DNA of 5,260 bases from a virus (taxonomy: Duplodnaviria; Heunggongvirae; Uroviricota; Caudoviricetes), in IMG/VR virus record IMGVR_UViG_2778261360_000016, positions 1 to 5,260 of that record. One strand, given 5' to 3'. Under the pieces are notes generated by a model. That model worked only from the letters and a program-made list of their open reading frames with translations. It did not search any database and had not been told where the DNA came from. Numbering within the stretch: position 1 is the first letter of the stretch; the number at the start of each line of letters is the position of its first letter. A program made the translations under genes and the position numbers. This document shows positions 1 through 5,260 of this stretch, piece by piece.

Positions 1-420
1 ATGGATGAATGCCGCCGCGAACCATTCAAAACCAGCGAAGGCAGAGAAATTACGGGGCCGTGGCAGTCGCATCCCAAACGGATGTTACGGCATAAAGCCA
101 TGATTCAGTGTGCCCGGCTGGCCTTCGGATTTGCGGGTATCTATGACAAGGATGAAGCCGAGCGCATTGTCGAAAATACCGCATACACTGCAGAACGTCA
201 GCCGGAACGCGACATCACTCCGGTTAACGATGAAACCATGCAGGAGATTAACACTCTGCTGATTGCCCTGGACAAAACATGGGATGACGACTTATTGCCG
301 CTCTGTTCCCAGATATTTCGCCGCGACATTCGCGCATCGTCGGAACTGACACAGGCCGAAGCAGTGAAAGCTCTTGGATTCCTGAAACAGAAAGCCTCTG
401 AACAGAAGGTGGCTGCATGA
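1..420 (+). CDS. bet: Bet (Red-beta) single-strand annealing recombinase, 3' portion only; the gene starts upstream of the window
   Basis: The frame is open from base 1 and the translation [11 protein letters not shown]...[22 protein letters not shown] matches the C-terminal part of phage lambda Bet as I recall it, so the ATG at 1 is an internal Met. The TGA at 418-420 overlaps the exo ATG at 417-419 (ATGA). Confidence 0.93.
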
Positions 421-1097
421 CACCGGACATTATCCTGCAGCGTACCGGGATCGACGTGAGAGCTGTCGAACAGGGGGATCATGCGTGGCACAAATTACGG
501 CTCGGCGTCATCACCGCTTCAGAAGTTCACAATGTGATAGCAAAACCCCGCTCCGGAAAGAAATGGCCTGACATGAAAATGTCCTACTTCCACACCCTGC
601 TTGCCGAGGTTTGCACCGGTGTGGCTCCGGAAGTTAACGCTAAGGCGCTGGCCTGGGGAAAACAGTACGAGAACGACGCCAGAGCCCTCTTTGAGTTCAC
701 TTCCGGCGTGAATGTTACTGAATCCCCGATCATCTATCGCGACGAAAGTATGCGCACCGCCTGCTCTCCCGATGGTTTATGCAGTGACGGCAATGGCCTT
801 GAGCTGAAATGCCCGTTTACCTCCCGGGATTTCATGAAGTTCCGGCTCGGTGGTTTCGAGGCCATAAAGTCGGCTTACATGGCCCAGGTGCAGTACAGCA
901 TGTGGGTGACGCGAAAAGATGCCTGGTACTTTTCCAACTATGACCCGCGTATGAAGCGTGAAGGCCTGCATTATGTCGTGGTTGAGCGGGATGAAAAGTA
1001 CATGGCGAGTTTTGACGAGATGGTGCCGGAGTTCATCGAAAAAATGGACGAGGCACTGGCTGAAATTGGTTTTGTATTTGGGGAGCAATGGCGATGA
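417..1097 (+). CDS. exo: Lambda-type 5'-3' exonuclease (Red-alpha, Exo), 226 aa
   Basis: The 226-aa translation [21 protein letters not shown]...[15 protein letters not shown] is near-identical to lambda exonuclease as I recall it. An AAGGTGG Shine-Dalgarno-like motif sits at 406-412, and the start overlaps the bet stop. Confidence 0.96.
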
Positions 1098-1276
1098 AGC
1101 ATCCTCACGATAATATCCGCGTAGGCACGATCACTTTCGTCTACTCCGTTACAAAGCGAGGCTGGGTATTTCCCGGCCTTTCTGTTATCCGAAATCCCCT
1201 GAATGCACAGCGGCTGGCTGAGGAGATAAATAATAAACGGGGGGCTGTATGCACAAAGCATCTCCCGTTGAGTTAA
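1094..1276 (+). CDS. Lambda orf60a-like small protein of the exo-xis region, 60 aa
   Basis: ATG at 1094 overlaps the exo stop (ATGA) and is preceded by GGGGAG at 1080-1085 with 8-nt spacing. From this start the product is exactly 60 aa ([11 protein letters not shown]...CTKHLPLS), matching the name and position of lambda orf60a. The upstream in-frame ATG at 1088 used by the ORF track lies only 2 nt from that motif. Confidence 0.75.
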
Positions 1277-1440
1277 GAACGAGTATCGAGATGGCACATA
1301 GCCTCGCTCAAATTGGAGTCAGGTTTGTGCCAATACCAGTAGAAACAGACGAAGAATTTCATACGTTAGCCGCATCCCTTTCACAAAAGCTGGAAATGAT
1401 GGTGGCGAAAGCAGAAGCAGATGAGAGAGACCCGGTATGA
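1249..1440 (+). CDS. Lambda orf63-like small protein of the exo-xis region, 63 aa
   Basis: The 63-aa ORF overlaps the orf60a 3' end by 28 nt and sits in the position of lambda orf63. A G-run at 1239-1244 precedes the ATG. An internal ATG at 1291 (MAHSLAQIGV...) is an alternative start. Confidence 0.72.
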   Translation: MHKASPVELRTSIEMAHSLAQIGVRFVPIPVETDEEFHTLAASLSQKLEMMVAKAEADERDPV

Positions 1441-1732
1441 CAACCACGGAATGCATTTTTCTGGCTGCGGGCTTCATATTCTGTGTGCTTATGCTTGCCG
1501 ACATGGGACTTGTTCAATGACACCTCAGCAAGAAAACGCCCTTCGCAGCATTGCCCGTCAGGCTAATTCTGAAATCAAAAAAGCCAGACAGCAGTTTCCG
1601 GATAAAAACGTCAATGACATTTGTCGTAGCGTACTGAAGAAGCACCGCGAAACGGTAACGCTGATGGGATTCACACCGACTCACTTAAGTCTGGCAATCG
1701 GCATGTTAAACGGCGTCTTTAAGGAACGGTGA
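1421..1732 (+). CDS. Lambda orf61-like protein, extended form (103 aa from ATG 1421; alternative start ATG 1517 gives 71 aa)
   Basis: The ORF starts 20 nt inside the orf63 3' end, as lambda orf61 does relative to orf63, and codon 62 is AAA rather than a stop. The C-terminal 71 aa (MTPQQENALRSIARQANSEIKK...) look like a genuine small basic protein. The N-terminal 32 aa are Cys/His-rich and no clear Shine-Dalgarno precedes 1421, so the true start is uncertain. Confidence 0.6.
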   Translation: MRETRYDNHGMHFSGCGLHILCAYACRHGTCSMTPQQENALRSIARQANSEIKKARQQFPDKNVNDICRSVLKKHRETVTLMGFTPTHLSLAIGMLNGVFKER

Positions 1733-1752
1733 ACATGAAAAGCAAAATCATC

Positions 1753-1775
1753 AGGGAGCTACAGGCTCCTTTTTT
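1753..1775 (+). terminator. Candidate rho-independent terminator or attenuator in the orf61-orf73 intergenic region
   Basis: A 5-bp stem GGAGC (1755-1759) / GCTCC (1765-1769) with a 5-nt loop, extendable by A-U and G-U pairs, is followed by T6 at 1770-1775. The stem is short, so this is probably only a partial terminator. Confidence 0.35.
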
Positions 1776-1830
1776 ATTATTCGCATTCACCCTCAAGCGT
1801 ATTAACCAACCATTCAGGGATTAATGGAAG

Positions 1831-2052
1831 ATGGCAGACATCATTGATTCAGCATCAGAAATTGAAGAATTACAGCGCAACACAGCAATAAAAATGCGCC
1901 GCCTGAACCACCAGGCTATATCTGCCACTCATTGTTGTGAGTGTGGCGATCCCATAGATGAGCGAAGACGCCTGGCCGTTCAGGGTTGTCGGACTTGTGC
2001 AAGTTGCCAGGAAGTTCTGGAGCTTATCAGTAAACAGAGAGGTTCGAAGTGA
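1831..2052 (+). CDS. DksA/TraR-family C4 zinc-finger protein (lambda orf73-like), 73 aa
   Basis: The 73-aa product carries the CxxC-(17)-CxxC motif CCECGDPIDERRRLAVQGCRTCASC typical of TraR/DksA C4 zinc fingers. Its length and position match lambda orf73. The stop overlaps the GTG start of the next gene (GTGA). Confidence 0.85.
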   Translation: MADIIDSASEIEELQRNTAIKMRRLNHQAISATHCCECGDPIDERRRLAVQGCRTCASCQEVLELISKQRGSK

Positions 2053-2420
2053 GCGAAATTAACTCTCAGGCACTGCGTGAAGCGGCAGAGCAGGCAATGC
2101 ATGACAACTGGGGATTTGACGCGGACCTTTTCCATGAGCTGGTAACACCATCGATTGTGCTGGCACTGCTGGATGAACGGGAAAGAAACCAGCAATACGT
2201 CAAACGCCGCGACAAGGAGAACGAGGATATTGCACTAACGGTAGGGAGGCTGCGCGTTGAGCTGGAAGGCAAACACAGGCGCATTACTGAGCTGACAATG
2301 TGGATTAAGCGACTGAGTTCCTCTCTCAAAAACGCAAAACCAGACAGCAAGTTGCCGGATGACGCAATGATCTGGCTAAATAATGAAGGGCTTACCAGTA
2401 TAGAGGATATTTTACGATGA
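2049..2420 (+). CDS. Ea22-like (ead/Ea22 family) N-terminal-domain protein, 123 aa, GTG start
   Basis: GTG at 2049 is preceded by GAGG at 2039-2042 with 6-nt spacing. The N-terminus MSEINSQALREAAEQAMHDNWGFDADLFHELVTPSIVLALLDERERNQQY resembles the conserved N-terminal region of lambda Ea22-family proteins as I recall it. The central region is charged and looks coiled-coil-like. Confidence 0.7.
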   Translation: MSEINSQALREAAEQAMHDNWGFDADLFHELVTPSIVLALLDERERNQQYVKRRDKENEDIALTVGRLRVELEGKHRRITELTMWIKRLSSSLKNAKPDSKLPDDAMIWLNNEGLTSIEDILR

Positions 2421-3064
2421 GCACTTTTACCATGGAATGGCTACAAAATACGATTACCAGTATTGAGTCAGCACGAGATGAAATGCCATTCGGACTCGAT
2501 AACGATCAAGCACACATGCTTACAGCATTTAAAATCGCTCTCGCCTCACTGGAACGCGAGCGGGTTCGCCACGAGCATGCCAAATGGTCTGACTCCACAT
2601 TTGGCTGCGTTGGCCCCATTGGTCCACTGAAACACCTCTCAAAAGAGGCTCTGGAAGCCGCAGCCGAACCTGACGATCTCAGCGAGTGGGCTGATATGCA
2701 GTTCCTGTTGTGGGATGCACAGCGCCGTGCCGGTATCAGTGATGCTGAAATTACCGCTGCTATGGAAAATAAATTGAAGATCAACATGGAGCGTCAGTGG
2801 CCTGAACCAAAAGATGGTGAGCCTCGTTTGCACATTAAAGAACCCGGCAACTCTCCGGTAACTCCGGATGGTTGGATAAGCTGTAGTGAGCTAATGCCAG
2901 ATGATGGTCAGCACGTAATTATTTTATGTGATGGCGCATTCGTTCTTTATGCGCAATATCGAGACGGAGAGTTTTTCGATATTGTCCGCAATGGTGATGA
3001 ATTTTTCGAAACACAGAGTCGCAATGTAACCGACTGGATGCAACTACCAGAACCTCCTCTTTGA
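2417..3064 (+). CDS. Two-domain prophage protein: MazG-like nucleotide pyrophosphohydrolase-type N-terminal domain (DUF550-like) plus C-terminal DUF551-like domain, 215 aa
   Basis: ATG at 2417 overlaps the upstream stop (ATGA). The N-terminal half has a MazG-like acidic helix pattern (EALEAAAEPDDLSEWADMQFLLWDAQRRAGISDAEI). The C-terminal WISCSELMPDDGQHVIILCDG...YAQYRDGEFF...WMQLPEPP matches the DUF551 signature common in enterobacterial prophage proteins. Domain names are from memory, not a search. Confidence 0.78.
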   Translation: MSTFTMEWLQNTITSIESARDEMPFGLDNDQAHMLTAFKIALASLERERVRHEHAKWSDSTFGCVGPIGPLKHLSKEALEAAAEPDDLSEWADMQFLLWDAQRRAGISDAEITAAMENKLKINMERQWPEPKDGEPRLHIKEPGNSPVTPDGWISCSELMPDDGQHVIILCDGAFVLYAQYRDGEFFDIVRNGDEFFETQSRNVTDWMQLPEPPL

Positions 3065-3160
3065 TAGCTAAGCTTATACATATCTTTTACATCAGCAATC
3101 TATTGTTAATCTCCAATCAATGTTACGTTGTCATCTCTCTCATGCTTTGGAGGTAGTGAT

Positions 3161-3340
3161 ATGTCTTGTCCAAAATGCGGTTCTGGAAATATTGCAAAAG
3201 AAAAAACAATGCGTGGATGGTCTGATGATTATGTGTGCTGCGATTGCGGATACAACGACTCTAAAGACGTATTTGGAGAGCGTGGTAAAAACGATTTTGT
3301 CAAAATTAATAAAGAACGCGAAGGCAACGAAAAAAGCTAA
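3161..3340 (+). CDS. Small zinc-ribbon protein, 59 aa (CPKCG...CCDCG), in an AT-rich island
   Basis: ATG at 3161 is preceded by GGAGG at 3149-3153 with 7-nt spacing. Two Cys pairs (CPKC and CCDC) are spaced like a zinc ribbon, and the C-terminus is Lys/Glu-rich. The ORF-track start at 3128 is a TTG with no ribosome-binding site, so the ATG is preferred. Confidence 0.55.
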   Translation: MSCPKCGSGNIAKEKTMRGWSDDYVCCDCGYNDSKDVFGERGKNDFVKINKEREGNEKS

Positions 3341-3405
3341 TTTATTTATTCATATATGAAAACAATGTAACCAATATTCGAATTGAAGAACTGAAAGAAC
3401 ACCAA

Positions 3406-3427
3406 GCCGCCTGATGGCGGTTTTTTT
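3406..3427 (+). terminator. Rho-independent terminator candidate downstream of the zinc-ribbon gene
   Basis: A GC-rich stem CCGCC (3407-3411) / GGCGG (3416-3420) with loop TGAT is followed by T7 at 3421-3427. The T-run is on the + strand, so it is oriented for + strand transcription. Confidence 0.6.
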
Positions 3428-3441
3428 ATTGGAGACAAGAA

Positions 3442-3786
3442 ATGTCAGATTTGGCTATGAAGGTTTTGAAATGGCAATCGACTGGCGATGTTGGCATCAG
3501 TAGCGCAACTCTTGCCTCAATCGCATGTGGACTGAAAAAGAATATCTATGGTCATCACTTCGGCGCTCCCCATGACGCAGCCGATTTCAGACGATGCGTT
3601 GCACTTGTTGAGCAGATTCCAGAAATCAGAGATTCATTCAACAAGGTTGCAAAGCGCGTTCCGGCATTCAAAGGAATCCTCAACGAATGGGATTCTCTCG
3701 TTGCTCTGTTGAAGTCTGAAATGAAGATACACGGAAACAAAGCACCAGAGACTTACAGAAGAATTAGCGAGTTACGCAAGGACTAA
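3442..3786 (+). CDS. Hypothetical protein, 114 aa, function unknown, in the lower-GC accessory region between the ea genes and xis
   Basis: The ATG at 3442 is preceded by GGAGA at 3431-3435 with 6-nt spacing and follows the terminator T-run within 15 nt. The ORF is clean, with a soluble, helical-looking composition. I do not recognise the sequence. Confidence 0.65.
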   Translation: MSDLAMKVLKWQSTGDVGISSATLASIACGLKKNIYGHHFGAPHDAADFRRCVALVEQIPEIRDSFNKVAKRVPAFKGILNEWDSLVALLKSEMKIHGNKAPETYRRISELRKD

Positions 3787-3875
3787 CCACAGCCTCACAC
3801 TCAATGAGGCCTGCCAGCTTCTCAAGATATCCAGACCTACAGCAATCATGTCAATCCAATAAATGGAGACTCCAA

Positions 3876-4223
3876 GTGGAAGAAGAAATCTTCACTCGTG
3901 AAGAGGCAGCATCGTATCTGAAGGTAGACAAAGGCACTATCACGCAGTGGATACGAAGTGGACGACTTCAGGCCGCAAAGATAAATCCAGATAAACCTAA
4001 AAGCCCATATCGCATTTGCAAGTCAGACTGCATTGCGGCGCTTAAGTCTGTGAGACACAATAGCGCGGTGAATGCGGTTGATGTGCAGGAGGTTAAAGCA
4101 TGTCAATCAAACTGCGCGGTGGCACATGGCACTGCGATTTCGTCGCGCCAGATGGATCAAGAGTTAGACGCTCTCTTGAAACATCGGACAAAAGGCAAGC
4201 GCAAGAACTTCACGATCGTCTGA
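3876..4223 (+). CDS. xis: Excisionase (Xis), HTH excisionase-family DNA-binding protein, probably P22-type, about 115 aa from GTG 3876
   Basis: The motif EEEIFTREEAASYLKVDKGTITQWIRSGRLQAAKI is typical of excisionase/MerR-like helix-turn-helix domains, and the gene lies immediately upstream of int. GTG at 3876 has GGAG at 3865-3868 with 7-nt spacing, whereas the in-frame ATG at 3804 (139 aa) has no ribosome-binding site. The 3' end overlaps int by 124 nt. Confidence 0.7.
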   Translation: MEEEIFTREEAASYLKVDKGTITQWIRSGRLQAAKINPDKPKSPYRICKSDCIAALKSVRHNSAVNAVDVQEVKACQSNCAVAHGTAISSRQMDQELDALLKHRTKGKRKNFTIV

Positions 4224-5260
4224 AAGCAGAGGCGTGGAGAGTAAAAAATCTCGGGGAATCGCCGAAAAAGCTATTCAAGGAAGCCTGCATACGGTGGCTG
4301 CGTGAGAAATCGGATAAGAAGTCCATTGATGATGACAAGAGCATTATATCGTTCTGGATGTTGCACTTCAGAGAAACCATTCTCTCTGACATAACAACAG
4401 AAAAAATAATGGAGGCGGTAGACGGGATGGAAAACCGCCGCCATCGCCTGAACTGGGAGATGAGCCGGGACAGGTGTTTGCGGCTTGGCAAGCCAGTGCC
4501 GGAGTATAAACCAAAGCTGGCAAGCAAAGGAACGAAGACGCGGCATCTGGCAATACTTCGCGCTATTCTCAATATGGCTGTTGAATGGGGATGGCTTGAC
4601 AGGGCGCCCAAAATATCAACACCACGCGTTAAGAATGGACGCATTAGATGGCTTACAGAAGAGGAATCGAAGCGCCTGTTTGCAGAAATAGCTCCTCATT
4701 TCTTCCCTGTTGTCATGTTTGCAATCACGACAGGCCTTCGCCGTTCCAACGTTACAGACCTTGAGTGGTCACAGGTCGATCTGGATAAGAAAATGGCATG
4801 GATGCCCCCTGATGAAACAAAAGCTGGCAATGCGATCGGAGTTCCTCTTAACGAAACCGCATGCCAGATATTAAGAAAACAGCAGGGACTCCATAAGAGA
4901 TGGGTATTTGTCCACACCAAACCTGCCTACCGAAGCGACGGAACAAAAACAGCAGCGGTAAGGAAGATGAGAACCGACAGCAACAAGGCATGGAAGGGAG
5001 CGTTAAAGCGGGCAGGCATTAGCAACTTCCGCTTCCATGACCTGAGGCATACCTGGGCAAGCTGGCTGGTTCAGTCCGGTGTCTCTCTTCTTGCACTTAA
5101 AGAGATGGGAGGATGGGAAACTCTCGAAATGGTTCAAAGATACGCCCACCTTTCAGCCGGGCATCTCACTGAGCACGCGAGCAAAATCGATGCGATTATA
5201 AATCGCAATGGCACAAATACGGCACAAGAGGAAAACGTGGTTTACTTAAATGTGAGATAA
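4100..5260 (+). CDS. int: Tyrosine-recombinase phage integrase (P22/Sf6-type Int), 386 aa
   Basis: AGGAGG at 4087-4092 lies 7 nt before the ATG at 4100. Catalytic signatures are present: TGLRRSN (Arg box), HDLRHTWASWLVQSG (H-x-x-R), GGWETLEMVQRYAHL (Tyr nucleophile). The N-terminus MSIKLRGGTWHCDFVAPDG...KRQAQELHDRLKAEAWRV resembles P22 Int as I recall it. The TAA at 5258-5260 is the last codon of the window. Confidence 0.95.
   Translation: MSIKLRGGTWHCDFVAPDGSRVRRSLETSDKRQAQELHDRLKAEAWRVKNLGESPKKLFKEACIRWLREKSDKKSIDDDKSIISFWMLHFRETILSDITTEKIMEAVDGMENRRHRLNWEMSRDRCLRLGKPVPEYKPKLASKGTKTRHLAILRAILNMAVEWGWLDRAPKISTPRVKNGRIRWLTEEESKRLFAEIAPHFFPVVMFAITTGLRRSNVTDLEWSQVDLDKKMAWMPPDETKAGNAIGVPLNETACQILRKQQGLHKRWVFVHTKPAYRSDGTKTAAVRKMRTDSNKAWKGALKRAGISNFRFHDLRHTWASWLVQSGVSLLALKEMGGWETLEMVQRYAHLSAGHLTEHASKIDAIINRNGTNTAQEENVVYLNVR

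Follow-up and report, generated by a model that had tools for sequence, protein, structure and literature searches.

The orf61 region of a lambdoid pL operon probably comprises two overlapping genes, for a 27-residue peptide and a 71-residue protein

Positions 1421-1732 of the lambdoid pL early operon analysed here probably hold two separate genes rather than a single 103-aa gene, a reading to which we assign a probability of roughly 70% from comparison of related sequences. The window, i.e. the whole stretch of 5,260 nucleotides that was analysed, is presented in the direction in which this operon is transcribed (Table 1). Ribosomes that finish orf63 at the TGA at 1438-1440 would restart at the overlapping ATG at 1437 and produce a 27-residue peptide with one hydrophobic helix, which is predicted to reside in the membrane. 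Ribosomes that finish the peptide ORF at the TGA at 1518-1520 would in turn restart at the overlapping ATG at 1517, giving a 71-residue, three-helix soluble protein that corresponds to the conserved Orf61/'ZapA' protein of Stx and other lambdoid phages. The ATGs at 1421 and 1451, together with the N-terminal 'extension' of 22-32 residues that they add, would be an out-of-frame reading of the peptide gene. Translation of the peptide and its place in the membrane are inferred, as are a requirement of the 71-aa gene for coupling and any function. The gene boundaries, the frame-specific constraint, a frameshift in the lambda copy and the distribution of the locus are direct observations. Of the two mutually exclusive models put forward in an earlier sequence-only reading of this DNA, the combination of a 27-aa and a 71-aa gene is the one favoured by frame constraint, mosaic joints and distant homologues.

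Layout of the locus

About 180 phage records, among them lambda, HK630, BP-4795 and many Stx phages, match the segment 1080-1840 at 97-98% identity, and over 1241-1840 the window has an identical counterpart in one IMG/VR contig. Over the orf61 region lambda and the window share 97% DNA identity. According to the ORF list orf60a and orf63 encode 60 and 63 aa, as the sequence-only reading had claimed, and its 103-aa ORF, starting at the lambda-equivalent ATG, was confirmed by the ORF list and the lambda annotation, the window's ATG at 1421 being lambda position 31024. Both the 103-aa ORF and lambda orf61 overlap orf63 by 20 nt. The coordinates given for the 27-aa and 71-aa ORFs are correct as well, including both overlaps: the ATG of the 27-aa ORF overlaps the orf63 stop codon in the ATGA at 1437-1440, and its own stop codon overlaps the ATG of the 71-aa ORF in the ATGA at 1517-1520.

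This double ATGA had been called striking, an assessment that we do not share as 4-nt overlaps are the usual junction style throughout the operon. They are found between bet and exo (417), between exo and orf60a (1094) and as an ATGA at 2417, and GTGA overlaps connect the 71-aa ORF with a 31-aa ORF (1729) and orf73 with ea22 (2049). The intrinsic-terminator-like hairpin downstream marks the end of the 71-aa gene block; a terminator, t2, has been predicted between orf61 and orf73 (PMC4195576). A scan of the window against Rfam gave no match.

Table 1. Features of the window in the region of orf61 and its neighbours
Feature	Position	Strand	Remarks
bet, C-terminal part	ends 419	+	
exo	417-1097	+	
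orf60a (DUF1317), 60 aa from ATG 1094	1094-1276	+	
orf63 (DUF1382), 63 aa	1249-1440	+	PF07131, E=3e-31; ORF list; lambda annotation
Start codon shared by lambda 'orf61' and the 103-aa ORF	1421-1423	+	103-aa ORF ends at 1732
27-aa ORF, MTTTECIFLAAGFIFCVLMLADMGLVQ	1437-1520	+	predicted single-helix membrane micro-peptide
ATG of the 93-aa 'Orf61' in Stx phages (BP-4795 ORF9; Phi24B vb_24B_7c)	1451-1453	+	
71-aa gene (phrog_303), conserved 'orf61' gene	1517-1732	+	three helices predicted
A6 run	1577-1582	+	A7 in lambda, a +1 frameshift
TAA that ends lambda orf61	1603-1605	+	out of frame in the window
Intrinsic-terminator-like hairpin and T-run	1753-1781	+	3' of the 71-aa gene
TraR/DksA zinc-finger gene (lambda orf73)	1831-2052	+	
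ea22-like gene, then integrase-like ORF further downstream	3' of the TraR/DksA gene		

Frame-specific constraint and start signals

About 290 related loci were collected, 257 of which contain the 27-aa region, and substitutions were counted on 89 haplotypes. As the compared sequences are closely related (at least 90% identity) the substitution counts are small. A scan of species-representative genomes returned 21 loci and added no diversity because these were mostly lambda contamination.

Between 1452 and 1516 the substitutions divide into 10 synonymous and 8 non-synonymous ones when read in the 27-aa frame (crude dN/dS 0.23, p=0.0024), and into 4 synonymous and 14 non-synonymous ones when read in the frame of the ATGs at 1421 and 1451 (crude dN/dS 1.08, p=0.64). 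From 1520 to 1729 the 1421/1517 frame has 21 synonymous and 21 non-synonymous substitutions (crude dN/dS 0.28, p=6e-5). The comparison of synonymous-site conservation that the sequence-only reading had proposed hence places the constraint on the 27-aa frame over 1452-1516 and on the 71-aa frame from 1520 on, not on the 1421 frame only. A neighbouring 31-aa ORF, used as negative control, gave no frame signal by the same method. No polymorphism at 1437-1517 that is present in five or more haplotypes alters the peptide. Nearly all of the changes that do alter it are singletons, and the peptide has eight such non-synonymous singletons. The 27-aa ORF is intact in 257 of 257 loci, being 26 aa long in three of them (Q27 to stop), and the peptide is identical in 230 of these loci despite 30 DNA haplotypes.

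An intact ORF from the ATG at 1421 is kept in only about 72 of the 257 loci. In about 114 it is interrupted by a TGA at codon 10 (1448 G>T), a change that is synonymous in the peptide frame, in about 42 the start codon is ACG, and in about 29 the upstream DNA is unrelated. Shine-Dalgarno pairing is poorly placed for ATG 1421, ATG 1451 has no usable Shine-Dalgarno sequence, and pairing at ATG 1517 is weak (-3.9 kcal/mol). Homologues of the 71-aa gene that lack the peptide gene have a strong Shine-Dalgarno sequence, GGAGG or GAGG, a difference that is consistent with translational coupling at 1517. In 12 of the 89 haplotypes the 71-aa gene starts with GTG instead of ATG, and the junction at 1517 reads ATGA, GTGA (in these 12 haplotypes) or TAATGA in relatives.

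Mosaic joints are seen in two types of loci. In the first, type B, orf63 has given way to a 185-aa gene. Homology to the window here starts precisely at the peptide ATG, with GGGAGG in front of it and with the TGA of the new upstream gene overlapping it, so that the ATGA is kept. In the second, type C, a 250-aa gene stands in place of orf63 and the peptide gene alike; the 71-aa gene follows 7 nt downstream with a GAGG of its own and with its first seven codons diverged (MTIEHNN...).

These data allow several other readings of the region to be weighed. The 27-aa ORF could serve as a relay only, its peptide being functionless, by which ribosomes that leave orf63 reach the weak start of the 71-aa gene, and such an arrangement would accommodate the ATGA overlaps on both sides, the weak Shine-Dalgarno pairing before 1517 and the strong Shine-Dalgarno sequences that relatives without the 27-aa ORF have instead. 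A pure relay, however, would leave the amino acid sequence unconstrained, and it is therefore disfavoured by the uniformity of the peptide (230 of 257), by its dN/dS of about 0.23 and by a product that has the appearance of a clean hydrophobic helix with charged flanks; we regard it as unlikely.

We consider it improbable that the region encodes one long protein, of 93 aa from 1451 or 103 aa from 1421, with the 27-aa ORF being there by chance. The frame 1451-1732 is open in every locus examined, the 93-aa form is the one found in phrog_303 and in many database entries, BP-4795 ORF9 and Phi24B vb_24B_7c are annotated accordingly, and published modelling was carried out on 93 aa (PMC8614690). 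The stretch specific to this protein nevertheless evolves with a dN/dS of about 1.1 in its frame at 1452-1516, the ATG at 1421 is lost or the frame behind it interrupted in most loci, and 1451 lacks a Shine-Dalgarno sequence. The extension is missing from type-C loci and from all distant homologues found by tblastn and HMMER (see below), none of which has the 27-aa ORF either, and the published models disagree among themselves on residues 1-23 (PMC8614690). The 22 extra N-terminal residues of the 93-aa Stx-phage Orf61 (Phi24B vb_24B_7c, 933W) are not supported here, and ATG 1451 is probably not the real start.

Less probable still is an origin of the codon pattern at 1440-1504 in a minus-strand ORF of 61 aa (1319-1504) instead of the 27-aa ORF. 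It shares its third codon positions with the peptide frame, and because of these common wobble positions it gives an appearance of partial constraint, 6 synonymous and 7 non-synonymous substitutions being counted at 1452-1501. There is one promoter-like match on the minus strand (1805-1776), but the number of such matches equals the chance expectation. A gene there would be read against the direction of the pL operon and would overlap orf63 in a different phase. In nine loci the ORF has ATA in place of its start codon, and it shrinks from 61 to 44 codons in type-B loci. Moreover, the synonymous bias continues past its start, over 1502-1517, and three changes that are synonymous in the peptide are M>I in the antisense frame.

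The two predicted products

In the arrangement that we prefer, with a peptide gene followed by a 71-aa gene, the latter very likely starts at 1517. The 71-aa protein matches phrog_303 (E=1.3e-35) with residues 1-71 aligned to profile positions 23-93, and is 97-99% identical to Stx-phage Orf61 and PGAP 'ZapA' proteins, with hundreds of prophage copies. PGAP already annotates the 71-aa model, under the name 'cell division protein ZapA'. AlphaFold2 predicts helices at residues 3-26, 32-49 and 54-64 (pLDDT 88).

A word-indexed protein search had made the family appear to be restricted to E. coli, a view that was abandoned as tblastn and exhaustive HMMER searches showed it to be wider. By tblastn, 49 phage records with less than 60% identity were found, in Klebsiella, Vibrio, Yersinia and Enterobacter phages; distant homologues are 31-48% identical, 72 aa long in Klebsiella and 66 aa in Vibrio, and align from Met1. 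The HMMER search added 19 distant representatives, 68-78 aa in length, whose alignments begin at residues 1-6. In the Klebsiella phages GZ7 and Mulock the homologue aligns from Met1 to the C-terminal ...NG..KER, and its 72-aa gene overlaps the stop codon of the upstream gene by 4 nt, this gene coding for an adenine methylase in Mulock, where GGAGG precedes the start of the 72-aa gene, and for a hypothetical protein in GZ7. As in the window, the distant homologues lie 5' of a TraR/DksA gene, which directly adjoins the homologue in GZ7 and is separated from it by one small gene in Mulock.

The match of the 71-aa protein to ZapA (PF05164) reaches 15.7 bits against a gathering threshold of 23.8 (E=0.019), NCBIfam gives no match, only 2 of 22 family members produce any ZapA match, and a ZapA-like fold is not backed by fold searches. 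A homeodomain-like DNA binder has been proposed for Orf61 (PMC8614690), an assignment that we find unsupported for the 71-aa protein. Ankyrin/DARPin matches to residues 42-65 are weak and disappear with the family profile, and the multi-repeat matches of the exhaustive search, to WD40 and other repeat proteins, are spurious; an ankyrin-like reading was rejected. The 'orf61' of PMC9239242 is an unrelated Vibrio phage gene.

The hydrophobicity claimed for the 27-aa peptide was borne out, the core of 17 residues (6-22), flanked by E5 and D22, having a Kyte-Doolittle mean of 2.44. Only 0.6% of the 27-aa pieces of the window in six frames are as hydrophobic, and the hydrophobic stretch is long enough to span a membrane. 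We judge it likely that the peptide ORF is a real, constrained gene, and its product would most likely be a small inner-membrane protein. Small single-helix membrane proteins of 25-50 aa, such as KdpF, AcrZ and MgtS, occur in enterobacteria and their phages. The peptide resembles these in its similar length, its one hydrophobic helix with charged flanks and its encoding by an operon gene with overlapping stop and start codons; unlike them, it has no sequence similarity to a named family.

The best matches of the peptide, to MtrF (E=0.034) and phrog_21538 (E=0.68), do not place it in a named family. It is confined to Escherichia/Stx lambdoid phages, where it is found in 175 records, all at least 90% identical, and in protein databases it is present as a hypothetical protein on 981 contigs. 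The records of lambda, BP-4795, ev243, mEp332, HK630, PhiR11_1 and phage 21 do not annotate it; the 'putative membrane protein' of phage 21, considered as a candidate, turned out to be a label of the 71-aa ORF. A literature search on the peptide sequence and on a transmembrane exo-xis product returned nothing relevant, and the summary of lambda ribosome profiling given in PMC8614690 names additional peptides of 7 and 31 aa in the block and none of 27 aa. Other genera have the 71-aa gene without the peptide, which the gene therefore does not require.

The lambda copy and the orf61 literature

In NC_001416 lambda orf61 (30839..31024; NP_040613, lambdap37) encodes 61 aa and not about 103 aa, so that the length difference noted in the sequence-only reading holds. 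The lambda gene lies at the same locus and uses the same upstream ATG, and its family, phrog_26061, is matched by residues 1-56 of the 103-aa ORF. The gene differs in that it ends after 61 codons and has A7, the run being A6 in the window and in nearly every relative. In the alignment lambda reads ATCAAAAAAAGC, and the window, BP-4795 and ev243 read ATCAAAAAAGC. The lambda protein departs after ...SEIKK, continuing with SQTAVSG and a stop; this 61-codon end, ...SEIKKSQTAVSG followed by the stop, is absent from the window, where A6 gives ...SEIKKARQQFPDKN... and a frame that stays open to 1732. Lambda orf61 is truncated because A7 shifts the frame by +1. Codon 62 of the window's ORF is indeed AAA, as had been pointed out, but the nonsense substitution proposed on this basis is wrong, the alignment showing an extra A in lambda. 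Likewise, between a nonsense-truncated gene in lambda and a read-through variant in this phage, truncation in lambda stands, with a +1 homopolymer frameshift in place of the nonsense mutation.

The lambda copy is the aberrant one, and the 103-aa ORF is likewise not the ancestral gene; neither the 61-aa nor the 103-aa reading follows the frames that are under constraint. If the region holds two genes as proposed, and with the same probability, the 61-aa orf61 of lambda would be an artefact composed of an out-of-frame stretch, the first 22 codons of the 71-aa gene and a frameshifted tail. The truncation as such is already known: according to a review of 2021, Orf61 of lambda 'appears to be truncated' relative to Phi24B and 933W (PMC8614690), and in the lambda prophage RefSeq PGAP records a 'frameshifted' pseudogene whose start is the equivalent of the window's ATG 1517. 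It was the cause that had been misassigned.

The locus is present in 3204 of 5426 complete E. coli genomes. An exact match to the lambda A7 91-mer was found in 87 of 3213 complete E. coli records, and among the 30 records listed these are largely laboratory lysogens and DE3 strains. In IMG/VR, A7 occurs in 13 contigs, as compared to at least 560 loci whose relative of the 71-aa protein is intact. Identity to lambda is complete or nearly so for nine of these contigs and about 97% for the remaining four. The haplotype backgrounds of A7 number at least three (that of lambda and HK630; that of loci L165, L175 and L176; that of locus L172), which fits a recurrent homopolymer slippage mutation, and one A7 lineage additionally carries a stop in the 27-aa peptide gene. 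This distribution is the pattern that recurrent loss of function at a mutable run would produce. That A7 is instead a programmed slippage site, ribosomal or transcriptional, from which lambda still makes some full-length 71-aa protein, is the least probable of the alternatives, since in spite of the homopolymer, the at least three backgrounds and the presence in the natural isolate HK630 it requires a +1 shift or the loss of one A from the transcript, few contigs have the allele (13, as against at least 560 loci with an intact relative) and these are mostly lambda itself, the two-frame layout is not kept in relatives, and one A7 lineage has the stop in the peptide gene.

A single-base frameshift is also known for stf of lambda PaPa (Hendrix and Duda 1992, as cited in PMC6213356). 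As with stf, reference lambda carries a single-base frameshift by which a gene that is intact in relatives is split or truncated; unlike that of stf, the frameshift in orf61 is also present in HK630 and in a few non-lambda prophages, and A7 is therefore not necessarily a laboratory event.

Deletion of the locus has been linked to altered lytic development, slower or less efficient (PMC6213356, PMC4699033). The delta-orf61 deletion of lambda corresponds to about 1474-1556 of the window according to the primers printed in PMC4699033, and it removes codons 13-27 of the peptide, i.e. the last 15, as well as the start and the first 13 codons of the 71-aa ORF. Because the deletion hits both genes, its phenotypes cannot be assigned to either product; as the 71-aa gene of lambda is already broken, any delta-orf61 phenotype would, on the two-gene model, point to the peptide, to polarity or to a 29-aa stub. 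Translation of the 27-aa ORF and of this stub would account equally well for the ribosome-profiling 'confirmation' of orf61 that is cited in PMC8614690.

Lysis-lysogeny behaviour in lambda and Shiga-toxin phages is subject to the influence of the exo-xis block, and earlier work has treated 'Orf61' as a protein of 61 or 93 aa in deletions, over-expression and modelling, the lambda reference still containing the mis-framed ORF. If the two-gene model is true, the published orf61 constructs and knock-outs need to be re-read, and constructs of Stx-phage Orf61 should begin at Met23 of the 93-aa form. The outcome is a modest re-annotation together with a new small-protein candidate in a well-studied phage, and not a new type of system. 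We put forward only tentatively, and as a possibility against which we would still wager, that a conserved 27-residue membrane micro-protein, present in lambda and in the prophages of about 3200 of 5426 complete E. coli genomes but unannotated in lambda and unstudied, may be what causes the 'orf61' phenotypes of lambda.

The region downstream of the 71-aa gene and the terminator-like hairpins

The stop codon of the 71-aa gene overlaps the start of a further small ORF in a GTGA motif (see table), and this ORF, which is annotated in some phage records, contains a terminator-like hairpin. Ribosome profiling of lambda is reported to have yielded a 31-aa peptide from the same block (PMC8614690). 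Substitutions within the 31-aa ORF revealed no frame preference, with 9 being synonymous and 18 non-synonymous and the other frames behaving alike. Another terminator-like hairpin, followed by a T-rich tail, lies inside orf60a and may be a chance match, as three such hairpins were observed in the scanned kilobase versus 1.2 expected.

Two bases are nearly private to the window and its identical IMG/VR contig. T at 1466 is synonymous in the frame of the 27-aa peptide; read in the 1421 frame (103-aa ORF), it would give S>C. For the 31-aa ORF, C at 1811 would mean a Q>P change.

The TraR/DksA homologue orf73 is well documented in the literature; no orf73 CDS is listed in the lambda RefSeq record (NC_001416, 29500-32900).

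Features of the window and of two related loci
Feature	Position	Strand	Remark
Terminator-like hairpin, T-rich tail	window 1158-1180	+	inside orf60a
31/29-aa ORF MNMKSKIIRELQAPFLLFAFTLKRINQPFRD	window 1729-1824		GTG start, or ATG at 1735
Terminator-like hairpin	window 1753-1771		inside 31/29-aa ORF
orf73	window 1831-2052		between ea22 and orf61
185-aa gene	L009 867-1424		orf63 position
250-aa gene	L092 741-1493		orf63 position

Variants of the A-run

The extra A that lambda carries in the A-run of the 71-aa gene (A7) also occurs, with the resulting frameshift, in one non-lambda lineage of IMG/VR loci (L165, L175 and L176), where Q27 of the 27-aa ORF is changed to a stop (CAA>TAA at 1515), both small genes being altered together. 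Several database 'homologues' of the 71-aa protein (P0016, P0021, P0032, P0064 and P0068) exhibit an internal frame-shift near the A-run after which the frame is regained, reflecting either compensated indels or homopolymer errors of long-read assemblies.

Lambda-like loci with a 214-nt A7-type match were also found among genome contigs (L305-L318) from assemblies labeled Shewanella, Pseudomonas, Bradyrhizobium, Oceanobacillus, Kitasatospora and others. A length of ~48.4-48.5 kb and low coverage mark several of the contigs, and the finding looks like contamination of public genomes with lambda control DNA.

Modules replacing orf63

At two related loci, L009 and L092, the position of orf63 is taken by a gene for a 185-aa and a 250-aa protein, respectively. 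The former probably encodes an adenine methyltransferase, as methylases hold the same position in Klebsiella phages. The joints of both modules fall on gene starts, and the exchange is classic lambdoid mosaicism.

Follow-up and report, generated by a model that had tools for sequence, protein, structure and literature searches.

An Orf73-type regulator gene and a MazZ-like DUF550-DUF551 gene as neighbours in a mosaic lambdoid early region

The window, the whole 5,260-nucleotide stretch of Caudoviricetes DNA analysed here (IMGVR_UViG_2778261360_000016), carries three chained genes at positions 1831-3064. These probably place an Orf73 regulator and a MazZ-like pyrophosphohydrolase two genes apart as incidental neighbours, brought together by recombination between lambda- and P22-type sequences. 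The region is an ordinary one and already annotated: RefSeq names all three genes likewise, near-exact or exact copies exist, and both the mechanism of Orf73 and the modularity of Ea22 have been published. It would lie in the early-left (pL) operon of a lambda-type Escherichia coli prophage, within the accessory, non-essential exo-xis segment. Of interest is the role of the enzyme, which belongs to a family of 4,292 clusters with a strictly conserved active site in temperate phages with ordinary DNA.

The orf73 transcription unit

The ORF list and the sequence confirm three plus-strand reading frames, and the RefSeq starts agree with all three. These are orf73 (1831..2052), which encodes a 73-residue TraR-family C4 zinc-finger protein; an Ea22-like gene (2049..2420; GTG start, PF13935) of 123 codons; and an EaA-type gene (2417..3064) for a two-domain DUF550 + DUF551 protein of 215 residues. 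The chained overlaps described in the initial annotation can be read directly off the sequence, as GTGA at 2049-2052 (orf73 stop and Ea22-like start) and ATGA at 2417-2420 (Ea22-like stop and start of the 215-residue ORF). A Shine-Dalgarno-like AGAGAGG at 2036-2042 precedes the GTG start.

Between the orf61-like gene and orf73, a plus-strand terminator-like hairpin with a T-run (1753..1782) is composed of an 8-pair stem followed by TTTTTATTATT, and is identical in sequence to the predicted terminator t2 of lambda and phi24B (Table 4, PMC4195576). A second plus-strand hairpin and T-run (3404..3430) equals the predicted t5 of lambda (Table 4, PMC4195576). The two sites are the upstream and downstream limits of the orf73-containing sub-unit, which also holds an EaG-type zinc-ribbon gene (3161..3340, plus strand; RefSeq ‘Eag protein’, phrog_2945). 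A scan for hairpins with T-runs found no plus-strand terminator-like site within 1831-3064. Because no such internal site is present and the flanking sites match the published t2 and t5, the earlier proposal of one operon for orf73 and the MazG-like gene is supported in the form of a predicted sub-unit bounded by t2 and t5. The orf73, Ea22-like and DUF550 genes would accordingly be co-transcribed after N antitermination, with translational chaining. An Rfam scan of the window for structured RNA returned no family at gathering score. A role as a defence system was rejected, as a PADLOC search for defence genes gave no meaningful match (best E-values 0.007-0.009).

The assignment of Orf73 to the TraR family holds. 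PF01258 (zf-dskA_traR) matches at 35 bits (gathering cut-off 24.9, Pfam scan), phrog_54 ‘DksA-like zinc-finger protein’ at 2e-25 and PDB TraR 5W1S at E 5.5e-5, while 71 of the 73 residues (97%) are identical to lambda Orf73. The NCBIfam TraR subfamily model TIGR02419 is marginally missed (56.8 bits vs a cut-off of 59.7), a shortfall that, judged by sequence, is outweighed by the 97% identity to the lambda protein. The translation retains the CxxC-x17-CxxC zinc finger (C35/C38 and C56/C59) and the acidic D3 and D6, residues whose roles in TraR-type proteins have been described, together with C36 and C53, the extra cysteines typical of lambda Orf73 (PMC9239242). Length, D3/D6 and the six-cysteine pattern are shared with lambda Orf73, of the same family as F-plasmid TraR (PDB 5W1S/6N57), as is the position after the orf61-t2 terminator; relative to the lambda protein, the only changes are V49A and D62V. 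Lambda Orf73 inserts into the secondary channel of RNA polymerase; it inhibits rrnB P1, turns off the promoters of rRNA and ribosomal-protein genes with no need of ppGpp, and increases phage yield (PMC9239242). Since 71 of 73 residues are shared, RNA polymerase binding and rrnB P1 inhibition may be expected of the protein encoded here, and the gene would be a functional allele of this secondary-channel regulator.

The DUF550-DUF551 protein and its putative active site

The 215-residue product is identical to RefSeq WP_000103027.1, a common Escherichia protein present on 558 contigs. It begins with a variable helical leader (residues 1-45), followed by the MazZ-like DUF550 domain and then, after a disordered linker, by DUF551. 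The DUF550/MazG-like and DUF551 domains suggested by the initial annotation are both recovered by HMM search: PF04447 (the former DUF550, now ‘dATP/dGTP pyrophosphohydrolase’) scores 142.7 bits (cut-off 23) over profile positions 2-96 of 97 (residues 51-145; 2567..2851, plus strand), and PF04448 (DUF551) reaches 64.6 bits where 22 are required (residues 152-214; 2870..3058, plus strand). The MazG-like character of the N-terminal domain is borne out by the HMM match, by fold and by intact acidic residues for metal binding. The Pfam scan gave no match to canonical MazG (PF03819) at E ≤ 0.01, and the resemblance to MazG holds at the fold and superfamily level only. A sequence search of solved structures returned MazZ alone, at E 0.53, so that a fold comparison was needed. 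In an AlphaFold model (mean pLDDT 86), together with its fold matches, the DUF550 core is an all-alpha NTP pyrophosphohydrolase domain with the four-helix MazG-type fold. Confidence in this monomer model is low at residues 126-145, a stretch that may contribute to the active site of an adjoining subunit, as happens in MazZ. DUF551 folds as a small beta-barrel of six strands, Tudor/SH3-like, and is probably a binding module. The N-terminal extensions of long DUF550 proteins contain no Pfam domain save an occasional Lar-like zinc ribbon.

The putative metal ligands of DUF550 are E77, E80, E90 and D93, while D100, K119, N123, R126, W128, R137 and H139 would line the pocket for base and phosphate. 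Residues E77/E80/E90/D93/D100 align to E35/E38/E50/D53/D60 of MazZ, the roles of which are taken from PMC8342488. The ExxE...ExxD motif (E77-x2-E80, E90-x2-D93) is kept in all 60 aligned relatives, and 15 of 15 pocket-aligned positions are invariant or nearly so among 61 relatives of 49-99% overall identity. From its sequence, the domain is apparently an active MazG/MazZ-like nucleotide pyrophosphohydrolase. With this fold and active site, it would function as a MazZ-like, Mg/Mn-dependent nucleoside-triphosphate pyrophosphohydrolase, most likely turning a purine (deoxy)nucleoside triphosphate into the monophosphate and pyrophosphate. As the conserved Asp100 matches the MazZ residue that recognises the 2-amino group of guanine, dGTP, GTP or a derivative would be the favoured substrate.

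MazZ of cyanophage S-2L is a (d)GTP pyrophosphohydrolase (PDB 7ODY) to which the sequence match is marginal (the E 0.53 above); it acts together with purZ and datZ in a gene cluster for making Z-DNA and, unlike the protein encoded here, is without DUF551. Neighbours of the purZ/datZ type are absent from the window and from its best genomic match, which hold lambdoid early genes only. In Acinetobacter phage SH-Ab 15497, also with a Z-genome, a DUF5664-DUF550 enzyme is encoded between purZ and an HD hydrolase. Pfam took its name for PF04447 from this enzyme, which is reported to convert dATP/dGTP to dAMP/dGMP and pyrophosphate. The enzyme shares PF04447 with the 215-residue protein, but at 33 bits vs 143 and with ~40% identity over 42 residues, and it carries DUF5664 as a further domain at its N-terminus, a domain that in another phage is a dNTP pyrophosphohydrolase in its own right. 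Given this low score, short alignment and second catalytic-type domain in the tested relative, the dATP/dGTP label on lambdoid DUF550 is best regarded as a distant transfer. The widespread DUF550 annotation rests on that transfer, with biochemical data from one distant two-domain relative only. An enzyme that destroys dGTP/dATP is of no obvious benefit to a phage with ordinary DNA. A combination of DUF551 with a nucleotide phosphohydrolase is also found in the early region of the E. coli K-12 prophage CPS-53, where YfdS (DUF551) adjoins the HD nucleotidase YfdR; there, however, the two are separate proteins and the hydrolase is YfbR-like, whereas here DUF551 is fused to DUF550.

A junction inside ea22 and the distribution of the gene pair

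The Ea22-like protein matches PF13935 (Ead_Ea22) at 75.4 bits (cut-off 27; residues 2-79). It is near-identical to lambda Ea22 to residue ~72, then diverges and ends at residue 123. Its lambda-type part comprises the N-terminal segment and the first portion of the coiled coil; a different short tail follows, and the lambda-type dimeric C-terminal domain is absent. Against solved structures it gave a chance coiled-coil match only. Lambda Ea22 has 182 residues (PMC10834534), as the initial annotation stated, vs 123 here. That annotation's description of an N-terminal module followed by a separate two-domain ORF joined through ATGA (2417-3064; PF04447 and PF04448) also proved correct, the match to lambda Ea22 ending near residue 72. 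The GTG start over the orf73 stop is the same in lambda Ea22 and in the Stx-phage variants V1-V3. The short tail is common to other ea-region PHROG families. In general, Ea22 proteins keep a common N-terminal segment plus coiled coil and vary in an exchangeable C-terminal domain, which is DUF551 in one Stx variant (PMC10834534). The 215-residue ORF was considered as a detached C-terminal part of lambda Ea22 and rejected, being an unrelated EaA-type module.

Positions 1-2267 are 96.6% identical to lambda in a blastn comparison with lambda DE3 (locus L002), and similarity stops at 2267, which places a mosaic breakpoint inside ea22 at 2267..2268. Lambda homology returns at 3367-3426, and positions 3025-3448 are 96.5% identical to a P22-like phage. 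The P22-type EaA of Salmonella phage Phi75 has a DUF550 core 78% identical to that encoded here and likewise ends in DUF551; EaG follows EaA in both, with 93% identity to the 3161..3340 product, and eaA-eaG lies upstream of xis-int in both. Phi75 EaA differs in its length of 317 residues, its extra inserts between the domains and its leader. In that phage eaI lies directly upstream of eaA, and the annotated stretch names no TraR/DksA gene, unlike the window. From the lambda match to base 2267, the P22-like match at 3025-3448 and the P22-like eaA-eaG order, a mosaic origin may be proposed: a recombination junction in ea22 would have joined a lambda-type block to a P22/Stx-phage-type block carrying the truncated Ea22, the EaA-type DUF550-DUF551 protein and EaG. 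In P22-like phages, EaA is usually followed by EaG.

The two genes are together in a minority of loci. Among the matches listed, DUF550 follows 12 of 72 Orf73 loci (17%) and 24 of 80 viral DUF550 loci (30%) include a TraR-like gene, and a species-dereplicated set gives 8 of 41 (19%), all of these sets being redundant, skewed to close relatives and uncorrected for shared ancestry. Of 5,426 complete E. coli genomes, 3,316 contain orf73, 514 the DUF550 allele found here and 44 the exact orf73-Ea22-like-DUF550 block. Lambda and phage 434 carry orf73 with DUF550 absent. Proximity of TraR and DUF550 does recur across several enterobacterial genera, with diverged TraR sequences. Hidden divergent TraR/DksA genes were rejected as an explanation for the remaining loci: the 56 TraR-negative DUF550 loci among the matches listed yielded no other PF01258 protein, an iterated HMM added nothing, and the six most plausible of 27 small C4-motif ORFs were Lar, EaG-type, YbcO-like or unassigned in Pfam, none with PF01258, the other 21 being judged by sequence alone. 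General translational coupling at the DUF550 start was likewise rejected, an ATGA overlap occurring there in only 16 of 80 loci among the matches listed. On the strength of the 24/80, 12/72, 8/41 and 44/5,426 counts, and of lambda and 434, orf73 and DUF550 would be independently assorting accessory modules at a shared address rather than a dedicated two-part system. The counts exclude an obligate TraR-DUF550 coupling and stay compatible with a beneficial interaction where both are present. The adjacency is probably one of phage gene shuffling, not a conserved functional pair.

Competing readings of the neighbouring genes

The initial annotation had proposed that Orf73 and the MazG-like enzyme, expressed together, give coordinated control of host transcription and nucleotide pools. 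Worked out as a module, this would join stringent-like transcription through Orf73 to control of nucleotide or alarmone pools by the enzyme, such that, for example, removal of (p)ppGpp or GTP would leave the transcriptional arm of the stringent response alone switched on. Both genes do lie in a single terminator-bounded, translationally chained unit, their pairing recurs in several genera, and the conserved D100 suggests a guanine-type pocket. The module would also suit the proposal of Gopalkrishnan et al. that TraR homologues let phages reprogram transcription free of the other inhibitory effects of ppGpp (PMC9239242). Atd1, a phage MazG-like (p)ppGpp pyrophosphatase, hydrolyses ppGpp (bioRxiv 10.1101/2022.06.09.495361), and by fold DUF550 belongs with the same all-alpha MazG-type enzymes; the preprint, however, describes Atd1 as MazG-like and aligns it with MazG-family members, and the protein encoded here is without a PF03819 match. 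[quoted passage not shown] Very improbable is a closer cooperation, in which a ppGpp-independent programme set by Orf73 is paired with a guanine-pocket enzyme that destroys (p)ppGpp or its GTP precursor, DUF551 targeting a host partner. If true, Orf73 and the enzyme would jointly free transcription control from alarmone signalling and weaken abortive infection triggered by alarmones.

It is conceivable, if unlikely, that the DUF550/551 protein acts independently of Orf73 as a house-cleaning enzyme for damaged or non-canonical purine dNTPs (8-oxo-dGTP, 2-OH-dATP, dITP), protecting replicating phage DNA when DNA damage or oxidative stress induces the prophage. The title of PMC4699033 links the exo-xis region to H2O2-driven induction of Stx prophages, phi24B orf73/ea22 are strongly expressed after H2O2 (PMC4195576), E. 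coli without the DUF551 protein YfdS is H2O2-sensitive (PMC4776307), and in mycobacteriophage Kostya a DUF550 domain lies between proofreading-type exonuclease genes, a DNA-metabolism context. This support is circumstantial, and the sole assays in the family reported canonical dATP/dGTP as substrates. Improbable too is a two-chain version of the modular Ea22, in which the truncated scaffold of N-terminal segment and coiled coil (tetrameric in lambda Ea22) recruits or arranges an exchangeable effector of enzyme and binding domain, with influence on host replication or on the choice between lysis and lysogeny. In 56 of 80 loci among the matches listed, the gene immediately before DUF550 is of the Ea22 N-terminal type, PHROG families mix Ea22, DUF550 and DUF551 modules, the swappable Ea22 C-terminal domains (DUF551 in one Stx variant) fit the scheme, and lambda orf73-ea22-ea8.5-orf55 is implicated in blocking host replication initiation in work cited in PMC9239242. 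Yet a recombination hot spot in ea22 can explain the adjacency, ATGA coupling is confined to the 16 of 80 loci noted above, and an Ea22 module occurs on the same chain in 0 of 150 diverse DUF550 representatives. A conserved Ea22-DUF550 ‘Rosetta stone’ fusion was rejected: the single fused protein, P0065, alone had all three Pfam domains and appears to be a read-through, as it contains the internal normal start ‘MSTITKERIELF’ and comes from one Logan contig. Hardly tenable is the reading of DUF550 as a non-catalytic relic and of its ORF as a functionless passenger. The region is dispensable for laboratory growth of lambda (PMC4195576), but the putative catalytic and pocket residues are invariant or nearly so while the flanking sequence is freely shuffled. 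DUF550 is matched by 4,292 clusters at 50% identity (E ≤ 0.001), and its core remains 52-95% identical even among proteins that otherwise differ.

Gene order and annotation of the early-left region

The 5,260-base window comes from a lambda-type E. coli prophage, where it covers the distal portion of the early-left (pL) operon, with every gene on the + strand. The bet C-terminus (1–420) is followed by exo (417–1097), an orf60a-like gene (1088–1276), orf63 (1249–1440), an orf61-like gene ending at 1732, orf73 (1831–2052), an Ea22-like gene (2049–2420), a gene for a 215-aa protein with DUF550 and DUF551 domains (2417–3064), an EaG-type zinc-ribbon gene (3161–3340), a 114-aa gene of unassigned function (3442–3786; phrog_1229, with no Pfam or NCBIfam match), and xis and int (3804–5260). 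As read from the sequence, orf73, the Ea22-like gene and the DUF550 gene are chained by GTGA (2049–2052) and ATGA (2417–2420) overlaps, with Shine-Dalgarno-like AGAGAGG 6 bases before the 2049 start and AGAGGA 9 bases before the 2417 start. The Pfam matches of all three proteins lie well over curated cut-offs, and the genes, overlaps and domain calls of the initial annotation for 1831–3064 are all present. Public databases already carry the same annotation: in the best-matching genome, where the block adjoins ybhC by the lambda attachment site, the RefSeq names are “TraR/DksA family transcriptional regulator”, “ead/Ea22-like family protein” and “dATP/dGTP pyrophosphohydrolase domain-containing protein”.

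The proposed TraR-like identity of orf73 is borne out by its near-identity to lambda Orf73, from which the protein differs at two positions, while retaining D3, D6, the CxxC-x17-CxxC zinc finger and both of the additional cysteines that set lambda Orf73 apart. The lambda protein has been demonstrated to bind E. coli RNA polymerase and to inhibit rrnB P1 and rpsT P2 without ppGpp, in vitro and in vivo, slowing host growth and raising phage yield three- to four-fold (PMC9239242). This action is established for the Orf73 family and, by sequence, would extend to the window allele.

The Ea22-like gene was correctly described as the N-terminal module only, and the length given for lambda Ea22, 182 aa, is also right (PMC10834534): the 123-aa window protein resembles it only up to approximately residue 72. 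At the DNA level, bases 1–2267 match lambda at 96.6% identity and the match goes no further, and bases 3025–3448 are 96.5% identical to a P22-like phage that carries the DUF550 gene as EaA. On these identities the block is a lambda/P22-type recombinant, joined inside ea22.

The MazG-like domain and its candidate substrate

The 215-aa protein is assigned a MazG-like N-terminal domain, as initially proposed, on the basis of its HMM match and predicted fold; neither of the two sequence findings named initially as telling against it, a missing HMM match or loss of the acidic residues, was observed. AlphaFold models the protein with confidence (mean pLDDT 86), as a helical bundle (residues 6–125) joined through a disordered linker to a small beta domain. 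A sequence search of the structure database returned only a marginal match, to cyanophage S-2L MazZ (E 0.53), yet in the alignment the MazZ metal ligands E35, E38, E50 and D53 correspond to intact E77, E80, E90 and D93, D60 corresponds to D100, and the pocket residues of the MazZ partner chain correspond to K119, N123, R126, W128, R137 and H139. The aligned metal and pocket positions are invariant or nearly so among 61 relatives whose lengths, leaders and C-terminal modules otherwise vary freely. MazZ D60 reads the guanine 2-amino group (PMC8342488), and the conserved D100 would favour a guanine-type base.

By analogy with MazZ, we infer that the protein cleaves a purine (d)NTP hydrolytically, giving the monophosphate and pyrophosphate. 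It would probably act as a dimer or tetramer, with residues 126–145 completing the neighbouring site as they do in MazZ. The present name of PF04447 (DUF550) derives from a single enzyme, encoded by Acinetobacter phage SH-Ab 15497, which has a Z genome. That enzyme reaches only 33 bits on PF04447, where the window protein has 143, and the two share approximately 40% identity across 42 residues. It also bears an N-terminal DUF5664, a domain that acts in another phage as a dATP/dGTP/dUTP pyrophosphohydrolase. For the lambdoid subgroup the dATP/dGTP label is therefore a distant transfer. Candidate roles are the clean-up of damaged dNTPs while the prophage is being induced, a reduction of dNTP or GTP pools and, by analogy with phage Atd1 (bioRxiv 10.1101/2022.06.09.495361), the removal of alarmones. 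In mycobacteriophage Kostya, a stand-alone homologue has a proofreading-type exonuclease gene on either side, a setting in keeping with a role in DNA metabolism. The DUF550 subgroup of lambdoid phages is widespread.

Pairing of the TraR-like and MazG-like genes

No + strand terminator-like site was found between 1831 and 3064, and the hairpins on either side, at 1753 and 3404, correspond to t2 and t5, terminators predicted in earlier work (PMC4195576). The placement of orf73 and the MazG-like gene in one operon accordingly holds, and the two are certainly co-expressed.

The further proposal, that the two proteins form a coordinated handle on host transcription and nucleotide pools, finds no support in conservation. 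A TraR-like gene occurs in 24 of the 80 DUF550-encoding viral contigs listed, where the lambda-type exo block is usually also present; the remaining 56 gave no TraR match with an iterated HMM, and none of six C4-motif ORFs from TraR-negative loci matched PF01258 in Pfam. With one genome per species the count is 8/41 assessable loci. Reciprocally, DUF550 occurs in 12 of the 72 Orf73-encoding contigs that extend far enough downstream. Of 5,426 complete E. coli genomes, 3,316 contain orf73-type DNA (4,715 copies), 514 the window's DUF550 allele and 44 the three-gene block. Lambda and phage 434 have orf73 and lack DUF550; in P22-like phages the DUF550 gene is EaA, followed by EaG, and the displayed stretch around EaA of the P22-like Salmonella phage Phi75 contains no TraR/DksA-annotated gene. 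Conservation thus argues against a dedicated pair. Since these samples are redundant and biased, they exclude obligate coupling only, and the two may still interact usefully.

The more frequent neighbour of DUF550 is an Ea22 N-terminal-type gene, immediately 5' in 56 of the 80 loci listed, with an ATGA overlap at the DUF550 start in only 16 of the 80. Fusion of the two was absent among 150 diverse representatives; a lone apparent case looks like read-through. This adjacency is explained equally well by a hot spot for recombination in the coiled-coil region of ea22 and by a functional link.

DUF551 and other observations

DUF551 occurs without DUF550 in 15 of the 72 Orf73 loci, and is the C-terminal domain of one Stx-phage Ea22 variant (PMC10834534). 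The K-12 cryptic-prophage (CPS-53) protein YfdS is also DUF551 and adjoins YfdR, a YfbR-type HD nucleotidase; over-supply of yfdQRST stops replication initiation (PMC4776307). In the early regions of prophages, DUF551 repeatedly has a nucleotide phosphohydrolase as its neighbour; in the window (2870–3058) it is fused to DUF550. Both DUF551-associated hydrolase families, MazZ/DUF550 and DatZ, are recruited by Z-genome phages.

Klebsiella phages, mostly with approximately 50-kb genomes among those listed, make up 365 of 519 isolated-phage records with the DUF550 core (approximately 70%). The one record examined, the Webervirus vB_KpnS_Call, labels its DUF550 gene “Eaa-like” and places it close to the genome end, surrounded by small genes of unknown function; temperate lambdoid phages are therefore not the only carriers of the domain. 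Enterobacterial-type orf73-ea22-DUF550 DNA (77–81% protein identity) also appears in a “Segatella copri” MAG (a 2.7-kb contig) and a “Chryseobacterium sp.” assembly, probably through mis-binning or contamination and not transfer.

A 27-codon ORF (1437–1520, + strand), unannotated in the RefSeq match and in phage 434, overlaps the orf63 stop (1437–1440) and the orf61-like start (1517–1520), in each case by ATGA, and its hydrophobic product, MTTTECIFLAAGFIFCVLMLADMGLVQ, may be a small membrane peptide. Positions 1421–1732 (+) form a single 103-aa frame; in RefSeq and the phage 434 record the annotated gene starts at 1517 and covers only 71 aa of this frame. Opposite it, the lambda DE3 copy (L002, 3921–4233) has orf61 (61 aa) and then a separate 60-aa frame, so that lambda orf61 looks frameshifted relative to the window version.

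The 3442–3786 gene (+) lies past t5; the phage 434 match ends at the corresponding place, compared by position only, with a 345-base gene annotated as hypothetical. The xis/int module (3804–5260, +) is not that of lambda and has only 68–78% DNA similarity to a P22-like phage. The best genomic match of the block (L001), in contrast, is located at the attachment site of lambda, and the integration module of the window may therefore differ from that of L001.

Follow-up and report, generated by a model that had tools for sequence, protein, structure and literature searches.

The AT-rich eaG module of a lambdoid prophage: a small predicted zinc-ribbon gene in a variable slot ahead of a widely shared hairpin

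Introduction

The best-described counterpart of the locus analysed here is found in Salmonella phage P22. The P22 records carry a 180-bp gene, eaG, whose product is entered as 'EaG(?)' or 'putative', and NCBI names the product 'Eag protein'. A literature search for 'eaG' and 'Eag protein' returned one gene-table entry, with the function given as 'Unknown', along with the unrelated T6SS Eag chaperones. The region that holds the gene is the 'exo-xis region' of the lambda literature, and the exo-xis genes are described as being transcribed from pL (PMC8614690; PMC4195576). A hairpin of this region was predicted as 't5 lambda' in Table 4 of PMC4195576. The P22 record L06296 annotates the same hairpin as t'I, 'inferred from identity' to the lambda t'I, and in BK000583 its opposite strand is annotated as terminating an antisense aI RNA, which is activated by C1 and starts within eaC. 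The P22 eaG gene and the t'I/t5 lambda hairpin are already on record, as is the mosaicism of the exo-xis region.

Two other small proteins of lambdoid phages invite comparison. In lambda, a small cysteine-rich early protein, Ea8.5, occupies the same variable slot as EaG; its fold is a hybrid of a homeodomain and a zinc finger. The Lar protein of the Rac prophage is, like EaG, a small zinc ribbon encoded in the early-left recombination region of a lambdoid prophage. Another known kind of accessory unit is the moron, defined for HK97 and HK022 as an insertion in lambdoid phages made up of a promoter, a gene and a terminator.

In the present work, a stretch of 5,260 nucleotides of viral DNA (IMGVR_UViG_2778261360_000016:1-5260), hereafter the window, was analysed. 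A sequence-only reading had pointed to an AT-rich island at about 3065-3440, with a small zinc-ribbon gene and its own terminator, and had likened it to an independently transcribed accessory cassette. Here, the gene, the hairpin and the slot are compared with their relatives in phages, prophages and complete E. coli genomes.

The window and its gene order

The window represents the early-left arm of a lambdoid prophage. In the direction of pL transcription, its features are as follows.

1-420: C-terminus of bet
417-1097: exo
Between exo and the DksA/TraR-type gene: homologues of lambda orf60a, orf63 and orf61
1831-2052: DksA/TraR-type zinc finger
2049-2420: Ead/Ea22-like gene
2417-3064, plus strand: EaA-like gene, DUF550 (dATP/dGTP pyrophosphohydrolase) and DUF551 (Pfam PF04447, 4.5e-42; PF04448, 1.5e-17)
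3065-3160, plus strand: AT-rich 96-nt eaG leader
3161-3340, plus strand: eaG, the 59-aa zinc-ribbon ORF (PHROG 2945, P22 EaG homology)
3341-3366, plus strand: 26-nt spacer of GC 0.115, the right end of eaG-specific DNA
3367-3414, plus strand: 3' remnant of a lambda orf55-type gene, non-coding (within the 60/60 match to lambda)
3404-3430, plus strand: predicted intrinsic terminator (t'I hairpin), weak on the minus strand
3431-3434, plus strand: Shine-Dalgarno GGAG serving the 114-aa gene
3442-3786, plus strand: 114-aa gene (PHROG 1229), the first of the next module, ahead of xis and int
3876-4223: xis (HTH excisionase)
4100-5260: int (tyrosine integrase)

The eaG gene is co-oriented with the bet-exo...xis-int operon. 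It follows a DUF551/EaA-type gene and precedes the t'I hairpin and the xis-int module, all in one orientation. None of the phage records covers 80% or more of the window, the closest being Stx1a_EH2115 (65% coverage, 97% identity); the window is thus a typical mosaic, and the surrounding genome is an E. coli lambda/Stx-phage-like mosaic. Rfam gave no match at E <= 1 to either strand of the whole window, and PADLOC returned Cas12 zinc-finger matches at noise level only. Two hairpins lie further upstream, at 1150-1190 and 1744-1781, the first of which is presumably the lambda tL3. They correspond to the predicted terminators t1 and t2 of lambda and phi24B, and the predicted promoter p1 of the same study overlaps t2, upstream of the DksA/TraR-type gene (PMC4195576).

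Identity and reading frame of eaG

The AT-rich island represents the eaG module found in P22-like and lambdoid phages, and its gene is one already on record. From 3025 to 3448, which spans the eaA end, eaG, the terminator and the first eaC codons, the window is 96.5% identical to P22 at the DNA level. The protein shares 55 of its 59 residues with P22 EaG and matches PHROG 2945 over residues 1-58 (E = 5e-30). P22 has the same leader, the same end of the upstream DUF551-type gene and the same hairpin downstream. The two part after the terminator, where P22 has eaC and the window has the 114-aa ORF. The C1-activated promoter paI is annotated within eaC and is, therefore, absent from the window. 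The activator box of the cII/C1 type, TTGC-N6-TTGC, is no more frequent in the window than expected by chance and has no site near the island, so that a P22-like paI is not evident here.

The ORF starts with ATG, and its CPKC and CCDC motifs take up residues 3-6 and 26-29. A GGAGG Shine-Dalgarno is present at 3149-3153, seven nucleotides 5' of the ATG. Thus, the 59-aa ORF with GGAGG and CPKC...CCDC, which had been noticed from the sequence alone, lies at 3161-3340 as described.

An allele of eaG that is 81% identical to that of the window (P0017; L063 3001-3180) was seen on 201 contigs. The two alleles differ by 11 amino-acid changes and one synonymous change. Most of the amino-acid changes fall in the C-terminal tail, and a further one is C27S. 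Since one allele carries C27S, the zinc ligands are taken to be C3, C6, C26 and C29. The non-coding DNA on either side is more conserved than the coding sequence, with 6 of 96 nucleotides differing upstream and 3 of 89 downstream. A codon-level test of selection between the alleles was uninformative, as the 18 differences are evenly spread over the codon positions.

Such a pattern raises the question of whether the 59-aa ORF is the real product at all. A 79-aa ORF on the plus strand (3120-3359) overlaps eaG and is open in the window, P22 and P0017 alleles, as is one minus-strand frame. Together with the excess of amino-acid over synonymous changes, the better-conserved flanks and the question mark in the original P22 label, this could mean that the 79-aa ORF is the gene, or that the island is non-coding. 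We regard this as extremely improbable. In homologues of 33-57% identity from Cronobacter, Yersinia, Salmonella and metagenomes, the four cysteines and the GW..Y core are invariant. The Shine-Dalgarno is strong and correctly spaced for the 59-aa frame, the 79-aa frame has none, and the predicted ribbon structure is confident over residues 1-40. Because relatives this distant keep the ribbon core, the coding frame is settled in favour of the 59-aa ORF, and the 79-aa ORF was rejected as a gene.

The EaG protein and its relatives

EaG is predicted to be a generic zinc ribbon with a disordered, charged tail. In the family alignment (A2), the invariant residues are C, P, C, S, K, G, W, Y, C, C and F, and these include C3, C6, C26 and C29. 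The core of the family can be written as CPxCGS-x4-K[ED]K-x2-[RG]GW[ST]GDYxC-x2-CG[YF], followed by a variable charged tail. When supplied with the alignment, AlphaFold2 models a three-stranded ribbon (strands 11-16, 19-26 and 32-34) at pLDDT 80-87 over residues 1-40, with the tail disordered; the single-sequence model was set aside (pLDDT 60.7). The four conserved cysteines, the matches to ribbon-family profiles and the three-stranded model all bear out the earlier zinc-ribbon call, with metal binding as a prediction. The molecule would be a single zinc ribbon having a conserved RGW(S/T)GDY loop and a disordered tail rich in lysine and glutamate. Its most likely role is that of a binding or adaptor protein towards a host or phage macromolecule, rather than that of an enzyme.

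The family is small, with 13 representatives at E <= 1e-3 among 1.84 billion, and a profile search gathered 69 clusters from E. coli, Salmonella, Cronobacter, Enterobacter and Yersinia. Most of the 'divergent' homologues returned by the first protein search are frameshift variants running into the orf55 remnant, and as true relatives they were mostly rejected. Among genome contigs, the profile search found only one EaG relative, at 57% identity, on a 1115-bp contig of Kocuria sabuli (L161; NZ_JAVHZE010000050.1). This tiny contig of an actinobacterial assembly is probably contamination. A metagenomic protein of 380 aa (P0041) carries six tandem EaG-like CPxCGS...YxCxxC ribbons.

Comparison of the structure with PDB and BFVD by Foldseek gave nothing at E <= 1e-3; the top matches were ribosomal, TFIIB-type and ZifS ribbons, all at E >= 0.6. 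Similarly, PDB sequence searches with the single sequence and with the profile found generic ribbons only, at E >= 0.0056. The HMM search that had been suggested for the 59-aa protein identifies it through PHROG 2945, and in Pfam and NCBIfam it yields only sub-threshold generic ribbons (HVO_2753, TFIIB, IS1/IS1595 and Lar). With Ea8.5, which the sequence-only reading had judged dissimilar, BLASTP produced no alignment at E <= 100. EaG thus shares with Ea8.5 the slot, but no detectable sequence similarity, and it models as a plain three-stranded zinc ribbon, unlike Ea8.5.

One conceivable function is that of a Lar-like restriction-alleviation protein, an early zinc ribbon of the leftward operon that would shield incoming phage DNA from type I restriction. 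The Pfam family PF14354 (Lar_restr_allev) matches the protein of the window at E = 1.1e-4 and six of nine family members at E <= 0.01 (best 6.1e-5). Several close homologues carry precomputed PF14354 labels, and both the size and the operon position are comparable to those of Lar. However, the scores stay under both curated cutoffs, at 22.8 bits against a gathering cutoff of 28.6 for PF14354 and 14.5 against 39.6 for TIGR03655, and membership in Lar was rejected. The profile similarity is, in other words, weak, and the HVO_2753, TFIIB and IS1/IS1595 zinc-ribbon families score equal to or above Lar. The structure search is likewise populated by generic ribbons, with a Lar-family protein only at rank 11 (E = 0.25, TM 0.36). 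A Yersinia prophage (L078) has a true PF14354 gene in the same region, which fits the position; it also carries an EaG homologue, and the presence of both argues against redundancy. A Lar-like function is, on balance, quite unlikely.

The AT-rich island and its leader

It had been remarked that the island is visibly AT-rich compared with its flanks, and the windowed composition agrees. The GC content is 0.359 over 3065-3440 and 0.483 over the window as a whole, and only 0.7% of 376-nt windows are that low, the minimum (0.356) starting at 3023. By part, it is 0.344 in the leader (3065-3160), 0.383 in the coding sequence and 0.115 in the 26 nt after the stop. Such low GC would reflect a foreign or cassette origin.

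The promoter-like hexamer TTGATA noted earlier is indeed present at 3061-3066, where it overlaps the TGA stop of the upstream gene. The sequence-only reading could not pair a convincing -35 and -10, and neither could the scans. A consensus search from 2800 to 3700 found no sigma-70 site. With a weight matrix, the best score in the leader (7.64, for TTTACA-N15-TAATCT) equals the mean best score of shuffled leaders, 46% of which score as well as the real one. The leader holds a degenerate -10-like sequence, TGTTACGTT, at 3121-3129, and no credible sigma-70 promoter. The hexamer TACGTT, with TG before it, aligns with TATAAT-like hexamers in the leaders of distant relatives; it matches TATAAT at three of six positions and is without a -35 partner.

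Across 77 eaG loci, 91 to 96 of the 96 leader nucleotides are identical. A leader block, ACATCTTTTACAT (3080-3092), is common to the window and a homologue in the nin region (L168, ~1430-1445), and partly to Cronobacter. It has been kept though the rest of the leaders diverged, and it is too distant from the hexamer found 36 nt before the start codon in these relatives to be its -35.

The hairpin belongs to a shared 60-bp element

Downstream of eaG, the terminator with a GC stem and seven T's that had been described is present at 3404-3427. Its 8-bp stem (3404-3411/3416-3423) has five GC pairs and a TGAT loop, the T7 run occupies 3421-3427, and the predicted fold is of -13.4 kcal/mol (z = -2.4). 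It had also been called the terminator of the small gene itself. This part of the description did not stand.

The stretch 3367-3426 is identical at 60 of 60 positions to lambda (J02459, 29106-29165), and likewise to 933W, HK022, 434, Sf6 and many Stx phages. Homology to lambda and the other phages that do not carry eaG starts at 3367. In lambda, the counterpart consists of the last 48 nt of orf55, followed by the 3' stem arm and the start of the T run; lambda orf55 (L003, 581-748) overlaps the element match at 701-760. The remnant in the window comprises the last 15 orf55 codons (VTNIRIEELKEHQAA) and the TGA stop, which lies in the hairpin loop. In lambda, the hairpin thus ends an intact orf55 downstream of ea8.5, whereas the window retains 16 codons, stop included, as non-coding DNA after eaG. 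In the allele of L063, a CAA of the remnant frame has become TAA. Intact orf55-like genes end at the element in 12 loci (cluster U2). The position of the element is the same in lambda and in the window, directly upstream of the xis-int side.

The distribution of the element is far wider than that of eaG. A query holding the cassette matches 2487 of 5426 complete E. coli genomes, nearly all of them at query positions 303-376 only, that is, at the element; at least 80% of the eaG cassette is found in 271 of the 5426. The element is, therefore, about ten times more widespread than the gene. Its flanks were surveyed in 56 viral contigs with the exact hairpin core and six reference records of P22, L, lambda, Sf6 and HK140. 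Upstream of it stand at least 10 unrelated gene clusters (eaG in 23, intact orf55-like genes in 12, Ea8.5 in 5, Sf6 gp19-type zinc-finger genes in 5, and others), and downstream at least 7 (the 114-aa ORF in 38, Sf6 gp18-like genes in 8, P22 EaC in 3, lambda Xis and others). Most combinations of upstream and downstream genes occur around it.

Seen from eaG, the association is close: the exact hairpin is found 64-65 nt past the stop in 77 of 80 loci with eaG, and a one-base variant of it in two more. The gene that follows in these 80 loci is Sf6 gp18-like in 32, the 114-aa gene in 30, lambda Xis in 8, a MAAIH-type 71-aa ORF in 4 and EaC in 3. Seen from the other side, a terminator stands directly before the Shine-Dalgarno in 80 of 80 sampled copies of the 114-aa gene, with eaG upstream in 23 of the 80. 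Two unrelated hairpin types are found before this gene, the shared element and CTGAACTCGCTACGGCG(A/G)GTTTTGTTTT (for example in Stx2a_WGPS8). As all 80 of the 114-aa genes have a terminator and only 23 have eaG, the terminator is a property of the junction before the xis-int side and not of eaG. Judged by this distribution of sequences, it is a backbone junction element, present in roughly half of the complete E. coli genomes.

Among otherwise identical copies of the shared terminator before the 114-aa gene (L170-L249), the T run varies between T6, T7 and T8. Single-base stem variants, in which AAGCC has changed to AAACC, AATCC or AAGAC, are also seen.

A variable slot for small accessory genes

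The boundaries of the module are well defined. In P22 and most contigs, the eaG-specific DNA starts at 3021-3034, within the last ~35-45 nt of the DUF551 gene, and ends at 3366. The end of the DUF551 gene (3021-3064) forms the left homology shoulder of the eaG module. In the viral contigs L010 and L022, ea8.5 and orf55 are framed on one side by the DUF551 3' end that is also present in the window (87% identity over 3021-3059) and on the other by the shared element with the 114-aa gene. The guess that the island sits in the slot where lambda carries ea8.5 is, therefore, right. In Stx2a_WGPS8, a 29-aa ORF replaces eaG between the same flanks.

Such comparisons indicate that the slot is an exchange site for small accessory genes, namely eaG, ea8.5 with orf55, the Sf6 gp19-type zinc-finger gene and others. 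Sf6 gene 19 (L004 886-1197; cluster U5) lies in the same slot and encodes a small cysteine-rich protein (CSLCGG...CLNC). At least three of the alternative cassettes (eaG, ea8.5 and Sf6 gp19-type) thus encode putative zinc-binding proteins.

Short conserved patches that flank interchangeable inserts would fit exchange by homologous or homeologous recombination. Recombination through these patches is suggested by the boundary pattern and by general work on lambdoid mosaics, for which Red-mediated recombination has been proposed (PMC2327257).

Distant relatives and the question of autonomy

Distant eaG homologues occupy three positions. Those of Cronobacter and Yersinia lie in the exo-xis region, those of Salmonella in the late region directly ahead of terminase, and a third group in the nin region ahead of ninB. 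Every one of them has an upstream gap of 92-235 nt. Three lineages (Cronobacter, Salmonella-late and nin-type) have a TATAAT-like hexamer, matching at five or more of six positions, exactly 36 nt 5' of the ATG. The hexamers are TATCAT, TATAAT and TATTAT, and the last 60 leader bases are only 25-43% identical between these lineages. The coincidence was reproduced by 0.075% of shuffles (p about 7.5e-4); the lineages are homologous, so the shared position is not fully independent evidence. The Yersinia lineage has TATAAT at -56. In the Salmonella-late and Yersinia lineages, the gene is immediately followed by an unrelated terminator of that lineage's own. Taken together, these sequence features suggest that the ancestral eaG cassette was autonomous.

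In the Cronobacter prophages (L071 2684-2745; also L069 and L165-L167), a TTGACA and a perfect LexA box (TACTGTATATAAATACAGT) directly follow the eaG homologue. The box is upstream of an 84-aa ORF, which looks like an SOS-controlled gene within the exo-xis region.

Like morons, eaG has a distinct low GC and non-coding spacers, separates genes that are direct neighbours in some relatives, and has relatives at several positions. In the composition of the insert (GC 0.36 against 0.48) and the alternative inserts found between conserved flanks, the locus agrees with such a unit. Unlike morons, it has no recognisable promoter here, and the terminator is a shared backbone element that follows at least 10 other upstream gene types and includes an orf55 3' end, instead of belonging to the inserted unit.

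An autonomous eaG, transcribed from a weak or factor-dependent promoter in the leader, terminated at the hairpin and active in the repressed prophage to the benefit of the lysogen, would account for the low-GC island and for the conserved 96-nt leader that always accompanies the gene. The homologues inserted in the exo-xis, nin and late regions behind gaps of 92-235 nt, the hexamer at exactly -36 despite the diverged leaders, the TG and TACGTT of the window that align with it, and the separate terminators of two lineages also speak for such a unit. For the window itself, we nevertheless hold it to be unlikely, because its hexamer matches TATAAT at only half of the positions and lacks a -35 partner, and because the best promoter score is that of shuffled DNA. 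A consensus scan upstream of eaG in four lineages found no plus-strand promoter, the terminator is common to many other genes, and the homology of the lineages weakens the argument from position.

A broader version is also conceivable. EaG-family genes may be small mobile, moron-like cassettes, each with a -10 fixed at -36, a zinc-ribbon gene and often a terminator, that entered the lambdoid and P22-like phages of enterobacteria on separate occasions, in the exo-xis, nin and late regions. Such cassettes would be self-transcribed, possibly in the lysogen. The window allele would then keep a weak extended -10 (TGTTACGTT), and diversifying selection (11 non-synonymous changes against one synonymous) would act on a protein that modulates the host or its defences. 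This proposal is tentative, and we rate it as unlikely.

Discussion

The reading that we favour, and consider probable, is that eaG belongs to the antiterminated pL operon as a non-essential early accessory gene, placed in the variable slot at the distal exo-xis end and bounded by a shared junction terminator. The gene would be transcribed within the N/gp24-antiterminated pL transcript, which would pass the hairpin and continue into the 114-aa gene, xis and int. Unmodified transcripts, on the other hand, would be stopped by the hairpin from entering the xis-int module. Both the terminator function and the antitermination read-through are thus proposed from the sequence and from lambda and P22 biology. 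The conserved hairpin element and the DUF551 3' end would double as homology patches, at which Red/Erf-type recombination would swap the accessory cassettes (eaG, ea8.5 with orf55, and others).

Two counterpoints to the operon reading should be kept in mind. One is the leader, a conserved non-coding stretch of 96 nt where the genes of the operon are otherwise tightly packed. The other is the behaviour of the distant homologues, with three genome positions, a -36 hexamer in three lineages and terminators of their own in two.

For the earlier picture of an independently transcribed cassette, the outcome is divided. The mosaic accessory cassette in the ea8.5 slot is upheld. The terminator of its own is not, since the hairpin is part of a 60-bp element that is identical in lambda, follows many unrelated genes and is about ten times commoner than eaG. 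Independent transcription is not upheld either, as the promoter scans were negative, eaG is co-oriented with the bet-exo...xis-int genes and the exo-xis region is described as pL-transcribed.

The finding matters little for discovery, and its useful outcomes are corrective. The terminator is not eaG's and should not count as evidence of the autonomy of the gene, and the slot is a defined exchange site. Should the family prove to carry a -10 of its own at -36, EaG would exemplify a very small moron that moves among three operons, and would be a candidate among the small-protein modulators of host and defence that are sought in phage accessory regions.

Follow-up and report, generated by a model that had tools for sequence, protein, structure and literature searches.

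The 114-codon open reading frame (ORF) at positions 3442-3786 of the window (the whole 5,260-nucleotide stretch of DNA that was analysed) is a 'known unknown' of lambda-like phages and not a new kind of system or element. Its product is 97-99% identical, at equal length, to HK022 gp32 (AUM59808, formerly HK022p30, annotated 'N15 early protein homolog') and to mEp213_026. Further annotated copies include Huey CDS0021, and Stx1a and Stx2 phages carry the gene as well; its annotation in HK022, mEp213, Huey, and RefSeq E. coli genomes is hypothetical protein. The PHROG 1229 profile matches the protein over its full length (E=1.1e-51, 174.8 bits, residues 1-114 on profile positions 1-113 of 116), placing it in a phage family that carries no functional assignment, and the core motif of PHROG 1229 and HK022 gp32-like proteins, W..G..G.SS.T ... 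P.D..D[FL].RC ... W, is present in the window protein. A reading of the sequence alone (hereafter the sequence-only reading) had called the gene unrecognised, which these annotations contradict. It had also found no family to be assignable; this stands in so far as the protein has zero matches in Pfam and NCBIfam, hits none of the PADLOC-DB 2.0 defence models at E<=0.1 and has no assigned function, but not with respect to PHROG 1229. As the ORF is already catalogued as hypothetical in HK022 and its kin, the window contributes no new kind of element. When 5,426 complete E. coli genomes were surveyed with a 535-nt query spanning the target ORF, 462 (about 8.5%) held at least 80% of the query around it.

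All genes in the window are encoded on the plus strand, and their order is that of a lambdoid prophage's leftward early (pL) operon. This gene set is the 'exo-xis region' of the lambda and Stx-phage literature (PMC8614690, PMC4195576). The features are as follows.

1-420, plus strand: bet (partial)
417-1097, plus strand: exo
1088-1276, plus strand: orf60a / DUF1317
1249-1440, plus strand: orf63 / DUF1382
1421-1732, plus strand: PHROG 303 gene
1831-2052, plus strand: orf73 / TraR-like zinc finger
2049-2420, plus strand: ea22-like gene
2417-3064, plus strand: dATP/dGTP pyrophosphohydrolase + DUF551 gene, two genes upstream of the target ORF
3161-3340, plus strand: small zinc-ribbon gene
3367-3403, plus strand: 3' coding remnant of a lambda-type orf55, the left mosaic boundary (from E. 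coli genome matches and alignment)
3404-3427, plus strand: intrinsic-terminator hairpin and T7 tract, predicted as 't5 lambda' (from terminator scan, RNA fold and lambda alignment)
3431-3434, plus strand: GGAG ribosome-binding site, 7 nt 5' of the target-ORF ATG (read from the sequence)
3442-3786, plus strand: target ORF, 114 aa, ATG start, intact; homologue of HK022 gp32 / mEp213_026, PHROG 1229
3787-3840, plus strand: spacer 3' of the target ORF that travels with it, the right mosaic boundary (from the megablast end and alignment)
3876-4223, plus strand: xis, an HTH_17 excisionase of the P22/SfX type (PHROG 2907, HTH_17, TIGR01764), the next gene after the target ORF
4100 to window end, plus strand: tyrosine integrase

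The adjoining xis product is 42% identical to P22 Xis (E=3e-31). The PHROG 2907 excisionase profile matches from residue 25 of the 139-aa xis ORF, and the xis start is most likely the GTG at 3876, not the ATG at 3804. The target ORF itself lies between exo and xis on the pL strand and is dispensable (see below), as expected of the lambdoid exo-xis accessory genes. It shares its operon and region with the lambda members of that group (orf60a, orf63, orf61, orf73, ea22, ea8.5, and orf55), which are likewise non-essential, early, and small; unlike them, its family reaches far beyond lambdoid phages.

That the target ORF is a clean 114-aa gene with its own ribosome-binding site, as originally described, is borne out by coordinates, translation and the GGAG motif, and in an alignment this motif is kept in HK022, mEp213, and Huey. 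Comparison of the window ORF with the copies from these three phages gives dN/dS of 0.04-0.10, and all pairs among the four copies fall within 0.02-0.17. Judged from these codon-level comparisons, the ratios show purifying selection on the product and a genuine coding gene, and the coding-conservation check proposed by the sequence-only reading thus came out in favour of the ORF. The copy in the P22-like phage SPN9CC shares 62% protein identity with the target ORF, and synonymous sites are saturated in that comparison. Identical or near-identical full-length proteins form large clusters, of 1,623, 641, and 545 members. The GC content of the ORF (0.455) is indeed below that of the Red genes (0.532 for exo, 0.524 for bet), as the earlier reading had remarked, but is unremarkable within the exo-xis region, where the other genes have values of 0.46-0.50; the true low outlier is the zinc-ribbon gene at 0.383. 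The protein is basic (pI 9.4) and has no membrane segment.

The terminator upstream of the ORF, correctly placed within 15 nt by the sequence-only reading, ends 14 nt before the ATG. Its hairpin (3404-3423) consists of an 8-bp stem with five G-C pairs and a 4-nt loop, the run of seven T ends at 3427, and RNA folding gives z = -2.07; a scan of 2900-4300 returned five terminator-like sites against 1.3 expected. What is left of orf55 in the window is its last ~48 nt (3367-3414), the body of the gene being replaced by the zinc-ribbon gene. An alignment that includes the E. coli orf55-xis junction shows hairpin and T-tract to be common to lambda, HK022, mEp213, Huey, and the window, with the orf55 stop codon falling in the terminator loop. 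After the T-tract comes the xis ribosome-binding site in lambda and 'ATTGGAGACAAGAAATG', the start of the 114-aa gene, in the other four. The predicted lambda terminator t5 has exactly the sequence of the window terminator (Bloch et al. 2014, PMC4195576, Table 4). Together, orf55 remnant and hairpin make up a conserved ~60-bp element carried by roughly half of the complete E. coli genomes: 2,693 of the 5,426 match the survey query, mostly over query positions 27-91 only, equivalent to 3367-3431 of the window. In strain F5656C1 this element overlaps the 3' end of the 55-aa orf55 (lambdap35), directly upstream of a lambda-type xis. Because the terminator occurs in these genomes whether the ORF is present or absent, it is not specific to the target gene. 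The alignment identifies it as the conserved lambda orf55 3' end, which precedes xis in lambda, and not as a feature of the target gene. Two other identities were considered for this element. The lambda sRNA LPR1/PreS was rejected, as it maps to tL2a between ea10 and ral. An Rfam isrK match on 3367-3427 reflects a generic terminator signal, with three unrelated terminator-containing families scoring ~18 bits, far under their gathering scores.

HK022 gp32 and mEp213_026 occupy the same slot as the target ORF, between the orf55 terminator and xis, with no difference of substance. The flanking genes do differ: the upstream neighbour is the zinc-ribbon gene in the window and orf55 in HK022, and the downstream xis-int module is of the SfX/P22 type in the window and of the lambda type in HK022. 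Homology to HK022 ends near 3838-3840, and the megablast match to HK022, Huey, and Stx1a phages stops at query position 741, which is 3840 in the window. These alignment limits define a mobile unit at ~3431-3840, made up of ribosome-binding site, ORF, and about 55 nt of spacer, lying between the orf55 terminator and xis. The cassette in HK022 is followed by a second hairpin and T-tract and then by normal lambda post-terminator sequence, whereas the window has no terminator of the ORF's own between 3787 and 3875. The corrected anatomy of the slot, in which the terminator belongs to the lambda orf55/xis junction, pinpoints accessory-cassette insertion at the end of the pL operon.

The gene is present in HK022, mEp213, Huey, and Stx phages and absent from lambda, phi24B, and 933W. 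Phages HK446 and HK75 share the xis-int module of the window, and of the target ORF they keep only the last ~48 nt, which abut the 5' end of an ea22-like gene. This junction is a deletion scar and therefore marks the target gene as dispensable. Such presence and absence between otherwise related phages agrees with the variable, xis-proximal accessory slot originally proposed, and genome comparison thereby shows that the target ORF is a real gene, accessory to the lambdoid exo-xis region and not essential.

The 14 nt between terminator and ATG leave no room for a promoter, and relative to the same terminator the target gene takes the position of lambda xis. A scan of 2900-4300 found no sigma-70-like site on either strand against 2.2 expected, although such a consensus scan can miss weak, activator-dependent, or atypical promoters. 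Since the cassette sits between the terminator and xis, expression from antiterminated pL transcripts is most likely. The sequence-only reading had likewise favoured read-through or antiterminated transcripts, and the position of the terminator before xis in lambda and the lack of a promoter-like site support it. We infer that the target ORF would be transcribed only via antiterminated pL read-through of the terminator and be silent in the repressed prophage, which counts against a role in defence or superinfection exclusion.

An exhaustive profile search returned 2,836 cluster representatives (clusters formed at 50% identity) at E<=1e-3, 635 of them at E<=1e-10. Most family members are stand-alone and 105-140 aa long. 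When 5.8 billion proteins were searched by word index, the only relatives recovered were unnamed Enterobacteriaceae proteins, and a profile-based search of an annotated database returned no name other than 'hypothetical protein'; Pfam domains appeared there only on chimeric E. coli forms carrying fragments of neighbouring genes (Ea22, pyrophosphohydrolase, ERF). By tblastn the family is found in 279 phage records, of which 152 are Vibrio phages. The remainder include P22-like Salmonella phages, a Yersinia phage, Mu-like phages of Haemophilus (SuMu) and Mannheimia, Sashavirus phage Solent, and Arthrobacter and Clavibacter phages. Another 134 records are plasmids, mostly Pseudomonas megaplasmids. 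Members in bacterial genomes span eight or more phyla, with host groups that include Proteobacteria, Bacteroidota, Chloroflexi, Acidobacteria, Actinobacteria, and Patescibacteria, and one occurs on a Methanoperedens MAG contig.

Among 88 family representatives sharing ~30% identity, six residues are invariant (P43, D45, D48, R51, C52, and W83) and six more are conserved in at least 90% (W11, G18, S20, S21, L55, and P60), giving the family motif W..G..G.SS.T ... P.D..D[FL].RC..L....P. Among the charged or polar positions, E61, R63, D84, E93, and Y105 are conserved as well. With a median pI of 5.9 and a range of 4.5-10, family members do not share a conserved overall charge, and the pI of 9.4 of the target protein is not a family trait. 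Two family proteins, P0067 and P0197, are tandem duplications; the first copy in P0197 lacks the Ser-Ser and Cys residues and the second retains them. Domain fusions were considered as a clue to function and set aside, the sole Pfam-annotated case being P0170, which is fused to a CCA-adding enzyme. Extensions that recur at the N and C termini of longer members have no Pfam or PHROG annotation. An apparent methyltransferase fusion in Stx phage phi315 proved on translation to be a remnant, cut short by a stop some 67 codons in, beside a methylase module.

AlphaFold2, run on a 13-sequence alignment, produced a confident seven-helix model (pLDDT 93.6, pTM 0.87), which shows the product as a compact, all-helical protein that is predicted to be soluble and cytoplasmic. 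A Foldseek search against 350,542 PDB chains gave a best hit of only E=3.2 and TM 0.29, sequence and profile searches of the PDB were negative, and a search of a viral structure library matched only uncharacterised family members. The profile and structure comparisons suggested by the sequence-only reading have therefore yielded PHROG 1229 as the only family and a confident model lacking a fold relative in the PDB. As for a helix-turn-helix protein, neither a matching HTH profile or fold nor a consistently basic surface was found. In the model, S20/S21 lie at the start of helix 2 and P43-x-D45-x-x-D48-x-x-R51-C52 at the start of helix 3. Several conserved polar residues thus sit at helix N-termini, and on this model they could be purely structural helix caps instead of a functional site.

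Gene neighbourhoods were compared for 114 loci fetched with the motif PxDPSDFxRC, 112 of which contain a family ORF, using crude calls of four genes on each side. The largest neighbour cluster occurs at 10 of the 112 loci, and the commonest immediate Pfam neighbour, Mu Gp11, at 4 of 94. Immediate neighbours are co-directional in 169 of 222 cases (76%, from 112 loci). The genes around the family ORFs are typical of early regions and include RdgC, SSB, HU, Mu Gp11, GemA, Mor, DUF3164, C5 and N6 methylases, HNH, Lar, DUF551, Ead/Ea22, dUTPase_2, YfbR-like proteins, and a CI-type repressor. These comparisons show a family that stands alone, with no constant partner gene, in early-region surroundings of DNA metabolism. 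Co-location with early genes is expected of any early accessory gene and so does not discriminate between functions.

Two candidate partners found no support. The sequence-only reading had suggested a link to the zinc-ribbon gene; since orf55 takes the place of this gene in HK022 and mEp213, and small CxxC..CxxC proteins are not enriched at position -1 (3 of 111 loci, equal to other positions), a two-gene system is unsupported, and no Pfam neighbour is enriched. A systematic association with methyltransferases was also considered. Orphan methyltransferases adjoin megaplasmid copies of the family, and a C5-methylase cluster occurs within four genes on either side at 6 of 112 loci. Among immediate neighbours, the methylase families N6_N4_Mtase and DNA_methylase match just 1 of 94 on the upstream side and 2 of 95 on the downstream side, which does not support the association.

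We tentatively propose, at somewhat below even probability, that the target gene is an accessory cassette expressed as a delayed-early gene via antitermination from pL, and that its product, probably a homodimer, serves in host takeover or counter-defence during early lytic growth. Transcription would occur only on antiterminated pL read-through, as for lambda xis. The probable homodimer is suggested by the tandem-duplicated relatives (two proteins only). The conserved polar cluster (S20/S21, the P43-C52 motif, W11, and W83) would probably bind or modify a target common to diverse bacteria. A target shared by very different bacteria would point to a nucleic-acid- or nucleotide-linked component or universal core machinery, and not to a lineage-specific host protein. 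Host takeover or counter-defence in early lytic growth is our best guess as to the role, and a function early in the lytic phase is likelier than defence expressed from the prophage. An anti-defence role is possible; the protein has no sequence or fold similarity to anti-defence proteins with solved structures. It resembles Ral, Lar, Abc2, Gam, and ArdA-type proteins in being small, stand-alone, dispensable, and presumably early-expressed, and no sequence or fold similarity to them was found. Abc2, Lar-like proteins, methyltransferases, and Gam are among the genes of related loci, a likeness by context only.

A stronger version makes the protein the founding member of a new class of phage factors for counter-defence or host takeover, in which the invariant Ser-Ser/Asp/Asp/Arg/Cys residues would form a new catalytic or ligand site acting on a universally conserved target. 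We consider this rather unlikely. Such a universal target could be a nucleotide signal, a modification of nucleic acid, or the core DNA machinery. Should this be true, the target gene would represent, in E. coli, a pan-phage family of new structure that counters immunity or takes over the cell.

Several other explanations must be weighed against early lytic host takeover or counter-defence. It is unlikely that the product is a small enzyme or small-molecule binder of new activity, with the invariant Ser-Ser, Asp, Asp, Arg, and Cys lining a pocket. In its favour are the six invariant and six nearly invariant residues, the further conserved charged and polar positions in a family whose overall charge is not conserved, and the degenerate copy in tandem P0197, which resembles pseudo-dimer enzymes and binders. 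Yet no enzyme of similar fold or sequence was found, 114 residues is small for an enzyme, and the conserved polar residues coincide with helix caps. The surroundings have a loose flavour of nucleotide metabolism (dATP/dGTP pyrophosphohydrolase, YfbR-like, dUTPase_2, and the CCA-adding fusion), but each such neighbour occurs at only 1-2 of about 95 loci. Activities of this kind would include nucleotide or nucleic-acid modification and sequestration of signalling nucleotides; in biological role this explanation overlaps with the one we prefer. Distinctly unlikely is a role in modulating the choice between lysis and lysogeny, or host transcription or physiology, comparable to that of Ea22, Orf60a, Orf61, Orf63, Orf73/TraR, or Ea8.5. 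The exo-xis genes collectively change lysogenisation and induction in lambda and phi24B (PMC3824215, PMC8614690, PMC4195576). The target gene lies within this region, is predicted to be transcribed from pL together with the region's genes, and is accompanied in the window by orf60a, orf63, orf73, and ea22-like genes. However, the phages in which the region has been studied (lambda, phi24B, and 933W) lack the target gene, so their data are not directly applicable, and family members on megaplasmids fit a lysogeny modulator poorly. A relative also occurs in Sashavirus phage Solent, which is probably virulent, as 9NA-like phages are; if so, it has no lysogeny decision to modulate. Kinship to the slot analogues lambda Ea8.5 and P22 EaC was rejected, there being no sequence or profile similarity to either.

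A prophage-expressed defence or superinfection-exclusion gene (a moron), put forward by the sequence-only reading, is improbable and the least favoured of the roles it had offered. The variable accessory slot beside xis/int would suit a moron, as would the moron-like gene-plus-terminator layout in HK022, where the cassette precedes a second hairpin and T-tract. Like morons, the target is a discrete, variably present cassette between conserved genes. Morons, however, have a promoter of their own, whereas none was detected for the target gene, which is co-oriented within the early operon directly after a terminator; only 14 nt separate this terminator from the ATG, and the pL genes on the same strand and operon are repressed in lysogens. 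The expected behaviour in a lysogen is thus silence as opposed to moron expression. In addition, there is no PADLOC match, the protein is soluble with no membrane segment, and the family has members in Solent, a phage of virulent type, as well as in the early operons of Mu-like phages. An accessory factor in excision or integration, acting as a recombination directionality factor or its cofactor, is highly improbable. The gene lies directly upstream of xis or int in lambdoid phages, and its product (114 aa, pI 9.4) superficially resembles the 116-aa P22 Xis. Identity as a P22-type Xis on grounds of size, charge, and position was nevertheless rejected: BLASTP against P22 Xis gives E=19 and there is no Pfam or NCBIfam match, while the neighbouring gene is itself a P22-type xis. 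The ORF accompanies at least three types of int/xis module, namely lambda-type in HK022, SfX-type in the window, and that of the P22-like phage SPN9CC, and outside lambdoid phages the family is neither adjacent to integrases nor consistently basic. The variety of integration modules and the lack of integrase neighbours elsewhere make a role in recombination unlikely.

The family is worth targeting for its reach, with thousands of clusters across distant phyla, temperate and virulent phages, and megaplasmids. Its appeal lies also in a strictly invariant short motif and a confident fold with no solved relative, in a family that is absent from Pfam. Families of such a profile have repeatedly proved to be counter-defence or host-takeover factors. 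HK022, mEp213, and P22-like phages are genetically tractable, making knockout and expression of the target gene cheap to test.

The slot of lambda-type orf55 lies immediately 5′ of the 114-aa gene (window 3442-3786, + strand; PHROG 1229). In the window the orf55 body has been swapped for a zinc-ribbon gene, and the final ~48 nt of orf55 persist (3367-3414) within a terminator element:

3128/3161-3340, + strand: small zinc-ribbon gene (PHROG 2945)
3367-3431, + strand: orf55-end/terminator element, ~60 bp

The zinc-ribbon gene (3161-3340) is the GC minimum of the window (0.383), and its Pfam matches, to Lar restriction-alleviation proteins and HVO_2753-like zinc binders, are weak and sub-threshold. 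Phage comparison found it common to the window and phages Huey, HZ41 and Stx1a_EH2115, and absent from HK022 and mEp213. The terminator element occurs in 2,693 of 5,426 complete E. coli genomes (about half), with or without the 114-aa gene. Its Rfam matches to isrK, STnc420 and Phe_leader are weak, at ~18 bits each, and look like generic terminator signal.

HK022, whose gp32 is the homologue of the 114-aa protein, differs from the window in carrying a second hairpin with a T-tract:

HK022 locus (L001) 3476-3500: GCCGCATCAATGCGGC TTTTTCTTGC, between gp32 and xis

Since this hairpin runs into the same sequence that follows the lambda orf55 terminator, the HK022 cassette (the gene with its ribosome-binding site and spacer) is flanked by two terminator-like units.

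HK446 and HK75 share the xis-int module of the window, and in both the 114-aa gene is reduced to its final ~48 nt, fused to an ea22-like gene at its 5′ end (MSKIDYQALRE...). This junction is a deletion scar, equivalent to window 3738-3875:

HK446 locus (L131) 1770-1934: scar of the 114-aa gene
HK75 locus (L132) 1770-1950: scar of the 114-aa gene

Many chimeric E. coli database proteins join halves of the 114-aa ORF to fragments of Ea22, pyrophosphohydrolase, Erf or Kil.

The xis gene follows downstream:

3804-4223, + strand: 139-aa ORF (xis), as called from ATG 3804

This ORF is probably too long. Its excisionase profile match begins only at residue 25, mEp213 is annotated with a GTG start at the counterpart of window 3876, and that GTG is preceded by a GGAG at a distance of 6 nt. 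From this start the product is 115 aa long and shares 42% identity with P22 Xis; the overlap with int, 124 nt, is exactly the P22 arrangement.

Two of the genes further upstream in the window are:

1831-2052, + strand: DksA/TraR-type zinc-finger gene, 73 aa (PF01258, PHROG 54)
2417-3064, + strand: dATP/dGTP pyrophosphohydrolase with C-terminal DUF551 in a single ORF (PF04447, E=4.5e-42; DUF551, E=1.5e-17)

The former is the counterpart of lambda orf73, which is reported to reprogram host RNA polymerase (PMC9239242). MazG-like or nucleotide-hydrolase genes (YfbR-like, dUTPase_2) recur loosely near PHROG 1229 members elsewhere, and one longer member (P0105) carries a MazG-looking extension.

The family also extends to over 100 related megaplasmids, represented here by Pseudomonas putida pSY153-MDR:

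pSY153-MDR locus (L011) 5995-10627: 118-aa family copy and its surroundings

Directly 3′ of this copy are an orphan site-specific DNA methyltransferase, a DUF6685 gene and an N-6 DNA methylase. An integrase and an HTH regulator are adjacent, and the locus is possibly an island with an anti-restriction function or of phage descent.
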